A stretch of 64,000 bases of DNA from a virus (Duplodnaviria; Caudoviricetes). Below the pieces are notes generated by a model, which saw only the letters and a list, made by a program, of their open reading frames with translations, had not been told where the DNA came from and made no database searches. This document shows, one piece after another, positions 1 through 64,000 of the stretch. Location of the stretch: positions 96,001 to 160,000 of IMG/VR virus record IMGVR_UViG_3300045596_000094. One strand, 5' to 3'. A program made the position numbers and the translations under genes. Within the stretch, counting starts at the first letter, position 1. Every line of letters starts with the position of its first letter.

Positions 1-12
1 GATGAGTTTGGT

Positions 13-1296
13 TTGGGTAAAACCATGCTAGACGATTCTAAAACATTAGCGGCATTGCGCTCTTTCAATCTGTTTGTTAACTCAATGGCTGCGACTAAGA
101 ACGCTATCACTAAACGTGTTTTAAACGTACAGCTCGACCCTGCTGAGAAGAACCCTCAAAAGGCATTAGAGGTTATCATGCACGAGTTTGCTCGTGGCAC
201 ACAACATGAATATCCTTTAACCAATAACCCAGTTGATCAGATTAACTATCTCCAAATGGCAGGGGTTCAACTACAGGTTCAAGATCATCCGCGTTTACCG
301 AATACGACAGTTGGTGTGGATTACATCGATAACATGTATAAACCTATCGATACTGCTTTTGACGATTACTTGAAGAAGATGCATACCATGTCTTTAGGGT
401 TATCGCCAGAGGTTGTGGATGGTGCTGGATCTGCGGATTTTGCAACACAAACGATCTACGCTAACGTCATGACTCAACGTCGTATCAAAATGATCTCTGA
501 GGCTTTCTCCAGAGCAATTACTGGTTTTGTTAAGTTATATACCTATAACTCTCAAATCCTCATGGACGAGCTTACAAACGTCGTTAAAGACACTGGTATG
601 AAGTTCAAAGATCAACTTGGTGAAATGATGAGTGATGAAGATGTTGCTGTGAAGTTCTTGGATAACTTGGAAGTAACATTACCGTTACCAGACACCACTT
701 CAGTGAAAGAGCAGAAAGAACAATACGACGAAATTGTAGATTTCTACGACAAGGCGATCGATCAGTTCTTCACTGAGGACTTCCTAACTCAAGAAGATCT
801 CGGAATCATTGGTGCGGACAATATCGATAAGACCAAAGCCTTTATTAAAGCGCACTTTGTTCGTAAGTGGATGCGTGAAAATGGTATCCGTACAGAGTTG
901 TTCGATCTCCTGATTCGTGATGAAGAAGGTAAACCGATGATCGATATTCTTCAAGAGAAAGAGAACTACATGGATATCATTGGTGATTCTATCTTGACTA
1001 TGTTCGCTCAACGTAAACGCCGAGTAAACAAATTGGATAAGAAAGCCGATAAGATCAATGAAAAGTTTCCAACTGAAGACGCCGGTATGGGTGATGATAA
1101 TTACGGTGGCGGGAACGACACCTATAATGACTACAGTTTCGATGGAGGCGATGGCGGGGATGAGATTCCTGAACCTGAACCAATAGAAGAAACTGTGGAA
1201 AACAACTCTGAAGAAACTAACGCCGAAAGCGAAACGACTGAAGAGACTTCGCCGGAAAAGACGGATGGTGAAGAATCTACCGATGGTGAAAAATAA
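13..1296 (+). CDS. Portal protein, C-terminal part (phiKZ gp129-like); probably truncated by the window edge
   Basis: Frame is open from the window start; helical protein with a long acidic tail; position relative to nvRNAP, MCP and DnaB matches phiKZ-like synteny. Confidence 0.65.
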   Translation: MGKTMLDDSKTLAALRSFNLFVNSMAATKNAITKRVLNVQLDPAEKNPQKALEVIMHEFARGTQHEYPLTNNPVDQINYLQMAGVQLQVQDHPRLPNTTVGVDYIDNMYKPIDTAFDDYLKKMHTMSLGLSPEVVDGAGSADFATQTIYANVMTQRRIKMISEAFSRAITGFVKLYTYNSQILMDELTNVVKDTGMKFKDQLGEMMSDEDVAVKFLDNLEVTLPLPDTTSVKEQKEQYDEIVDFYDKAIDQFFTEDFLTQEDLGIIGADNIDKTKAFIKAHFVRKWMRENGIRTELFDLLIRDEEGKPMIDILQEKENYMDIIGDSILTMFAQRKRRVNKLDKKADKINEKFPTEDAGMGDDNYGGGNDTYNDYSFDGGDGGDEIPEPEPIEETVENNSEETNAESETTEETSPEKTDGEESTDGEK

Positions 1297-1310
1297 AACA
1301 TAAGTCACAG

Positions 1311-1340
1311 ATTAGAGAGTCCCCTAGGGGACTCTCTAAT
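1311..1340. terminator. Perfect 30 bp palindrome with CCCTAGGG core; likely bidirectional terminator
   Basis: ATTAGAGAGTCCCCT/AGGGGACTCTCTAAT between convergent genes. Confidence 0.85.
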
Positions 1341-1347
1341 TATGCTG

Positions 1348-1911
1348 TCATTTTGAATTAAAAGCAATTCTTCGCATGGTGGTTAAAAGCACGAAACCCT
1401 TATCGGTACTCATATTCGCATTATGATCTATTGCTAAATTTAATAGTTCTGCAATATGTACAATGTTTCCATACACATTCATTTTGATGTTATCTTCAAA
1501 GATGATCTGGTAGCAGTCCTCATAGACCACTTCACATTGGTAAGGTGCTTTTGAAATACTCAGGATTGGCAATTTGCGAATGCGCCGGATATCGTAGCAA
1601 TCAAAATTGGAAGCACGTAGGGGCTGTCCTTTTAAATAATCCGGTAAGTTCTTTACGTGGTTCTTCGGTTGCTGATCGAATGGCAGTTCGATAGAGGTTA
1701 GATCAATCATTTCAGGATTGTCTAATTCCAAGGCTTCAATTAAGAGGGCTAGCTTAGCCTGGTGATGGTTAATGATGTCTTGTTCACGCTTAATATTGTA
1801 AATTAGTAAATCTTTGGTCACGACGGGTGTTCTCCAGTTATTCACATATTGATGGGGAAAATAAAAAATAAAACATAAAGCAATAGCGACTAGAGCCAAC
1901 GCTCTAGCCAC
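1348..1911 (-). CDS. Hypothetical protein with N-terminal membrane anchor or signal
   Basis: 187 aa ORF; hydrophobic N-terminus ALALVAIALCFIFYF. Confidence 0.7.
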   Translation of the reverse strand: MARALALVAIALCFIFYFPHQYVNNWRTPVVTKDLLIYNIKREQDIINHHQAKLALLIEALELDNPEMIDLTSIELPFDQQPKNHVKNLPDYLKGQPLRASNFDCYDIRRIRKLPILSISKAPYQCEVVYEDCYQIIFEDNIKMNVYGNIVHIAELLNLAIDHNANMSTDKGFVLLTTMRRIAFNSK

Positions 1912-1933
1912 TATTTAAATAAACTGTCATTGA

Positions 1934-2470
1934 TCACCCAATCGTATTGGATAAATCAGGAATCTTTCCAGTAAGCGTAAAGTCATGTATCATTGACACG
2001 AAACTTATATCGTTCAGATCTTCAAATCTTTCATCATCAATTGAGATTCTTACCGCTTCTCTATAACGCCGGTATATTTCGCCCAATCTACCCTGGGTCT
2101 CTTGGGTGTGCGCCTCACTAAATCGTATTGATCTGATCAAGTCGATTTTCATTGGATATCGATTATAGTTCGCCAGTTCCGAATCGAATACCTTCTGATC
2201 AACGATTAAAACAACATTGCCAGTGTGTCTTGTTCCAACCATTATCAAAGCGTTAAAACCCAACAACCTGAGTTCTTTGATTTGAAATACCATACCCACC
2301 TTTAGAGTCTTCGCCAGTTGAGCTCTGGGTAGGATACGTTTGATGAAGTTAAGTAATTCTTCCTTATTGTTTCCGAAAGACTTGGGACTGTGATGCAAGT
2401 CCAAATCGCTGAGGCTATAACTCTTAACTGCTAAAAGCAGATTCCCGATTTGTTGATTTTCGTGACGCAT
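1934..2470 (-). CDS. Hypothetical protein
   Basis: 178 aa ORF with GGGAG RBS. Confidence 0.75.
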   Translation of the reverse strand: MRHENQQIGNLLLAVKSYSLSDLDLHHSPKSFGNNKEELLNFIKRILPRAQLAKTLKVGMVFQIKELRLLGFNALIMVGTRHTGNVVLIVDQKVFDSELANYNRYPMKIDLIRSIRFSEAHTQETQGRLGEIYRRYREAVRISIDDERFEDLNDISFVSMIHDFTLTGKIPDLSNTIG

Positions 2471-2509
2471 GATCGACTCCCACCAATTAGCAGAAGTCGA
2501 TCCTTTCTA

Positions 2510-5221
2510 TTAGCCGCGAGCTAAGTAGATCGATTCGTCTTCAGTCAACACTGGTTTGAAGAATTCAATTAATTGATGATCTTCAGTAAGGATTGCGAAT
2601 TTGTAAACACCTTCCGCAATTCGTTTGCTGAGGATTCCTGAAAGAACTTCATACAATTTAGGAAGGGTGTCTTTTGTGATACGACCGTAATCACCTTTGA
2701 ATGATAAAGGATAGTCAGCGTAAGCCAATGGTAGTAGAGTTACGTTCGTTACGTCAGCAAAGATCGCACTGTTGTTACCTTCAGATAAACCAGTTTCGTC
2801 TTCAACATTAGCTAAACGACGCTTCAATGCTGCTGCCGTATAAGTGGCAAATACTACCTTAGCTGATTGTGCGTAGATCAGATATAACTTCTTAGTTACA
2901 TCTTCAAACCCTTCTTCATTCATTACAGTAGCGAGTTCTTCCAAGTCAAGCGTTGCTGAATCAACGGTGTATTCTGGACTGAAAGTAACAGCGATACCGC
3001 GGTTTACTTCTTTTGTCATTGCTTTTGCAATGCGGTGGATTTCTCGAGCTGGGAGGTTACATGCATCAAAGAAGTCTTCGATACGCTCAGCAATAGTTGT
3101 GGCGGTTTTAGCACGGATAATTGCTTGAGCTGACTCTAAAGTTTCATCCAGTAAGATATACTTGCCAGGATTGAATGCATTGAAGTTAATCGATGCATCG
3201 AGGTTGATGTGTTCGATATGTTCCCCGAGTGCCATTGTTAGTTCTGCTTGCGCACAAGCAGCCCATTCATCAACACCACTAGAGATAACAAGATTATCCA
3301 TGACATACATCGGACCATCTACTAACACTTCACTAATTTCTTCTTCCTTCTCAAGTTTATCTTTGATCACTTTAAGGAAGTGTTTTTCATTTTCCTGCAC
3401 TAAAGCTTTAGTCAAAACTTCAGCAGCATGTTTTGGATTGCCTGGACGACCATCCAACGCTACAGATGTAGCCCCTGCTAAAATTTCAGTTTCATGAATT
3501 GCGTAATCCACGTCAGATGTCTCCATGACGATGCGACCACCGCCTAATGATTTAAGTAGTACAGGGCGTTGACGTCCTGCGATGTAAACTGGGGCAATGC
3601 CGCCAACAAGTTCTTTAACACGATCTTCAAGAACCATGTTAGAAATATCAGTTCTTTCTTCTGGAGCCATTTCAGGCATCTTAGGAGTTGTCTTCATTGT
3701 AACACCACCATTGTCTGAGAATTTACGACCAGTGGCTAATTCCATTAAACTTAAACCAGCACAACCAGGGAACATATCTTCAAGATCCGCTTGTTCTTGC
3801 GCTGCTAAATTAGGATTAGCTTTCAATACTGCATCCGTATAATGAACAGCTGTGAAGCTATCTTCTACGTGATCGAATGGGTCGTTATGTAAGTTACTGC
3901 TCGCTGGTCCGTGAGATATTACACCTGCACGTGCTAAATCTTCACGATCTAAACCAGTTGTTGGATCTAAGTGTAACGAGTTAAGTTGGCTTTCTAAACG
4001 CATATCGCCAAATGTTTCACGGAACATTTCATCGGCAGCATTGTCTTCAGGATCACCACTATCGGGGATATAACGTGATGGAGCTGGTTCAGGCATGGGT
4101 GTATTCACGTATTGTGGTTTCTTAAACGTGATATCAACCTCACCCACTCCTTCAACTTCTTGCTTCATTGTACCGTAAAGTGGTACAGCACCCGCATATG
4201 GGTTAACATATTGTTGAGCTGTTGGATTAGCTGCTACTGGAGCCTCCATACGAGTCACAGTAGTTTTAGGCATTGGAGATCCACCACCGGCATTTACTTG
4301 CGGGTTTGCGGGCTGTTTATAGAACGGCGGTTGTTCTTGCTGTGTTGTTGTGGTGGTAGCTGTGCGATCTATTCCGTTTAGTTTATCAAGACGTAACTGC
4401 TCTTGATATTCTTCCCAGTTTAGTGCGCGCGGTGGTTCTTTACCTTCCTGAACACATTCCATCGCAATACGGCGAGCTTCTGCTTCTAACTCGTAAATAT
4501 CCGGTTCTGCTTTATTCCCATATTGAGAACTAGCTACCTGATTACCGTAAATGGGTTGGTCTTGCGCCTGAGGAGCATTGGTTGCTGGTTGTTTGTAAAA
4601 CCCACTCGCTGCAGTTGGCATACTTGGCTGACCGCCACCCAAAGAAGCACCAACTTGAGACTGACTAAATTGATTCGCCTGCCCATATACGTTTTGTTGC
4701 TGTGGTTGTCCTTGAACTTCTGACATCAGGCGCATCCAGTCGTTATAGCCCTGATCCATTTGTTGTAGGAACTGAGGATTGTGGTATGTGCGGAAAGAAG
4801 GGTTTCTTTGAGCAGCTTCACCAATCAAGAACCAATGTGCCAAAGCAACGACTTGCTGAAGACCATAATCGAGTGACCAACGACCCGCAGTAACCGCCTT
4901 CAATAGGAACACCGCACCAATCGAAGCTAGTGCAATTACATTCTGATTATTACCATTGTTTGTTAAAATGGTATTATTCGCAGTACGGACATAATCGCTT
5001 GAGGAGTTAAGCGAATTGGAAGCGTAAGTAACCAAGTTTTGAATAATTGTATTACGCAACATATCTACGGTTGGTAATTGTTGCTGATAGTGAGGTTGTT
5101 GGAAATGATTACCAGACTGGTTAATTGGCATGTTTGAATAACCACCAAACTGTTGTTGGTTTTGGTAATATCCATTATTTTGGAAGTTTTGTTGATACAT
5201 GATTATCTCCGATGGATTCAC
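2510..5221 (-). CDS. Large protein with Q/N/Y/G/P-rich low-complexity N-half and acidic C-half
   Basis: 903 aa; polyQ-like tracts; lies downstream of the nvRNAP gene. Confidence 0.8.
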   Translation of the reverse strand: MNPSEIIMYQQNFQNNGYYQNQQQFGGYSNMPINQSGNHFQQPHYQQQLPTVDMLRNTIIQNLVTYASNSLNSSSDYVRTANNTILTNNGNNQNVIALASIGAVFLLKAVTAGRWSLDYGLQQVVALAHWFLIGEAAQRNPSFRTYHNPQFLQQMDQGYNDWMRLMSEVQGQPQQQNVYGQANQFSQSQVGASLGGGQPSMPTAASGFYKQPATNAPQAQDQPIYGNQVASSQYGNKAEPDIYELEAEARRIAMECVQEGKEPPRALNWEEYQEQLRLDKLNGIDRTATTTTTQQEQPPFYKQPANPQVNAGGGSPMPKTTVTRMEAPVAANPTAQQYVNPYAGAVPLYGTMKQEVEGVGEVDITFKKPQYVNTPMPEPAPSRYIPDSGDPEDNAADEMFRETFGDMRLESQLNSLHLDPTTGLDREDLARAGVISHGPASSNLHNDPFDHVEDSFTAVHYTDAVLKANPNLAAQEQADLEDMFPGCAGLSLMELATGRKFSDNGGVTMKTTPKMPEMAPEERTDISNMVLEDRVKELVGGIAPVYIAGRQRPVLLKSLGGGRIVMETSDVDYAIHETEILAGATSVALDGRPGNPKHAAEVLTKALVQENEKHFLKVIKDKLEKEEEISEVLVDGPMYVMDNLVISSGVDEWAACAQAELTMALGEHIEHINLDASINFNAFNPGKYILLDETLESAQAIIRAKTATTIAERIEDFFDACNLPAREIHRIAKAMTKEVNRGIAVTFSPEYTVDSATLDLEELATVMNEEGFEDVTKKLYLIYAQSAKVVFATYTAAALKRRLANVEDETGLSEGNNSAIFADVTNVTLLPLAYADYPLSFKGDYGRITKDTLPKLYEVLSGILSKRIAEGVYKFAILTEDHQLIEFFKPVLTEDESIYLARG

Positions 5222-5242
5222 TACGATAGTGTAGATGTGAAA

Positions 5243-5992
5243 TTAAATGACATACTGGTTAGTAATGTACGCCGAAACAGATTCGATTGTACCGTCAGTA
5301 CCGCGTTGACGAAAAACGTTAAGTGCATTAGTTAACCCTTGTATGTTTTTCAGAAGAATGCTGTGTTTTTCAATACGGTAACGTTTGTTAGTGCCCTGGC
5401 TCTGAGTTTCGCCACCCATGAGATCATTAAGAAGCATGATTCCAGATTTTGGATGTTTTAAGATGATATCTGAAAGAATGGCGCTACCTTCTAAGTTAGA
5501 ACGACAAATGTCCAATAACGGTTCAACTGCATCGTGACGTAAACCGTTAATAACTAAGGTGTCAACATAGTTACCTAATACTAACGGTAACGTGAGTTCA
5601 TTCAATACCGAGACATTACTCAGGAGAATATTAGGGGTATGACAACTCCCTAAATCGGCGGCATCAATTACGACATCGTTTAATGTTAAACAACGTGCTG
5701 TGTTTGCACCAATCCCGAATAAAGCTTTCTCTTCAGCACGCAGTACAATATTGTTGAAAACAATACGGCGCGCTGATTGTGAAGCTGAAATACAACCTTT
5801 ACCTTTAAATGTAATACTTGAACCAGGAGCCCCATTAACCACCGTGGAACATACGGTTTTGAGTTGTTCTGTTAAAACAATATTACCGTCCAATGTGAAG
5901 TTGGCGTTTTCATTCAGCAGCCAACCGCCATGGACACCATGCTTGGCGACTTTCTTTAAATCGTCGATGTCTCGAACTACTATACTACTCAT
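5243..5992 (-). CDS. Putative right-handed beta-helix (pectin-lyase-like fold) protein
   Basis: Repeating short strand motifs (VFNNIVL, LTLNDVVI, LLSNVSV, ILSDIIL, LLKNIQ) and a typical N-terminal cap. Confidence 0.5.
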   Translation of the reverse strand: MSSIVVRDIDDLKKVAKHGVHGGWLLNENANFTLDGNIVLTEQLKTVCSTVVNGAPGSSITFKGKGCISASQSARRIVFNNIVLRAEEKALFGIGANTARCLTLNDVVIDAADLGSCHTPNILLSNVSVLNELTLPLVLGNYVDTLVINGLRHDAVEPLLDICRSNLEGSAILSDIILKHPKSGIMLLNDLMGGETQSQGTNKRYRIEKHSILLKNIQGLTNALNVFRQRGTDGTIESVSAYITNQYVI

Positions 5993-6004
5993 GAGGGGTA
6001 TACC

Positions 6005-7591
6005 TTATCGTTTAATTTTACGTTGAACTTCCTCGATGATCTCTTTGTGAGCTGGATCGAGAATAAATGTACCACTTGCATCTATACGTGCACAACCAGG
6101 TAGGCGAGAACGACCAGTAGGATCTTTACTTGGTAAGTTCATTGCTGCACCGTGAGTTAGAATAGACGCATCTGCCACCTTACTATCATCAAAGGACGCA
6201 CTGCCGTTTGTGTTGGATGTGGTTTCTGTTTGAAGTAGGGTGATCGAAGTGATTTTGTGTAATAAGCAATCCGATGCAGAACTCACGGATTTAACTTCGG
6301 AATGTCCAGAGTTAACACGGAGGATCTGATTGTATTTCAGATTACGCGTTAAGAATGTTTGTAGGTCTTTTGGTTTGACCTCACCCTTAGCGTTCATTTG
6401 CTTTTGGATAGCAAATAGAACATTTGATATACCGTTAATAATATCTTCATTAACATAGCGATTCACAACCAGTCGTTTTCCAATCAATGAGGAAATCGTA
6501 TCACTGGTATTCGCTACAGCTGTTGGGAAGATATCGATCAATAAGAAGAATAGATCGTATATCGTTTCGATTCCTGGGTAACCACCGTCGGCTAACCATT
6601 CTTGAACCAATCCATCAACATAACCATCCACGGATGAGATGTGTGTATTGATCTGATTTAAAATCTTACCATCAGAATCTCCTGGTTGGAAGATTAACTT
6701 ACCAAGTAGGATTCTCCAAAGGTTGGTTGAATTCAAATCGGCAATCGTAACACGATCAGGGAATATATCTGCCACGTAGAAGAATGTTGCTGCTAGTGTT
6801 TTAGCAACATGATTATATTGATGTCGAGGGATAAGTAAGGCTACATCCGAACGGGATACAAAAGCACTACGCGCACCAAATTTACGACCGGCGGAAGTGA
6901 CAGTTACCCATTTAGATACAGGATACTTTTCTGAACTGAGTTCAGAAATCGGTATAGCCTGTATATCTACACCAATGCGTTTGAATGTTTCCATCACACC
7001 GAATTTGGCGAATAAATAATGTCCCATTGTTGAGAACATGTTATTGCGTGATTTGACATTATAGACTTGAGACCAAACAACGTAAGTTGTCTCTCGATCA
7101 CCATCTACGTTGATACTGCCTGTGAACTTCTTGAACGTGAGCTTTGCTCGGTTCATGATAATAAAGATAGAATCCCCACGTACAGATAAAGCTACATCGG
7201 CAATCACTGGCGAGATTCCGAACTTAGCATTTTTAATTGTAGTGATGCCACCTTGTTCCACATAGAGCATGTACATGTTGTGGATTACATCGATACCATC
7301 TACTGAGAATCGATATGCCATCATGTAAACATTTGACTTGGCGACGTCATAAATGTTACGTGTACCGCCTCGGCGTGAGGCTTTTACAATGTTAAACTCT
7401 TCCAAAGGACTCAATCTTCTTGGCGGGGAATGGTATTGAATATTTGGTGGAAAGTTATGTGCGATTTGTCTAAATAGACGATCGATGTATTCTTCGTTAT
7501 TTGCCATCTGGCTAACCGCATAACCTTCTGCGATTTCTGGCGTAAACTTAGGCATCTGCTCATCTATTAGATCAAACAACGAATTATCCAT
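6005..7591 (-). CDS. Non-virion RNA polymerase beta subunit, N-terminal part (phiKZ gp123-like)
   Basis: 528 aa; size, sequence character and position two genes downstream of MCP; early-promoter motif upstream of the operon. Confidence 0.8.
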   Translation of the reverse strand: MDNSLFDLIDEQMPKFTPEIAEGYAVSQMANNEEYIDRLFRQIAHNFPPNIQYHSPPRRLSPLEEFNIVKASRRGGTRNIYDVAKSNVYMMAYRFSVDGIDVIHNMYMLYVEQGGITTIKNAKFGISPVIADVALSVRGDSIFIIMNRAKLTFKKFTGSINVDGDRETTYVVWSQVYNVKSRNNMFSTMGHYLFAKFGVMETFKRIGVDIQAIPISELSSEKYPVSKWVTVTSAGRKFGARSAFVSRSDVALLIPRHQYNHVAKTLAATFFYVADIFPDRVTIADLNSTNLWRILLGKLIFQPGDSDGKILNQINTHISSVDGYVDGLVQEWLADGGYPGIETIYDLFFLLIDIFPTAVANTSDTISSLIGKRLVVNRYVNEDIINGISNVLFAIQKQMNAKGEVKPKDLQTFLTRNLKYNQILRVNSGHSEVKSVSSASDCLLHKITSITLLQTETTSNTNGSASFDDSKVADASILTHGAAMNLPSKDPTGRSRLPGCARIDASGTFILDPAHKEIIEEVQRKIKR

Positions 7592-7600
7592 TTGCTGTTC

Positions 7601-8950
7601 CTAGGCAGTTTTGAGTTTATACAACGTGATTGCTGTTGTGGCAATCCCGATAACAGCCACTAGAAGTTTACCACCTAGCTCCATCATTCGTGCTCGGTGA
7701 CCTCTAATCTGTTCCTCCATCTTCGCTTTATGGGTGAACTCAGCTTCTTCTCTTGCTTTTCGGATCTTCTCCTCCTCAGCAATCGCTTTCTGTCTGTTCA
7801 TTTCCGTAATGCGAATCTGTTCTTGATGTTTGGCTTCAGTCATCTCCTTATCTTTCAAGAACTGGTCTTCATTTTTTCGCTTCTCATTTTCTATACGCGC
7901 TTGCTCTAAGATCTGATCATTTCTGGTCTTTTCTAGATTTAATGCCTGAGTCGCTTCAGCCAGTTTTGTTTTGGTATGTTCTGTTTCCAATTTACTTTTC
8001 TGGATTTCCAATTCAACAGCCTTATCCGGATTACCGTATGTCTTAGCTGCTGCTGCGGAATCAAATAAATGTAACGGACAACTCGGATCACCAAACGCAT
8101 AATGGTCACAACTAATGTCTTTCACTTTACCACCACGAGCTAGAGCGCGCTTACGAATAAAGATACCAGTTGGCTCATTTGGATTATGGCAGTTAGGAAT
8201 TCGAGTCACATCACCACCGATATTGATGAAGATATTATTACTATCCATTCCATTCACATAGATCTGATGTGTGATGGCTTGTTGTATTGTGATATCTAAA
8301 CCTAAAGCTATTAAAGTTTCCACAGAAGTATTTGGATGAATTACTAACGGTAGGTCGTAATCTTCAGCAACCTGGATAGTCATGAGTACCATGTCAGAAT
8401 GTGGATCATAAATAGCACCCCCCAATTCATTAATTACTTCGTTGAAATCACCGATTAAGAATTGGTGGATTTGATTGCTTTGTTGTTTCTGTGTATCACT
8501 CGACCTTGGGTTTTCGTAATAATATTTAGAAATGTCGCTGTCCTGTAACGAAGGTACTTGTTGGTAACGTTTATAAGCACGTGTAGCCGTATTGCCGTGC
8601 TGCACTGCTTTGCTACTCACCACTTCTATTAGAACACCGCGATGAGGTAAGTGCCCATCGTATTCTGGTGGGCATGGTGGTATTACATGAACACGGTTGT
8701 ACTTATCGAGACATACTAATGGTTCTTCCGTGTAATTAATCACATTCACCTGATTTCCAGCACTGCCAGGTACTTGCGAGGTTGCCAGTATATGCCCAAC
8801 TGTTCTGAGACTATAGGTCTCTAAAAGAAGACCATCTGTTCCACCATACGCCTTTACCCCAGAAAGATGATTTCCTGGAATAAAAGAAGCTTTGGTTTTT
8901 GTGACAAAGTCCTGTTCCGAGATACGCTCAGGAACTCGATATTTAGCCAT
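7601..8950 (-). CDS. Coiled-coil protein with C-terminal transmembrane helix (phiKZ gp122-like)
   Basis: E/K-rich heptad region followed by LLVAVIGIATTAITLY; synteny. Confidence 0.7.
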   Translation of the reverse strand: MAKYRVPERISEQDFVTKTKASFIPGNHLSGVKAYGGTDGLLLETYSLRTVGHILATSQVPGSAGNQVNVINYTEEPLVCLDKYNRVHVIPPCPPEYDGHLPHRGVLIEVVSSKAVQHGNTATRAYKRYQQVPSLQDSDISKYYYENPRSSDTQKQQSNQIHQFLIGDFNEVINELGGAIYDPHSDMVLMTIQVAEDYDLPLVIHPNTSVETLIALGLDITIQQAITHQIYVNGMDSNNIFINIGGDVTRIPNCHNPNEPTGIFIRKRALARGGKVKDISCDHYAFGDPSCPLHLFDSAAAAKTYGNPDKAVELEIQKSKLETEHTKTKLAEATQALNLEKTRNDQILEQARIENEKRKNEDQFLKDKEMTEAKHQEQIRITEMNRQKAIAEEEKIRKAREEAEFTHKAKMEEQIRGHRARMMELGGKLLVAVIGIATTAITLYKLKTA

Positions 8951-9000
8951 AGAGTTTCTCCATAATTCTTATTACGATAAAGATTATTTCTTTATCAGTA

Positions 9001-9040
9001 TTCAAGATAATAATGTATATTTGAAAATGCTTTAATTGGA
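9001..9040 (-). promoter_or_regulatory. Putative early (virion RNAP) promoter
   Basis: Minus strand AATTAAAGCATTTTCAAATATACATTATTATCTTGAA; motif recurs 6 times; resembles the phiKZ early consensus TATATTAC. Confidence 0.7.
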
Positions 9041-9052
9041 ATAATTCTACGG

Positions 9053-9106
9053 CAAAATAAAATGACGGCATAAATAAAGAAGACGAGCCAAACGGCCCGC
9101 CTTCTT
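9053..9106 (-). terminator. Terminator of the major capsid gene
   Basis: Minus-strand hairpin AAGAAGGCGGGCC-GTTT-GGCTCGTCTTCTT followed by a U-rich tail and TTATGCCGTCATTTT. Confidence 0.8.
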
Positions 9107-9127
9107 AGAGTTATGTTAAGTAATAAC

Positions 9128-11347
9128 TTAGTTGATTTCCACGCCGAATTCAACACGGTTACCAGCAGCTTGCTCAAGACCTTCGATGTTTAACCATACC
9201 AAGATTGGTAGTAAGCAAACATGTAGGTTACGAGCTTGTACTTGTGTAACTTCAGTGTTAGAACCGTTGTAGTTCAATACCGCATTTGTAACAAGTTCAG
9301 GGATGTTAGCCATGATACCGAAGCTCATTACGTCAACATCAGAAACATTCGGACGAGCGAATGTACAAACGATTTGGTTACGCATACGAACGTCGTAAGA
9401 AACTACCACTTTGTTAGGGAAGTTCAATACAACACGTGGGTCGCCTTCAGTCATTAAGTACGCCGCAGTTGTTGGGTCAGTACCAATGATTACTGTAGGT
9501 TTTTGACCAGCAGTACCGTTGATTGCATCAAGAGCAGGTTGATAACGAGATTCAGTATAAACAGCATTCACTGCGTAGCGAACTTTGTTTGTGATTACTG
9601 AAACAACGTCATTGTAACGGTGCTGTGAGCTTGGGCTAGAGATTACGTCTGCAATGTTCAATGTTTCTTCATGAAGAGCAGGACGAACCATCAAGCGACC
9701 GAAACCTTCGATTTGCGGAGCTGGATCAGTTGGAGAACGGTAACCTACTTGTGGTACAACTACACGTAAAGTGTCACGTACTTCATGAAGTTTAGTTACA
9801 GCGTTCAAGCTGTTACGTAAACGGATTGCGTTCAATGGACCAGCCAAGTCGTTTGCAGTTGCTGTATCTGTAATCGGCTTACGTAAGCTGATAGGAGCAG
9901 ATAAAGGAATCATGTAACGAACTGTTTCTTCAACAGAGTCGATAAGAAGACCAAGTTGACGACGGTTTAAGTTTGCACGGAATGCTTTAACTTCGTAACC
10001 AACCAATTCAATTGAAGTGATTTTGCCGTTCAATTCATCAAGAGTAGTTTCATCTTTGATGATGTCGTAAGTGCCGTCAGTAGCGTCTACTGTACGAGCT
10101 TCACCAATACGTGCAGCAGCAGGGTTTACATTGATGCTACCGAATTGAAGATCACCGTGACCAGAGATAGTCGTGCGGAATTTCAATTTAACGTTATCGA
10201 ATGGTGCAGCATGTAAGAATGCCAATGCAGCAGCAGGGTTACCAGCGATATCTTTAGTGTCGCCATCAACTAACAAGTCAGTGATAGGGAAATCAAGATT
10301 CACGCGGCGATCACGGTGTTGCTGTGATTTAAGGAAGTTGTTTCCGTTGAATGCAGTTGTGTCGAACGGAATAACTGAAGTACCGTTAGCAGTTACAACT
10401 TTGAAGTAAAGTTTAACAACATTGATAGCATGGTTCAATGCATCAGTTTCGTCTAATTTACCAGGGATCTTCTCGTTCATTGACAAGCCGATCAAATTGA
10501 TATCTTGACCAGGACGCAAAGGAGCAGTCGTGATCTTAGCACCACCGTTACCAACGATTTCTTTCGGTGCGATCAAAGTTTTGTCAGCAAACAGCATTTC
10601 GCTTTTCGCATCACCAACAATTACTTGTGGGTAAATACGAGTAGTGTCGTCAAGAAGGATCGAGCTATCGCTTACCGCATCAAGAAGGTTGTGGTATTCC
10701 CAACCAGTGTATTGGCCAGTTTGTGCGTGAGTTACTTCACGATAAACAACAGTACGGCGAAGTTTAACTTCTAAGCCGTTTGTATCTGGGTTCAATGTAA
10801 CAGTTTTAAAGAACGCTTCAGAGAATTCGTCCTGATGCGCAGATGCGAATGCAAAAAGAACGTTATAACCTTTAAGTTGTTCAATGTTTGTTGCGTCAAA
10901 TGCTTCTGTAGAGACATTAGCAAGTAAATGCGGATATGCTGCAGAGTTAGGATGAATTACATCAATCCCTTCTTGAGATGCAACAGCAGTGCTCATTGCA
11001 CGGTTGTGATACGCTTTAGCGTCACCAGATACAGCAGCAGCAATAATAGTTGCAGCTTCGATCTGAGCGTCAGTACCAGCGCCGCCAAAACCAAGGCTAG
11101 CACCTTCTTGAGAAACAGCGCTGTCACCGAATGCTACTTTGAACATATTTTCAAGGCTAGTTGCGAGGTCTTGCATACCTTGTTGAGCGCCATCAGTAAG
11201 TTGACCACCAACGCTTACAAAGTTCATTGCTTCTGTAGAGATAGATGGTGCAACAGAACCATGCTTACCTAAACTTGCATTAAGGCTTTTATGAAGAGAA
11301 ACAAGGCCGGTCTCGTTTCCGCGGTTACGGATGTTTAAAATTGACAT
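9128..11347 (-). CDS. Major capsid protein (phiKZ gp120-like)
   Basis: 739 aa; propeptide with STE/SQE protease motifs (VSTE-AFD); QDEFSEAFFKTV motif; highly biased codons; next to DnaB. Confidence 0.92.
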   Translation of the reverse strand: MSILNIRNRGNETGLVSLHKSLNASLGKHGSVAPSISTEAMNFVSVGGQLTDGAQQGMQDLATSLENMFKVAFGDSAVSQEGASLGFGGAGTDAQIEAATIIAAAVSGDAKAYHNRAMSTAVASQEGIDVIHPNSAAYPHLLANVSTEAFDATNIEQLKGYNVLFAFASAHQDEFSEAFFKTVTLNPDTNGLEVKLRRTVVYREVTHAQTGQYTGWEYHNLLDAVSDSSILLDDTTRIYPQVIVGDAKSEMLFADKTLIAPKEIVGNGGAKITTAPLRPGQDINLIGLSMNEKIPGKLDETDALNHAINVVKLYFKVVTANGTSVIPFDTTAFNGNNFLKSQQHRDRRVNLDFPITDLLVDGDTKDIAGNPAAALAFLHAAPFDNVKLKFRTTISGHGDLQFGSINVNPAAARIGEARTVDATDGTYDIIKDETTLDELNGKITSIELVGYEVKAFRANLNRRQLGLLIDSVEETVRYMIPLSAPISLRKPITDTATANDLAGPLNAIRLRNSLNAVTKLHEVRDTLRVVVPQVGYRSPTDPAPQIEGFGRLMVRPALHEETLNIADVISSPSSQHRYNDVVSVITNKVRYAVNAVYTESRYQPALDAINGTAGQKPTVIIGTDPTTAAYLMTEGDPRVVLNFPNKVVVSYDVRMRNQIVCTFARPNVSDVDVMSFGIMANIPELVTNAVLNYNGSNTEVTQVQARNLHVCLLPILVWLNIEGLEQAAGNRVEFGVEIN

Positions 11348-11408
11348 TTTTGTGTCCTTTAGTCCAATTGATCAAATGGAGTTTGTTGGTAGTTGACAAT
11401 ACCTAACA

Positions 11409-12023
11409 TCATAACATCGCTGTTTTCACATGTGCTTGAAACACAGCCGTGCTCGCGATTTGTTTGATGTTAAAGAATTTACTGAGCTGATTCAGGACTG
11501 CTATAAATGTATCTGCTAAAGTAGTGTTAACTTCTGCTTCAGCTTCAACAGCAACCGCGTTTAATCGCACTCCGTATGTATGGCCTTTAATAAGGAATAT
11601 TTCTGGTACATACAATTGCATAGGTACTGCGACATCTTTATCCATATCATTACTGTTTAACGTAGGGCTGCCAGTAACGAATTGGTCGGATACAGGTTTC
11701 GCTTGTAAAACTAATCCATCGATTGTTCGTTGTAAACGAATGGCAACCTCTGGTTGTTTGTCACGTAATACACTCATAGGTTCTGCAGACCAATCGAAAG
11801 ATTGAAAAGAATCAATAAGTGGCGACAATAAATTTTTAGGGCTTTCTGGATTGTATAGGTGACCCAGAGAAACATAACTCGCTACAGTTTCGAGTCCGAA
11901 TGTTTCTATCAGTTTTTCCAGATCTAGAAGATCCGAGACAAATAAATCGTTATGCTCTAGATGTTCATACATCAACCCAGGTACGAACACTAATTGAGCG
12001 TCTAGACATTTCATATTAATCAT
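11409..12023 (-). CDS. Minor capsid/head protein (phiKZ gp119-like)
   Basis: 204 aa between MCP and DnaB; synteny only. Confidence 0.55.
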   Translation of the reverse strand: MINMKCLDAQLVFVPGLMYEHLEHNDLFVSDLLDLEKLIETFGLETVASYVSLGHLYNPESPKNLLSPLIDSFQSFDWSAEPMSVLRDKQPEVAIRLQRTIDGLVLQAKPVSDQFVTGSPTLNSNDMDKDVAVPMQLYVPEIFLIKGHTYGVRLNAVAVEAEAEVNTTLADTFIAVLNQLSKFFNIKQIASTAVFQAHVKTAML

Positions 12024-12041
12024 ACCCGTAAGGAGTCGAAA

Positions 12042-13583
12042 TTGGATACTAAACTGCTACTTGTGCGAATCATTACTCTATTATTCATAGAGTCGCACTT
12101 AAACAAAAAAGGAAATTCCAATTCCCGCGTAATTGTGCGCGACGCACTCTCATATATTAAAGCACCCGAAGCAGCGGTGATTGCTGATTTATCTAAAGAC
12201 TCTACTGCAAAATTACGTGACGTTATTGTTTGGCTTTTAGAACTTCCTTCAAACGAAGAAGTGGATCGCGATGATTTATTAAATCGTGTACGTATCGCAA
12301 CCGCTGAAGAAGAATATATTTTTGAATCTATCTTTGCGAATATTGGTAACCCGCAAACAGACGAACCAGAAATGAAACGTATCGCTAAACGCGAACGTGA
12401 TGAAATCAATATCTTTATTAACCGTTCTTTGGTTATGGGCATTGTTAAAGAAGCATATCAACTCTCACACTACAAACCTGATGCGGTGGATTGGTCAAGT
12501 TTCTCTAAGGAGTTAATCAATAAGTTAGAACCGTATAAAAGTTTGGCTGAACGTGATTCTGCAACATTAGTAGAATCTATCGATTTGACAGATCCGAAAA
12601 GTTTGGCTGAATCGTTTAGAAATAGTTTATCTGAAATTAATCCGGAAGGTATTATTAAATTTGGTTGGCAGGGTTTCAACCGTATGTTCGGTGAACAGGG
12701 CGGTGGTCGTCGAGGTGAATTTATTGTTCTTGGTGCTTTGCAGCATAACTTTAAATCAGGTACGTCTTTAGAGATGGTAAAAGCTGCGGCGCTATATAAC
12801 CGTCCATGGATGATTGACCCCAGTAAGAAACCTTTGATTCTTCGTTATAGTTTTGAGAACTCTGCAATTGTAGATATCATGCATATCTACAAATCGTTAG
12901 TAGAGGCTGAAACGAAGATGATTGTAGATCAAAATACTATTGATCCGATTGCTGCAGCTATTTACGTCGCTGAGAAATTGGGTGTAAATGGTTACTCGGT
13001 TCAAATACAACACCATAACCCTTCTGACTTTACTTACTCTAAACTCTTTGATGATATTGAAGCTTGGGAAAATAAAGGATATGAGATTCATATGTTGAAT
13101 CTGGATTATCTCGCTATGATCTCAACTAAAGGCTGTAAGCAGGGTGCAACGGGTCAAGACATTCGCGACCTATTTAGACGCGTTCGTAACTTTACTTCAG
13201 CGCGTAAGATCTTAACGATCACTCCACACCAGTTATCTGTAGACGCTAAGAAGAAAACTCGTGAAGGGGTGGAAGACTTTGTACGTGAAATTGCGAACAA
13301 AGGTTACTGGGATAGTTGTTCTACAATTGACCAAGAAGTCGATATGGAAATCTATCAACATCTTGTAGTGATCAACGGTGAAACGTACGTGACCTGGATG
13401 CGTGGTAAGCATCGTAAATCTGGTACACCGACACCGCATGAACATTACTACACCGTTTACAAGTTTGCGCCAGTTGGATTTATTCCAGATGATGTATTAG
13501 GTGCAGATATGTCACGTAAACGAGTAGCCGCAGCTACGGCTTCTGATGGAGGTCAAACCGCATGGTTCGATATGGCAGCGTAA
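12042..13583 (+). CDS. dnaB: DnaB-like replicative helicase (phiKZ gp118-like)
   Basis: RRGEFIVLGALQHNFKS (variant Walker A), SFEN, LDYL, HQLS, RGKHR motifs; TTG start with AAGGAG RBS. Confidence 0.9.
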   Translation: MDTKLLLVRIITLLFIESHLNKKGNSNSRVIVRDALSYIKAPEAAVIADLSKDSTAKLRDVIVWLLELPSNEEVDRDDLLNRVRIATAEEEYIFESIFANIGNPQTDEPEMKRIAKRERDEINIFINRSLVMGIVKEAYQLSHYKPDAVDWSSFSKELINKLEPYKSLAERDSATLVESIDLTDPKSLAESFRNSLSEINPEGIIKFGWQGFNRMFGEQGGGRRGEFIVLGALQHNFKSGTSLEMVKAAALYNRPWMIDPSKKPLILRYSFENSAIVDIMHIYKSLVEAETKMIVDQNTIDPIAAAIYVAEKLGVNGYSVQIQHHNPSDFTYSKLFDDIEAWENKGYEIHMLNLDYLAMISTKGCKQGATGQDIRDLFRRVRNFTSARKILTITPHQLSVDAKKKTREGVEDFVREIANKGYWDSCSTIDQEVDMEIYQHLVVINGETYVTWMRGKHRKSGTPTPHEHYYTVYKFAPVGFIPDDVLGADMSRKRVAAATASDGGQTAWFDMAA

Positions 13584-13608
13584 AGAAAAAATAAAAGGTA
13601 TAAATCTA

Positions 13609-13640
13609 ATAGAGACTAGACCCTAGGGTCTAGTCTCTAT
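13609..13640. terminator. Perfect 32 bp CCCTAGGG palindrome
   Basis: ATAGAGACTAGACCCT/AGGGTCTAGTCTCTAT between convergent genes. Confidence 0.85.
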
Positions 13641-13671
13641 GTTGAGCTTATGTGTGAATTGCTTGTTCTTA

Positions 13672-13878
13672 CTACCCTAGTTGTACTTTACCGCGGGTAG
13701 TCGATAGGAACCCACTCTGATAGGTCGGAATCTCACCGTTAGAAATATCCATTTCCATTTTAGAAATGGATTCTAATTTACGATACAATAAACGTTTCTT
13801 ACGCTCATTGGTTTCTTTATCAATGTTCATTTGTGTTTGTTGCTTTGCTTTCGCAAGTTGAGAGATGTATTCTGTCAT
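13672..13878 (-). CDS. Small coiled-coil hypothetical protein
   Basis: 68 aa with AAGGAA RBS. Confidence 0.65.
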   Translation of the reverse strand: MTEYISQLAKAKQQTQMNIDKETNERKKRLLYRKLESISKMEMDISNGEIPTYQSGFLSTTRGKVQLG

Positions 13879-13889
13879 GGTGGTTCCTT

Positions 13890-14375
13890 TTAGCAGATAA
13901 TGTAAACCGGGGTTAGGGGGTCGAAAGCTATTTCTAAGTTTCGAATAATGCAGTTGATCACAGTGGATCTTGAATATAGACCATTACCACCACAATCGAA
14001 CCATACACGTTTTAAGTCCTGCCCACGCATATTGTCGATTTGGTTTTTCAAGTTCTTAGAGTTCATGTTGAGATATCGAACTTTAAGTTTCTTATCGCCA
14101 TTGATATTGCGGATATTCTCAATCGTACCTTCGACCTCAGTTCCATTGACACCAACATAGATGTCAGTTGCGGGATTGAAAAGTCTTACGATTCGTTCGG
14201 TAGAACCAGTTTGTCTACCTGTGAGATGTGCGAGGATGCGAAACTCTTTAAGCCCTGTCTCTCGATCGCATCCGATCTGTGGGATCATTGACTTTACATT
14301 TTCTTCAGCTTGAAGAATAATGCTTTCTATTTGCTTGAGTTGGAAGTAACGGTTTACACCCGATAACGTTGTCAT
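13890..14375 (-). CDS. Small degenerate P-loop-like protein
   Basis: TGRQTGST (Walker A-like, lacking Lys) and RVWFD (Walker B-like). Confidence 0.55.
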   Translation of the reverse strand: MTTLSGVNRYFQLKQIESIILQAEENVKSMIPQIGCDRETGLKEFRILAHLTGRQTGSTERIVRLFNPATDIYVGVNGTEVEGTIENIRNINGDKKLKVRYLNMNSKNLKNQIDNMRGQDLKRVWFDCGGNGLYSRSTVINCIIRNLEIAFDPLTPVYIIC

Positions 14376-14453
14376 GTATTTACCTATATGAGTAAAAAGT
14401 TGATAACTAAGATGCGCAATGCATAAACCCTAAGATCTATGCATTACAATGGG

Positions 14454-15377
14454 CTATTGAAATTTATAGGTGATGCTATCACAATCGAAATCTGGGACAT
14501 GTTCTATATCATCGAGATTAGCTTCGATAAGTAGTAGCCACCATAGATCGGGACCAGGTTGACCACACTGCTGTTTTCTTTCTACCTGCGTGTAATAGGT
14601 CTTACCTTCGTATTCTACCACATAACGAATAACCCCATTGATACTCACAGCATCAGGGGATGCGTAAGGTAAAGCAATTACATTTGCGGTATACGCCTTA
14701 CGGTAAGTACCATTAGCGTGAGGTGCGCTCATTACCGTTAATAGCTCGAATAGATATGGGCGTTGATGGTAGTGAAGTTCTAAAGGATTTTTGATAAAGT
14801 CCAAACGAATGTCGTGATTCAAAACACTGAATTTACCACTATGGATGCGTGATTGAATCAGATCAATTGCAGGAAGGATAATTTCGTTTTTCACTGTATC
14901 GTCCTTTATCGGTTCTCTTTCCATTGGTTGATCTTCTTTAGTTTCAGTTTTGTATACATTTGGTAGTGTTGCATTTAGTCTACCTATAATTTCAGCATAA
15001 TCTTCACAGAAATAAAGTGAGCCGTGCTCCAGTTCTATATTACGCGGATGATAGCCTGTAATAATTACACATGTGCGTGTGAGTGACTGCAATTGCGGAA
15101 CCCCTTTTAACACTTCGGAAAGTGCAAGAACTACATCCTTTTTAGATTGGTGCGTATTTTCAGTCAGATTTATTTCAATTACATTCGCGTAACCGGGTTT
15201 TATATTAGAAATAATGATGTTGATCAGACTTATAGATCTAGCCGCGCTGACAGTGGGCGCTGTGTACTGTGCTCTTTTAGTAATTAGCGGATGCAGTTCT
15301 ACTGGGTTGAACGCCATATCCGGAACAAGACTCATTTCGTCGTGGTTTGATTTTGAAATATAAAATTCGATAGTCAT
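14454..15377 (-). CDS. Hypothetical early protein
   Basis: 307 aa with GAGGA RBS; directly downstream of an early-promoter motif. Confidence 0.8.
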   Translation of the reverse strand: MTIEFYISKSNHDEMSLVPDMAFNPVELHPLITKRAQYTAPTVSAARSISLINIIISNIKPGYANVIEINLTENTHQSKKDVVLALSEVLKGVPQLQSLTRTCVIITGYHPRNIELEHGSLYFCEDYAEIIGRLNATLPNVYKTETKEDQPMEREPIKDDTVKNEIILPAIDLIQSRIHSGKFSVLNHDIRLDFIKNPLELHYHQRPYLFELLTVMSAPHANGTYRKAYTANVIALPYASPDAVSINGVIRYVVEYEGKTYYTQVERKQQCGQPGPDLWWLLLIEANLDDIEHVPDFDCDSITYKFQ

Positions 15378-15437
15378 GGTGTATTCCTCTAAGGATTAAT
15401 TTAAAGACAGTAAATGAAAGGGGTTGTTAATGCCCTG

Positions 15438-15479
15438 ATTCAAGTTTATAGTGTATATGTGAAAATATTTTAATTGAGA
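15438..15479 (-). promoter_or_regulatory. Putative early promoter
   Basis: 35 bp identical to 28652-28686. Confidence 0.8.
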
Positions 15480-15485
15480 ACATAA

Positions 15486-15515
15486 ATAGAGTAGTGCCCT
15501 AGGGCACTACTCTAT
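15486..15515. terminator. Perfect 30 bp CCCTAGGG palindrome
   Basis: ATAGAGTAGTGCCCT/AGGGCACTACTCTAT. Confidence 0.85.
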
Positions 15516-15525
15516 GCGTTTATGT

Positions 15526-15942
15526 TTAAGTTGGTTCTACTGGATTATTCAAAATATTCATATTGACAACCCCTTTCTCAATACGGATAATATCGCCAGT
15601 GTATTTAGGCTTATTCCCGAAAAGTGTTTTAGGGTCGATAATTTCGAAGAAGCGGCATTTTCGCATAATCCCAGTAGATGAATGGCTGTCATAAGGAACA
15701 CCGATATAATGATGCCCATTGATCACTACCATACATGGAAGAGATATTAGGTCTAGGTCAGTATCCTTAACACCTAACACTTTAATTAATTTATCCCCTA
15801 AGATACGTCCGTTTTCGCCTATAGCAACAAACAGTCGGTCAGTGACTCTCGACAGGGTAAATTTCAGATCACCAATAATAGAGAACTGCCCGTTCTGTAA
15901 TGCTTCATTAACAGAACTGATAAACATTTCAGTATCTGACAT
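15526..15942 (-). CDS. Hypothetical protein (start moved to MSDTEM)
   Basis: ATG at 15942 has GAGGA/AGGT RBS and avoids a 120 bp overlap with tmk. Confidence 0.7.
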   Translation of the reverse strand: MSDTEMFISSVNEALQNGQFSIIGDLKFTLSRVTDRLFVAIGENGRILGDKLIKVLGVKDTDLDLISLPCMVVINGHHYIGVPYDSHSSTGIMRKCRFFEIIDPKTLFGNKPKYTGDIIRIEKGVVNMNILNNPVEPT

Positions 15943-15946
15943 ATAC

Positions 15947-16570
15947 CTATTCCTCAACGCCAAAACGTTTTTCAAGAGTGTGGATGATTTGTTCGAGGAT
16001 TGCTTCGGGGGTTTGTAAAGGTTCAATAACCACCGTATGCTCAGGATACATTTCTGCATATCGTTCATACCCTGCTTTCAGGAAATTGTGATGATCTTCT
16101 TTTACATTATCACGCCAGTTGTTTAAATCGTCAGAGCGCCCCTTTAAGCGATCTTTCAACACGGAGTATGAAGTAGTCATTACAAACACAATATCGGGCT
16201 TACGGAGCGAATCATTGAGTTTTAGAAGGGTTTCAATATGTTCAGACTCAGCCTGATAACAGAAAGACGAAATATTGATGCGATCAGAGATAACGCATTG
16301 TCCTGATTCTAAAGCAGGGATGATTTTCTCGTGCAGACTATTTCGATACGAAGCAGCGAACAATAAAGCATTTACTGTAGGTGAAAGTCCTGGACCCAGT
16401 TTCGGGTGAAGAAGAATATTGCGGATAGCTTCTCCAGCAGCAGTACCGCCCGGTTCACGACTGCGAACATAGTCGTTATTAATGCATTTCAACAATCCTT
16501 CAAGGGCGGTAGTTTTACCCGCCCCCTCAGTACCTTCAAAAACAATAAAGCAAGGTTTTAATTTTTTCAT
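15947..16570 (-). CDS. tmk: Thymidylate kinase
   Basis: FIVFEGTEGAGKTT, REPGGT, LLFAA, SDR and KPD motifs. Confidence 0.95.
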   Translation of the reverse strand: MKKLKPCFIVFEGTEGAGKTTALEGLLKCINNDYVRSREPGGTAAGEAIRNILLHPKLGPGLSPTVNALLFAASYRNSLHEKIIPALESGQCVISDRINISSFCYQAESEHIETLLKLNDSLRKPDIVFVMTTSYSVLKDRLKGRSDDLNNWRDNVKEDHHNFLKAGYERYAEMYPEHTVVIEPLQTPEAILEQIIHTLEKRFGVEE

Positions 16571-16576
16571 TGGAAT

Positions 16577-17980
16577 CTATCTATTGACAAGATGTGATGA
16601 TGATACACCTGTGCGGTTAGGTTCTTTCAATGGAGTTACTCGTTGAACGAATAGGGTGAGTAAAGCGTTAGTCTGGAATCGTCTTTCTGCAGCATTGATC
16701 GTTGTAGCGTACTCGATCGTTTCTACTGCATGGAGAACCCCATACATCTCTTTAGCCACTTTTCCATCCATGAAGATATACCGCACAGGCATTCCGGGAA
16801 ATAACAATTCTGCGTTTGCGTTTTCCCAAATGGTTTGAATCACAGAACCTGCCTTACGTGCCAGCTCGGAATACTCGATATTGTACTTATCGGTAATTGT
16901 CGCTCTACCTTGGGTGACCATATTGGATTTATCACCGCGAGGATCAGCAATCACCTCAGACACCGAATCCCTAGCTTTTGCAATAGCTCGGTTTCCACCC
17001 ACTTCGTAAAGATTCATCACCTGTTCAGCGTCTAAGAATCGAGTTCCGTTACCGTCATTCAATTGTTCAGATTCTGAAACATCATAATGTTTCGTTTCTT
17101 TCGTAGTTAAAGAAACGACTTGAGTGTTTGTCCAACGATATGTGCGTTCTACAGTCGGCATGCGGTTTGCTGGAATTTTAATGACCGTTAAACTGCGTGC
17201 GGTTTTACCGAACATCTCATAATCGTAAAGTGGATAAATATACCAGATGCGATTCTGCAAATAGTAATGGAAACCAGTCGGATAGATACCCCCAACGTTA
17301 CTGTGAATGGCCATAGGAACTTCAATTACAGGTGTATCATCTTTGACAACGATATGTTCTCGTTTGTCTCCGAGGATGTCCTTGAGTACCTGAACCCCTT
17401 TCACATTCACCGCATTATCCGCATTAGCTGGTCGAGCTACTTTTGTTAATACCCATTTAATAGCATCTGCAGCAGAAGTCTTTCTGAACACCGTACCGAA
17501 AGTAACTTTTCGAATACTGTCAATTACAGGATTAAATAACTGTAATTTTACTTCAGATATTGAGAACTTGTTTGCAGCACCCTTATTCACCGCTAACGGA
17601 CTGTCACCTTGGACAGTGGCTGATTTACCGCCATCCAAGATTTGAGCCTTATACGTGTTGGAAGATATATTCTTCGTATTGTCGATACCACCTAAGGTAT
17701 TGGGTGAGTATGGTGTTTTGATAAGGGTCACTTCTAACTGGTCACGATATGGGACAACGTCCTGCTCGTAGTCCCCAGTAATAAAGCTTGCCTCAACAAT
17801 CAGCTCATCGGCGAAGTTCTGTGTGTAAAGACGGCTAAGAGTTAACGAATTCACGTATAACGCTTTTACCTCTTTACCATTGGCTTTGATTAAAACTGTC
17901 AAGCCATGGGCAATCACTGGCTGTGAAGAAGCACGGATCTCATTGAGCTCTCGTTCAATCAAGGTATCTAAAATTTCCAT
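16577..17980 (-). CDS. Virion structural protein, probable baseplate hub (phiKZ gp101-like)
   Basis: 467 aa; GIYPTGFHYY, IYPLYD and WENANAELLFPGMP motifs; synteny. Confidence 0.7.
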   Translation of the reverse strand: MEILDTLIERELNEIRASSQPVIAHGLTVLIKANGKEVKALYVNSLTLSRLYTQNFADELIVEASFITGDYEQDVVPYRDQLEVTLIKTPYSPNTLGGIDNTKNISSNTYKAQILDGGKSATVQGDSPLAVNKGAANKFSISEVKLQLFNPVIDSIRKVTFGTVFRKTSAADAIKWVLTKVARPANADNAVNVKGVQVLKDILGDKREHIVVKDDTPVIEVPMAIHSNVGGIYPTGFHYYLQNRIWYIYPLYDYEMFGKTARSLTVIKIPANRMPTVERTYRWTNTQVVSLTTKETKHYDVSESEQLNDGNGTRFLDAEQVMNLYEVGGNRAIAKARDSVSEVIADPRGDKSNMVTQGRATITDKYNIEYSELARKAGSVIQTIWENANAELLFPGMPVRYIFMDGKVAKEMYGVLHAVETIEYATTINAAERRFQTNALLTLFVQRVTPLKEPNRTGVSSSHLVNR

Positions 17981-17983
17981 GAA

Positions 17984-18628
17984 TTAATACTCCAAGGAAC
18001 GTTTATGTGCTTCCGCAGCCATTTTACCCCAAGTAGAATTCTCCCATGCTTTCTGCATGCGGACGGGACTCTCGCTATACCGCACATTTGGGTCATATGC
18101 GGGTACCTGAATACGTTCACCAAAGCCAAAGTTATTACCTAAGCTGCTGATGTAGTCCCAGAATTGCACTTCACCTGGTTGCTGTTTCATATCCTCGGTG
18201 AAGTGTCTACGTCGCGCTACCGCCTCCGCCACTTCAGTGATTGATCTGAGGAAATTCTCGATCATGATGAAGTCTTGGACTGGTGGTGGTTTACGACAAC
18301 CGAAAGGTGACTCTAACCTTTCTTTCCATCGATTTAAATGAGTATTCCATTTCTCGTAAATGACCAAAAGGTCTTTGGGTCTAACGATTAAGAATGGGAT
18401 ACCCTCATTATGCAAATGAACCATATTCACCGCTGTGCGGCGAATTTCAATAGTATCCTCTAACCACGCATTCATCTTTTCCTCAGTGTCGCTGACACCG
18501 TTCATTCCCGGAAGGGATCGTCGGTGTTCAGCAGTATAGAAGAACTTATGTTGGATTTCTATTGGAAATGTTCTAGACCACAGGAACTGACACACTGTCT
18601 GTTCCCGTTTAGTATTTTGCCCAGTCAT
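17984..18628 (-). CDS. Conserved hypothetical protein (phiKZ gp100-like)
   Basis: 214 aa between gp101- and gp99-like genes; PPPVQDF motif. Confidence 0.6.
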   Translation of the reverse strand: MTGQNTKREQTVCQFLWSRTFPIEIQHKFFYTAEHRRSLPGMNGVSDTEEKMNAWLEDTIEIRRTAVNMVHLHNEGIPFLIVRPKDLLVIYEKWNTHLNRWKERLESPFGCRKPPPVQDFIMIENFLRSITEVAEAVARRRHFTEDMKQQPGEVQFWDYISSLGNNFGFGERIQVPAYDPNVRYSESPVRMQKAWENSTWGKMAAEAHKRSLEY

Positions 18629-20076
18629 CAGATACTCCGTGTAGCGTTACGAATTAACATGAGTAGGAAAGGACCTAAGTAGAACTGCTCAAGTCGACCC
18701 CATTTAGTAAAGTCTTGACAAAATGGATAAACGTCTTGGTAGTTAGTTTGATTTCCTTTGAGTATATCCCAAATCAAACGCTCAAATTTAGAACAGGCTT
18801 TTAAATCCTGATCATAGAAGGCCTTGGAAAGGACGTAGTACGGGGCACCAATTGTTGGGATGTCCATACCGGGTTGCCCAATCTCATTGTAATCGGGATC
18901 GTTATCTACCCCATCTGGTTTGGTTGGATCAATAGAACCTTTACCTTCAATATCGCAAGGAATGGAAGGATCAGCATAACAGATACGTGTCGAGAAACCA
19001 GAAAGTTTACCGTTGGTAAATGTCAGCCCAGGACCATCTAATCCTTGGAGATCTTTAAACGCTGCATCGTAATTATCAGCATCTAAATTCGCAGTAGATG
19101 GAATGATTCCATATTCGATACTAGACCAACGGATCGAGTGTTGTAAAGGTGCGGGTTTTAGAGCAATGTAATTGCATGTCTGATATTTCTTAAAACAGCG
19201 ATAAACTAAATGCGATGCTCTTTTCATTACAGCAGAATAGATATCGTCATATTTAGAGAAACGCCAGTCATCAACATTATATTCAATAACTTCTTTCACC
19301 GTAGGGTGGATTGAAGAGTTCAATAACTTCAACATAATACGAACAACATACGGGTCGTATATCGGATTGGGTTGATTTGGAATCAACCAGGTGTTGTGCG
19401 TATAACTCATATTGGATGCCGACCATAGTCCGGCGATTTGAGTATAGTATTCTTCCAAAGAAATCGTTGCTTTATAATCGGCATCGATCAACAGTGGGTT
19501 CTGCCCTAGAATCAGCGAGTCGCGACGATACCAATAGTTTTCAACAACCTTGGCATCTAACTGATTAGCGATTTTCTCAGTTGCGGGTCTAGCTAGTCGA
19601 AAACTAATCTCATATGCCGTTGCTGCATTCAAGGATAACTTTCGAACGGTCTCCACGGTAAACTGACCAGCAGTACCTTCACCGATATCTGCGATAAAGA
19701 CATCGTGCTCTTCTGGGATAATTCCAGGGTTTGGTGGAATGAGCGCTGTGCCTGTTGCAGCCATTCTACCACGGTCTATGAGATCCTCTACAGACAATGC
19801 TCCTTGGAGCTTGAGAATCATTCTGTTGATTTTGTTGTAAGACTGATAGCTAATATGTTTATCAGGATCAAATGCATTAGATTCATCTTCTGCACCATGA
19901 TTCTGCATATAGTAATCCACGTACCAGTTGGAACCCCCCATCCAAGCCGCAGGTGCCTCGATTGGGGTTTTCTTGGAATCAACAATTGCATGCTTATAGC
20001 TTGGGGATGTAATTTCTGTTTTCTTAACTGCCGGTGCAGGTTCTGGAATTGAGAAATCAAATAATGAATCAGACAT
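18628..20076 (-). CDS. Virion structural (neck) protein (phiKZ gp99-like)
   Basis: GSNWYVDYY, DVFIADIGEG, YVLSKAFY and LEQFYLGP motifs; synteny. Confidence 0.7.
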   Translation of the reverse strand: MSDSLFDFSIPEPAPAVKKTEITSPSYKHAIVDSKKTPIEAPAAWMGGSNWYVDYYMQNHGAEDESNAFDPDKHISYQSYNKINRMILKLQGALSVEDLIDRGRMAATGTALIPPNPGIIPEEHDVFIADIGEGTAGQFTVETVRKLSLNAATAYEISFRLARPATEKIANQLDAKVVENYWYRRDSLILGQNPLLIDADYKATISLEEYYTQIAGLWSASNMSYTHNTWLIPNQPNPIYDPYVVRIMLKLLNSSIHPTVKEVIEYNVDDWRFSKYDDIYSAVMKRASHLVYRCFKKYQTCNYIALKPAPLQHSIRWSSIEYGIIPSTANLDADNYDAAFKDLQGLDGPGLTFTNGKLSGFSTRICYADPSIPCDIEGKGSIDPTKPDGVDNDPDYNEIGQPGMDIPTIGAPYYVLSKAFYDQDLKACSKFERLIWDILKGNQTNYQDVYPFCQDFTKWGRLEQFYLGPFLLMLIRNATRSI

Positions 20077-20119
20077 AGGGGATTCTCCTCTTTACATAGG
20101 ATCGTCCCCATGTTTCTGT

Positions 20120-21076
20120 TTAAAACTTATCTTTGACTAAAGCTGTAAGGTAGAATTTCATAAAGTCCATTCTTAAATCTGGATCACATTGATTTAAAGC
20201 AAATTGAGTAGAGAATTCATAAAGACCAAACTTACCGGTTTCCTGATTGACCCAAATATCGTAACTACCGCACTTCTGCATTGGTTCCAGACTCTCAATT
20301 AACACATTCACTTGTTCGCAGGAAATATTCAGGTCTTTTAAAGTTTCACTCAAAATAACACTATACTGTTCCTTGACCCGTGCAAGTGGCATGCCATTAG
20401 ATGTTTCAGTGACTTCTAAATTACGTTTAGCTGAAATCATATTCCCGTCAGCAGCACGTACCACACGCACTTCTGCAGTGGCATCGATGTATTCACAGAA
20501 ATGAAACCCTGCTGAGGAATACTTATCCAATTCCGCTTGATTAGAGGCTACTGAACTAATCCATTCAACACTGTTTAATTCTTCGGCTGATTTTGGAATC
20601 AAATCACCAGAAATAATTTTAACTCCTAATCCGTTGGCGCCCTGATTTGGGCGTAAAACAAATTTATCACCAAGTTGTTGCATCTGAGCAAATTGACGTT
20701 TAGATTGTTGTCGTCCAGAATTAGGAATCACGCAAACGTATTGTGGTACGTAAAAATCTGCAAGCGCTGGATTTGTTGTTGTTGCTTTTAATTTTGTTAG
20801 AAAACTTAATTGAGTGGGTTTTTCCCAAAGTTGCATGGGTATATGGTTTGGCAAAGGTACGATTGCATTATAGGCAGAAGGTGCCGGATGTAAATAAATG
20901 TCTTTTGAATCATTCAATAATTCAAATGAAGAATTATACAATCGGGGAGAGATTTGTTCTGCCGATACATGGTGTATGCTATATTCGCAGTCTTTAAATT
21001 CACCGACGAAACGTTTAGGAAGATATAGAAATTGATCGAATTGATTTGTGTCTACACCGATGTGAATGGATTTCAT
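20120..21076 (-). CDS. ATP-grasp fold ligase (RimK/YheCD-like)
   Basis: FVLRPNQGANGLGV, FCEYID, EVRVV, GSYDI and LYEFS motifs in ATP-grasp order. Confidence 0.75.
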   Translation of the reverse strand: MKSIHIGVDTNQFDQFLYLPKRFVGEFKDCEYSIHHVSAEQISPRLYNSSFELLNDSKDIYLHPAPSAYNAIVPLPNHIPMQLWEKPTQLSFLTKLKATTTNPALADFYVPQYVCVIPNSGRQQSKRQFAQMQQLGDKFVLRPNQGANGLGVKIISGDLIPKSAEELNSVEWISSVASNQAELDKYSSAGFHFCEYIDATAEVRVVRAADGNMISAKRNLEVTETSNGMPLARVKEQYSVILSETLKDLNISCEQVNVLIESLEPMQKCGSYDIWVNQETGKFGLYEFSTQFALNQCDPDLRMDFMKFYLTALVKDKF

Positions 21077-21132
21077 TTTTGGGGTTATCTCCTTAATTAC
21101 ACATTAAACACAGAACGATAAAAAATAAATCA

Positions 21133-21152
21133 AGAGAGCCCGAAGGCTCTCT
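21133..21152 (-). terminator. cUUCGg hairpin terminator
   Basis: Minus strand AGAGAGCC-TTCG-GGCTCTCT with T-rich tail. Confidence 0.85.
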
Positions 21153-21162
21153 CGACTAAGGA

Positions 21163-22404
21163 TTATTTTTTACCGGTATTGGTTTCTTTAGTTAAATCGC
21201 GGATAAACCCGTTGCTAATTGCAATGAGTATTCGTTGATAGTTGCGACTGAATAGATCAACACTTCGTGCATTTGTTTGAAGTTGGGAAACAATGTCCTG
21301 AACGCTTTGTAGACGACGCAATGCTACCGTTTGATGGGCTGGATCTAAATCAGAATCTTTTAGGGTATTCTTAATAAATACCTCAAGGACTGAAAGGCGT
21401 CGCTCCATATCTCTAAAAGTTGATTTATCGTGAAGCTTACCTAGTTTCGCAGACACACCATCGATACGACTGATGTTTTCTTCGCCGAACTGTCGCATTT
21501 GAGCTAGGGTGTATTCAAAAGTGAAGTTTACAGAGTTATTCCAACCAAGCTCTTTACCAAGATTTTCAACAACTATTTTTTCTTTACGAATTGCATTTTC
21601 ATTATTGGAATGTCTTGCCGCGATATCAAAACCGATCATTGAAAAATTATTATGGGCCAACCCAAATAGTTTTCTGCGCTGATTCATCTTGTTGAGTTCA
21701 AATGTTGGAACTGGCTGATTTTTCTGCATATACGTAGTTACAGTATCGATGACACCAGTAACGGCTTTGATTTCATCCATAAACGCATCGACCAAAGTAT
21801 CGTAATATTTAGAAATATTTTGAGCGCTTGTTTGAAGATTACCGTAATTGTATCGATAACCTGGTCTTGGTAAATGTTTAGGTGTGTGGAAGACGATAAT
21901 AGTACTGCCTGGCCAAGTCACTGTATGAACTTCGTTTACATCAACGGTTTCAGCTTTCTTTTCGAATATCTCTTCTATAACCGCCTTGTTATGAGCGGCC
22001 GCTCGAGCCATATGCGTGTCCATAAGTTTAGACTGTAAGAGTGTTTCTTTAATCCACTTTACGACCGAGCTGATCCAGCGTAAAATAGCCTCCCCTATAG
22101 ATTTAAAGAACGAACCCACACCTTCTTGAGATATCACCTTTAAGTTTTCTGTACTCTCGGTCAAACCCATATTGGTTGATGGTAAATTCAACAGGCCGCT
22201 TAATTCATTCATCTTCGTCTGAATCTGACCAGCAATAATGGGGTCGTTGAATTGTGCCGGACTAAGCATTTCAAGACCCTCATGAAAACGAATAGCCTTA
22301 TCTAAGATATTAGCCACCTCCATTCCGTCTTGCGGAAGGTGTTCAACCGGACCGACATGATTCGGTATTTTCAACTCATGCTTAATGTTAATAGCGCTCA
22401 ACAT
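21163..22404 (-). CDS. Internal head protein (phiKZ-like head paralog family)
   Basis: Propeptide ending ISQE-GVGSFFKSIGEAILRWI, typical cleavage site plus amphipathic helix. Confidence 0.7.
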   Translation of the reverse strand: MLSAINIKHELKIPNHVGPVEHLPQDGMEVANILDKAIRFHEGLEMLSPAQFNDPIIAGQIQTKMNELSGLLNLPSTNMGLTESTENLKVISQEGVGSFFKSIGEAILRWISSVVKWIKETLLQSKLMDTHMARAAAHNKAVIEEIFEKKAETVDVNEVHTVTWPGSTIIVFHTPKHLPRPGYRYNYGNLQTSAQNISKYYDTLVDAFMDEIKAVTGVIDTVTTYMQKNQPVPTFELNKMNQRRKLFGLAHNNFSMIGFDIAARHSNNENAIRKEKIVVENLGKELGWNNSVNFTFEYTLAQMRQFGEENISRIDGVSAKLGKLHDKSTFRDMERRLSVLEVFIKNTLKDSDLDPAHQTVALRRLQSVQDIVSQLQTNARSVDLFSRNYQRILIAISNGFIRDLTKETNTGKK

Positions 22405-24001
22405 TTTTCAATGACTCCTCAAAGTGATGTGCAAATACTGAAAATCCACCCACGAGATACCACATCACTTTCCCGGGGTTGTGTTTAATTTCGTGATCTT
22501 TATCTAGATCGTCAATAATCTTGTCGATAGGAATATCTGGTTTGTCATCGCCATCTTCTGCGCCACCGTCCGTAAGTTCACATTGTTCAAGGAACTTCTC
22601 TAACGCGTACTTTGTCACTAGCTCCGGTGCAATTAAACTCAACCAATAAACAAAGATACAGGGGTGCTTCAATAAATCATCACGCCCTTCGTCGTTTAAT
22701 CGACTGATGTCCATCAACAATGATAACGTCATGTGATAATATTCACGAGGTTCTAAAGGAACTGAGCATTCCATCGTAAGATCTGGCAGTAACTTCAGAG
22801 TAGAAAGATCACGGTATTGGTCTTTCTCGTATAAACCTATTAAGAAGAGATTACTATATGGCTTGTTGGTTTTGCTACATGTATCACGAAGATACTTCTG
22901 TGCAATCGGATTAATCTGCCAATATCCTAAACCCTGTAGATCAACAACGCGGTTAGGCATTTCAGGTCTCTGTTTAATCAGAGGACGCGTAAGCGTTTCA
23001 TACCCTGGCGGTGCTTTACAATCCCCTAACCAATCATCGAAATACGGGATAGGAACCCCAGGTCTTCGACTCACGGCACTGGTCTTAATATTCGTAAACC
23101 TAAAGTGATCAAAAGCCAACTGAGAATAAGAACCAGTTTTAACAATATAATCTAATTCAAAAGGAATACGATTCGTTTTAATAAACTTAGGCGGTATTGC
23201 TTGGTTGTGGATGGTCAACGGCATTTTCATTGACATTGTCTCTGGACGATCATACCAGTAATGGTAATCGAACGTCAAAGAGAACAAAGTCGAATCATTC
23301 TCTTTTTCTTCTTTTGGTGGATTATCACCAAAATCGAAATAACCTTGAATCGGTAATTGGTTTTCTTTAATTACAAATAAAGAACCTTTCCCGCCTGGGT
23401 TAGTAATGACCGTATACGAATCAATGAAATGCTTTTTTAGGTAATCGCCTAATTCATCCCCGTAGCCTGCATTGGATTCCCGTAATTTGTGTGCTTCAAT
23501 TAAAGCGATCATGTAATACATCGGAATTGGGTAATGATAAGTCACTACGTGATTTAAATCGATTACCCCCTGAGCAGTCTTCCGCTTTAATACCGCTCTC
23601 CAACGCTCCACCTGTTTCTCTGTCCCAGTTAAAGTGATAGATAGGGTGGCGTGTTTACTCACCAGTGACGGCCAAATTAAGATTCCTAATTTAGGATCAT
23701 TAAAAACGGCTCTTTGTTCAGGACGCCATACACTGGTCGACAATAAAGTTTTATCATTGTCTTCTTCTTCAAATTCTACATAGGTCAAGGAATCGCCTTC
23801 ATAACGGTTATGGTCGTTAATATAGCGTTTATTAAAATAATCAGATCCTTCGTAGAAGAACTGATTCCCTCGACCCTTAAACATTAACTTAGAATCTTCA
23901 GGTAAACTCATCTGTGTCAATAAATCTCGCAAGACGTTTATCGCAATGGGTCTTTGAATTGATTCTACGATTTCCTCTAAAGGTAAACTGTATAAGGGCA
24001 T
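22388..24001 (-). CDS. Virion structural (neck/tail-completion) protein (phiKZ gp98-like)
   Basis: 537 aa; IQRPIA, YHYPIP, IQGYFDF and IPYFDDW motifs; synteny. Confidence 0.7.
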   Translation of the reverse strand: MPLYSLPLEEIVESIQRPIAINVLRDLLTQMSLPEDSKLMFKGRGNQFFYEGSDYFNKRYINDHNRYEGDSLTYVEFEEEDNDKTLLSTSVWRPEQRAVFNDPKLGILIWPSLVSKHATLSITLTGTEKQVERWRAVLKRKTAQGVIDLNHVVTYHYPIPMYYMIALIEAHKLRESNAGYGDELGDYLKKHFIDSYTVITNPGGKGSLFVIKENQLPIQGYFDFGDNPPKEEKENDSTLFSLTFDYHYWYDRPETMSMKMPLTIHNQAIPPKFIKTNRIPFELDYIVKTGSYSQLAFDHFRFTNIKTSAVSRRPGVPIPYFDDWLGDCKAPPGYETLTRPLIKQRPEMPNRVVDLQGLGYWQINPIAQKYLRDTCSKTNKPYSNLFLIGLYEKDQYRDLSTLKLLPDLTMECSVPLEPREYYHMTLSLLMDISRLNDEGRDDLLKHPCIFVYWLSLIAPELVTKYALEKFLEQCELTDGGAEDGDDKPDIPIDKIIDDLDKDHEIKHNPGKVMWYLVGGFSVFAHHFEESLKNVERY

Positions 24002-24073
24002 GACACCGATCCTTCTGTTTGAGTATCAATCACAAAATAGTCGAAGGAGAGGGGCAACCCTCTCCCAGACGAT

Positions 24074-24526
24074 TTATGTTTTATTGGTTTGTTGGATTTT
24101 TAGTAGGTCTAGATCAAAATGCATTTGGTCTAGAATGTGTTGAATGCTCTTATCGCGATCAAGATAATGTCGAATATATACCTCGGTTCGAGCATAGAAC
24201 TGATTTCTGAACTCTACATCAATTTCTTTGTTTTCATTCAAGGAAAGCAACCGACGAACCAGCATACAGTCAATGAGGTAATGATAATCAATCGAATCTT
24301 TCTTCCATCGATAGACCATTTCGAGCATGTAGGTTAAATACTGAGTTCTCTTTTCTGAAGGAACTGAATCTAGTAAAGAAGAGAACCCTAAAGGTTTCTT
24401 CTTGGCTTCAGCATTCTTTAACCAACCCAATTCCTGAGAAACAACGACGAGAAACCAGATAACCGCAGAACAAGAAACGATCATAGCCAATGTTTCCATT
24501 GCAATATAAAACGCATGGTATTCCAT
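24074..24526 (-). CDS. Membrane-anchored hypothetical protein
   Basis: 150 aa; N-terminal TM helix. Confidence 0.7.
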   Translation of the reverse strand: MEYHAFYIAMETLAMIVSCSAVIWFLVVVSQELGWLKNAEAKKKPLGFSSLLDSVPSEKRTQYLTYMLEMVYRWKKDSIDYHYLIDCMLVRRLLSLNENKEIDVEFRNQFYARTEVYIRHYLDRDKSIQHILDQMHFDLDLLKIQQTNKT

Positions 24527-24529
24527 AAA

Positions 24530-25045
24530 CTACCCTTTAACAAACTCTTTCTCGACCAACTGGTCGATATGGAGATTCACCCAACTCAAGAAACCGAAAG
24601 CTGTCCATTCACTGGTCTCTGGATCGTCATGTGCTTTACAACAGCAACAAAGGTAATAATCTACAATCTTTGCAAACATCTCATCGTCTAGATGAGTTTC
24701 ATTCTTACATTCAATCAATGCAGTTTTCACAAAAGAGGAGATGTCATCCCCTACGGCATTGTAAACCCAATCTTGCCCTTTTACTTCAACTAAGCGTTTC
24801 ATTACCCAATCGAAACAATCATCAGAATAGATCTCTATCTTCCTTCTAAAAGCCAACAGCATAACCCCAGAAACACCATACATCAAAGGGATTAACTTCT
24901 CCACCCCCACCTGATACATCTTGTTAGCCAAATCGCTTCCTAAACCTACCCCTCTCAAAGGTTTCAATACCTTCTCTATATAGTGTTTCCAGATACAGTA
25001 CAAAACCAACACAAATCCAGCAACCAACATAATCTTCAACAACAT
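24530..25045 (-). CDS. Membrane-anchored hypothetical protein
   Basis: 171 aa; N-terminal TM helix and a CCCC stretch. Confidence 0.7.
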   Translation of the reverse strand: MLLKIMLVAGFVLVLYCIWKHYIEKVLKPLRGVGLGSDLANKMYQVGVEKLIPLMYGVSGVMLLAFRRKIEIYSDDCFDWVMKRLVEVKGQDWVYNAVGDDISSFVKTALIECKNETHLDDEMFAKIVDYYLCCCCKAHDDPETSEWTAFGFLSWVNLHIDQLVEKEFVKG

Positions 25046-25600
25046 AATCCCATCCCCCTCTAGATTACCAGGACAATCTATACCCAGTCATTAAACATAG
25101 CATTCTTCTACTTAGATTATATTTTAATCAATCTAGAGCTTTACCCTAAAGGAAGCTCTAGTATCTAAGTACTCATCTCTCTAGAATCGCAACACCCTAC
25201 ATCAATCTAATTTCTCCACCCATCCCATACCGAGTGAGAATCTCTACCCTAGTAGAGAGATTCGATACTCTCTATCTCCTCACCGTAAGTTCACATACGT
25301 TCCTTACTCTAAGGAGTAGAGTATCTCATCAGTAGAATCTGAGTTAGAAATCTCCCCCAGACCCCCTCTAGTATATCTGTAGTATTAGTCTAGTATACTC
25401 TATCATTACTACTCTAATCTCTACTCTATTACTAATCTCTTTATATTAATAAAGAGGAGATTTCCTTCGGATCTCCTCTCCTTCTTCTTATCCCACATAT
25501 TTGCCCCCATGATCCCCCATCGCTGGAGGTGGATTAATTACATAGTAATAGTGTACTAATAAAAAATTACTTTATTGAAAAAATAAAAATAAATAAAAGT
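25046..25600. other. Non-coding, hairpin-dense, pyrimidine-skewed element (candidate origin or structured RNA)
   Basis: No ORF in the track; at least 7 inverted repeats, C5 tracts, TACTCT-type repeats, A-rich end. Confidence 0.6.
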
Positions 25601-25603
25601 TAG

Positions 25604-25631
25604 AGAGTAGAACCCCGAAGGATTCTACTCT
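25604..25631 (-). terminator. cUUCGg hairpin terminator
   Basis: Minus strand AGAGTAGAATCC-TTCG-GGGTTCTACTCT with a long U-rich tail. Confidence 0.85.
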
Positions 25632-25685
25632 AAGTGGATTAAGATTCTTTTAGTTCAGGTACGAAGTTAGTGGTATTTACTACCC

Positions 25686-26405
25686 TCAGCTTTCTACACC
25701 TAAAACATCTTTCTTCTGTTTGAAATGCATCCAGGAAATTTGCTCGTCATTAAAACCATGTTCAAGCAAAAAGTTTTTTGCTGCCTCTTCGTCCGTAAAG
25801 AATCGAATATCCCCATTTTCATCCAGAATGTACTCGTGCGGGTTTATAGTGATGCCATTTATATTGCGTGCGATACATACGTTCATTTGAGTTCCTTGTT
25901 GGTTTGTTGCGCGTTTGAAGATGGTCTTGACTTCAGTTGACACCGAGTTTGTATCTGTGACTGGATACGCGATTTCCATATCTAAATGGAGATGCAGATC
26001 CAGGATAACTTGACATTCATCTTGGGCTAACCCAGTAATAATGAGTGATCCCCAATTACTGCGGTCTAGATGTCCACGTAAGCTTTCAATAACTTTCTTA
26101 CGATAACGTACAGCGTTCTCGTAGAAATAAGAGTTATGTTCCTGTAGGTGATTAATAGGTTGAAATTCCAGATGTAAGAGAGAACACTGGATACCTTCTA
26201 GTTGCGTAAGTAAATTATCCTGCCAGTCACCGACTGTAGCTGTTGGAAGAACAACATGTAGAGGTGTTAGATTTGGATCGAAATCCAAATCTACTTCCTC
26301 AGCATATTGGCGGAATTCTTCCCAGAACCAAAAACGGAAACCGACGTTACCGCTTAGTTTATTTTGATCAGCCATACCAGTTGTAAGGGCGATAATTTTA
26401 GCCAT
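25686..26405 (-). CDS. Hypothetical protein, paralog of 26448-26933, fused to a 66 aa C-terminal module
   Basis: Shared PxATVG, HLxFQP, SNW, TGLxxDEC and FxRAT motifs. Confidence 0.8.
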   Translation of the reverse strand: MAKIIALTTGMADQNKLSGNVGFRFWFWEEFRQYAEEVDLDFDPNLTPLHVVLPTATVGDWQDNLLTQLEGIQCSLLHLEFQPINHLQEHNSYFYENAVRYRKKVIESLRGHLDRSNWGSLIITGLAQDECQVILDLHLHLDMEIAYPVTDTNSVSTEVKTIFKRATNQQGTQMNVCIARNINGITINPHEYILDENGDIRFFTDEEAAKNFLLEHGFNDEQISWMHFKQKKDVLGVES

Positions 26406-26447
26406 TTTGTTACTCCAGTTAAAAACGTTTTTAAGTTACGGTTGTGT

Positions 26448-26933
26448 TTAGCGAATAGTCGCGCGCTGAAAAGTCTTTCTGACTTTCCGATCGCCGTTAT
26501 TGTCTACAGTTAAATTGAATGCCACATCTACAATGTCACCACACTCATCCAAGTCTAATCCAGTGAGGACAATATTCTCCCAGTTGGATTTCGCAAGCAA
26601 CACGGGAAGCCATTTTAATATCGCGTTACGGTATATCACTTGAGCTTCGTAATGTGGGTTTGGGAGACCCAGGTAAGTTTTCGGACCAATCAATGGTTGG
26701 AATTGTAAATGCTGCAAACCTACTGGCATTTCTTTGAGGATCTTAATCTGTTTAATGGTTGACCACCCCACAGTCGCTGGTGGGACTATGGTGTGCCATT
26801 GACCACGAACATTTAGATCACTATTTTGAATAAGGTAATGCTTGACTTTATTACCAAAGGTTTTAAGAAAGAGATAGCCTGAATACTCTTCTACTGGGAT
26901 ATTTCCTGTCGCCAGAATAATGGATTTAGTCAT
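26448..26933 (-). CDS. Hypothetical protein, paralog of 25686-26405
   Basis: Same shared motifs. Confidence 0.8.
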   Translation of the reverse strand: MTKSIILATGNIPVEEYSGYLFLKTFGNKVKHYLIQNSDLNVRGQWHTIVPPATVGWSTIKQIKILKEMPVGLQHLQFQPLIGPKTYLGLPNPHYEAQVIYRNAILKWLPVLLAKSNWENIVLTGLDLDECGDIVDVAFNLTVDNNGDRKVRKTFQRATIR

Positions 26934-26952
26934 GATTTAGATTCCTGAAATG

Positions 26953-27405
26953 TTATTTGATTTCGCCGATTTTAAACCAGCGATTACGGGTGGTGATGAG
27001 TTTATTACTAAGTTCGTTTATTTCCACATCCGTAAGAAAACGCAGCCTGTCGGTAATCGCCTCACCAACAAAGATTACATGTTTAGGTTTAAATGTTTTC
27101 TTACGCACAATTGTTCCCAGTTCAGAAAGGGTTTCACTGATACCGTCAACTGCAGATAACGGTAGTTTATCTACCTTATCAAACTCTACAATAATAAACC
27201 CTTCGTAGTCGGCAACAGCTTTTAGAGTCTCGGAGAATTGACCCTTGTGTTTAGGGTTTATTCTCAAGTAGATGTAGTCGTCGGGTAATACATCTCGTTT
27301 AGCTTTCTCAATCAGCCGACTTAAAGGTCCGCGATAAATGCTTTCAAATTTCTCTGGGTTAAATCCGCGCAAATTTGGTAGGTAAACGACTGCTGGTTTT
27401 GACAT
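26953..27405 (-). CDS. Hypothetical protein
   Basis: 150 aa ORF within the early operon. Confidence 0.75.
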   Translation of the reverse strand: MSKPAVVYLPNLRGFNPEKFESIYRGPLSRLIEKAKRDVLPDDYIYLRINPKHKGQFSETLKAVADYEGFIIVEFDKVDKLPLSAVDGISETLSELGTIVRKKTFKPKHVIFVGEAITDRLRFLTDVEINELSNKLITTRNRWFKIGEIK

Positions 27406-27426
27406 GTGAAAGATCCCTGAATTTAA

Positions 27427-27969
27427 TTAATGGCTATAAGTAAAATAAACAACTTCTTCCGGAGAGATACCTTTTACTCCAGGAATAATAAAACCCACCC
27501 GAGCAGATTTCCAAAATAAACCTTTACGATATTTAACATCGCTGATAAACATTAAACCCTCAGGTAATCCGTTAGGTGTGCCGATAAAGGTTCGCTCTAC
27601 TTTAAAACTGCTCCCATCAATACCCTGAGTATATTGGAGAACGTAACGGGTATGATCAGACACGTACGCTGTCAGTCGTTCCCTGACGCTTCTCTGGGGA
27701 TAATCGGATAAGGTAGTCTGCATGTTGGCTTGAGGTTCGATCACAGCTTCAGCGTGTCTTCTATCCACGGTGAGAATAATACTGTTATCCGCTGTGGTTT
27801 GATACGTGATATTTGATTCACCTTCAACCTCAGGTGTGGCGTAACGGAAAGTAGTTCGATCAATTAATTCCGCTTTAGCAAAAGGAATAATCGACATATA
27901 GACAACGAAAAGAAATAGACAAGCTTTAATTAGTTTGTTCACAAGGAAATACCTGAAAGAATATAACAT
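27427..27969 (-). CDS. Exported protein with signal peptide (paralog of 28078-28614)
   Basis: Hydrophobic N-terminus ending AKA-E; C-terminal similarity to its neighbour. Confidence 0.75.
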   Translation of the reverse strand: MLYSFRYFLVNKLIKACLFLFVVYMSIIPFAKAELIDRTTFRYATPEVEGESNITYQTTADNSIILTVDRRHAEAVIEPQANMQTTLSDYPQRSVRERLTAYVSDHTRYVLQYTQGIDGSSFKVERTFIGTPNGLPEGLMFISDVKYRKGLFWKSARVGFIIPGVKGISPEEVVYFTYSH

Positions 27970-28077
27970 ACCCTACTCTAGATCGCACTGTGTGGCGATT
28001 ATAGGGTTATTTATGCGATTAATGATAAATGATAAGTAAACTATTTTAAATTGGCTTAGAAAGGAAATGAGAAGTGA

Positions 28078-28614
28078 TTAGAATAACGGTGCGGGATAAA
28101 CGAAGAAGAGTTTATCACCCAGACTATTACTTAACTCACCCATGGAGATCATGCCGGCACGAACGGAATGGTTCACTCCATTTTTCTTGAATTGTACCTC
28201 GACGATCATCAATGCGTCATCACTAGCATTTCCATACGGATGGTTGCCAATATAGACAGCACCTGTAGACATCTGATTCTCAGGGATGTCAAAAGCGTAA
28301 CCCACCGCATAATACGCAACGGATTTGATATAATCTAGTAACTCAGCTTTGTCTTTCTGATTGCCGCTTTGGAAACGTACATCATACTGAGGTCCAACAT
28401 AGGCATATTTTTCGAATCGCTCTTTACCGTCGGTGTAGTTGTTGTAAATAATAACCGCACCGCCATCTGTCGTTGTGCCAAGAACATGGTCTTCACCCAT
28501 CTCAATTACGTTTAAGGGAATAGCCCCAATGTGTTTGACTTCTTTAGGGGTGGTGGCATTTGATAAACCGCAAGAAAGTATCAAGAGAGCTGTAGTGAAA
28601 ATTGATTTTAACAT
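28078..28614 (-). CDS. Exported protein with signal peptide
   Basis: MLKSIFTTALLILSCGLSNA signal (possible lipobox ILSC); first gene behind an early promoter. Confidence 0.75.
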   Translation of the reverse strand: MLKSIFTTALLILSCGLSNATTPKEVKHIGAIPLNVIEMGEDHVLGTTTDGGAVIIYNNYTDGKERFEKYAYVGPQYDVRFQSGNQKDKAELLDYIKSVAYYAVGYAFDIPENQMSTGAVYIGNHPYGNASDDALMIVEVQFKKNGVNHSVRAGMISMGELSNSLGDKLFFVYPAPLF

Positions 28615-28651
28615 GAGATATATTCCAGAGAGTTAAAGGTTAGTTAGTACC

Positions 28652-28691
28652 ATTCAAGTTTATAGTGTATATGTGAAAATATTTTAGATGA
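28652..28691 (-). promoter_or_regulatory. Putative early promoter
   Basis: 35 bp identical to 15438-15472. Confidence 0.8.
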
Positions 28692-28703
28692 CATAAATAA
28701 GCC

Positions 28704-28725
28704 CTGAGTGCCCGAAGGCACCCAG
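28704..28725 (-). terminator. cUUCGg hairpin terminator
   Basis: Minus strand CTGGGTGCC-TTCG-GGCACTCAG followed by TTATTTATG. Confidence 0.8.
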
Positions 28726-28751
28726 AGTTTATCTTTTACTTTAATGAAGTA

Positions 28752-29993
28752 TTACGCTTCAGCTTTCTTGTCTGCTTTACGTAATGTGCTTGCAGCAGCG
28801 GCACCTACAGCATTTGCGTAGCCCACGATCGTACCAACAATACGCTGTTCAACGTTTACTTGTTGAGTCCAGATCTTAACTAACTTACGACGCGCGCTTA
28901 AACGAGCCAAACCCTTTTCGTCAGCAGTGGCTTCTTTGATAGAACCCTTGATAGATTCAGAAACTTGCTTACGAACACCTTTAGCAGAATCGTAATCTTT
29001 CGCAACTTTGACCATGTTTTTAGCAACACCGATACTAGCTAAGATTTCGCTTTGAGATAGTTGTACTTCTTTAGCAGTACCTTCGCGACGTTCTAAGCTT
29101 ACTGCACCTTCACTCGTACGGCCGATTGTATAGCCAGGAAGAGCATCAGTGCCTTTAACTTTGTCAAATGCGCGAGTCGATTTAACAACTGCTTCGCTTA
29201 CTTGATCAGCAGTGAGGTCAGCTTGTTTAGCGAGAACTGCGAGGTCAGCGTACTTAGTGGTTACTAAAGCTTTACCTACTTCAAGGATCGAACCTAAATC
29301 GCCAGCTTTGATGTTACCGTCCAATACAGCTGGAACTTTAGCAACACCAAATGCGCCTTTATGTTCACGTACAGCTTTATCAACGGCATTCAAACGAGAT
29401 TCGGTACGGCCAGCACCAGTAAGAATTGATTTCAAGAATTCTACTAGGTTAGCGATTAATTTATCAAGCAAAGCACCCAATTGAGATGCGCCAGCTTTCA
29501 ATGTTTCCGCAATACCTTCCATTGAAGTTTCAATTTCTGCGTTTGGAGCTAATTCGATAGATTCAACTGAAGCAACACCGCAATCTGCAGTTGTTAAGCC
29601 AAAGCGACCAACAGCATTATCTACAGCCACATGTGTCATGCGTGCGAATGCCGGAGTGATTTCCATACCTTCTGCCGCTACGTTTGCCAGTGTGAAGTAA
29701 ATTGATTCAAGAGAATCTAATGAGTTATCGAGTTCTTCGACATCATTCGCTACCGCATCACCTTCAGCTTGAACTTCTTGTACTTCTAATTCAGAAGCTT
29801 CAGGAGTTTCTGAAGTATCTAAAGGAACTGCATCAACGTCCACTTCAGAAGCTGTTTCTACAACTTCAGGAGTTTCTTGTTCGCCGCCTTCAGTTTCAGC
29901 ATTGATGTTGATGTTTACATCATTCTCTTCTAATGATGTATTTAGTGTTTTTGCAAAGCCTGCGCCTAGGCGTGCTGTGTTAACTTGAGACAT
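28752..29993 (-). CDS. Abundant internal head protein (phiKZ gp93-family)
   Basis: Acidic propeptide with SLE, SVE and SME-G sites; basic Ala/Lys-rich mature part; highly biased codons. Confidence 0.8.
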   Translation of the reverse strand: MSQVNTARLGAGFAKTLNTSLEENDVNININAETEGGEQETPEVVETASEVDVDAVPLDTSETPEASELEVQEVQAEGDAVANDVEELDNSLDSLESIYFTLANVAAEGMEITPAFARMTHVAVDNAVGRFGLTTADCGVASVESIELAPNAEIETSMEGIAETLKAGASQLGALLDKLIANLVEFLKSILTGAGRTESRLNAVDKAVREHKGAFGVAKVPAVLDGNIKAGDLGSILEVGKALVTTKYADLAVLAKQADLTADQVSEAVVKSTRAFDKVKGTDALPGYTIGRTSEGAVSLERREGTAKEVQLSQSEILASIGVAKNMVKVAKDYDSAKGVRKQVSESIKGSIKEATADEKGLARLSARRKLVKIWTQQVNVEQRIVGTIVGYANAVGAAAASTLRKADKKAEA

Positions 29994-30152
29994 TACGTTA
30001 CTCCGTAGTATTATAACTATTGCAATAGTCGTGAATCTGGTTCACATATAATGCTTAGCGTTTTCTGGGATTTCCTAAACGAAATCACGAGAGATTCATT
30101 CACAATATCTGTAAAACGGAACCCCAGTATAAATTCATATCATTGCGACGGT

Positions 30153-30186
30153 AGAGAATGGACTGCCCTAGGGCAGTCCATTCTCT
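30153..30186. terminator. Perfect 34 bp CCCTAGGG palindrome
   Basis: AGAGAATGGACTGCCCT/AGGGCAGTCCATTCTCT. Confidence 0.85.
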
Positions 30187-30773
30187 TATTCTAGACAGTT
30201 TTCGATAAAGGCGATAACTTCTTTTTCAGCAACGTTACGATACCCGTCAGCAATGCCTTTCAGGAAAGATAGTTCTGTCTCGGATTGGCTCTTTACGTTA
30301 TTAGCTAACCCTTTAGCTGACTCTAACTTAGATACAACTTTCAGAAGCTGTTCTTTGGTTTTAGACGGTCTCATCGAGTAAGTCTTTCCGCCAACCGCTC
30401 GTTTTGCTGAGGCTTTACCATTGTTGATAGAAACAAATGCACCAAGCATCGTTCGGTCTTTCCAGTTCGAAATATCCTTCCCTTTCATAACGGTGTGGTA
30501 AAGAGTAATTGTGGTAAACACACCTGTTTCCAATGCGTCACTAATATCCTGACAACTTAGCTTTTCACCACTGAAATCACTGAAACTAAATTTTTGCTCG
30601 AATGGTTCAGTTACTAAATCCTTTTCAGCGATCTTGCGTCGAAGCTGATCGAGATCCGCCGGTTTCGCATTGTGGTTTTTAAACCAATTCTTAATTGTTT
30701 CTAACATCCCTTCTTGTGCTACAGAGAAGTTTTCCATTGTAATGAAGTTACCATAGTAGGTACGGCTAGCCAT
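30186..30773 (-). CDS. Small internal head protein with short propeptide
   Basis: VAQE-GMLETIKNWF cleavage-site context; flanked by head paralogs. Confidence 0.6.
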   Translation of the reverse strand: MASRTYYGNFITMENFSVAQEGMLETIKNWFKNHNAKPADLDQLRRKIAEKDLVTEPFEQKFSFSDFSGEKLSCQDISDALETGVFTTITLYHTVMKGKDISNWKDRTMLGAFVSINNGKASAKRAVGGKTYSMRPSKTKEQLLKVVSKLESAKGLANNVKSQSETELSFLKGIADGYRNVAEKEVIAFIENCLE

Positions 30774-30809
30774 GACTTAGTCCAAAAATTTAGTGATAGG
30801 GTCATAGAA

Positions 30810-30833
30810 TCATAGGGTCCGAAGACCCTATGA
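30810..30833 (-). terminator. cUUCGg hairpin
   Basis: Minus strand TCATAGGGTC-TTCG-GACCCTATGA. Confidence 0.8.
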
Positions 30834-30846
30834 CTACGTATTTTAT

Positions 30847-32583
30847 TTAGTCTTCGACAGCGGCACGATTCTCAGCAGCTTTCGCAGGATCTTTATCATC
30901 CGCTTGAGTTGCTTTACGTGATTTCTCAGCGTAGTTAATTAATGAATCACAATTGTAAGCAAACGCCTTTGCAATTTTACCTTGATCGCCATAGAGACCA
31001 ATGGCCAAACGATGTGCAAGATTACGAATAACATAAACAGCAACGCGAGGGACTGCGTCTTTACGTTCTTCTTTAACATTAAACGCTGATTCTAAAGCCT
31101 TGTCGTAGGCTTTTCGCATCACTTCGTTTCTACGTCCGAAAGTTCGGTAATGTGTGATCAATTTACCCAAAATTGCAATAACGATCTTCATTAAATCAGC
31201 CTGCTGGTTAGACGTCAATGTTTGAATTTCATTCCCAGACCAGTTATCATTAGTTGTTTTGATAGTAATCGATGGGAAAGCTTTTTCCTTTATTGTTACA
31301 TCAACCGTAGGTTTGAAGTCTGTAACGATGATGTGTTGATTTCCAAACAGAGGTAGCGATCGATGCGCAATCAAATTTGCTGTGTTCTTCCCATCCAGCG
31401 GGTGGTTCGCTTTAGAAATCGATGGAAACACTGAAGATAATTTAGGTAGTCCGTTAGACGGTACTTTGGTAAGTCGGACGGCAGATTTATCGACCGTACC
31501 CTGAGCGACAGCTCCGATAACCGGAGCGAATAGTAGAAGTAAAGGTATATCTTTAAAAGGATAATCGGTTTCTTTCTGGGCAGCCACGGCAGCTTTATTT
31601 GCAAGAGAAAGATATTCTTCAGCGAGTTTCTGGTCACTGCCACTAAATAACTCATCAGTAATTGTTTGAAGGTACTGAGCTGTCTTTAACACAGTAGCCG
31701 CCTCTGGCACTTTACCGTCCAAGATAAGATCGCTACAAAGATCATCATCAACGATGGTTTTCAATCCAGATTCACGATTTGAGTTATTGATCTGACCCAG
31801 CACAGCTTGTGCGCGTTTGAGGTTACGGTCTAATAATGGAGTTAAACTTTTCGCTAAACCGGCAATATTGTTGAAACCTTCCAAAATGCGGTGAGCCATT
31901 TTCTCAGTAACGCTAGCGATTGCGTCACCAACGCCTTCTAGTGAAACATCAGTAGCGTACGATGCCGTACCAGTTGCATCAAATGCCTCCATAGACGCCA
32001 TATCCGCAACCACGCCAGTTTTACGCAAAGCATTGTCTACCGCAACTTGAACCATGCGAGCTTCGGCAGAAGTCATCGCGCCTTTAGCTACAAGGATTGC
32101 GCGCATTTCTGTCGCTACGTTTTCTAATTCGCGCACAGCAGAAATATCGTTTTCTACTTGGGTCACACCTTCTTCAAGGGTTTTAACGCTAGACACAACG
32201 CCAGCAGCTAATTTTTCTGGAGTTTCAGAACTGTCGTAAGCTTCTACAGGGGATTCTGGGAAATCTTCTGCATCGGTAGGCATTTCTGGATCAATTGTAG
32301 ACACTTTGTTTCCTTTTTCCGTTTCAGCGATATTGTCAGAACCTTCTTTCTGTTCTGGAAGAGAACTGATCTCTTCTTGTGAAGTAGTACCAGCACCTGT
32401 TTCAGTTGCTAGTTTTTCAACTTCTGTTTTATCAGTTGCATCTACAACTGTTTGTTCGCTTGCTGACGCTGTACCAGCAACCACGTTTTCATCATTTTCT
32501 TTTACTAAACCATCTTCTTGAGAGGCTGTAGCGTTAATACGAGCGAGATAAGCTGCGCGTGGATCGTATGTCATTTCTTCCAC
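30847..32583 (-). CDS. Internal head protein (phiKZ gp92-97 family)
   Basis: Long acidic propeptide with SQE, SME-AF and SLE-G sites; start may be the ATG at 32574. Confidence 0.8.
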   Translation of the reverse strand: MEEMTYDPRAAYLARINATASQEDGLVKENDENVVAGTASASEQTVVDATDKTEVEKLATETGAGTTSQEEISSLPEQKEGSDNIAETEKGNKVSTIDPEMPTDAEDFPESPVEAYDSSETPEKLAAGVVSSVKTLEEGVTQVENDISAVRELENVATEMRAILVAKGAMTSAEARMVQVAVDNALRKTGVVADMASMEAFDATGTASYATDVSLEGVGDAIASVTEKMAHRILEGFNNIAGLAKSLTPLLDRNLKRAQAVLGQINNSNRESGLKTIVDDDLCSDLILDGKVPEAATVLKTAQYLQTITDELFSGSDQKLAEEYLSLANKAAVAAQKETDYPFKDIPLLLLFAPVIGAVAQGTVDKSAVRLTKVPSNGLPKLSSVFPSISKANHPLDGKNTANLIAHRSLPLFGNQHIIVTDFKPTVDVTIKEKAFPSITIKTTNDNWSGNEIQTLTSNQQADLMKIVIAILGKLITHYRTFGRRNEVMRKAYDKALESAFNVKEERKDAVPRVAVYVIRNLAHRLAIGLYGDQGKIAKAFAYNCDSLINYAEKSRKATQADDKDPAKAAENRAAVED

Positions 32584-32595
32584 TCCTGAGGGGAA

Positions 32596-33108
32596 TTATA
32601 AATTACCAAAAAGTATTTGTGCTGTTACGAAGAAATCGTCAACACCACCATCACGACTCAACCAGTTCGATAAGAACTCTTCAGTTGTAGGGATATAGAT
32701 GTGGTTCAGCATATGTTTCTTGTCAGACCAGCTTTCGCCTTCATTCTTGACGTTTACTAAATCATACCATGTGCTTACGCAGTATTTACGATTTCCACCA
32801 TTGGTGAAGTTAACCGTATCGGTGATGAAATCTAACGTACTTTCTGCGATTAGAGGATTCTTCTGGAAATTAACCTTTAACCAGTTTTCCAAATTTCCAA
32901 TGAGCTGTGCAACACGTTTGGTCAGTTGAGTGATTAACTCAAATGGCGGTATAGAAGTTGATTGGGAACGGTAAAGTTCCCATATACGCACAACTTCTGC
33001 ATCAGCAATATTATCACCCCATCCGATAGAACTCCGATTGACATTTTCGTATCGATTCGGTTCTAGGGAGAAGGCAACAAATTGAGGTGAGCAATTGAAG
33101 TTAGGCAT
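32596..33108 (-). CDS. Minor capsid protein (phiKZ gp91-like)
   Basis: 170 aa; WLSRDGGVDDF...ILFG C-terminus; synteny. Confidence 0.6.
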   Translation of the reverse strand: MPNFNCSPQFVAFSLEPNRYENVNRSSIGWGDNIADAEVVRIWELYRSQSTSIPPFELITQLTKRVAQLIGNLENWLKVNFQKNPLIAESTLDFITDTVNFTNGGNRKYCVSTWYDLVNVKNEGESWSDKKHMLNHIYIPTTEEFLSNWLSRDGGVDDFFVTAQILFGNL

Positions 33109-34015
33109 CCCATTGGCTCTCCAAACGACGTACCTTTGCTACGAGGAGATCACGTTGACCTTCACGTTTTTCAAGTACTTTGGCTAACTGCGGATTTGGC
33201 TTTTTATCAAGAATCGCTTTGATACGTTCGATACGCAGTTCAATTACAGCAGCTTGTTCCTTGGCAGCAACGTGCTTACTATATTGATACTGAGTCCACA
33301 TATTACCAATCAACCACACTGGATCTAACTTAGATTCAAATAAGCCAAATCGCAATGGGTCGATTTTGTCGTTACCGTGTGAAGCTGTAGCGGCCTGAGA
33401 ACGAATTTCTGAAACAACAATTTCAGGAATTTGTTTGAAACGGTCTTCGATAGCTTCAACGGGTGTTAGTACGATATTTAATCCGCGAATATACGCATCG
33501 CGATAAGCTGCAAGATATTCAACTTCTGCTTCTGAAACACCGTCCAGCGCAGAACGCCCATCAGCAATCAAACGATTTTCTTCAGCTACTAGAACCGCAT
33601 TAACTAATGAACGCGTATAGTTGCTGACTAAGTTAACCGTATCTAGTAGTTGAATTGTATTTGCTTTAGAAAGCGTTAGAGCGCTTGCTGTGGTATCCGT
33701 TTGGAAATCAGCAGCTACTAGGCGATCGATAAGTGAAAGTGTCTGTACGGACGAATTAAGCGCCTCTTTGATCACTGTAAACATGTTACCACGTAAACGT
33801 GTCTGAACACCACTTGTAATCGCATCGTTATACAGTGAATAAACGTCAGTTTCAAATGAGCGACCATCAGCTAATTTACTAACGACCTTTTCCACCTGAG
33901 GGATTGTGTGGTTTACAATTGTGTCACGTACATTGGTAATTTGCGATTCAATTCGCTCATTATTCAATGGCGACTTCTTAGAAACCAACCCCATCACGTA
34001 TTTAATTGGGTTCAT
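33101..34015 (-). CDS. Inner-body/head protein (phiKZ gp90-like)
   Basis: 304 aa helical protein; IPEIVV and KIDPL motifs; synteny. Confidence 0.7.
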   Translation of the reverse strand: MNPIKYVMGLVSKKSPLNNERIESQITNVRDTIVNHTIPQVEKVVSKLADGRSFETDVYSLYNDAITSGVQTRLRGNMFTVIKEALNSSVQTLSLIDRLVAADFQTDTTASALTLSKANTIQLLDTVNLVSNYTRSLVNAVLVAEENRLIADGRSALDGVSEAEVEYLAAYRDAYIRGLNIVLTPVEAIEDRFKQIPEIVVSEIRSQAATASHGNDKIDPLRFGLFESKLDPVWLIGNMWTQYQYSKHVAAKEQAAVIELRIERIKAILDKKPNPQLAKVLEKREGQRDLLVAKVRRLESQWDA

Positions 34016-34031
34016 TTAAGATGTTCCTTTA

Positions 34032-35396
34032 TTAGAAGCTTGGAGGTGTACCAGCTTGGATCAATTTGATGATTTCAGAAATGTCTGGACCGCTACCTTT
34101 AGTACCCGACTTGACTTGACGAATACTGAATTCAGATGGTAGGGCAATCGAATAGGTATAAAGGGTAACGAATTCATCGCGAGGGTTTACAACAGCGATC
34201 AACATAATGCCTGTGGCGTTCATGATGCGCTGACGTACACGGAAATCAGATAAGCGACCATACATATTTTCTTCAGCTTGACGAACCGTATCTTCACTTA
34301 CAACTAAGATAGAAGAGATCGTACCTAACGAAGGTGTAGCCGATACAACACCAGCAGCCATGTTATTTACATTGCGGCTAGTTAGTGCTTGATATAGGCC
34401 AGACTTATCCTGAATCAATGCTTTCTTCGTTTCAGCAAAGATATCACGCATAAATACAATGTCACGCCAGAATGATAGCTCGCCAGCTCGCCAGCTCGCA
34501 TAACGAGTTTTAAAGCTGTTGTCACGTTCAGACCAGTTTAAAATACGGGCAAGCACACGCGGTTGTGTCGGGTAAGTAATTAAACGGACAGTGATTGGGA
34601 TGTCACGTTTTACATTACCGTCACCAACGGTCATGGTTACGGTCTGACCGACTGATAAGTTTGCTACTGTGGTTAAATCTACACCAGATTTAAAACCAGA
34701 TACGATAGCGCCTTTATCTTCTTTTTTGTCGTCTTTACCGTTTTTGTTTTTATTCTTATCTTCAACACCGTCTTTACTGACCACCTCTGTCAAATCGCTT
34801 TCGGCGGAATAACGCGGCATACTGAAAGGTGTTAACGGCGCAACAGGCAAATCACTTTCATTAATATCGTCGTCGGTCAATTCTTTAATAGTCACAGAAC
34901 CACCTACAACCGGTGGGGTTTCTTGACAATCTCGACCGTCAACAATTCCGGCTAAATCTTCACGAATGTCTTCGTGAGAGGCTGTGAGGGCGCTTTGAGC
35001 AGCAGGCAATAGTATGGAATTGGCAACATTAAAAGCCATATTACGTGATGGATTTAACTTATCCAAAAGCATTGTGGTTTTAATATCACCCACATCAGTC
35101 GCGAGTGCTGCTGATGATAAATAGAAACCTGTAAAAACGCTGTTACATAATTTTAAAACGTCAGTTGTAAAATCATAAGGAACCAGTGAAGCATCAATCG
35201 CAGTAATTGGTTCTACGCGAGCAACTCCAGAAAACTCCACCAACGATTTCGCTGACATCTCTGAAATTTTACTCACGGCCTTGCCAACGGCACCTGCACC
35301 GGCAGCTAAACGCGTTTCAGGGTCTTTTAGTTTTTTAATGAGATCAGCAGCACCAACGGCGGCTGAGAGTGCGGAAACAACAGTGGTGATAGCCAT
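34032..35396 (-). CDS. Inner-body/head protein (phiKZ gp89-like); start moved to MAITT
   Basis: SLVEF..VARVEP, DKLNPSR, NLSVG and GELSFWRD motifs; GAGGT RBS before 35396. Confidence 0.75.
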   Translation of the reverse strand: MAITTVVSALSAAVGAADLIKKLKDPETRLAAGAGAVGKAVSKISEMSAKSLVEFSGVARVEPITAIDASLVPYDFTTDVLKLCNSVFTGFYLSSAALATDVGDIKTTMLLDKLNPSRNMAFNVANSILLPAAQSALTASHEDIREDLAGIVDGRDCQETPPVVGGSVTIKELTDDDINESDLPVAPLTPFSMPRYSAESDLTEVVSKDGVEDKNKNKNGKDDKKEDKGAIVSGFKSGVDLTTVANLSVGQTVTMTVGDGNVKRDIPITVRLITYPTQPRVLARILNWSERDNSFKTRYASWRAGELSFWRDIVFMRDIFAETKKALIQDKSGLYQALTSRNVNNMAAGVVSATPSLGTISSILVVSEDTVRQAEENMYGRLSDFRVRQRIMNATGIMLIAVVNPRDEFVTLYTYSIALPSEFSIRQVKSGTKGSGPDISEIIKLIQAGTPPSF

Positions 35397-35419
35397 AAAT
35401 TTAACCTCAGGAGTTCGAA

Positions 35420-36541
35420 ATGGCGAATGATGATAATCAAGGTAATCAAGGTAAAGTACTTTTACCAAAAGATATTGTCTACGATGAGGCTACATTATTA
35501 GAGTTAGGTCGATCAGCCCCATTACAGAACGAAGCTCAAACAGACATATATAGAAGTAATGGTTTTGGACGATATACTTCAGCTTTAACTTCGAGTCTCT
35601 ATGGTTTGGATATTGCAGGAAATCATACCCCTGCCCCATTACCTTTAGAACAATATGGTTTGGTGTTCTTCACAAGACCAATGATGAATTTGTCATACGA
35701 TAACATAACGGCAGAACGAACCTTCTCCCCTATGTTAACCAAAGATCGTACGTCAGTAGCTGCGTATGTTCAGGCGACCCTAGACCCACTGGGTAATTGG
35801 AACTGTCCATTGGTGGATCCGCATAATGCTTTTATCCCTTTACTGTCAAATACATTACAGTCATTAGCTGGTTGGCAAGATCCTGTATTGGACACATACA
35901 CATCCGCTTCAGGGATGCATAGGCAACAATATAGTCTCGGTGATTCTGCAGTAAAGGTTCACGGTGTCTATCCGTTATCCGCAACATTCCGTAACGTACG
36001 CGGTAATGCTTTGGGGTATTTGTTCCATGTTTGGAACTATTACATCTCTTTGAGTTACGAAGGGATCTGTGATCCAATCACTGCCTTTATGCGGCACAAT
36101 ATCATCGATTACCAAACACGCATCTATAAGTTAACTTTAGATCCGTCTAGACAGTATGTAGAAGAAATCGTATCCTGCTACGCTGCGTTCCCACTTAATA
36201 ACCCAGCCGGTATCCGTGGTAACGTAAACGCTGGGGAAGTTCTGAATAAAGATATTGATGTCATGTCTCAGACATTTCAGGCTGTGGGTGCAACCTACTA
36301 CGATCCTGTTTCGATTTATGAGTTTAACACGGCTTCTACATGCTTGTCTAAAAATTTCAGAGATCCGGCTTTACGTGCAAAAACCATGCGGAGACTTTGG
36401 CCATCTGAATATAAAGCTTTCGCATACCGCGCGTACCCATTTATTGACCCAGAATCAGCAATGCTTCAGTGGTGGGTGACTAATGAGACACATCGAGAAA
36501 TCATGGGTGCTGTTTCATATCCGGCAAATAACATTAAATAG
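35420..36541 (+). CDS. Virion structural protein, tail/baseplate (phiKZ gp88-like)
   Basis: YGLVFFTRP.MNLS, AFIPLLSN, DYQTRIY and YPFI motifs; divergent from the gp89-like gene. Confidence 0.75.
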   Translation: MANDDNQGNQGKVLLPKDIVYDEATLLELGRSAPLQNEAQTDIYRSNGFGRYTSALTSSLYGLDIAGNHTPAPLPLEQYGLVFFTRPMMNLSYDNITAERTFSPMLTKDRTSVAAYVQATLDPLGNWNCPLVDPHNAFIPLLSNTLQSLAGWQDPVLDTYTSASGMHRQQYSLGDSAVKVHGVYPLSATFRNVRGNALGYLFHVWNYYISLSYEGICDPITAFMRHNIIDYQTRIYKLTLDPSRQYVEEIVSCYAAFPLNNPAGIRGNVNAGEVLNKDIDVMSQTFQAVGATYYDPVSIYEFNTASTCLSKNFRDPALRAKTMRRLWPSEYKAFAYRAYPFIDPESAMLQWWVTNETHREIMGAVSYPANNIK

Positions 36542-36552
36542 GAGTTCTGTTA

Positions 36553-39500
36553 ATGGCAACTACCACAAGCGATAAATTAGCCGAATCAATTGATGCTGTT
36601 ATTCGTAACCCAAACGCAATGCAACGAATATCTCTTGATCTGGTCGAGGCATTAACTAACGGCGACACAATTATTGTTGATCCGTCCAACCCATTTGTCT
36701 ACGTTCAGGGGATCGCAGCAACGATGACTGCGGTTAGTTTGGATCGAAATGAGGCTGCTGCGCGTAAACTATATCCGTCAATGGCGCAAACTGAAGATGA
36801 CATCTATCGACACATGGCAACTCCGGATTTCTTGAATCGTTTTGCTAAGCCTGGGTCGGCAACCCTAGGTCTGGTTATGAATTTAACAGATGTATTAGGT
36901 CGCGCGGTACCAGTGGACGACGGCACGGGCGCGCGAGCAATCATTATTCCGAAACACACTCAGATACAAAAAGACAATATTTACTTCACTCTACAATACC
37001 CGTTAGTAATCAAGGTTTTGTATAATGAAACTTTAAGTATCTATTTTGATAATCGCGAATCGCTACTAAACTACACGTTACCTACAAATAGTGTATCTTG
37101 GCGTGTGGCAACAATCGATAATCGGGATATCCTTTTAATCGATGTCCCAATGCAAGCGGTACGCATTAGTAGTCAGATTATTCAACTTACAAGTTTCACG
37201 GGCTTTAATCGAAATATTACCTTTGAGGATAATTTCCACTATGCCCGTGCGTTTATTCGTGATCGAACTACATCTAATTGGAAAGAAATCGAAGTAACCC
37301 ACACTAAACAGATTTTTGATTCTAAAAAACCAACCATTTGTTTACGAGTGTTGAACAACTCTGTAGATGTTTACATCCCACAGATCTATTTTCAGAATGG
37401 TTTGATTCAGGATGCTGTGCGTTTAGATATCTATACCACTCTTGGTCCGATCGATATGGACCTCACTGAGTTAGGTGGCGACAATCTTAAAGTACGCTTT
37501 GATGATCTGGATTATAACGAGCTACAGAAATTTTCAGCCCCATTAGATGCCTTCACTATGTTTGCGGCATTTATACGAAGTCGTATTTCTGGTGGATCGA
37601 ATGCGGTCACATTCATGGAACTTCGTCGACGTGTCGTTAATCGCTCTACTGTCACTGCGGGTTTGCCGATTACAACGAATCAAATGGGTTCTGCGATGTA
37701 TGACATGGGTTTCCAGATGGGGACTACGTTGGACAACATTACGGATCGGCAGTACACGGCAATTCGTGCAGTGGAGCCACCGGATAACGGCACTACCGTA
37801 ACAGGGTTAGGTTGCTCAATTCAATTGGTAAATATAACTCTGCAGGATCTCATTGATTCTAAAATGGTGGCCGATACACCAAGTCGTTTAGTAATCACCC
37901 CGGGTACGTTGTTCAAGAATGTTGGGGGTTATATTCGTATCGTGGATGCTGACGAGTATAAAGATCTCCAAGATACCGCCCAGGCTTCTCCGGACGGTAT
38001 TGCGAATATCGTGAATAGTACTCAATTCTATTACACACCTTTCCACTATGTTCTTGATACAACGAATGAGTTGTTTACGGTACGCCCGTACCAATTAAAT
38101 GACCCATCAGTGGAAGGATCAGCAATCTATCAACAGAACGATAGTCTCGGCCTCGATTTAAGAACAGAATCTTACTCTATCGGGATGAATCCGGATGGTT
38201 CGGGTTACAGTATTTTAGCGACGATGACCGCTAACCTATCTTTAAAGATGTTACCAATTGATCGTATTTCGGCGCAATTGAGTTACGTTCCAAAAGATTC
38301 TACAAAACGCACTTGGGTTTCTGGGGAATTTATTTCTGCAGTTGATCCAAACAGTGGGCGTCCAGTTGACGATAAATGGATTTTCCGTTTCAATCTGGAT
38401 ACCAACTTCGACGTTAATAGTAACCATCAACTCAGTATGACTGAAACTGGTTATCCGGTTGAACTGGTGCATGACTTCGATATCCTTTACGTTGTGAAGA
38501 ACTTCGCTCCGCTGAACTCACAACCATCAGATATTGACACGATTATCTCTAAGGACCATATTGTTGATTTTGACTATCTAAGCACGTATTACGGGGCTAC
38601 TCAAGAAAAGCTTACCATTGAGTTCGGAAAGTTCTTGAAACACCTCTGGCGTCGTTCTAGAACGGTTTACGAGACTGTTGAGTACCTTACCTACGAGGAA
38701 GATGTTCCTGCGTTCTACACGCAAGATATCTACGCTCGGGATGAGAATGGTCATGTGATTGTGAAGTACAATTATGATACATCCGAGATCAGCTACGACA
38801 TACTCTTTAAGAAAGGTGATCCAATAATTGACGCTGACGGTAAACCAGTTTTGAAACATGCAAAAGGCGATTACGTACTTGGACCAAACCAAGAACCTAT
38901 TCCTAAGCAGAGTGATCGAGCACTGGATCGTGAGTTGGATCTATTCCTGGTTGATGGTCGATATTTCTTCGCAACCAATGATGAAACAGTAGACTATCTA
39001 AAAGAAAGTTTAGCGCAGATCGTGAGTTGGATTACCGAGGATATCGCACATCTTTCACAACGTTGTTTGGAACGGACAGATCTTTTCTATTACCCAAAAT
39101 CATCTGTTGGTTTGATTGATGTCATTGTTGGTGACGGCACACGTGTTCGTTTACCTGCCGATCAGAAGTTCACAGTTAAATATACTGTTCGTAAAGAAAA
39201 GTATAATAATGCTGAGATACGAGATAGTCTGCGTGAATCTGCTGCTAAGACTATTCTCAGTGCTATGACCAGTTTGCAACAGGTAACCGGTGGTGCGATC
39301 ACTCGTAACGATATTCTAAATACCATTAAGAGTTTACATCGAGATGATATCATCGATGTTGCAGTGAGTGGTTTCTTAGATGATCGCTATAGTGCTGCTT
39401 TGATCACAGACATGTCTTCCATTCCAACGATAGGTAAGAAGTTAGTGACGATGAGTAACTTAACTTTACAGGTGCAGGATGATGTTACTGTGGAATGGGA

Positions 39501-39555
39501 AATCCTAGATACAGATAACCAAACATCTCGTTATTCTAGCCGTAAAGAACAATAA
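36553..39555 (+). CDS. Baseplate wedge-like virion protein (phiKZ gp87-like)
   Basis: 1000 aa; DPSNPF, LYPSMAQT.DD.YRHM, FTLQYP and ISGGSN (baseplate J/gp6-like) motifs. Confidence 0.75.
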   Translation: MATTTSDKLAESIDAVIRNPNAMQRISLDLVEALTNGDTIIVDPSNPFVYVQGIAATMTAVSLDRNEAAARKLYPSMAQTEDDIYRHMATPDFLNRFAKPGSATLGLVMNLTDVLGRAVPVDDGTGARAIIIPKHTQIQKDNIYFTLQYPLVIKVLYNETLSIYFDNRESLLNYTLPTNSVSWRVATIDNRDILLIDVPMQAVRISSQIIQLTSFTGFNRNITFEDNFHYARAFIRDRTTSNWKEIEVTHTKQIFDSKKPTICLRVLNNSVDVYIPQIYFQNGLIQDAVRLDIYTTLGPIDMDLTELGGDNLKVRFDDLDYNELQKFSAPLDAFTMFAAFIRSRISGGSNAVTFMELRRRVVNRSTVTAGLPITTNQMGSAMYDMGFQMGTTLDNITDRQYTAIRAVEPPDNGTTVTGLGCSIQLVNITLQDLIDSKMVADTPSRLVITPGTLFKNVGGYIRIVDADEYKDLQDTAQASPDGIANIVNSTQFYYTPFHYVLDTTNELFTVRPYQLNDPSVEGSAIYQQNDSLGLDLRTESYSIGMNPDGSGYSILATMTANLSLKMLPIDRISAQLSYVPKDSTKRTWVSGEFISAVDPNSGRPVDDKWIFRFNLDTNFDVNSNHQLSMTETGYPVELVHDFDILYVVKNFAPLNSQPSDIDTIISKDHIVDFDYLSTYYGATQEKLTIEFGKFLKHLWRRSRTVYETVEYLTYEEDVPAFYTQDIYARDENGHVIVKYNYDTSEISYDILFKKGDPIIDADGKPVLKHAKGDYVLGPNQEPIPKQSDRALDRELDLFLVDGRYFFATNDETVDYLKESLAQIVSWITEDIAHLSQRCLERTDLFYYPKSSVGLIDVIVGDGTRVRLPADQKFTVKYTVRKEKYNNAEIRDSLRESAAKTILSAMTSLQQVTGGAITRNDILNTIKSLHRDDIIDVAVSGFLDDRYSAALITDMSSIPTIGKKLVTMSNLTLQVQDDVTVEWEILDTDNQTSRYSSRKEQ

Positions 39556-39567
39556 AACAGCATAATA

Positions 39568-39593
39568 CTAGAGAGCCCCTAGGGGCTCTCTAG
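39568..39593. terminator. Perfect 26 bp CCCTAGGG palindrome
   Basis: CTAGAGAGCCCCT/AGGGGCTCTCTAG between convergent genes. Confidence 0.85.
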
Positions 39594-39601
39594 CTATGTC
39601 G

Positions 39602-41701
39602 TTACAATCGATTAAACACATCTGTACCTAAAGCCGTAATCAACCAATCAGGAGATTCCTCCCCTTCTAAAGGATGCTTAAACGGGCGGTAGATTAGTTT
39701 CTGTTTCTCTAAATACGATAAAGAATCCTTATTGGGAATCTCATGCGTGTAGAGATACTTTTTCTCGCCAAATAACCGTAACGCATCACGAATATCAGTT
39801 CGTTCATCGTCCCAGATCATGTCAAGATTTTCTTTGATGGCCGAATCGTTATCACGCACTACGTGAATATCCCCATATATCTGGGTAGCGATACGACGAC
39901 CATTTGGAGTGATTCCGTAATCTGGCGTGTCTTGCTCGAGATCAAGAACCTTTGGACGATGAATTAGTTTCTTCTGCATGAGTAACTCTAAAGCATACTC
40001 ATCTTCGATGTCTGATCGATTTAAGAAACTAGCACGATGAAACGTCTCCAGAAGCTTACTACAGTGACCACCCGGATACCCATCAATAATCTTAATGGTT
40101 TCTGCATCATCAAGATCCGGTACAAGTTCTGATACCGTTTCAGGGTAACTTTCACTAGACAACATACTGCTCACTAACTTACGCCCGCGTAAGATCCGCA
40201 ACTGTCGATCCAATACCGTTAACGGTAGTGAAAGCCCGTGATAGAAGCTTTCGTAGTAACGCAGTAAACCGGCATATATGGAGAATAGCGATTGTAGTGC
40301 CGTTAGGCGGCGCTGTACGTCCGCTAGCGGTCGAGTGTTAACATTATAAGAAGACGCATCGTCTAACTTAACTTTCACACCGCGTTCGACTTCTTTTAGT
40401 TTACGGCTAACCGAGTCGATACCCCGAGAGATGTTGGAGCCAAAATTACGATCCTCAGTAAACGGGTTACTGTAGTTTGCAACTTTTACAAATTCCCACG
40501 GACGTCGGGCACCAGTATCTTCTTGACGGAAAGCGAAGTTAATTGCTTCACGGTATTGAGATAACGTCTCATTCAAGGTACCGCCACCAACCTTCCACCA
40601 ACCAGCTAAACGATCTATGCCGGTAGAATCGATCGGCATATTAACGGGCCAGTTAGCCGGATCGTTTTTGACGAGTAAGTTGACGTAATCTTCGGTTTGT
40701 TGCATCAAACGACCAAGCTCACCACGCAATGCTTTCACGTGTCCTGATAAACCAGCCCCTTCTGCAATCATCCGCTGACCTGTCGTGAATCGACGACGGA
40801 AACGTTCTTTGGTTTTGTAATCCAAATAACGCATACAGAAGTCTTCTGTGGACGTGGCTTCTGTATATGGTGGGATGTCGCTGGCGGATGTCATTTCTTT
40901 AAATGCTTTCATGCCGTAGACTGCATCAATACGTTTTGCAGCAGCAAGCACTTCACGTCGGCGCACTAATAAAGAAACAGTCATGTGTGGTGATTGAAAT
41001 GCTTCAGAAACCATACTGATCACATTACGACCGATGGTCCTGCAGAAATTGAGTATCTGTTCAACCAAACGTAAAACGATTTCTTTGATCTTCAGACCCA
41101 ATGCTTCCATTGTAGTGTCGTATTTAGTTGTGGTATATGCCGCAGAGAACATTCGCGGATTACCAAAGTAATTTGGACATTCCACTAAACTCTCTAACGC
41201 AACAACCTCTTTACGAGAAATACCCCCAATGGATTCTAATGTCGCACGAATGTTTTCCAACTCATCTAATACCGAATCGTCAGGAATCGTCAACTCCATA
41301 GTTGTGATGGGTTGGTCTTCTTCATCGTTGTCAAATGAAGCTGATTCATTTTCAGCAATAAAATCATGACTTTCCGCGTCAGGAATCGGTTCGATTGGAT
41401 TTCGTCTGTCCAACATGCGTTTTAATCGCTGCTCCCAATCGCGCGCAGATTCGTATTCGGCATCATCAGGTTGTTTGATGGATGCTTTTTCATGATCTGT
41501 AACCGTACGATCTTGATCTAGATTAGTCAGCATGTGGTGCACTGATTTCAACGTACCTTCATCGGCATGCTCTTCAAGAACAGTTCCATCAGCATATGTC
41601 TGTATCTCAGGAAACCCTAAAACCGATTCATTCGAAACGGAAGCGAAAGGGTCAATCGCTGAGAGTTCCTCTGTAGAGAGGATGTTTTCTTCTATAGCCA
41701 T
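39602..41701 (-). CDS. Head protein (gp86-region family) with acidic propeptide and duplicated C-terminal module
   Basis: STE, SNE, ALE and TME sites; GGIS..V.ALES motif; two ~60 aa C-terminal repeats. Confidence 0.7.
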   Translation of the reverse strand: MAIEENILSTEELSAIDPFASVSNESVLGFPEIQTYADGTVLEEHADEGTLKSVHHMLTNLDQDRTVTDHEKASIKQPDDAEYESARDWEQRLKRMLDRRNPIEPIPDAESHDFIAENESASFDNDEEDQPITTMELTIPDDSVLDELENIRATLESIGGISRKEVVALESLVECPNYFGNPRMFSAAYTTTKYDTTMEALGLKIKEIVLRLVEQILNFCRTIGRNVISMVSEAFQSPHMTVSLLVRRREVLAAAKRIDAVYGMKAFKEMTSASDIPPYTEATSTEDFCMRYLDYKTKERFRRRFTTGQRMIAEGAGLSGHVKALRGELGRLMQQTEDYVNLLVKNDPANWPVNMPIDSTGIDRLAGWWKVGGGTLNETLSQYREAINFAFRQEDTGARRPWEFVKVANYSNPFTEDRNFGSNISRGIDSVSRKLKEVERGVKVKLDDASSYNVNTRPLADVQRRLTALQSLFSIYAGLLRYYESFYHGLSLPLTVLDRQLRILRGRKLVSSMLSSESYPETVSELVPDLDDAETIKIIDGYPGGHCSKLLETFHRASFLNRSDIEDEYALELLMQKKLIHRPKVLDLEQDTPDYGITPNGRRIATQIYGDIHVVRDNDSAIKENLDMIWDDERTDIRDALRLFGEKKYLYTHEIPNKDSLSYLEKQKLIYRPFKHPLEGEESPDWLITALGTDVFNRL

Positions 41702-42903
41702 TTTTTATCCTTCCGTAATTCAACGTACCGATAAGCACAGGTTTGATGTGTCTTTAAAGAACCCGATAGTAGTTGTAGATTATCCACTCCTATTTTTAGA
41801 CCCTCGGCAAACTCATAGGTGAAATCCAATACCCGAACCAATACACCACAATAACAAGAAATCAAACGAGCAATATCGGTGATCACATCACCGTAATATC
41901 CATCCGTTTCACGCTGAGGTATATTCTGCAGACGATTAGAAAAACGGCTCATTTGTGATGATATTAAAGAAACCTTATCGGTCAAGGTTTTAGCAATGAC
42001 CTGAGTTTCTCTCACATTCTCAGCAAATGCATCTGTAGCTAACATTTCTAGACAGTTTATAAAACTACCCTTAGCCAGTTCTTCACGTCGAGCAATTAAC
42101 GATTCCGGTTCTCGCAGTAGTTGCTTTATATCATCAACCATATTGTCGATGGTTGATGATAAGTTATTCCCGTACCATGATTTATTGATTACATTGAGAA
42201 CAGTAGGTTCAATAGTCACCCCCATCGTCACGAATTTACTTTTGCTAAGATCCATTCGTTCCGCCATAGAGATCAGTTCACCCCGACTCAACACCGTAAG
42301 CGCGCGTTCAAGTAATTCTGTAATCTTGTCATTCTGTACAGTGATCGCATCATTTATTACACGTAATAAATTATTTAAACGATCGTATTGTTTTAAGTTA
42401 TCGGAGAGCGAGAAGAACAAAGGCATCTTCAATACATACTCAGATCGATCCAAATCCTCTTTTAGAAGTGGAAAATCCAAACATTTCTGGAAGTCATTCA
42501 TTCTAGGCGTTCTTAGTTGTGCGTCCTTACGAAATAGGGCGGTATAAGAACGAATCACAGGTTCACGCATGCGGAGAATTTCTTCAGGATCGTCTAAGTA
42601 GGAGACCTTATCATTAAAGTCCAAACGCTTACTAACAACCATTTCACATTCGCGAGCTGCGAGATTGCCACGGGTGGTTTCTTCTCTTATATAGTTGCCA
42701 AATAACGTATTTAGCAGTACAACAAAATCGGTGATCTGCTCATCCCTCAACTCCACAATTATTCCAGCATGATGTTTGATTTTCAAAGCATCATCTTCAT
42801 TGGAAATTGTAGCTTGACCGCAGAGAGCTTTCAACTTGTCGGTGTGAAAGCTCAAACTACGCTGGATGCTCAGACCCTTAGAGGTATTGACCATCCCATT
42901 CAC
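41692..42903 (-). CDS. Head protein (gp86-region family)
   Basis: ISNE site followed by LKIK..LR.EQI..F, shared with the downstream gene. Confidence 0.6.
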   Translation of the reverse strand: MNGMVNTSKGLSIQRSLSFHTDKLKALCGQATISNEDDALKIKHHAGIIVELRDEQITDFVVLLNTLFGNYIREETTRGNLAARECEMVVSKRLDFNDKVSYLDDPEEILRMREPVIRSYTALFRKDAQLRTPRMNDFQKCLDFPLLKEDLDRSEYVLKMPLFFSLSDNLKQYDRLNNLLRVINDAITVQNDKITELLERALTVLSRGELISMAERMDLSKSKFVTMGVTIEPTVLNVINKSWYGNNLSSTIDNMVDDIKQLLREPESLIARREELAKGSFINCLEMLATDAFAENVRETQVIAKTLTDKVSLISSQMSRFSNRLQNIPQRETDGYYGDVITDIARLISCYCGVLVRVLDFTYEFAEGLKIGVDNLQLLSGSLKTHQTCAYRYVELRKDKKWL

Positions 42904-42905
42904 CT

Positions 42906-43364
42906 TTATTCTTCAGTAGCTACTTCAGCGCTATATTGTTTTTGCAATTCCAAAGCAGCATCTGCCAAACCGCGCACTACCTGGGTGGTAAGGTCGCGAG
43001 TTTCAAACACAGCATCTTCAGTATTTGCTACAAGCGATTTTACTAAAGCGTTGGTTTCTGCTAAAGTGTCTGTAGGGGCGTGCACGAAGTTGTAACGTGC
43101 AGCATAAAGTTTCTTCACCATGTCTTTGACCTTAGGTAGGTCCAATAGATAAAGTTCATTTACTTCATCTAACATACGGTTGATAAAAACATTATGGTTA
43201 ACCCATGATTGTGCACCTCGACCCAATGGTTGTGCTGGAACCGGGATAATGAGCGCTAATGCTGCGGCTAATTCCATCTGAGTTGCTGTGGTCAATTCGT
43301 CAGTTTGGTTTTCACTGTATTGTGCACGCAATACTTCAACCATTTTCAATAAAGGGTTACTCAT
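42906..43364 (-). CDS. Minor capsid protein (phiKZ gp85-like)
   Basis: 152 aa; LAAALALIIP motif; synteny. Confidence 0.55.
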   Translation of the reverse strand: MSNPLLKMVEVLRAQYSENQTDELTTATQMELAAALALIIPVPAQPLGRGAQSWVNHNVFINRMLDEVNELYLLDLPKVKDMVKKLYAARYNFVHAPTDTLAETNALVKSLVANTEDAVFETRDLTTQVVRGLADAALELQKQYSAEVATEE

Positions 43365-44650
43365 TCTTTCTCTCCAAGAGCTTTAATTTTTGCAGCATTG
43401 ACAAACATGTCATTGTAAATCAGATCTTCAACAGTTTTCTGAAGTTCCTGTTCACGGCGTAGCTTTCCATAGAAAGGGATAAGCTTCTGCTGTAGGTAGG
43501 CGCTTACGCTTTCCTGATACTTCATTGTCTTTTCAATCTTCTCAGTAGATTCAATATCGCTGATTAATTTATCGACAAATTCTTTCTTATTTGGATCAGC
43601 TTCTTTCACTAGCTGAATTAGGCTTTGCTTGATTAAACGTACGCGTTGATCATCACGATCATACGGGGAAATTAAATCGTTAGGATATTTCAGAAGCGAT
43701 TCTTGAATGCGCGGCATGATCTTACCTAAGGTTGCGATCTTCGCCACCCCAACACCCACATCTGCAACAGCTTTCAAAACAGCCAGCCGAGAACCCGAAA
43801 CGCGATAAACTTCACCATTACCTAATTTGGAGTGTACAAGCGCAAGGTCTTTACCAAAACCAAAACGGACAGCAAACCCATCAGCAATTTGTTCTGATGA
43901 TTTGGCTTCATAAACCGAAGCACCCGTTTCACTACGAAGAAGATTTCGTGTATCACGAATAAAAAGTGTCTGTAGTGTGGCTGCATTCTGTTCAGCTGTT
44001 TGTTGGAGTAGTGGTTCGATTGCTACATCATCAATACCTAGGATTTTTGCACCATCTCTAAAGATTAACGCACGCTCTTTATCGGACTTAGCACCGGCAG
44101 CTGTGGCTGCAATCTGCGTGGTTACGAAAGAACCCATCGTGGTGTTTCGAAGAAAATAACAATAAGTAACAAAATGCCCAATCTCGTGAGCGATCGCTGC
44201 AGCAATCTCTCTAGCGGTGAGTCCACTTGCTCCAAACATAGTGTCTGATATCCAGACTGTAGCGGGGATCTTACTATAAACACCAGAAAGCTTAGATTTA
44301 ACTAAGTCAACCTTACCAATGGATTTACCTTCCTCACCTAAGGCAACCAATAGACGCCCTGCTGTATTAGACGCTTTACTAAACACCTGTTCCAGCGGGT
44401 GATTGCTGGTGAGGCTAGGGTAGGTGACGTATGCGTCGAATTTGTTATTTCTAAATATCTTAAAAGTAATGTTGGAATCGAAACGTTTATTGATTAGTTC
44501 AGCAATACCAGACTGATCAATTGCCTTAGAGCTATATGTACCTTCTAAGCGCAACCACTCAACCTTAGTAACCAACTGATTTCCGAAATCATCATGCTGA
44601 TATGGCATAAATTCCAGAGAAGGAACTACTCTATTCATATTAGTGACCAT
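43361..44650 (-). CDS. Head protein with zinc-metalloprotease motif (phiKZ gp84-like)
   Basis: EIAAAIAHEIGH and E.IAD.FA.RFG (M48-like); N-terminal SLE site. Confidence 0.75.
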   Translation of the reverse strand: MVTNMNRVVPSLEFMPYQHDDFGNQLVTKVEWLRLEGTYSSKAIDQSGIAELINKRFDSNITFKIFRNNKFDAYVTYPSLTSNHPLEQVFSKASNTAGRLLVALGEEGKSIGKVDLVKSKLSGVYSKIPATVWISDTMFGASGLTAREIAAAIAHEIGHFVTYCYFLRNTTMGSFVTTQIAATAAGAKSDKERALIFRDGAKILGIDDVAIEPLLQQTAEQNAATLQTLFIRDTRNLLRSETGASVYEAKSSEQIADGFAVRFGFGKDLALVHSKLGNGEVYRVSGSRLAVLKAVADVGVGVAKIATLGKIMPRIQESLLKYPNDLISPYDRDDQRVRLIKQSLIQLVKEADPNKKEFVDKLISDIESTEKIEKTMKYQESVSAYLQQKLIPFYGKLRREQELQKTVEDLIYNDMFVNAAKIKALGEKE

Positions 44651-44763
44651 TGGTTTTCTTGACTATACATAGCATTAGCAGTTTACCCTATAATGGATGC
44701 AGTAAAATATAATAGAGTTCCGCTTGCTATGATTCCCAGATTCCTAATAGTTAAGAGGCAACA

Positions 44764-46494
44764 ATGTCCGAAGTAATCGACATGTCGAAAATCACTAAAG
44801 CCGATGTTAAAGGGTTAGAATGTGTATTTGCCACATATGCATCAAATGTAAACGAACGAACCGATGCTCTCATTATAAAAGAAAACGTACATTTAAAAGA
44901 TGGTCGGGTGTTTCCAAATATTCGTATCATCAAAGATAAGGAATGGCCTTTCTATATTACCCGCAAAGGTTTCCAAAATCATCAAGAGCAAAAAGAAGCG
45001 GAGTTAATTGAACGACTACAGAAGTTTTCATCTACTCGCTTAAATCTCCCTAAGAAAATCATGAACGCGCTCAACATTTATTCACCGCGTGGCTCTCTGA
45101 GGGATTTATCAGAATCTCCGTATCTATACGGTACGGATATTCTTCCTACTTCTTTAATTAAACACGAATATCAAAAGAAGTGGACTGATTGTAAAACGAT
45201 GTCTTATAACGTGGCTGCACTCGATACAGAGACCGATGTGGAGCACGGTACAAACGAAGTGATCATTGCAAACATTACGTATAAAGGGAAGACATATTCC
45301 ACAGTAACGGAAAAGTTTGTAAATGGTAATCCGAATTTCATTGAAGATTGTTTTAAAGCAGCACAGCGTTTAGCTAAAGATGATTTCGATAAACTTGAAT
45401 GGGTAATTGAAATCGTGGATAACCCAGGTGAAGCATGCTACCGCGTTATTCAGAAAGCTCATGAATGGAAGCCAGACTTTGTCGACATTTGGAACATGAA
45501 CTTCGATATTCCGAAAATGGTCGAAATGTTGGAACGATATGGTTATGATTTAGCGGATACTTTTTCAGATCCTAAAGTTCCACCAGCCTATCGTTTCTTT
45601 GAATATCGAGAAGGTCCTGCGATCAAGAAAACGCAGTCTGGTAAATCTATGTCGATTCACCATGCTGACCGTTGGCATCGTTGTACGTGCCCTGCATCGT
45701 TTTACTTCATCGATTCGATGTGCTTATATAAACGTATCCGGGTAGCTGCTGGTAATGAACCTTCCTACTCTTTAAATGCGATCCTAGCTTCTAATAAACT
45801 GGAATCTAAGTTAAAGTTAAAAGAGTTAGAGGACGTAGAGAAAGACGGTGACGTTTGGCATTTTAGAATGCAACGCGATTATAAACCAGAATACATGGTC
45901 TATAACGTTATCGATGACCAACGTCTTTTAGATCTTGATGCTAAGACAGGTGACATCTCGCGAGCATTCCCAGCCTTAGCTGGTATTTCTGATTTCTCAG
46001 TGTATCACAAAAACCCACGTAAGATTGTGGATGATCTACATTTCTTCTATTTAGAGCGAGGTCAAGTATTTGCATCTACCTCACCATCTCTGGATAAGAA
46101 TGAATTAGATAAACATGTTGTTGGGATGAAAGATTGGATTGTCACACTTCCAAGCTATACCATCAACAATGGGATGTTCTTATTTAAGGATGCCCCGCAT
46201 ATCCGAACCATGATCTACCGCTACTTAGCCGATTTAGACATCTCAGGTACTTACCCCAATGAAGAAGACATTCTTAATATTAGTAAGGCAACAACTGCAT
46301 TTGAAACATGTCGCATTCAAGGTTTCAAAGAGCAAGAACAGCGTTACTTCGGTCTTACCTTAACTGGGGGTAAATCAAACGCTTTAGAGTTAGCGATTCG
46401 ATACGGTGGTTACCCTACTCCAGAGCAGTTATTAGAGCAGTTCGATAAGGATCATTCGATTGAAGGTTCTTTTGTAGAAAAGAAAGCGGCATAA
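44764..46494 (+). CDS. Split family-B DNA polymerase, 3'-5' exonuclease plus motif A subunit (phiKZ gp82-like)
   Basis: ExoI DTETD, ExoII WNMNFD, ExoIII YNVID, PolB motif A DISGTYPN. Confidence 0.88.
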   Translation: MSEVIDMSKITKADVKGLECVFATYASNVNERTDALIIKENVHLKDGRVFPNIRIIKDKEWPFYITRKGFQNHQEQKEAELIERLQKFSSTRLNLPKKIMNALNIYSPRGSLRDLSESPYLYGTDILPTSLIKHEYQKKWTDCKTMSYNVAALDTETDVEHGTNEVIIANITYKGKTYSTVTEKFVNGNPNFIEDCFKAAQRLAKDDFDKLEWVIEIVDNPGEACYRVIQKAHEWKPDFVDIWNMNFDIPKMVEMLERYGYDLADTFSDPKVPPAYRFFEYREGPAIKKTQSGKSMSIHHADRWHRCTCPASFYFIDSMCLYKRIRVAAGNEPSYSLNAILASNKLESKLKLKELEDVEKDGDVWHFRMQRDYKPEYMVYNVIDDQRLLDLDAKTGDISRAFPALAGISDFSVYHKNPRKIVDDLHFFYLERGQVFASTSPSLDKNELDKHVVGMKDWIVTLPSYTINNGMFLFKDAPHIRTMIYRYLADLDISGTYPNEEDILNISKATTAFETCRIQGFKEQEQRYFGLTLTGGKSNALELAIRYGGYPTPEQLLEQFDKDHSIEGSFVEKKAA

Positions 46495-46519
46495 AGAAAA
46501 AAATAAATAGGAAGACTGG

Positions 46520-46547
46520 AATAGAGACTCCCTAGGGAGTCTCTATT
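46520..46547. terminator. Perfect 28 bp CCCTAGGG palindrome
   Basis: AATAGAGACTCCCT/AGGGAGTCTCTATT between convergent genes. Confidence 0.85.
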
Positions 46548-46574
46548 TACTTATGTCGTTAGGATAAAGCCAGA

Positions 46575-46901
46575 TCATTTACAGTCATATTGTTTTGATG
46601 ACTTTAAGGATATATATTTTTCTAGTTTTTGATAGTCTCGATCGATGACTTCTTCAGAAGCAAGTGCGGTTTTTAACTCTGGCTTCTCACCCGTAAAACA
46701 TACACGTAGATAATACTGATCACCAACACGGTAGCGTGCGAGCATAAATGCATCGGTCATGTCAATCACTTTATCGTCTGATTCAATGTGTTCGCAGTTT
46801 GGTGGTAATACACCGGTAATGGCATTCACCAATGGGTGTTCTGGGTAGTATTTAGGTGTAGTAGAGGTTTTGTTAAAAAGTTTCTTGATTGCGGTTAACA
46901 T
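46575..46901 (-). CDS. Hypothetical early protein
   Basis: 108 aa with AAGGAA RBS. Confidence 0.7.
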   Translation of the reverse strand: MLTAIKKLFNKTSTTPKYYPEHPLVNAITGVLPPNCEHIESDDKVIDMTDAFMLARYRVGDQYYLRVCFTGEKPELKTALASEEVIDRDYQKLEKYISLKSSKQYDCK

Positions 46902-46927
46902 GATGAAGATTCCTTATGTAGTGAAGT

Positions 46928-47227
46928 TTAGATGCGGGTAACGACTTGATACCCTAATTTGCGTAATGCGGTTTGAAAAATAGTATACCCAGAGATAGCG
47001 GTGTCCCCTTTGCCAACATACAACCTTGTATTTGCGTTAGGGTTGATATTAGCTGATGTCAGTAATGTGGCAATCAATTTAGCCTTAGCCCGTGGTTGTA
47101 TTGCCTGTCGTCTAGCTGCTGATTGTACTAACGGTCGAATTTCTTTTGGTAAAGCGACGGCCTTATCAAGTGTAATTTCATCTGTAAGGTTATATGTTGT
47201 CATTGGGGTTTTATTTAAAGTTGCCAT
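46928..47227 (-). CDS. Hypothetical basic early protein
   Basis: 99 aa ORF in an early island. Confidence 0.65.
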   Translation of the reverse strand: MATLNKTPMTTYNLTDEITLDKAVALPKEIRPLVQSAARRQAIQPRAKAKLIATLLTSANINPNANTRLYVGKGDTAISGYTIFQTALRKLGYQVVTRI

Positions 47228-47319
47228 TAATTAATGCTCTATGGTTATGTAAAAAATGATCGAGATGAGATTACTATGTAGGAACCAAACCCACCCTTAG
47301 GTAGGTTCGGCTTTTTTTA

Positions 47320-47652
47320 TTAGTGTAGGGTTCCGCCTACGCAGAACGGGTTCAGGGAAATATTTCCAAGAATGCAATCTAATGCTTCCTTAGCTTTCCG
47401 TTTTATAATTGTAGACTCATTCGGCGGTGCTCCGAAGACATCGACTTCTTGTGCTAGCACGAGCGGTTTGAAAGATGCTATCTCATCAGGATAGCATGTA
47501 ATTTTACCATCCCGATTAATAGGTATTTTCAACGTATGGTTGAAATGCGTATTTCTAAGAACATAGAAATTTAGGTCATCCCAAGCGATTTGTTTATCTT
47601 GTTCTGTATAAGTTTTAAGGGTTTTAGATTGAAGGTTAGAATACAGTTTCAT
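47320..47652 (-). CDS. Hypothetical early protein
   Basis: 110 aa; first gene behind an early promoter. Confidence 0.7.
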   Translation of the reverse strand: MKLYSNLQSKTLKTYTEQDKQIAWDDLNFYVLRNTHFNHTLKIPINRDGKITCYPDEIASFKPLVLAQEVDVFGAPPNESTIIKRKAKEALDCILGNISLNPFCVGGTLH

Positions 47653-47731
47653 TAGGTAATCTCGTAAAGAAATTAAAATTAGTTTAAATTAATGTTCGAG
47701 CATTAATTTAAACAAATAGAGCACATTCCCT

Positions 47732-47773
47732 ATTCACTTAGGTAATGTGTATCTGAAATAATTTTAATTGAGA
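47732..47773 (-). promoter_or_regulatory. Putative early promoter
   Basis: Minus strand TCTCAATTAAAATTATTTCAGATACACATTACCTAAGTGAAT. Confidence 0.8.
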
Positions 47774-47856
47774 CTGTACGCTGAAAATCCATAATTCTTA
47801 ATTTGGAGGGGTTTCGACCCCTCCACTTATGCCGTCATTTTATTTTGGTGACATAA

Positions 47857-47888
47857 ATCCTCTTACTCCCCGAAAGGAGTAAGAGGAT
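47857..47888 (-). terminator. UUCG-loop hairpin terminator
   Basis: 13 bp stem ATCCTCTTACTCC/GGAGTAAGAGGAT followed by TTATG on the minus strand. Confidence 0.8.
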
Positions 47889-47900
47889 CATGTATGTTGT

Positions 47901-48767
47901 TTAGATTGCTTGTGAAATATAAGCGAGCAAATTAGTACGTTGATTCTGCGAAGTTACCGTGCGTTCAATTCCAGGAAGACTGATAGACTTCGAGAAATAT
48001 GTAGAACGTTTACGAGGGTTTGCAGCATTGACAATGATAGTCTGGAACAAATTGAACTGATCACGAATACCGTCATTCAATAAGTTAAAGGCACGGCACG
48101 CTAAACGATCAGTGAAAAGATCATCGGAGTGGCGATTTGCTAAATGTAAGATCACATCAAAACACATTGTAGAATCACCAACCTGACTATCTAATGCGCC
48201 AGTAACTGTACGATACCAAGCCATTTGATGTTTAGCTGCTTCTTCTAAAGTCACTGGACAACGAGCATTCATGTTTTTGTGGTATTGTTCAAAGCCACGA
48301 ATTGTACGTTTCAGTGTAGGGGTGTATTGTTCTGGATCTAATTTATATTTAGACTTAATGAAACCTTCTAGAGTTTCATTGCGAACATTTGGAGTAAGTA
48401 CATCTGTAGCTTTACCTACAAGTGTAATTCCCGGTACAACAACCTGCTCCACTTTAGCAATGACCTGATCGGTTGCTTCCAATTCAGCAACTGTCTGAAC
48501 TTTAGTTTCCGTTACTGGTTCTTCAACCTTCGGTTCTGGTTGTGGTTCAGGTTCTGATGGTGGGTTTTCTTGTTCCGGAGCTTCTTCATTTTGAACCGCA
48601 GGTACTTCTGTTTTATCTTCAGCAGGTACTGTTGGTGTTGGTTGCTCCGTTTCAGTAGTCACGGGAGTCTCTACAGCTTCTACAACTGCTTTTGCGGATT
48701 CAGCCGCTGCTGCTTTAGCTTTAGCTGCTGCGGTACGTGTAGTTGTTGTGCGTGGTTTATTAGCCAT
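47901..48767 (-). CDS. Conserved protein with basic N-terminus, Pro/Glu linker and helical C-domain (gene after vRNAP beta')
   Basis: 288 aa; composition and synteny. Confidence 0.7.
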   Translation of the reverse strand: MANKPRTTTTRTAAAKAKAAAAESAKAVVEAVETPVTTETEQPTPTVPAEDKTEVPAVQNEEAPEQENPPSEPEPQPEPKVEEPVTETKVQTVAELEATDQVIAKVEQVVVPGITLVGKATDVLTPNVRNETLEGFIKSKYKLDPEQYTPTLKRTIRGFEQYHKNMNARCPVTLEEAAKHQMAWYRTVTGALDSQVGDSTMCFDVILHLANRHSDDLFTDRLACRAFNLLNDGIRDQFNLFQTIIVNAANPRKRSTYFSKSISLPGIERTVTSQNQRTNLLAYISQAI

Positions 48768-48778
48768 TTGAAAAACTC

Positions 48779-50092
48779 CTAATAGGCAATAGCTTGAAGG
48801 TTAAGCGTTACAGTAGCAAGGGCTTTACCGTGCATACGCTTCATCTTATCATACATATAAACGTCACCAATGTTGGCAACAACAGAAGGGATACCGTTTG
48901 GTAGGCGACTATAAACTTTACCGATACATGTTGCACAGTAAGAAGAACCATCTACCTGGCAGTATTGTGGGGAATAGTACATGATGGTTTTACCATTCAG
49001 TGTTCCCACATTTTCTTTAGTAATTTCTTTTGGACCGCTTGGCGTTACTGCGTATAAACCGACCAGTCGTTTAACATTGTATCCATTGACCGTAATACGT
49101 TTACCTACAGTTGTACCGCAGAACTCTTTTGCAATTCTAGAGTTCATTGCCATACGGTAAGCGACTTTTACGTCAGCACCACCAAACTGGGTTTCTTTAC
49201 CACGGAAGTAAGAACCGGCACGAGCATCATTCACATGGGATGGAATATCTTTGATCTTCCATTTATCACGCAACGATGTGGCAATAAAGGTTGCTTCGCC
49301 ATCTGTACCAAAACCTGCAGAACCACCGATCATGGTTAATTGTTTCTTACGGGTTGGGTTAAAAGATTTACCCGTGATCAAGAAGTCACGTGCAGGATCG
49401 TTGGCAAATGATGCCTTATCGGCAGCAACCACCTGTTTCTCAATCTCCGCCTGAACCTTAATATCATGAAGCTGATGCGCGTTTTCTTTAATCAACTTAT
49501 CACGAAGCTTAATTACAGATGGATCTACGGTTAACGCTTTAGGAGAACCACTGGACGCAAATATAAATGCAAAGCCCGCCAATGCACCGCATGCCTCACC
49601 GTAAAGTAAATATTCGCGCACATAGACTTTCTGAGGGTCTTCCTCTTCGCCGACTTTCACATCATCAGTTAATAGTGAAGCCAAGGTATCTTCGAAACTT
49701 CCTGGAATTACATCGTTAATGAATTGGAACTTATCTTTAAAAGGATAATAAAGAAGAAACATATTCCCTAAGACAATACCGTACGTACTACTACACGCGG
49801 GGTTTTTCAAAGGTAACGCGTTTGCAGGAAGATTAATAATCTCCTTAGCATCAAAAGGAGCAATCCCTCGTTTGGTATCATCTAATCGTACAGGTGATCT
49901 ATTTCCCGTCTCATCAGGAATAGCAGCGTATAGATGATCGGTGTCGGTATGATCAAAGATAATTTGATAGTCATACGTGGCGTCCTGTAATAAAGGACGA
50001 TCTTTCTGAACACAGAAAGCCCCTACTACCCAAGCATAGCTTTTGTAAGCCCCTGCGTTCATCGCTTTGAGGAAGTAATCTAATCTAGTCAT
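48779..50092 (-). CDS. Virion RNA polymerase beta' subunit, middle part (phiKZ gp80-like); start moved to MTRLDYF
   Basis: Bridge-helix-like DARAGSYFRGKETQFGG; CGT; Zn site C-x6-CxxC; MKRMHG; GAGGT RBS. Confidence 0.88.
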   Translation of the reverse strand: MTRLDYFLKAMNAGAYKSYAWVVGAFCVQKDRPLLQDATYDYQIIFDHTDTDHLYAAIPDETGNRSPVRLDDTKRGIAPFDAKEIINLPANALPLKNPACSSTYGIVLGNMFLLYYPFKDKFQFINDVIPGSFEDTLASLLTDDVKVGEEEDPQKVYVREYLLYGEACGALAGFAFIFASSGSPKALTVDPSVIKLRDKLIKENAHQLHDIKVQAEIEKQVVAADKASFANDPARDFLITGKSFNPTRKKQLTMIGGSAGFGTDGEATFIATSLRDKWKIKDIPSHVNDARAGSYFRGKETQFGGADVKVAYRMAMNSRIAKEFCGTTVGKRITVNGYNVKRLVGLYAVTPSGPKEITKENVGTLNGKTIMYYSPQYCQVDGSSYCATCIGKVYSRLPNGIPSVVANIGDVYMYDKMKRMHGKALATVTLNLQAIAY

Positions 50093-50960
50093 AGCTATTA
50101 ACCTCACTCAGAGTAGCCTGCAGTACGGAATACACCCCATGCGCTTCGTTAATGTCTTCTACGAGCTGTTCGAGTTGTGTCTGTATAGTTTTAACTAATT
50201 CAACATTTCTTTGCCCTGTGAGCAAATAGAGCGAAATAAGCTCTAGCGCCACACGCTTATGATCTTTGAGATTGAGTGTGTGGAAATGTTCGGTAATCAT
50301 ATTTGTTAGTTGCTGGGCATTCATCCCTTTGACTAAGTATTGTTCACGAATCAAATTAATCACTGTAAGCTGTGGGTTACGTTCAGCAATTTTACGAATC
50401 AGTTCGATATTTTCTTCAGGGAAATCATCAGCAATTAATGCGTTCTTCGCGGTTAACCCCACAGAGTGTATTTCGTGGAGGCGATCAAAGAACATCAAAG
50501 GTACAACTTGCACACGATCATAGAACTCCATCTCGTCCATATCGACTATGATAGAAATAAGGCTATATAGTTTTGGCAAAGTTTCCTGATCATTACTGCA
50601 GATATTCATAATCACTTCATGCTGATCAAAACTATCGAGTAGACTAATTACTTCGTAAAGCTCTTTTAAGAATACTATGTCCTGACTGCTACAAATAATG
50701 TCGAATTCGGCAATGAGTTGCTTTAAGTACTTAATTAAAACGTCATTTAATTCATCCAAAATATCGGCTGATGTTTGATCTGACATTTTGTCAACCAAAG
50801 CGGTTAAAGAATCTAAAACACTAAAGACTTCTCTTTCTTTTAATAAGTCGATGATGGGTTGATATAGTGCAAGTTTATCCACACAGATGGTGGCAGTTAG
50901 AAATCGCTCTATCGGTTCAATAGTCGCGACATTCTGAGTGTCTGTAGGTTGCATGGTCAT
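50085..50960 (-). CDS. Conserved helical protein (phiKZ gp79-like)
   Basis: 291 aa overlapping the vRNAP start; synteny. Confidence 0.6.
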   Translation of the reverse strand: MTMQPTDTQNVATIEPIERFLTATICVDKLALYQPIIDLLKEREVFSVLDSLTALVDKMSDQTSADILDELNDVLIKYLKQLIAEFDIICSSQDIVFLKELYEVISLLDSFDQHEVIMNICSNDQETLPKLYSLISIIVDMDEMEFYDRVQVVPLMFFDRLHEIHSVGLTAKNALIADDFPEENIELIRKIAERNPQLTVINLIREQYLVKGMNAQQLTNMITEHFHTLNLKDHKRVALELISLYLLTGQRNVELVKTIQTQLEQLVEDINEAHGVYSVLQATLSEVNSYD

Positions 50961-51037
50961 ATATCCGTCTAGTATTTAATTACTGGGTCTCGCATTCATA
51001 TGAATGCATTTCCCTCTCATTTTTGATAAGGTTAGTT

Positions 51038-51625
51038 ATGGCTTATAAGCACCAAACAAAAGGGCGTAACAAACGCCGTACACAGGCGATCCAAAAAGCC
51101 AAAGGCGGGCATATCTCTCAAGACAAATACCGCTCTCTCTTAAACAAACTCGCTCAAACTGTTTTAACCGTTAAAGGTCAACAGCAAATCCTTACACAAG
51201 CTCCGCCGATTTTCAATGTTCGCCCTATGATCGAACGTGGTGAAATCGACCCAAAACTTCTTGATGCTAAAAAGTTGGTTGAATGTGGAAAACAGATTCT
51301 GCTTGCAGAACCAACTCTCGCCACACGCATTGAAAATCTTCTTAATAGAGCAGCCGACTTTCTAGACCACGCATATAAAGTGAACTTCGGCGGATTGTCT
51401 GAAGTCAATCAACTCAAGACAGTATCTCAGATTCTTGAAATTCAATCTGAATCAGAAGCCTGGGCTATTGATTTCACTTCTCAAATTCATGGACCGCTAT
51501 TGGAAGCAATAGATGTTCTGAATAAGGCTTTACCAGAAGCCAATCGTGTTGACGTAAAAGACATGCTCAACATGGTAAACGCACTAAAATTACTTACGAA
51601 CGAACAAGGTGAAACAAATGTCTAA
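51038..51625 (+). CDS. Conserved hypothetical protein with basic N-terminus (start moved to MAYKH)
   Basis: AAGGT RBS before ATG 51038. Confidence 0.7.
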   Translation: MAYKHQTKGRNKRRTQAIQKAKGGHISQDKYRSLLNKLAQTVLTVKGQQQILTQAPPIFNVRPMIERGEIDPKLLDAKKLVECGKQILLAEPTLATRIENLLNRAADFLDHAYKVNFGGLSEVNQLKTVSQILEIQSESEAWAIDFTSQIHGPLLEAIDVLNKALPEANRVDVKDMLNMVNALKLLTNEQGETNV

Positions 51626-53273
51626 TAACGAACAAGAACTTCCAATGTTAGATGAAGATGGTGTGGAGGTAACACCGCCGGAACCCGAAACGGTACCCCT
51701 CCTGGAGACTGTACCCGGTGATGTTCCACCAGAAAAACCGCAGGAAGATACGAAAGAAGACATTATCGATATTCCTGAAGTGAAACTTCCACGCACTGAG
51801 GCAGAGCCTAACATGCGTGTTAAGAAAGTGTTTGATGTCTATTCGGTTATTGATGAAACTACTAAGAGTAAAGATAAACGCGAACCTTTACTCTTACTGG
51901 CAAAACCATTCAAGTTTTTGCGTGAAGGTGCCGAATCAGAAGCTTGGACACTACTCACTGAAGACATGAGTAAAGATGAAGCTTTGCAGGAGTTCATGGC
52001 ACGCTTCTTCTATGCTGGAACTTTCTCATTAGGTCAATCCGAAATTAAAGATCGTGGATTCTTTGAAGGTTGGTTGGGTGATGAAGAAACACCAAATGAT
52101 TCGATCTTACAACAAATTCGTGACGATAAAAATTCAATTGCGATTGGTGCTCGTCGACCAGATATCGGTAAACAAGGTGGTCGTCGCTTAACAGGTAAAG
52201 CAGCACGTGCTCAAATTGGTTCTGTATTAGGTAACGGTATTACTACGAGCATTCCTTTACCACATACCGGTATCAACATGGAGTTTAGTGCGCGCGGTGA
52301 CGTTGAACTTCTTAACCTTGATTTAAAGATGGCTGAAGAACGTGTTAAAATCGGACATGATACAGCGGGAATGATTTTCCAATGTTCACAGTTTGGTATC
52401 TCAGAGCGTTTATTCAATTTCGCCATGGAATCGGTTACAGATGCGAATCTTCTTGGGTGGGATGATCCATCTATGGAGTTAGCAAAACTGATTCCGATTA
52501 CTGATTTACCAGTGATTTATTGGGGTGTTGCACAGACACTCTATCCTAACGGATACCCATTAGATTTACCATGTGCCTCTGGTCCATTAAACTGTAAACA
52601 TGTTGAACGTGTGAATTTGAATATTCAACGCATCTTCTGGATGAATCGTTCAAAACTTACAACCGATCAACAAAAGCAGTTGTCCGCGGTACGCCATAAA
52701 CACTCTCTAAACGATTTGGAGACGTACGCAAAAGAAGCAGCGAACATTCGTGAACATTCATTCGATGTTATTGTCAATGGCGCTAAGATGACACTGGAAT
52801 TAACAGTGCCAACTATTCACGAGCATATCGAAGCGGGTAAACGTTGGGCATTAGAAGCTGGCCGTGCTGTGGAAGATATCCTTCAAACAGATGATCCAGA
52901 TCCAATGCGTCGACTGGCGTACATGCGTCGAGTTATTGAAATGTCTTCTCTGCGGGAATATGTTTCTTGGGTTAAGAAAATTACCTTTGAAAATGGTAGT
53001 TATGTCGACAACAAAAATGTTGAAGATATCGAATATAACTTAACTCAACTTACACGTGGCGATGATGAAGTTGTTGATCAGATTTTCGCTGAAATTCAGA
53101 AGTTCATTGAGAAATCAACAGTCGCCATTATTGCTATTCCGAACTACGCATGCCCTAAATGTGAAACGGATCAGGCTACGACCGTATCTGAAGAACATCC
53201 AGAGCTTATTCCTTTGGACATCGAAAAACTTTTTTTCGAATTAAAGGACCGCAGACTAGCATCCCGTTTGTAA
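51618..53273 (+). CDS. phiKZ gp77-like protein; candidate tail/baseplate assembly chaperone with two Cys pairs
   Basis: YPNGYP..PC..C, CPKC, C-terminal L.LFF; resembles T4 gp26/gp51-type assembly proteins (inference). Confidence 0.65.
   Translation: MSNNEQELPMLDEDGVEVTPPEPETVPLLETVPGDVPPEKPQEDTKEDIIDIPEVKLPRTEAEPNMRVKKVFDVYSVIDETTKSKDKREPLLLLAKPFKFLREGAESEAWTLLTEDMSKDEALQEFMARFFYAGTFSLGQSEIKDRGFFEGWLGDEETPNDSILQQIRDDKNSIAIGARRPDIGKQGGRRLTGKAARAQIGSVLGNGITTSIPLPHTGINMEFSARGDVELLNLDLKMAEERVKIGHDTAGMIFQCSQFGISERLFNFAMESVTDANLLGWDDPSMELAKLIPITDLPVIYWGVAQTLYPNGYPLDLPCASGPLNCKHVERVNLNIQRIFWMNRSKLTTDQQKQLSAVRHKHSLNDLETYAKEAANIREHSFDVIVNGAKMTLELTVPTIHEHIEAGKRWALEAGRAVEDILQTDDPDPMRRLAYMRRVIEMSSLREYVSWVKKITFENGSYVDNKNVEDIEYNLTQLTRGDDEVVDQIFAEIQKFIEKSTVAIIAIPNYACPKCETDQATTVSEEHPELIPLDIEKLFFELKDRRLASRL
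53231..53237 (+). promoter_or_regulatory. Putative -1 ribosomal frameshift slippery heptamer T-TTT-TTC
   Basis: In-phase X-XXY-YYZ; -1 frame is open from 53192 to 53821. Confidence 0.55.
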
Positions 53274-53305
53274 AAGGTGGGAAGCTTCTAGATAATGACC
53301 CAGAG

Positions 53306-53821
53306 ATGGGCCATGTGACTAGACAGCGTTTTGGTAAGAATACAGATACTCTCAATTTATTATTTGAGTTTGCCGCTAAAGTAGGTAGATGTAATAATGG
53401 TTGGGAGGTCGCTTACTTCATGCAGGCTTTCTACGACAATGTGTATGGTTTATCAGATAAGATGTATCTGGAGAACTATGAGCGCAAAGAAGTGAATAAC
53501 TTCAACCGCCCATTGTCGATGGTCAGTATGAATAGTCGTGAAGGGTTAAGTGAGTTCTCAGGATATCGAAGACGTTTAGTGGAATACATGTCCTTTAAAG
53601 TAAAAGATAATACTGGGATGAGTTTTCTTGAATGGATTAATTTACCAACATTCATTCTAGAGCAACTCCTTGGCGATTTAAGACTACAGTTCCAAGAGCG
53701 TGAAGCAGAAGCGGAGCGTCAAAAACAAGCCATGTTAGATCAAGCTAATATGGGCGGTGCTAAGGATCCGCATACCTTGGCAATGGAACAACTCGCTGGC
53801 GGTTCGAAATACCGAGCTTAA
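53306..53821 (+). CDS. Conserved protein; probable -1 frameshift extension of the upstream gene
   Basis: GMSFLEWINLP motif resembles tail-chaperone T segments; weak RBS at its own ATG. Confidence 0.65.
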   Translation: MGHVTRQRFGKNTDTLNLLFEFAAKVGRCNNGWEVAYFMQAFYDNVYGLSDKMYLENYERKEVNNFNRPLSMVSMNSREGLSEFSGYRRRLVEYMSFKVKDNTGMSFLEWINLPTFILEQLLGDLRLQFQEREAEAERQKQAMLDQANMGGAKDPHTLAMEQLAGGSKYRA

Positions 53822-53843
53822 ACAAAAAAAAATAATTGAATAA

Positions 53844-53873
53844 ATAGACTAGAGCCCTAGGGCTCTAGTCTAT
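53844..53873. terminator. Perfect 30 bp CCCTAGGG palindrome
   Basis: ATAGACTAGAGCCCT/AGGGCTCTAGTCTAT between convergent genes. Confidence 0.85.
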
Positions 53874-53876
53874 GCT

Positions 53877-54188
53877 TTATGGGTTTAACCCATCTCCAAA
53901 TGTGTGGTGTACAAAGTATTCACCACAAAGTAATTCTGCCGTATCAAATCCGCAACTATCGATAACCATTTGTTGGAATTCACCAGATAAGTTAACATCT
54001 GTAAACTCTGGGCCATAATTATCGTTACAGATAAAGTGGAGATCAACAACTTCTTCTGTAGGGAGAGTAATTCGAATATAACCGCCAGTACCGATGCTTA
54101 CTTTTAAAAGGTGTTGATATAATGTCTCGGAAGATTCCCAAGCTGTTATTGTTTCTGATCCCATTGGGTTTTTGATAGTAGTAATCAT
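53877..54188 (-). CDS. Hypothetical acidic early protein
   Basis: 103 aa with CTTTAAGGAA RBS. Confidence 0.75.
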   Translation of the reverse strand: MITTIKNPMGSETITAWESSETLYQHLLKVSIGTGGYIRITLPTEEVVDLHFICNDNYGPEFTDVNLSGEFQQMVIDSCGFDTAELLCGEYFVHHTFGDGLNP

Positions 54189-54229
54189 GTTAATTTCCTT
54201 AAAGGGTTTGGTTATTTAATATATGATAA

Positions 54230-54259
54230 AATGATTAGATCTCTAGAGATCTAATCATT
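54230..54259. repeat. Perfect 30 bp palindrome (TCTAGA core)
   Basis: AATGATTAGATCTCT/AGAGATCTAATCATT. Confidence 0.85.
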
Positions 54260-54267
54260 AAGTTATG

Positions 54268-54444
54268 TTATTGCTGTTTGAATTTCGATGCAGCAACAAA
54301 TCCAGCAGCAGCCGCACTTACGACAGCGATCACAATACCTGCGATCTTTGCTGCAATAACTGTCTTGGTTGATTTTGGTACAAAAACTGTTTCTGGCTCT
54401 TGAGCTGTGTTTTCAGTTTGGTTTTGAGTGTTTTGAGTATTCAT
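54268..54444 (-). CDS. 58 aa membrane peptide (absent from ORF track)
   Basis: MNTQNTQNQTENTAQEPETVFVPKSTKTVIAAKIAGIVIAVVSAAAAGFVAASKFKQQ; CTTTAAGGAA RBS; flanked by palindromes. Confidence 0.8.
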   Translation of the reverse strand: MNTQNTQNQTENTAQEPETVFVPKSTKTVIAAKIAGIVIAVVSAAAAGFVAASKFKQQ

Positions 54445-54488
54445 GATGAATTCCTTAAAGTGAGTTTAAATAGTTTGTTACGTAAGAA

Positions 54489-54514
54489 GAATAGGAAACC
54501 TAGGTTTCCTATTC
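54489..54514. repeat. Perfect 26 bp palindrome (CCTAGG core)
   Basis: GAATAGGAAACCT/AGGTTTCCTATTC. Confidence 0.85.
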
Positions 54515-54521
54515 GGTATGA

Positions 54522-54812
54522 TTAAGCCTCTACAATTGCTTTAAGTATAGTCGCATAACGTGGGGCGTTAATACCCATTCCGAAAGAGGTGGTCTTTCTT
54601 AAAACATTCCCTGTTTTCGTGTATCCGCGTTTTACTAACATGTTAGCACACCAGTAATTAAATGCGGTAGACGCTACAATCGTCGTAGTAGTAATTGTTA
54701 GCGCTGCAGCTTTATTTCCTTTGCATGACTGCAAAATCATTTCGCCAGTTGCTTTGTCAGATTCAACAACAACATTAACTGTAGTAGCGATGATATTTAA
54801 TAAATTTTTCAT
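54522..54812 (-). CDS. Small early protein of the MKNL-CKGNK-KRGY family
   Basis: 96 aa; CTTTAAGGAA RBS; central hydrophobic helix. Confidence 0.8.
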   Translation of the reverse strand: MKNLLNIIATTVNVVVESDKATGEMILQSCKGNKAAALTITTTTIVASTAFNYWCANMLVKRGYTKTGNVLRKTTSFGMGINAPRYATILKAIVEA

Positions 54813-54852
54813 GATGTGTTTCCTTAAAGAGTTTGGGTTGTGTGTTAATGGT

Positions 54853-54880
54853 ATACTTGACAGCCGAAACTGTCAAGTAT
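54853..54880 (-). terminator. UUCG-containing hairpin
   Basis: ATACTTGACAG/CTGTCAAGTAT stem. Confidence 0.75.
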
Positions 54881-54891
54881 AAATTTCATTT

Positions 54892-55198
54892 TTATTTGTC
54901 AGCGTAAATCGATTTGATTGTATTTACATGTACATCGATCTGAATCATTGATCCAGTTAGAATTAATGTGTCTAGAATTTGTGCGGTTTTCTTATAGCCG
55001 CGTTTTTTTCAACGCTCGAGAAACCAATACGTTTGATGCTGTTTGAATAGCCACCATGCTAACGTAGGTAGCGGTCGCTAAAGATTTATTACCTTTACAT
55101 ACGTTTAATAATCCTTCTGCACAGAGTTCGGCATCAACTTTACGTAATTCAGCTACGTTAGAGATAGTATTGATTGCTTTGTTGAATAAGTTTTTCAT
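54892..55198 (-). pseudogene. Frameshifted paralog of 54522-54812 (extra A in the A7 run at 55003-55009)
   Basis: Removing one A restores KRGYKKTAQIL...IKSIYADK*, matching KRGYTKTGNVL...LKAIVEA* of the paralog. Confidence 0.8.
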
Positions 55199-55254
55199 AA
55201 TGATATTTCCTAAATGGGATATAAAAAGGTTTATTAAATAGGATTCGTTTTCCT

Positions 55255-55296
55255 ATTCATAATGGTAATGTGTAAGTGAAATATTTTTAAATGAGA
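55255..55296 (-). promoter_or_regulatory. Putative early promoter
   Basis: Minus strand TCTCATTTAAAAATATTTCACTTACACATTACCATTATGAAT; close match to the 47732 copy. Confidence 0.8.
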
Positions 55297-55342
55297 TTTT
55301 TCACATGCACTTAGAGCCCGTAAGCTCTAAGTGCATTATGGT

Positions 55343-55492
55343 TTATTTAAATAACTTTGTCAATAATAAAAAGAAAAGATTTCTAACTCTATTTTCACGC
55401 ACATAAATGCGGATCACTTCATCACTCAACTCATCGGTATAATCTTCCGCTTTGTTATCGTTATCCATAAAGACATCCTTTCCCTTACTCAT
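55343..55492 (-). CDS. 49 aa hypothetical peptide (absent from ORF track; start may be 55468)
   Basis: MSKGKDVFMDNDNKAEDYTDELSDEVIRIYVRENRVRNLFFLLLTKLFK; fills the space between two hairpins. Confidence 0.45.
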   Translation of the reverse strand: MSKGKDVFMDNDNKAEDYTDELSDEVIRIYVRENRVRNLFFLLLTKLFK

Positions 55493-55525
55493 AAGAATTC
55501 AAAAGAAAAATATCTAAAGGTTAAG

Positions 55526-55551
55526 AGAGAAAGACCCGAAGGTCTTTCTCT
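55526..55551 (-). terminator. cUUCGg hairpin terminator
   Basis: Minus strand AGAGAAAGACC-TTCG-GGTCTTTCTCT. Confidence 0.8.
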
Positions 55552-55556
55552 AAAGG

Positions 55557-55892
55557 TCAAATGATGTCGCCATTATCAAAGATAAGAAACAGAGTCCAAA
55601 GATCTTCCAGACCCCCTAAGCGATGAAAAGAATCTTTTACGTGCTCGGGTCGTTCATTGCCAGTGTAGTCTTCCAACATTACTGCATCCGCAATCAAAGG
55701 TTCCAACCATTGTTTGATAACCTCATAAGTGTCACTTTTCTTTGGACGCAAAGTATGAGTTTCACCATTGACTGAAGTGACCACGATCTTTTTCGTGGAA
55801 ACTTCCCCACGCTGACAGATCATATCGATCACTTCCGAAGTGACCTCTACCGCTTTATGTCTAGCTAAAAGTACCTTTTCACGTTTTAACAT
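55557..55892 (-). CDS. Hypothetical protein
   Basis: 111 aa, tightly packed. Confidence 0.7.
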   Translation of the reverse strand: MLKREKVLLARHKAVEVTSEVIDMICQRGEVSTKKIVVTSVNGETHTLRPKKSDTYEVIKQWLEPLIADAVMLEDYTGNERPEHVKDSFHRLGGLEDLWTLFLIFDNGDII

Positions 55893-55895
55893 TAT

Positions 55896-56405
55896 TTATT
55901 CACCCATACAACCATCAATACTAGAACGAAAATAACAAGGATAGATATAATTACCCAAAACCGAGACACAGCCGCGCTTTCCTGAAGTATACGTGGTGGT
56001 AAAGGTAAATGCTGTTTCGTAATTATAAGACCCTTCGTTAACCAAAGGAGGGAACTCTATCTCCTCTGGCTGTTCAATCTTTTTTATCGGAGGTTCTCCC
56101 AACTGTAAAAGATCCACACGATTAACGCCCAGTAACTGACGTATTTCTTGAGGTGTATGTGATTGGAACATTCGCACCCCATTTACATACACCGGTTTAC
56201 CCGTTAATGCATCGTACATGGTTTGTGCTTTCACCACAATTTCATCGGAGTCTTCAGGGTCTTGGATCAGTCCTTTATCAGAACTCCACCACCAACCTTT
56301 AAGATCATGTTCAATTCCACGCAATTGAATTTCCTTCATAAATGACATAGTGGCAACAAAACCACCTTCGGCCACAATCACCATTCCACCTAATAACTTT
56401 GACAT
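55896..56405 (-). CDS. Hypothetical protein
   Basis: 169 aa with GGAG RBS. Confidence 0.7.
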   Translation of the reverse strand: MSKLLGGMVIVAEGGFVATMSFMKEIQLRGIEHDLKGWWWSSDKGLIQDPEDSDEIVVKAQTMYDALTGKPVYVNGVRMFQSHTPQEIRQLLGVNRVDLLQLGEPPIKKIEQPEEIEFPPLVNEGSYNYETAFTFTTTYTSGKRGCVSVLGNYIYPCYFRSSIDGCMGE

Positions 56406-56422
56406 TCTTTCTCTCCAGATAT

Positions 56423-56812
56423 TTATTTAGCTACATTTGTTAAAGATAGACCCAGCTGTTTACAGATTGCAACAAGTTTTCGTTTCTCTGTACTGTTCGC
56501 AGCCTTTGTACGGATACGTGCCATGAGTTGTGTGAGGCTCATAAAGCTGAGTTTACTTAAAGTCTTATCCATCCATCCAAAACGGATTACAATTGTCTCT
56601 ATGATCTCTAGATCGCAATCACGACCTCGGAGATAATCTTCTATTTCTTCTAAGATATCTGCTTGGCGGTAATATAAGGGTTTGTACGTTACGCGTTTAT
56701 CCGACGCTGCGGCTTGAAACAAGAAAGAGATAGACCGTTCAATAAATACATAACGACCTTCTTTATCAATACCTTCGAATACGCCATTGATTTCTTTTAC
56801 TGATTTTAACAT
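56423..56812 (-). CDS. Hypothetical protein
   Basis: 129 aa with AGGA RBS. Confidence 0.7.
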   Translation of the reverse strand: MLKSVKEINGVFEGIDKEGRYVFIERSISFLFQAAASDKRVTYKPLYYRQADILEEIEDYLRGRDCDLEIIETIVIRFGWMDKTLSKLSFMSLTQLMARIRTKAANSTEKRKLVAICKQLGLSLTNVAK

Positions 56813-56874
56813 TTAAATATTTCCTATATTGGATAAAGCATAAGTAAAACGGAAGGGGATTTCTCCCCTTCGCG

Positions 56875-59472
56875 TTATACCGTGATTCTTAAGAAACGGT
56901 TTTGGTGTGATTTCACCTTGCCGTTAAATTGTAACTTCTTCTCTTCATGATAAGCCATATGCTTACGGATATCAGAACAGATTAAGTAATAGAACTTAGG
57001 GGTTTGACCAGGGTAGTTTTTCAATACCCGTAATCGCCCTAAGACTTGCAGATTGGTTTTTTGACTTCTAAGGTTAGTTGTCATGAGAGAAGCAATCAAA
57101 TCCTCTAAGTCAAAACCAGTACCAAACGATTGCACTGTTGTAATCAATACATTCGCTTGTTTCGCTTCATCGTAGATATCCCCAGCCGAAGCTGCGTATC
57201 TTGCAAAACTAACATTTGGATATGCCTTCTCTAATACCTTCCATATAGCCGTAGCCATTTCCACTGAAGATACAAAGATACATGCCCGTTGCTTATCCTT
57301 ACGAATACTGAGGTACTCTTCCCGTAACCAGTCCACCATGATCTGAGAATAGGCTGCGAACATCTTCCTATTCTTGAGGATATAATCCTCGTAAGCATTG
57401 TGACTGTAATCGGTACTACCGCGATGTGATGTCTTTACCTGATCAGGCTTTTCAAGCGCGTACATCAATGAGTAAACATCGATGTATTTCAGATATTCCA
57501 CTTCAGGAGAACGAATCTCTTTCGGGAACATCACCGCTAAAACTCTGTCAAGGAAAGTACCATCTTCCAACGTAGCGGACAAGCTAAATGATTTACCTAC
57601 GTGTAGATAGAGCTCCTCTTTGAAATTCGCCCACAACGATAAGTGAACCTCATCCTTAATACGTGAACCAATATCAAAGAGCTCATACAGCTCATGTGGA
57701 CTACATGGGTAAACCCCATCTAATTCACCATTAAACTTTTCATACGCTTCAATGAAGTTAATTAAAGTTCTAGATGAACAGATAAACACCTTAACGTCAT
57801 CGAGTAACCCTGCTTCCACCATCTGCATGGCTTTCTTCAGGTCTTTAGAGCCCTGGATGTAAACCACTTCTTTCGAAGGATCTATATCAACAACTTTCTT
57901 CTTACCATCAAAAGCTTCTGACCAAAGGTTAAAGAATCGAGCTTCAATACTCACTAGGATCTTCCCACCAATGCGACAAGCGGCGGATAAAGCACAAAAT
58001 GTGTTGTGGGTTACAACAAAGTTCGTAGTAACATACAGGTGTTCAGGGTGATCAATAGCGATACAGGTGGTCTGATCTCTACCCACCAATTCAACCGAAC
58101 GAATATTTAACTTCAAATCTTTCGAGTATTGGTTATCATCGTTGATTCTTTCAGCTTTCCGAGGAAGACTGAAATATTGGGAAGGTTTCTGAGAACGAAC
58201 TAGAATATTCCATGACATTCTACCAGCCCTAGTTTCACCCTTATACGTAAAGTTCTTCTTCTTCGGAACCATAGTGCAGATATCACCAAGACTATGTGCC
58301 AGATAACGAAATTGGTCAGCCATTATTTGCGATGTTGTGGTAAATGCCATCTCACCACTTTTACCGACATAACCATCGGTATCCATCAAACCTTGTATAA
58401 GCGCTAAGCGAGCTTCGTACGGGGCATTCATGTAAACCTCAGGAATAACCTTCTCCCAAGCTCTACATCCATGCATACCTAATTCCTTAAGTATATTCAA
58501 TAGTGGGTTATTACCCCGTGGTAGTGTGTCTCGGTTCGCCCTAATAGCGTAAGCATTGCGAGAATCATCGCGCTGTAAGTAATACCCTAGATCCTCAAGT
58601 GGTTTTCGACACCTCTCAATAACCTCGATGTCTAACTTACAAATCGAAATACTACCGGTCGTTATTGCGCCGTCACCTAATAATACACCCACTAGGTATG
58701 GATCTAGTGGGAGATCACCGTTATGGAAACCTACGAATGGTTGCTCTATAAGAGGAACGTATACTCGTGGATTAGGCATCGAAATCAGCCGTTTCACCTC
58801 TAGAGTATCAACGACTCTCCATCTGCGATGAGGTACTGTGTTCACGTAATAGACTTTCCATAAATGTTGCGGACAACATTTAATCGTTCGACCATCGTAG
58901 AAACTAACATTATAAACATCAGTTTCTCCTTGAGGATAAACACCTATTACATTAGACACCGTTCCATCTGGACAAATGACCTTATCACCCACCTGCATGT
59001 CACCCATTCGCTTCCATCCAGTCGGGGTCAATACCAACTCTGAGTTGATACTTGCTTTCCCTTGACCGGTTTGAAGGTTTAGGATCTTCGTCACCCCTTT
59101 ATCGACCATATAGTCAATCAAGGGAATCTGATTCTCACGAGCTACGAAGCCAGGCATGAGCTTCAAATCCACCGGGGTGAATTTGTATAGCTCGGCATTC
59201 TCTTCGTCGTAGGTAAGTCCACGACTATCCATTAAAGTTTTGAACTCCGCCAGAGAGTGGATGTGGAATCTCCACTCTCTTTTGTTGTCCGTAAAAGCAG
59301 CGTATATTTTCTTCAGCGTGGGCGCTGGGGGTTTCTGCCCAAACGCCCGAGCCTTATACACACCACGGTAATCATAATCTGCCAAACGAAAGGCAAACTC
59401 TTTGATTGCTTTATACTGCCACCCATCGTGACCAGTGACAGTAAAGAAGTGAGTATAGGAGGTTATTAACAT
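56875..59472 (-). CDS. SF2 DNA helicase (UvsW-like, phiKZ gp75-like) containing an intein
   Basis: TGQGK|T Walker A split by the intein; DEVH, SAT, GTGFD and QVLGRLR motifs. Confidence 0.9.
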   Translation of the reverse strand: MLITSYTHFFTVTGHDGWQYKAIKEFAFRLADYDYRGVYKARAFGQKPPAPTLKKIYAAFTDNKREWRFHIHSLAEFKTLMDSRGLTYDEENAELYKFTPVDLKLMPGFVARENQIPLIDYMVDKGVTKILNLQTGQGKASINSELVLTPTGWKRMGDMQVGDKVICPDGTVSNVIGVYPQGETDVYNVSFYDGRTIKCCPQHLWKVYYVNTVPHRRWRVVDTLEVKRLISMPNPRVYVPLIEQPFVGFHNGDLPLDPYLVGVLLGDGAITTGSISICKLDIEVIERCRKPLEDLGYYLQRDDSRNAYAIRANRDTLPRGNNPLLNILKELGMHGCRAWEKVIPEVYMNAPYEARLALIQGLMDTDGYVGKSGEMAFTTTSQIMADQFRYLAHSLGDICTMVPKKKNFTYKGETRAGRMSWNILVRSQKPSQYFSLPRKAERINDDNQYSKDLKLNIRSVELVGRDQTTCIAIDHPEHLYVTTNFVVTHNTFCALSAACRIGGKILVSIEARFFNLWSEAFDGKKKVVDIDPSKEVVYIQGSKDLKKAMQMVEAGLLDDVKVFICSSRTLINFIEAYEKFNGELDGVYPCSPHELYELFDIGSRIKDEVHLSLWANFKEELYLHVGKSFSLSATLEDGTFLDRVLAVMFPKEIRSPEVEYLKYIDVYSLMYALEKPDQVKTSHRGSTDYSHNAYEDYILKNRKMFAAYSQIMVDWLREEYLSIRKDKQRACIFVSSVEMATAIWKVLEKAYPNVSFARYAASAGDIYDEAKQANVLITTVQSFGTGFDLEDLIASLMTTNLRSQKTNLQVLGRLRVLKNYPGQTPKFYYLICSDIRKHMAYHEEKKLQFNGKVKSHQNRFLRITV
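58003..59055 (-). mobile_element. 351 aa class 3 intein with LAGLIDADG homing endonuclease
   Basis: Begins with Ala (ASINSELVLTPTGW), ends VTHN|T; block B HLW, block F Cys, block G Thr; VGVLLGDG and QGLMDTDG motifs. Confidence 0.92.
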
Positions 59473-59500
59473 TTGACTGCCCTTTTAAATCCGATATCGC

Positions 59501-61468
59501 TTAACCCCTTAGCAATTTATTGAATGGGTGAACCATTCGATGCTTGATGATATACGTATCAATCTTCGAGAAGAATGATGAGTAATGGTTTTCATAAGCC
59601 ATTGCTAAAGCGCTGTCACGACTAGCCATAATATCATTATAAGGTACTAGCTTGCCTTTGGTCTTATCTCTTGGAATACGATAATCGTTATTCTTCGGAT
59701 CTTCAGCCATAGCAGCTACTACTAATAATTCAATGTGGGCTATATTCACATCTAAACGAGAACGAACCAAATGCCAGAGCTTATTGATTGCCTCTGCTGG
59801 GGTTTTACATGCGGACAGTGTACCTTCACCAGAAGATGTTAATACACGTTTAATTTCCTGCATGTGTGCCGGCGTACTATACTGTACCATTGGCATATCC
59901 ATGATCGGATTTTTGAAGTTCCAATCAGATAAGTCAACGATATAATTCCCATCACTATCCACTTTGTTTTTACGTGAACGCATGTAGGTTAGGAACTCAG
60001 CTGTAAAGTACGCTCTACGCGATTCAGTACTGGTACCAATTTCGTAGTGGCGAACGATCGTATCGGCACGTGTGATAATGAAACGTACCGAAGTCAGAGA
60101 AGTTAAACGCATCGGACTAAGGGTATCGATATCATCTAGGAAGAAGATCTCCTGAATCTTAGATGCCTCTTTCTCTCTGAAGATGATCTCCAACTTCCCA
60201 TTTATTCCTTTCAGACGTTGACTTAGTAAGAACTTAGAAGAATCTTTCATATTCTCTAAATAGTCTAAATCCTCACCTCTAAAGACAAATGGTTCTACAG
60301 AAGCAGAACCTACCAAGTGTTTATTAGATAGAATGTTCTGTGTCACTTTCTTCTGCATGACCGTTGCAGCGATATGTCCAATATTATCACCAGGCATTAT
60401 CGAATCAGTCAATAACCCGTAGCAGCGTTCACAAACACCGTACCGATCACCCAACTTACAAAAAGCAGATGAACGCACGTTAATGAACGTACCACGTATG
60501 TTACGATCATCTACTGGGATGAGTTTTTCAGTATCATCATTCGGATCCAAATACCACTTACCACTAAGGTCTGTTGGTTTCTTACCCTCAGGGACATAGA
60601 GCGGCAAATACTCCTTAGACCCACAATCCATTCCCACGTGTACACGCCAGATTACTTCACATTCCAATTGGAGTTGTCGAGTTAAGTACTCCGAATCCTG
60701 CATTGCTTTGGATTGATAGAAGATCGACATAGCAGCTGTACGAGATTCCATTAATAAATCTTCCGGCTGCGTCAGACGAGATACGAAGCTGTCCAATACT
60801 GGATGGCGGAACATGTGGGAATCCACATCAGTGATGAAACCGTTTGGCCCGATACACTTATTAAACTGAGCAGGTTTAATCGATCTAGAACGATGAGCAA
60901 CTACCAAAGGAGAATCCTCAATACTCTCCTTATTTTCCATGGTGGTGTTAATTACCTTATAGACACGACTGATATCGGCAGGGATAACCCGTTCCTTAGA
61001 ATGGATGTCCACCAAAGCTTTATGAATATCTTCATCGTGCATGATATCAATATAGTCCATGATATTAATGGACATGACCATTTCTGGCAAATCGCGATAG
61101 AACTCAAACAACTGATCTGCAATCGTGTACATTCGATGAGTGATCACCGTTGTATCGAACGCTAGACCTTTCGCTTTGCACAATGTAAAACAGTCCCAGA
61201 AGATCGAGTTCATGATCTTGTCAGGTGTACTCGGAACAAATTCATCCTGGTCGGACAAATGATGTTCCATTTTGATAACAGATATAGGGAACTGCGCATA
61301 GAGTTCCCAGAGAAAACGGGTATAGATCATTTCACGTGTGGTGGAATATATTTCCCCATCATCGCAAACCACCCAGAACCCATCCACATCTGGTAACCCT
61401 ACTGTGAATTCTTCCAGCGGGATCTGGATTAAATCCCGCGCATTATACTTACCGTCTAGTACAAACAT
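59501..61468 (-). CDS. Non-virion RNA polymerase beta' subunit, C-terminal part (phiKZ gp74-like)
   Basis: Bridge-helix SEYLTRQLQ, DCGS, GVCERCYG Zn site, NIGHIAA...TQNILSNKH. Confidence 0.9.
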   Translation of the reverse strand: MFVLDGKYNARDLIQIPLEEFTVGLPDVDGFWVVCDDGEIYSTTREMIYTRFLWELYAQFPISVIKMEHHLSDQDEFVPSTPDKIMNSIFWDCFTLCKAKGLAFDTTVITHRMYTIADQLFEFYRDLPEMVMSINIMDYIDIMHDEDIHKALVDIHSKERVIPADISRVYKVINTTMENKESIEDSPLVVAHRSRSIKPAQFNKCIGPNGFITDVDSHMFRHPVLDSFVSRLTQPEDLLMESRTAAMSIFYQSKAMQDSEYLTRQLQLECEVIWRVHVGMDCGSKEYLPLYVPEGKKPTDLSGKWYLDPNDDTEKLIPVDDRNIRGTFINVRSSAFCKLGDRYGVCERCYGLLTDSIMPGDNIGHIAATVMQKKVTQNILSNKHLVGSASVEPFVFRGEDLDYLENMKDSSKFLLSQRLKGINGKLEIIFREKEASKIQEIFFLDDIDTLSPMRLTSLTSVRFIITRADTIVRHYEIGTSTESRRAYFTAEFLTYMRSRKNKVDSDGNYIVDLSDWNFKNPIMDMPMVQYSTPAHMQEIKRVLTSSGEGTLSACKTPAEAINKLWHLVRSRLDVNIAHIELLVVAAMAEDPKNNDYRIPRDKTKGKLVPYNDIMASRDSALAMAYENHYSSFFSKIDTYIIKHRMVHPFNKLLRG

Positions 61469-61469
61469 T

Positions 61470-63497
61470 TTAATCCTCTACTGGTCGTTGAACGAATTCA
61501 AAACCAGATGCCATTAGATGGTTTGCCATGTGTTGCGTTACGCGGTTATTACCACGTGGAATAACCTTACGATCCAGAATGTTCTGAATGTTTGTAGGTT
61601 GTGGGGCTTTCAATAACATGTTGACGACATGCTTGTGGGTTGGTGGTGAGTTAGACATATCCAACATATCTACCGGTGCATCTGGGTCAACCAAAGAGGC
61701 TACAATACGATCCTCTGTTTCACCCAACGCACGAATCGCTTGTGGACGTCCAGGTGAAGCGTGCTTATCACCACGTGTAAGTTTACCCGGAATGCCTTGA
61801 GCCTGCATTACAGGGGAGCTTACAGCTGAGTAGTCATCACCGATCTTTTCTAAGAAGATAAAATACTGTTCACCAATCAATACCGGTTGTTCAGTAGAAC
61901 AATGTTTTCCATTAGAAGAGATGTATGTAACAGTATCGAAACAAGGTGGATAATGTTCACGTAGTTTTTCCATGGCTCTAGGATAATAAACTTCATTATC
62001 CGTAGGTAACCAGAGATAAATCCCATCACGAACCACTTCGTTCATATGCCGATCAATGTTCACTTTCTGAACCATATCGTACATTCGCGGAGACATGAGC
62101 TTATAGAACCCCATGAGTCGAGCTGTAGCCTGGGTCATGTTCCCACTACCCGCCAACTCACGAATCTCTTTGGTTAAGCGCATCATCACCGCTGTAATGT
62201 ATTGTTCATACATTCGACTCGGGTTTAATCGGTTAACAATAGAACCCGCATCCATGATTACATCAGCACGATTACCATCTTTATCGATAGGCATTTTTTC
62301 ATCAGGCCAGACATTTACAATAACCGCCTTACCGCCGCTATCGTCTGCCATTTTGTAAGATACTGTCGGAAGTAGATCGTAACGTACAGTGACAGTTACA
62401 GTCCATTCATTTAAAGGATTACCATTTACCACAAGACCTAAGTTACCACCCCCACGGGAACCATCATACGTACGCGAATACGCAGTTACCATGAGTTCTT
62501 GAAAAGGACCAGTGATCGGAGGATTCTTATTTCCTAATTCCGAACAGATCTTGTTGTACTCAGTAATGATGTCACGGTAGTACTCTTTGGACATTTCCCA
62601 GTAGCGGTGGCATTGTGCATCAGTACCCGTAGGTAGTGTTGGTTTTACAGAATGATTTCGTACGATGTCAATATCGATAACTTGAGCATTACGCTCAACA
62701 TACGTTCTACGATCAGTCTCTTCTTCCACACGTAAACCCCAACGAGAGAGTTGTACTGGGGCTAGACTTTCATCTATTTCACGAGTACCGAAGATTAAAC
62801 CAGAAGGTTTAACAAAATCCCCAACATCAGGAAATAGCTTATATTCGTTTTCATCGCCAAATAAATTTAACCCTACGGTATTTTCCCCGATGGACAATAC
62901 ATGAGTACCATATCCTTTAAATTCTGCCTTCTTAGCAAAACTCTCAGAGATAACGGCACCATCCTGAATGACTTCAGGGATACTCATGAAGGCAACTTTA
63001 CCGTTTAACCCATAACGGTAGTTACCTGCGTCGTCTATACTTGGGGATCTGGCTAATACTGTACCGCCTGCGATATGTTGTCCTGCTTGCATACCGCGAA
63101 GTTTCTGTGTTCGGTGAAAATCGAATCCTAATTTTTGATGATTTAAAGAATTTACTGGAATATAGATTGATCCAAATACCCCATCAATATCGCGATAGAT
63201 AACTAAGGTACCTGTAACAACACCATTACCCCCAATTAACCCTTTGGGTGTGCGCTTATGAATCACCTTACGGATGACAGCATCCTTAGGCATTTTGATC
63301 ATTGAGGTATAGCGCCCGAATTCACGTTCCATTCCAGTCTGGATACGTCGAATTTCAGCACCTTTCAAAGGCGGTGCTTGACCAATTTCTGAAGCAAACA
63401 TATCCCCACGTGAAGCAGAGATACTACCTACAAAAGGCTGTAACGCATGTACCTGAAGGAACTCAGGTCTAAGGGTATTATGTGTAGATTCAAACAT
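61470..63497 (-). CDS. Non-virion RNA polymerase beta subunit, C-terminal part (phiKZ gp71-73-like), uninterrupted
   Basis: QTGMERE, QDGAVISES, KMADDSGGKAVI, NRLNPS and RALGETE, matching RpoB conserved segments. Confidence 0.92.
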   Translation of the reverse strand: MFESTHNTLRPEFLQVHALQPFVGSISASRGDMFASEIGQAPPLKGAEIRRIQTGMEREFGRYTSMIKMPKDAVIRKVIHKRTPKGLIGGNGVVTGTLVIYRDIDGVFGSIYIPVNSLNHQKLGFDFHRTQKLRGMQAGQHIAGGTVLARSPSIDDAGNYRYGLNGKVAFMSIPEVIQDGAVISESFAKKAEFKGYGTHVLSIGENTVGLNLFGDENEYKLFPDVGDFVKPSGLIFGTREIDESLAPVQLSRWGLRVEEETDRRTYVERNAQVIDIDIVRNHSVKPTLPTGTDAQCHRYWEMSKEYYRDIITEYNKICSELGNKNPPITGPFQELMVTAYSRTYDGSRGGGNLGLVVNGNPLNEWTVTVTVRYDLLPTVSYKMADDSGGKAVIVNVWPDEKMPIDKDGNRADVIMDAGSIVNRLNPSRMYEQYITAVMMRLTKEIRELAGSGNMTQATARLMGFYKLMSPRMYDMVQKVNIDRHMNEVVRDGIYLWLPTDNEVYYPRAMEKLREHYPPCFDTVTYISSNGKHCSTEQPVLIGEQYFIFLEKIGDDYSAVSSPVMQAQGIPGKLTRGDKHASPGRPQAIRALGETEDRIVASLVDPDAPVDMLDMSNSPPTHKHVVNMLLKAPQPTNIQNILDRKVIPRGNNRVTQHMANHLMASGFEFVQRPVED

Positions 63498-63525
63498 GAA
63501 TAAAAGTTTCCTTTATATACCACGG

Positions 63526-63561
63526 TTCATGTTAATATTGTGTATTTAAATCAGGATTAAA
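63526..63561 (-). promoter_or_regulatory. Putative early promoter of the nvRNAP operon (degenerate copy)
   Basis: Minus strand TTTAATCCTGATTTAAATACACAATATTAACATGAA. Confidence 0.55.
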
Positions 63562-63565
63562 TAAA

Positions 63566-63922
63566 ATGGCACGCGGTCAAAGATTGTCTGAACGAATCCC
63601 TTCAGAAGGTCCTGAGGTTTTTTATCGGGACGATTTTAAAACAATGCTAGAACACCATATTCCGCTTTTAGCAACACATGTTAATGCAGTAGTTAGACCG
63701 ATCGAGCCAGCTACCGCAGTTCAGTTTGCAAGTGATTTTTATGGGGTTCTAATATATTTAGGCATACCGACACAATACCATTGGACTATTCTTCGAGTGA
63801 ATGGTTTGACTTCCCCTTATAGTTACAAAGAAGAAATGACGCAGATCGTTGTTCCACCTCTAGATGAGATAGATCAGCTCCAGCAAATCTGGTCTTCTAA
63901 CAACCAACTCTCAATGGGATAA
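63566..63922 (+). CDS. Small LysM-like/T4 gp53-like baseplate protein
   Basis: YHWTILRVNGLTSP...IVVP pattern typical of gp53/GpX-like proteins. Confidence 0.55.
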   Translation: MARGQRLSERIPSEGPEVFYRDDFKTMLEHHIPLLATHVNAVVRPIEPATAVQFASDFYGVLIYLGIPTQYHWTILRVNGLTSPYSYKEEMTQIVVPPLDEIDQLQQIWSSNNQLSMG

Positions 63923-63923
63923 A

Positions 63924-63957
63924 AAATAAAGACACGCCGTTGGGTGTGTCTTTATTT
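63924..63957. terminator. Bidirectional hairpin terminator
   Basis: AAATAAAGACAC/GTGTCTTTATTT followed by TATGCC. Confidence 0.75.
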
Positions 63958-64000
63958 ATGCCACCTATCGAAATAAGTGGCATGTATTACTTAGCGTGTA

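Follow-up and report, generated by a model that had tools for sequence, protein, structure and literature searches.

Most likely, with a probability of roughly 60%, the non-coding gap at positions 25046 to 25600 of the window (the whole stretch of 64,000 nt analyzed here, part of a 269-kb virus record that is phiKZ-like, chimallivirus-type) is a boundary between two transcription units followed, on the minus strand, by a novel clade-specific structured RNA that acts in cis as a 5' leader. All the genes flanking and neighboring the gap lie on the minus strand. A first-pass annotation had called this gap the largest one free of ORFs. If the ORF cutoff is set at 75 aa, it is exceeded by a gap of 744 nt at 54813-55556, but the latter contains minus-strand ORFs of 49 and 68 aa with their own signals, which leaves 25046-25600 as the longest part of the window that is truly non-coding. 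Among the readings offered at that stage, that of a structured RNA or leader of ~480 nt has held up. Indeed, a terminator is followed by a TATG promoter core on the coding strand, synteny extends to six lineages, and compensatory changes, helices that depend on minus-strand G-U pairs and conservation above that of the flanking proteins point to the same RNA. The features of the locus are presented in Table 1.

Table 1. Features of the gap and its flanks, from the end of the upstream gene to the downstream gene, followed by the individual inverted repeats (positions in the window).
Feature	Position	Strand	Details
Intrinsic-terminator-type hairpin	25604..25631	minus	C(UUCG)G loop; ends the 239-aa upstream gene (25686-26405)
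A/T-rich region upstream of promoter	25545..25603	minus	conserved in all relatives
ATTTTTTATT within A/T-rich region	25558-25567	minus	-26 to -17 from predicted start
TATG promoter core	25541..25544	minus	TATGTAA invariant in all lineages; heads the conserved block
Hairpin H1	25514..25529	minus	CCUCC(A) paired with first G5 tract
Second G5 tract of pair A (G5-N5-G5)	25504..25508	minus	four central G invariant in all lineages
Hairpin H2	25452..25480	minus	GAGAGGAGAUCC-GAA-GG..AUCUCCUCU; plus-strand reading is the cTTCGg hairpin
Purine-rich spacer	25374..25451	minus	almost C-free; UAGAG/AGUAG micro-repeats; length and sequence vary between lineages (alignments)
UACUAGAG and G5-UCU-G5 (G-tract pair B)	25355..25373	minus	5' arm of helix alt A
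Pyrimidine-rich segment UACUCUACUCCUUAGAGUAAG	25303..25323	minus	21/21 nt identical in every lineage
Three-tier hairpin alt B	25259..25330	minus	GAUACUCU/AGAGUAUC, CUCCUU/GAGGAG, GUAAG/CUUAC; apical loop varies
Hairpin H5	25241..25258	minus	UCUCUAC-UAGG-GUAGAGA; core end in window, L002 and L006 lineages
Nested 3' hairpin	25109..25171	minus	exact 9+9 and 9+9 inverted repeats
Second TATG (TGCTATG)	25096..25099	minus	50 nt ahead of start codon
Shine-Dalgarno region and ATG of 171-aa gene	25043..25063	minus	CUAGAGGGGGAU (fifth G5 tract)
Downstream 171-aa gene	24530..25042	minus	N-terminal transmembrane helix; motif EWTAFGFLSWVNLxIDQ
Outer inverted repeat TACTTAGAT/ATCTAAGTA	25109-25117 and 25163-25171		encloses CTAGAGCTT/AAGCTCTAG
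Inner inverted repeat CTAGAGCTT/AAGCTCTAG	25133-25141 and 25153-25161		
Inverted repeat GATACTCT/AGAGTATC			inside repeat I15
Hairpin AGAGGAGAT...ATCTCCTCT	25453-25479	plus (reading)	cTTCGg loop

A syntenic counterpart was sought in relatives, and six related metagenomic lineages carry the element at the equivalent place (L002/L003, L004, L005 in part, L006-L008, L013, L019-L021, and L023). The known family is small, which limits immediate experiments. The structured core covers approximately 300 nt of the minus strand, from 25541 to ~25241, and is G-rich and C-poor. With 88-92% identity across lineages (aligned columns), this core is better conserved than the neighboring proteins; a nearby 537-aa virion protein reaches 70-74% identity at the protein level. 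Blastn found no relatives among INPHARED phages, and IMG/VR searches with single proteins, with two invariant motifs and with a 16-protein profile returned no close relatives, the one locus recovered being 25% identical. In prokaryote genomes, the G-tract motif had two chance matches (a Selenomonadaceae MAG and a Leptolyngbya contig) with similarity over 22 nt at most. A search with nhmmer found none in the more distant relatives L009, L011/L012, L014, and L016 (54-58% or ~40% protein identity). L011/L012 contain a look-alike block of G5/G5/G6 tracts and a GA-hairpin, which reached only E ~1 with the 5'-domain covariance model, too weak to establish homology.

The upstream gene appears to stop at a hairpin that the terminator scan called as an intrinsic terminator (12 pairs, UUCG loop, tail CUAACUUUUA), 55 nt past the stop codon. 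Across the genome, similar UUCG hairpins between genes are found on the strand that is transcribed. The hairpin is unchanged in five lineages, and L023 has a different one at the equivalent place. Next to it, the A/T-rich block constitutes the upstream part of a promoter, ahead of the conserved TATG. In phiKZ, TATG is the late-promoter consensus of the non-virion RNA polymerase, with its G as position +1, and is required yet does not suffice for a late promoter (PMC4666361). By analogy, we infer that transcription starts at G 25541 and proceeds through the element to its 3' end. Since the combination ATTTTTTATT...TATG is almost unique in the genome, the promoter here may be early, middle or late. 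The minus-strand TATG previously noted near 25540-25555 is present (Table 1). The early-promoter-like TACACTAT noted with it matches a recurrent promoter-like motif of the genome, but it is not conserved. Relatives retain ATTTTTTATT and TATTAGTATGTAA in its place, so a promoter of the TACACTAT class does not fit and was rejected.

All the inverted repeats listed in the first-pass annotation were found, and repeats are far beyond chance in this gap. Its five C5 tracts are also present, at 25054, 25354, 25362, 25504, and 25514; with 56 such tracts in the 269-kb genome, ~0.1 would be expected per 460 nt (Poisson P ~1e-7). Compared with dinucleotide shuffles, a 500-nt stretch folded better on both strands (z = -4.4 for minus, -4.5 for plus), and the predicted transcript of 446 nt had z = -5.25. 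Consensus folding against column shuffles gave z = -7.5 (minus strand) and -9.1 (plus strand), values inflated by the kinship of the sequences, which represent ~6 independent lineages. Because the plus strand is also significant, folding energy alone cannot choose the strand. The proposed helices, however, contain 55 G-U cells and a single A-C cell and therefore work on the minus strand only, although part of the G-U excess comes from the G-rich composition and from the structure having been predicted on that strand.

The predicted transcript opens with hairpin H1, which is paired in 100% of the sequences and in which the only changes are from C-G to U-G. Its two arms co-vary in length, the pyrimidine arm having 5 nt opposite G5 and 6 nt opposite G6. 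The four central G of the second tract are invariant across all lineages. Only two G5-N-G5 pairs exist in the whole genome, both within the element, 23-37 nt and ~175-187 nt after the predicted start. The four G5/G6 tracts and the 21-nt pyrimidine segment show no variation in relatives, except that pair B, together with the rest of 25355..25373 (invariant in five lineages), is shifted by 2 nt in L023. Pairs A (G5-N5-G5) and B (G5-N3-G5) could each form a two-tier G-quadruplex at most, and the same tracts can pair with pyrimidine segments. Quadruplex-aware folding (ViennaRNA gquad) predicted a two-tier quadruplex at pair B in four of five lineages, for a gain of 2-5 kcal/mol. Hairpin H2, with 12 pairs and 100% of the sequences paired, has three compensatory pairs (two from A-U to G-C and one from A-U to U-A). 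UAG is over-represented, with 20 observed for 11.2 expected.

The invariant segment UACUCUACUCCUUAGAGUAAG has a single occurrence in the genome and includes CUCCUUA, which is anti-Shine-Dalgarno-like. It is predicted to pair either upstream (alt A) or downstream (alt B), the two being mutually exclusive. In the RNAalifold consensus, alt A joins 25355..25373 to 25305-25321 through 15 pairs, including 4 G-U. Most of these pairs never vary, so alt A has no covariation support. For most lineages, folding the single sequence to minimum energy predicts alt B, ~90% of whose cells are paired. Four lineages favor it over alt A by 5-10 kcal/mol, and in L004 and L005 the two are equal. Between their invariant arms, alt A and alt B carry apical loops whose length varies from ~6 to 55 nt. 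In these models, a switch between alt A and alt B is a thermodynamic possibility and, if true, would represent a new class of cis-regulatory RNA for a phage RNA polymerase system. The H5 loop reads UAGG, UGGG or UAAG, and the hairpin is missing from L004, L013, and L023.

Taken in transcription order, these features suggest how the locus could operate. The upstream gene would stop at its UUCG terminator and the adjacent A/T-rich TATG promoter would launch a transcript from 25541 containing H1, the two invariant G5/G6 tract pairs, H2, the purine spacer and the 21-nt segment. A lineage-variable tail (hairpin, second TATG, Shine-Dalgarno) would then lead into the 171-aa membrane-protein gene, and the output of this gene would be set by the RNA acting as a cis-acting 5' leader. 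The CUCCUUA segment would have two pairing options, the G-tract pair upstream of it (alt A) or the three-tier hairpin downstream (alt B). Depending on which forms, the G tracts would be free or occupied, with an effect on read-through or on the access of ribosomes downstream. It is probable that a stable RNA derived from the leader is produced as well; phiKZ and 201phi2-1 provide documented cases of 5'UTR-derived sRNAs (PMC11512511). Two observations weigh against a leader. Some lineages have a gene-proximal TATG, so the 171-aa gene may not need it, and the extreme GC skew of the locus continues through the coding gene, for which pure RNA structure does not account.

The tail is less constrained than the core. 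Its nested 3' hairpin may attenuate or terminate transcription, or may form the 3' end of an RNA derived from the leader. A hairpin of different sequence is located at the equivalent place in L002, L004, L005, L013, and L023, while L006 has none. The second TATG could serve as a promoter close to the gene. The 7-mers TGCTATG and TTTTATG rank with the most enriched ones found ahead of genes, and (T/C)TATGTTTA is aligned across the window, L002 and L006 lineages. Near the start codon, the 10-nt CUAGAGGGGG repeats the start of G-tract pair B, and the fifth G5 tract is not conserved in relatives. The 171-aa protein had no match in Pfam, PHROG or PADLOC. Its family has five representatives in 1.84 billion proteins, all within the clade, and the proteins of different relatives are 28-35% identical.

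The same tail could instead separate two transcripts. The promoter at 25544 would then drive a stand-alone non-coding RNA of ~380-440 nt ending at 25171-25109 and acting in trans, such as by binding proteins as a scaffold or decoy, while the gene would use the TATG at 25099. We find this rather unlikely, but several observations speak for it. A hairpin and then TATG is the standard terminator-plus-promoter cassette of this genome, the enriched 7-mers are promoter-like, five of six lineages keep a hairpin, of differing sequence, at the equivalent position, and the core is conserved far more than the gene downstream. However, the 3' hairpin has no U tract and was not called by the terminator scan, in L006-L008 no hairpin separates core and gene, and the second TATG is not found in all lineages. 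Furthermore, the gene family is kept beside the core in every lineage, which suits a role in cis.

The first-pass annotation had also suggested an origin of replication, for which we found no positive support. The cumulative GC skew has its extremes at ~10 kb and 223 kb and makes no turn at 121 kb, and the element has no direct- or tandem-repeat array; the search for iteron-like arrays gave no direct-repeat family with regular spacing. Phage skew largely follows transcription, so the missing inflection is a weak argument against an origin. Locally, the kilobase 24501-25500, which comprises the element and the first gene, is the most GC-skewed of the genome (z = -5.5). The skew begins at the predicted start, spans the first gene, where first, second and third codon positions all show it, and persists in relatives even though their 171-aa proteins have low identity. 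Like the element, the 171-aa gene is G-rich and C-poor. Its sense-strand GC skew of 0.43 ranks first among 272 ORFs, as does the value of 0.38 at third codon positions. This conserved skew and the G5-N-G5 clusters downstream of the start speak for an R-loop replication element, in which the promoter, the G clusters and the skewed kilobase would give an R-loop during transcription, with its RNA priming DNA synthesis. If true, it would be the first origin candidate in a jumbo phage that forms a nucleus, similar to ColE1 RNA II or T4 oriF, and would bear on where these phages start replication; a 2026 review describes no origin for this group. We nevertheless consider it quite improbable. In addition to the absence of a skew turn and of iterons or tandem repeats, the hybrid-minus-duplex energy is only the fourth in the genome (z = -3.1, a rough value), a G content of 27-30% is far under that of classical R-loop zones, and, judging by the compensatory changes and variable loops, selection acts on a folded single strand.

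Homology to the relatives starts exactly at the terminator, and the genes upstream of it differ. In the near-identical relative L019, the element has one difference and the next two genes are 96-97% identical, while the upstream gene is replaced. The variable upstream genes, the abrupt edge and the L019 pattern would fit a recombination linker at a module boundary, that is, a block that survives because related phages recombine through it when swapping their variable upstream island, in the manner of T4-type promoter/stem-loop (PeSL) cassettes, and that has no RNA function. This explanation is even harder to sustain. The 300-nt core is single-copy in the genome, and distant lineages present invariant blocks and variable loops with compensatory changes, not a uniformly young segment. 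With the gene on the other side being only 28-35% identical, exchange would also have to stop at both edges in every lineage.

The cTTCGg loop reported on the plus strand is real. Since it is the reverse complement of a hairpin kept by compensatory changes, it is by itself no proof of plus-strand transcription. An antisense plus-strand RNA ending at this hairpin (25453-25479) is the least credible reading: the terminator scan does call the hairpin on the plus strand, of the 70 sites listed it is the sole intergenic UUCG hairpin to oppose local transcription, and the plus-strand alignment folds significantly, but the plus strand of the gap lacks TATG and any other recurrent promoter motif, A-C mismatches would arise there in H1 and alt A, and the hairpin is followed by a C-rich tail in relatives.

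Other identities were considered for the element. The Rfam comparison put forward with the leader reading gave no match, either with Rfam 15 at gathering thresholds over the whole window or at E <= 10 over 24900-25800, where the best score was 24 bits for a 50-bit threshold. No tRNA or tmRNA was detected in the window using ARAGORN. A hidden or recoded gene was rejected because substitutions are evenly distributed over the three phases (p = 0.72-0.99) and gaps measure 1, 2, 7, 8, 14 nt and so on. No open frame in the element is conserved across relatives, and the long plus-strand frame that appears when TAG is read as Q is a by-product of the G-poor strand. A hammerhead ribozyme, considered for CUGAUGAG beside the invariant segment, was discarded, as the motif is missing in L004, L005, and L013 and has no Rfam match. 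A CsrA/Rsm sponge was likewise discarded, GGA not being enriched (10 observed, 10.6 expected), as was a type III toxin-antitoxin system, in which an antitoxin RNA built of tandem direct repeats lies upstream of an endoribonuclease toxin: there are no tandem repeats in the element except (AAAAAT)2.5, and the 171-aa protein is without PADLOC or Pfam match.

The element matches no known RNA family, and the likeliest reading is that of a novel structured RNA, either a 5' leader or a non-coding RNA. GOLLD and ROOL (Rfam) are also long folded phage non-coding RNAs that are better conserved than their surroundings. They measure 500-800 nt, are often located beside tRNA genes and occur mainly in Firmicutes-type prophages; the element matched neither family even at E <= 10 and its window is free of tRNA genes. 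ColE1 RNA II and T4 oriF/oriG are R-loop primer transcripts at origins. They share with the element a promoter, a folded transcript of several hundred nucleotides, G runs and, for T4 oriF, a possible mRNA role, but the element has no skew inflection, no unwinding element downstream of the start and no top hybrid score. T4-type PeSL cassettes, which work by Arbiol et al. from 2010 is said to place at the edges of variable gene islands, similarly combine a terminator hairpin and a promoter at the border between a variable island and a conserved gene. Many hairpin and TATG cassettes exist in the present genome; PeSLs, however, are short and repeated in the genome, in contrast to the single-copy, folded 300-nt core. 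The layout of ToxIN (promoter, non-coding RNA, hairpin, gene of ~170 aa) is also similar, but the element differs by its lack of tandem repeats and by a downstream protein that contains a transmembrane helix and fits no ToxN, PADLOC or Pfam model.

RNA-level regulation in nucleus-forming jumbo phages is little known, with only a few short 5'UTR-derived sRNAs reported. Among them, the phiKZ sRNA upstream of gp182 and sRNA005 of 201phi2-1 (PMC11512511) resemble the element in belonging to the nucleus-forming jumbo lineage, in being structured RNAs made from a promoter in a 5'UTR, and in having a position and fold conserved among related phages. These sRNAs stay under 250 nt and lie ahead of a conserved gene for a tail protein, whereas the element, whose evolutionary support is strong, has a core of ~300 nt and extends over ~450 nt to the gene. 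This gene encodes the 171-aa membrane protein and not a gp182-family protein. The clade restriction of the gene, the invariant G5 pairs and the extreme skew are further differences, the comparison being one of descriptions. Giant-phage sRNAs arise by premature termination; at the present locus, a hairpin that may be an attenuator precedes the gene in five of the six lineages of the element.

The gap between the minus-strand genes for a 239-aa and a 171-aa protein carries a folded element whose best description, from sequence comparisons, is a structured RNA that is new and specific to one clade of phiKZ-like phages, either a 5' leader or a non-coding RNA. The first-pass annotation had read positions 25046-25600 either as an origin-like DNA element or as a structured RNA or leader of about 480 nt, and its core observation was confirmed. 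Every inverted repeat that it named was found at its position, as were all five C5 tracts (25054, 25354, 25362, 25504, and 25514). Since only 56 C5 tracts occur in the 269 kb of the genome, five within 460 nt of the gap make a strong cluster. The only two G5-N-G5 pairs of the whole genome also lie inside the element, which is single-copy. On both strands, the predicted fold of the gap stretch was more stable than those of dinucleotide-shuffled sequences (z = -4.4 and -4.5), and the inferred 446-nt transcript reached z = -5.25. A nominally longer gap (54813-55556) contains two small minus-strand ORFs (49 and 68 aa), both equipped with a hairpin/terminator and promoter-like motifs of their own, and is a small-gene island rather than a non-coding element. 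The gap studied here is therefore the largest truly non-coding stretch of the window.

Features of the element and its surroundings (window coordinates)
Feature	Position	Strand	Remarks
Non-coding gap	25046-25685		between two minus-strand genes
171-aa ORF	24530-25045	minus	downstream
239-aa ORF	25686-26405	minus	upstream
537-aa protein	22388-24001	minus	PHROG 3289 match; just downstream of element
12-bp hairpin, UUCG loop	25631-25604	minus	terminates upstream 239-aa gene
Conserved ATTTTTTATT in A/T-rich block	25567-25558	minus	3' of terminator hairpin
TATGTAA	25544-25538	minus	after ATTTTTTATT
Hairpin H2	25480-25452	minus	12 pairs, 3 changing on both sides
21-nt pyrimidine-rich segment UACUCUACUCCUUAGAGUAAG	25323-25303	minus	identical in every lineage
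Three-tier hairpin (alt B)	25330-25259	minus	UACUCUACUCCUUAGAGUAAG paired downstream; variable apical loop

The virus record comprises 269,038 bp with direct terminal repeats, of which the window covers bases 96001-160000. A nucleotide comparison with 50,697 deposited phage records gave no match, and no close relatives were found in IMG/VR. Because the 537-aa protein is approximately 27% identical to virion-associated proteins from jumbo phages of Serratia, Erwinia, Klebsiella, and Pseudomonas, and gp91 domains as well as phiKZ inner-body and phiKZ major-capsid domains are encoded at neighbouring loci in relatives, the genome is, judging by encoded proteins, that of a jumbo phage of the phiKZ-like (chimallivirus) type whose clade has been little sampled. 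The 537-aa protein had homologues (70-74% identity and lower) in a protein database, and their contigs were obtained from public assemblies, while one extra contig came from a metagenome search using an invariant 21-mer. The element was present at the equivalent place in six further lineages (contigs L002/L003, L004, L005, L006-L008, L013, and L023), the L005 copy being incomplete as the contig ends within it. No copy was detected in more distant relatives (54-58% and ~40% identity). Homology among lineages starts exactly at the terminator, and the upstream genes differ from lineage to lineage. The core of the element is 88-92% identical over aligned columns, and the protein encoded directly downstream just 28-35%. 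Contigs L019-L021 belong to the same lineage as the window and are almost identical to it; L019 differs by one base in the element, and its next two genes are 96-97% identical to those of the window.

For five independent lineages, the consensus fold was far better than those of column-shuffled alignments (minus strand, z = -7.5; plus strand, z = -9.1). Together, the proposed helices hold 55 G-U cells and one A-C, which would restrict their formation to the minus strand, although both the composition and the choice of strand for prediction bias this count. Covariation was limited, with three of the 12 pairs of H2 changing on both sides. Hairpin H1 is formed by CCUCC and the first G5 tract; in copies with a G6 tract, the pyrimidine arm is CUCUCC, and every change in the hairpin turns C-G into U-G. 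The segment UACUCUACUCCUUAGAGUAAG is predicted to form helix alt A with the upstream UACUAGAG-G5-N3-G5 (15 invariant pairs, including 4 G-U) across a loop of ~6 nt (L005) to ~55 nt (L002). Alternatively, it pairs downstream in alt B, found in most single-sequence minimum-energy folds. The two helices share the UACUCUACUCCUUAGAGUAAG arm and are mutually exclusive; alt B had a 5-10 kcal/mol advantage in four lineages, and the two with short loops showed no difference between it and alt A. When folding allowed for G-quadruplexes, a two-tier quadruplex was predicted at the freed G-tract pair in four lineages out of five. From these models, we infer that the element may act through a pairing switch of UACUCUACUCCUUAGAGUAAG between its two exclusive partners.

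Substitutions in the element had no codon periodicity, indel lengths were not multiples of three, and no open frame conserved across lineages was found. A long plus-strand frame under TAG=Q was rejected as a gene, since it merely reflects the G-poor strand. Tandem repeats were absent from the element, and Rfam and tRNA searches returned no matches.

The late-promoter consensus of the phiKZ non-virion RNA polymerase is TATG, with G as the start site (PMC4666361); by analogy, transcription +1 of the element would lie at 25541. The promoter-like TACACTAT reported earlier does belong to a recurrent 38-nt genome motif but is absent at this site in relatives. Genome-wide, UUCG hairpins resembling the terminator sit between genes on the transcribed strand. 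The lineages diverge 3' of the core, where a hairpin of differing sequence lies shortly upstream of the gene in five of six lineages (25171-25109 in the window copy; absent from the L006 lineage). Three lineages also have a second TATG, in the context TGCTATG or TTTTATG, which is strongly enriched upstream of this genome's genes. Hence, the core could belong to the gene's mRNA as its leader, exist as a separate RNA that stops at the hairpin, or do both, and would resemble the 5'UTR-derived sRNAs of phiKZ and 201phi2-1 discovered by cap-selective long-read sequencing (PMC11512511). Context, synteny, conservation, and the limited covariation all support the structured RNA or leader reading.

The G-rich, C-poor composition continues past the start codon of the 171-aa membrane-protein gene, and 24501-25500 is the genome's most GC-skewed kilobase (z = -5.5). 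This gene ranked first among 272 ORFs for sense-strand GC skew (0.43) and for skew at third codon positions (0.38; genome mean -0.04). Its product had no Pfam, PHROG, or PADLOC match, and the family, with five representatives among 1.84 billion proteins, is confined to the clade. As the skew is retained in L002 and L006, and more weakly in L004, despite 28-35% protein identity, nucleic-acid-level constraint seems to span the whole ~1 kb unit of element and gene. This conserved extreme strand skew reaching into the next gene is unusual, as are the two invariant G5-N-G5 pairs and the anti-SD-like segment, which is invariant and has two mutually exclusive partners.

The promoter, G clusters, and skewed kilobase of this unit recall R-loop primer systems such as ColE1 RNA II and T4 oriF/oriG. 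However, an origin-type R-loop primer unit is improbable, as the cumulative GC skew does not change direction at the locus, the gap lacks iterons, the A/T-rich block occupies the position expected of the promoter's upstream element, and the unit ranks only fourth in the genome for RNA:DNA-hybrid-minus-duplex energy (a rough estimate). The replication-origin reading of the first-pass annotation was thus not supported. A review of these phages names no replication origin for them. Outside the window, G000:C1:228001-233400 (plus strand) is the second most skewed region of the whole genome (GC skew +0.27, purine 0.54) and scored highest in the rough hybrid-energy profile.

Elsewhere in the genome, a recurrent promoter-like motif of ~38 nt, AATTAAAATATTTTCACATATACACTATAAACTTGAAT, lies on the minus strand 40-200 nt upstream of genes (G000:C1 positions 111455, 124669, 175163, 187120, 212066, 254407, and 261725; window positions 15455 and 28669 are among these sites), mostly directly 3' of a terminator hairpin plus TTTATG, and is probably one promoter class of the phage. 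In over 15 cassettes across the genome, (T)TTATG(C/T) comes directly after a terminator hairpin (e.g., window 15484, 28695, and 47855), so terminators and TATG-type promoters appear fused at many gene borders. In L023 (3455-3492), the upstream terminator position is kept with a different hairpin (GAGUAGAGCUUCC-AUAG-CGGAGCUCUACUC); its sequence appears to have been replaced and its function retained. A look-alike block (L011:440-575 and L012:439-574) comes from a relative at the 54% protein-identity level, where it lies in a 590-nt gap elsewhere in the genome. It consists of a CU-rich arm, G5-N4-G5-N2-G6, a purine-rich linker, and a GAGAGAGGAGAGAU/AUCUCUCCUCUC hairpin; it was not accepted as a homologue because its covariance-model E was ~1. 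L009 has an inserted HNH-type endonuclease gene (419-1078), with a sense GC skew of 0.4-0.5, that lies between a terminator and the homologue of the 131-aa L011 gene; the small ORF preceding it in L009 is found in L011 only as a truncated remnant.

Follow-up and report, generated by a model that had tools for sequence, protein, structure and literature searches.

The question raised by this locus is whether two adjacent core genes of phiKZ-like phages, gene A (phiKZ gp77 / PhiPA3 gp074 family, phrog_4585) and the downstream ORF B, are two genes or one. The phage nucleus, therapeutic use and virion structure have made these phages a heavily studied group, and each gene of their core genome has been catalogued. 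We propose that A and ORF B form a single recoded locus in which a -1 ribosomal slip would give a 551-aa and a 734-aa protein, a reading to which we assign roughly three chances in four. If the locus is recoded, core ‘gene’ B would no longer count as a gene: it would be the C-terminal part of a longer, hidden protein, and all genome records of the family would be mis-annotated at the gp77-B junction. The preliminary description of this DNA knew of no such report for phiKZ-like phages, and the literature searched likewise contained no description of programmed frameshifting in phiKZ-like phages or Chimalliviridae. Three leads were set aside: the ‘frameshift’ in the available part of the Churi paper is a selected mutant, the ‘gp77’ in the accessible text of the Goslar structure preprint is a different protein, of the capsid, and gp76 and gp77 in the accessible part of the Tn-seq preprint are PCH45 numbers. 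A term search of the core-genome preprint gave no match.

In the window (the whole stretch of 64,000 nucleotides analysed here), all features of the locus lie on the + strand. Gene A (51618..53273) runs from an ATG at 51618 to a stop at 53271-53273, with a zero-frame product of 551 aa; the ORF lister alternatively offered a GTG start at 51609, which would give 554 aa. Because its codons at 53229-53237 read CTT TTT TTC (L-F-F), the slippery heptamer T_TTT_TTC at 53231..53237 (third base of Leu538, Phe539 and Phe540) stands in the X_XXY_YYZ phase. The zero frame then continues for 11 codons (ELKDRRLASRL) before TAA, a tail (53238..53273) that overlaps the -1 reading. Upstream of the slip site, the last stop in the -1 frame is a TGA at 53189..53191, 13 codons before the heptamer, which bounds the -1 ORF (one related strain carries T>A at 53189, run X4), and from 53192 the frame is free of stops up to that of ORF B at 53819-53821. 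At the slip site the -1 reading is ...FF-RIKGPQTSIPFVKGGKLLDNDPEMGHV..., and the trans-frame bridge RIKGPQTSIPFVKGGKLLDNDPE (53237..53305), which lacks a start codon of its own, carries this post-slip frame into ORF B. The gene-caller version of ORF B (53306..53821) has 171 aa from its ATG; here these would be the C-terminal 171 residues of a fusion whose length, by arithmetic, is 540 + 194 = 734 aa. The preliminary description had been accurate on each of these points, having placed the in-phase heptamer eleven sense codons before the stop of a 551-aa ORF and followed an open -1 frame from 53192 into ORF 53306-53821, with a fusion of about 734 aa.

Under the proposed recoding, most ribosomes would continue to the gene A stop and make the 551-aa protein, and a fraction would slip back one base with tRNA-Phe on the UUU-UUC of U_UUU_UUC (53231-53237). 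The slipped ribosomes would stay in the -1 frame, cross a Pro/Gly-rich linker and enter B, giving 734 aa of which the first 540 residues are identical to those of the shorter form. We infer the ribosomal nature of the slip, its efficiency and the need for both products in a set ratio.

The slip site in the window exceeds chance. T6Y runs are rarer than expected across the window (16 observed vs 65 +/- 10 expected), and the two remaining Phe-Phe pairs of gene A are written TTC-TTC and TTC-TTT. An artefact or decay, in which one gene was broken in two by a homopolymer sequencing error or by a frameshift mutation of recent date, is a natural thought for a metagenome-derived virus record, given that homopolymers are error-prone and that one relative, RTH11, is possibly such a case. 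We regard it as close to negligible: contigs from three other studies show the T7 run and the frame with no indel, the arrangement is common to 69/70 loci from isolates and metagenomes, and the zero-frame tail that gene A has past the run is conserved too and, in the AF2 model, makes up the end of the last predicted helix (residues 535-550). In the same contig comparison, 8/8 strain substitutions in ORF B fall, by arithmetic, at third codon positions.

An alignment of orthologous junctions, which the preliminary description had suggested as a check, bears out the recoded locus well beyond the window. The comparison comprised a main set (arrangement kept in 64/65 sequences) and further lineages (kept in 6/6); homologues were scanned with two sub-alignments as seeds, the 16-sequence alignment being too divergent for this use, and gene A homologues range from 476 to 627 aa. 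A T5-T8 run occupies the homologous place in all 70 related loci. In 69 of the 70 it lies on the same invariant Phe (F540), the downstream ORF keeps the -1 phase, and no stop interrupts the -1 frame for 149-194 codons past the run; the zero frame past the run stops after 8-44 codons. Clustering at 50% identity reduces the 71 junction sequences to 30 clusters, and clustering at 40% to 21; the -1 phase of the downstream ORF is kept in all 30 clusters. The lone exception is RTH11, which has T7 vs T8 in its sister LucasX, that is, a single T in the run. As for the window phage, neither a megablast search of phage records with the locus nor a single-protein scan of IMG/VR gave a match, and in those sets the phage has no close sequenced relative; gene A, the RNAP beta gene and synteny are the basis for its putative placement in the family. 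The neighbours of the locus are the RNAP beta subunit gene, gp79-like and gp78-like genes, and small opposite-strand ORFs, and the synteny around the locus is the same in relatives.

Selection at the site acts on the bases rather than on the amino acids. Every one of the 46 representatives with Phe at the first position of the pair encodes it as TTT (46/46), while Phe codons elsewhere in gene A number 227 TTT vs 606 TTC (27% TTT); seven representatives, L005, L012, L014 and L044-L046 among them, have no other TTT in gene A. The codon before the Phe pair ends in T in 38/48 representatives vs 24.9% T at third positions gene-wide, and together with the TTT this yields the canonical T_TTT_TTN heptamer in 38/48. 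The 10/48 without it have A/G_TTT_TTT (eight) or five T's only (two). The run is followed by A in 42/48 representatives, and T_TTT_TTA occurs in two, AgentSmith and, as its record reads, RTH11.

The codon-position variability of relatives (pairwise differences averaged at codon positions 1, 2 and 3 of the A frame) follows the same junction. Upstream of the site it is 0.22 / 0.16 / 0.45, as expressed for positions 1/2/3. Within the overlap it falls to 0.13 / 0.13 / 0.21, so that synonymous-site variability is halved. Over the first 15 codons past the gene A stop the values are 0.20 / 0.42 / 0.25, and in the body of ORF B 0.19 / 0.50 / 0.26. The peak thus moves to -1-frame third positions directly after the gene A stop, so within the bridge it is already the -1 frame that codes. 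The preliminary description had offered the -1 frameshift as a candidate; junction conservation, selection for TTT and the coding signal of the bridge now support it strongly. As read from these sequences, the open -1 frame and the slip site are conserved across the family, with selection at the nucleotide level.

Alternatively, A and ORF B could be two ordinary genes, with B translated alone, whether through a start codon of its own, canonical or unusual, or through coupling to the termination of A, and with the T-run and -1 phase as by-products of a conserved Phe-Phe pair and compact packing. This is how the databases treat them: none of the 21 annotated records covering the junction joins A and B, all 21 giving separate CDSs or leaving B largely unannotated, and gene callers start B at Met 53306. 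That ATG, which the preliminary description had rightly found to lack a convincing ribosome-binding site, has a Shine-Dalgarno-like score of 0 over the 17 upstream bases scanned. An ATG does precede the conserved GH..FG motif of ORF B in 10/48 representatives (the window, the D6 group and a few others), and in these ORF B may for that reason also be made alone. In 38/48, however, no ATG precedes the motif, in 26/48 there is no ATG, GTG or TTG between the upstream -1 stop and the motif, and in 43/48 no start candidate has a 4-base SD match; annotated starts are inconsistent, some falling within the conserved region (RTH11, PhiPA3). Judged by these start codons, ORF B probably cannot start by itself in many genomes. 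Two ordinary genes would also leave unexplained the -1 phase in all 30 clusters, the use of TTT against codon bias and the evolution of the bridge as -1-frame coding sequence, and we consider this alternative very unlikely. No terminator-like site was found between gene A and ORF B. A search for a natural A-B fusion among proteins >340 aa found none, a result of little weight, since the list of candidates is crowded with long proteins.

A different route to the same product is transcriptional slippage, in which a phage or host RNA polymerase would add one U in the U-run and so create the same 734-aa fusion; the predicted protein is the same under either mechanism. Chimalliviridae are transcribed by their own RNA polymerases, and in the window the RNAP beta gene adjoins the locus. 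Most lineages carry a homopolymer of 7-8 T, and the one-T difference in RTH11 implies a run that is unstable or difficult to sequence. Moreover, no conserved ribosomal stimulator was found. The hairpin noted in the preliminary description (53259..53285) is present in the predicted fold but does no better than chance: the 60-nt segment downstream of the site has an MFE of -11.3 and z = -0.18 vs shuffles, leaving the hairpin unsupported as a stimulator. Across the 48 representatives the downstream RNA fold has a mean z of -0.48, with 3/48 below -2, and a conserved downstream structure was rejected as the stimulator on that mean; an upstream SD-like stimulator was rejected as well, an SD-like 4-mer occurring in just 5/48. 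Against these points, bacterial polymerase slippage uses runs of about nine, and the 10/48 representatives with 5-6 T's only are short for it. The run also reaches 5’ of the Phe pair (T in 38/48) and is then followed by A (42/48), a phase that argues against a slipping polymerase because tandem tRNA re-pairing needs it and polymerase slippage does not. Overall, transcriptional slippage appears unlikely, and we retain the ribosomal slip as the preferred reading.

What the two products of a recoded locus would do is less readily answered from the proteins themselves. The phrog_4585 family of gene A has no assigned function in PHROG and no Pfam match, ORF B has no Pfam or PHROG family match, and NCBIfam matches neither. 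The AF2 model of A has a pLDDT of 74.7 and a pTM of 0.76, with residues 1-72 disordered, and four Cys (319, 326, 512 and 515) are conserved. Profiles of A or B matched no PDB chains, which is compatible with, and not proof of, the absence of both from solved virions. Foldseek and VIA-align of A against solved structures likewise gave weak helical matches only (best Foldseek E 0.33, best Z 5.9), from which nothing was concluded. The Churi homologue of A was detected 15 min post-infection and is listed as non-structural. A baseplate-hub role appears solely in annotation labels (AH06, AgentSmith, DT01).

The preliminary description named a resemblance to proteins of the T4 gp26/gp51 type. A weak likeness of this kind appears in predicted fold and language-model features, PF12322 does not match, and profile-profile comparison lends it no clear support. 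When A was compared with predicted viral structures (BFVD) by Foldseek, T4-like hub subunit/assembly proteins ranked just below its own family (217-312 aa, predicted models; E 1.8e-4 to 5e-2, target TM 0.41-0.57). By ESM-Atlas features, 21/30 matches of A lie in a set whose listed cluster has PF12322 (T4_baseplate, which NCBI names ‘gp26 family baseplate hub assembly chaperone’) on 16% of members. PF12322 itself scored above cut-off in 0/16 family members of A, in 0/4 jumbo phage records and nowhere in the window’s own genome; the two genes of T4, the positive control, scored 215 and 178 bits. For A against gp26/gp51, hhalign gave probabilities of 15% over 27 columns around the CPxC motif, of 6%, and of 1% with a 17-sequence gp26/gp51 profile. 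ORF B was ruled out as a T4 gp51 or gp26 relative (hhalign probability <1%), and its Atlas leads, P2 GpE (0.82) and Gp51_C (0.81), were at chance level.

With these results in mind, we suggest only tentatively that A is an assembly factor and a distant fold relative of the T4 gp26/gp51 baseplate-hub assembly proteins. The A family and T4 gp26/gp51 have two conserved Cys pairs in common, the second being a CxxC near the C-terminus. T4 gp26 is short (PF12322 over 1-206 of 208) and gp51 long (1-201 of 249), but A is more than twice as long as either, and T4 employs two genes without recoding. A further, more speculative and rather doubtful extension is that the short and long forms of gp77 are the single-locus counterpart of this T4 paralogue pair, the short gp26 and the long, C-terminally extended gp51. 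Every phiKZ-like nucleus-forming phage would then make an unannotated core protein of ~650-800 residues by -1 frameshift, with recoding rather than gene duplication setting the ratio of two hub assembly factors. If the T4 link holds, it would give a handle on how these phages assemble their very large baseplate hub.

Finally, the proposed recoding can be set beside established frameshift systems. The U_UUU_UUA-type site of HIV-1 gag-pol and the site of E. coli dnaX need a downstream stem-loop or an upstream SD. The locus described here is like HIV-1 gag-pol in its U-rich X_XXY_YYZ heptamer read by tRNA-Phe, and unlike both in that neither a downstream stem-loop nor an upstream SD is conserved. 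A closer comparison is with the tail assembly chaperone genes of lambda (gpG/gpGT), P2 (E/E+E’), Mu and others, in which a -1 frameshift is conserved. Chaperones of the lambda type are encoded between the tube and tape-measure genes, are required in tail assembly, bind the tape measure and do not occur in virions. The preliminary description cast A and B as a pair of the G/GT type, and the likeness lies in the recoding layout and does not extend to protein family or gene neighbourhood: neither A nor B matches a chaperone family, no tube gene adjoins the locus, and there is no tape-measure gene near it. Gene A is also about four times as large as lambda gpG (roughly 140 aa), and the heptamer is U_UUU_UUY here vs G_GGA_AAG in lambda. 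In lambda G/GT, too, a strong stimulatory RNA structure is not evident. The two loci share this lack of a strong structure, a slip site that falls just a few codons short of the first ORF's stop, parts annotated as two genes and, here by comparative inference, short and C-terminally extended forms with a common N-terminus. If the recoding proposed here is true, the conserved-frameshift principle of tail assembly chaperones reaches a different and much larger protein family.

ORF A, a phiKZ gp77 family member, runs on the plus strand from an ATG at 51618 to a stop at 53271-53273 (551 aa; 554 aa in the ORF lister, which begins at a GTG at 51609) and is followed on the same strand by ORF B (53306-53821, 171 aa). 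The preliminary description proposed that a programmed -1 frameshift fuses the two, and its account of the frames agrees with ours. Codons from about 53229 read CTT TTT TTC GAA, which places the slippery heptamer T_TTT_TTC (53231-53237, plus strand) in X_XXY_YYZ phase eleven sense codons 5' of A's stop. The last upstream -1-frame stop on this strand is at 53189-53191, 13 codons before the heptamer, and the frame is then open from 53192 to B's stop; by arithmetic, a -1 slip would join A residues 1-540 to 194 -1-frame residues in a 734-aa product. The slip site stands out within the window because no SD-like match precedes B's ATG, as the preliminary description had judged; T6Y runs occur at about a quarter of the expected frequency (16 observed versus 65 +/- 10 in dinucleotide shuffles, every one of which has more); the remaining two Phe-Phe pairs of A are TTC-TTC and TTC-TTT; and the T-run is free of indels in contigs of three other studies, one identical and the others with 4 and 11 substitutions over the covered part. 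The scarcity of T6Y suggests that this phage generally avoids T/A homopolymers. A second in-phase heptamer of slippery type, T_TTA_AAG, occurs mid-gene in A at 52322-52328.

The window comes from a virus genome record of 269,038 bases that has terminal repeats and is best represented in a bioreactor sludge metagenome. A belongs to phrog_4585, where no function is assigned, and Pfam gives no match for it; according to the PhiPA3 record, gp074 of that phage corresponds to phiKZ gp077 and 201phi2-1 gp136. By tblastn, homologues of A turn up in 187 phage records, none reaching 60% identity, from jumbo phages that infect Pseudomonas, Erwinia, Serratia, Ralstonia, Vibrio and others. The neighbours of A are a divergent RNA polymerase beta subunit gene (phrog_2962, E 1e-111) and then gp79-like and gp78-like genes, in synteny with phiKZ-like relatives.

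Alignment of orthologous junctions, which the preliminary description had suggested as a check, bears the arrangement out. The scripted comparison covered 22 junctions taken from named phage records and 48 from IMG/VR. Of 65 sequences, among them the window, 64 have a single run of at least five T in the last 230 nt of A, falling on a Phe that is invariant in protein alignments (F540); from this run the -1 frame is open for 151-194 codons, to the stop of the B homologue. Across the 65 sequences the zero frame ends 8-44 codons past the run, and the +1 frame is closed within 20 codons in most loci (up to 140 in one). Six further lineages, namely Churi (genus Phikzvirus), SPN3US, Halocynthia phage JM-2012, Aeromonas D3, Vibrio BONAISHI and PhiEaH1, have the same arrangement, with -1 ORFs of 149-171 codons. 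The 71 sequences form 30 clusters at 50% identity, one of which is a fragment belonging with the Xoo-sp14 group, and 21 at 40%. The sole exception is Xanthomonas phage RTH11, with T7 (2309-2315 of its fetched locus, L005) versus T8 in its sister LucasX (3573-3580 of L003). With its run differing by one T, upstream A, A-tail and B lie in three different frames as deposited; the difference reflects either an error in the homopolymer or a genuine variation in the length of the slippery run. In that record gene A enters an unrelated 67-codon tail, with the normal A-tail in the -1 frame and B in the +1 frame.

Base usage was examined in the 48 representatives left after trans-frame peptides more than 90% alike were dropped. 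The preliminary description would have expected non-slippery Phe codons in orthologs if it were wrong; the contrary is found. The first Phe codon of the site is TTT in 46/46, the remaining two representatives having CTT or GTT, while all other Phe codons of gene A comprise 227 TTT versus 606 TTC (27% TTT); seven representatives, mostly G+C-rich, have no other TTT anywhere in the gene. The preceding codon ends in T in 38/48, against 24.9% T at gene-wide third positions (nominal binomial p = 4e-15, which ignores relatedness), and an adenine directly follows the second Phe codon in 42/48. Canonical T_TTT_TTN heptamers number 38, A_TTT_TTT or G_TTT_TTT eight, and a five-T form two. Judged from these frequencies, selection at the site is acting on bases, beyond the Phe-Phe residues alone. 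In about 20/48 a -1-frame stop precedes the first trans-frame codon by exactly six codons, and the heptamer by about four; it arises from a conserved Asp codon after a T-ending codon. The window's own -1 stop is lost in one related strain (sequencing run X4) through T>A at 53189.

The most likely mechanism, as far as sequence comparison can tell, is a ribosomal -1 slip of tRNA-Phe on U_UUU_UUY, which would give the A-B fusion. Transcriptional insertion of one U would yield an identical protein, but we consider it improbable: relatives include 5- and 6-T variants of the run, and the run has a phase preference, its 5'-ward extension being a requirement of tandem tRNA re-pairing that a polymerase would have no reason to favor. 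No terminator-like site was found between A and B. No conserved stimulator emerged: the predicted fold of the 60 nt 3' of the site is not more stable than that of shuffles (mean z -0.48; 3/48 below -2), and the weak hairpin put forward in the preliminary description loses its standing, since the window's 60 nt downstream are on par with shuffles (z = -0.18). Upstream SD-like 4-mers that might act as a stimulator are not conserved, occurring in only 5/48 representatives. Efficiency of the ribosomal slip would probably be modest, by analogy with the lambda G/GT frameshift, which is of modest efficiency and likewise has no known stimulator.

Trans-frame peptides align from the slip onward, through a Pro/Gly-rich stretch, a conserved ..D..NGHV....FG motif and a helical body. 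Between the upstream -1 stop and the FG motif, 26/48 representatives have no ATG, GTG or TTG and 38/48 no ATG; a candidate B start with a 4-base SD match is absent in 43/48. Annotators have placed the start of B variously: in RAY it precedes the T-run, in PhiPA3 it falls within the conserved motif and in RTH11 it lies deep in B. For Churi (fetched locus L066, 2260-2723) the record has only a 46-aa CDS, leaving most of the 165-codon -1 ORF unannotated; a nearby 47-aa opposite-strand ORF is labelled 'baseplate hub protein'. By these measures, B is no free-standing gene in many genomes. Mean pairwise differences at A-frame codon positions 1/2/3, over seven groups of related loci, are 0.22/0.16/0.45 upstream of the slip site, 0.13/0.13/0.21 in the overlap, 0.20/0.42/0.25 in the first 15 codons after A's stop and 0.19/0.50/0.26 in the body of B. 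Since A-frame position 2 is the -1-frame third position, the overlap is under double constraint, and the bridge between slip and B already evolves as -1-frame coding sequence. Strain substitutions inside the window's B fall at its third codon positions in 8/8 cases (arithmetic on the strain contig table).

AF2 models A with fair confidence (pLDDT 74.7, pTM 0.76) and places the slip within the last predicted helix, 535-550. Residues 1-72 (51618-51833), acidic and Pro-rich, are disordered in the model (pLDDT <50), and this region varies greatly in length across relatives. B is modelled as helical, and only about 110-170 is predicted with confidence. Neither sequence nor fold search matched A or B to a solved structure. 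Among predicted viral structures, B found only its own family, as did the top matches of A (E 4e-29 to 5e-19). Weaker A fold matches (BFVD) include proteins of 217-312 aa (E 1.8e-4 to 5e-2, target TM 0.41-0.57) that carry the names baseplate hub subunit, T4-like baseplate hub assembly protein or hub assembly chaperone; similar labels were chosen by the annotators of DT01, AgentSmith and AH06. Of 30 ESM Atlas feature hits of A, 21 belong to a set for which the listed cluster carries PF12322 on 16% of its members (score 0.91); the share is 14% in one structural neighbor cluster. The resemblance to T4 gp26/gp51 in the preliminary description is thus echoed by weak fold and ESM Atlas matches but not by Pfam: PF12322 matched 0/16 A family members and nothing in the records of PhiPA3, RAY, DT01 and Churi or in the genome that contains the window (T4 gp26 and gp51 score 215 and 178 bits). 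Profile comparison by hhalign gave probabilities of 15%, 6% and 1%. In both families two Cys pairs are conserved, and the second of them is a CxxC close to the C-terminus. A relationship of A to gp26/gp51 at the fold level is a plausible conjecture. B was also considered as a gp51 or gp26 relative and rejected, profile comparison giving no likeness. Weak A-like and weak B-like predicted structures have neighboring accession numbers in phages from outside the family, namely Tenacibaculum phage pT24, Ackermannviridae sp. and Myoviridae sp. ctLnO19; the A-B pairing, perhaps with its recoding, may reach beyond phiKZ-like phages.

PF12322 spans residues 1-206 of 208 in T4's short form, gp26, and 1-201 of 249 in its long form, gp51, which leads us to suggest, as a hypothesis only, that a single locus of jumbo phages could give both corresponding forms. 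T4 gene 26 also yields two related proteins, by a route other than frameshifting; its record (fetched locus L065, 4803-5429) also lists 26', which begins at an in-frame start within the gene. The Churi study reports the A homologue as present at 15 min after infection and lists it as non-structural, an uneasy fit with a purely late assembly role.

The literature searched gave no description of a programmed frameshift in phiKZ-like phages, and A and B are joined in 0/21 annotated records covering the junction; the 22nd, PhiEaH1, has no annotation at the locus. The preliminary description saw here the jumbo-phage equivalent of G/GT. Unlike the lambda G/GT family, A-B matches no chaperone family, and its locus is not beside the tape-measure gene. 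The part of the comparison that stands is the recoding layout, which resembles those of lambda G/GT and P2 E/E+E'.
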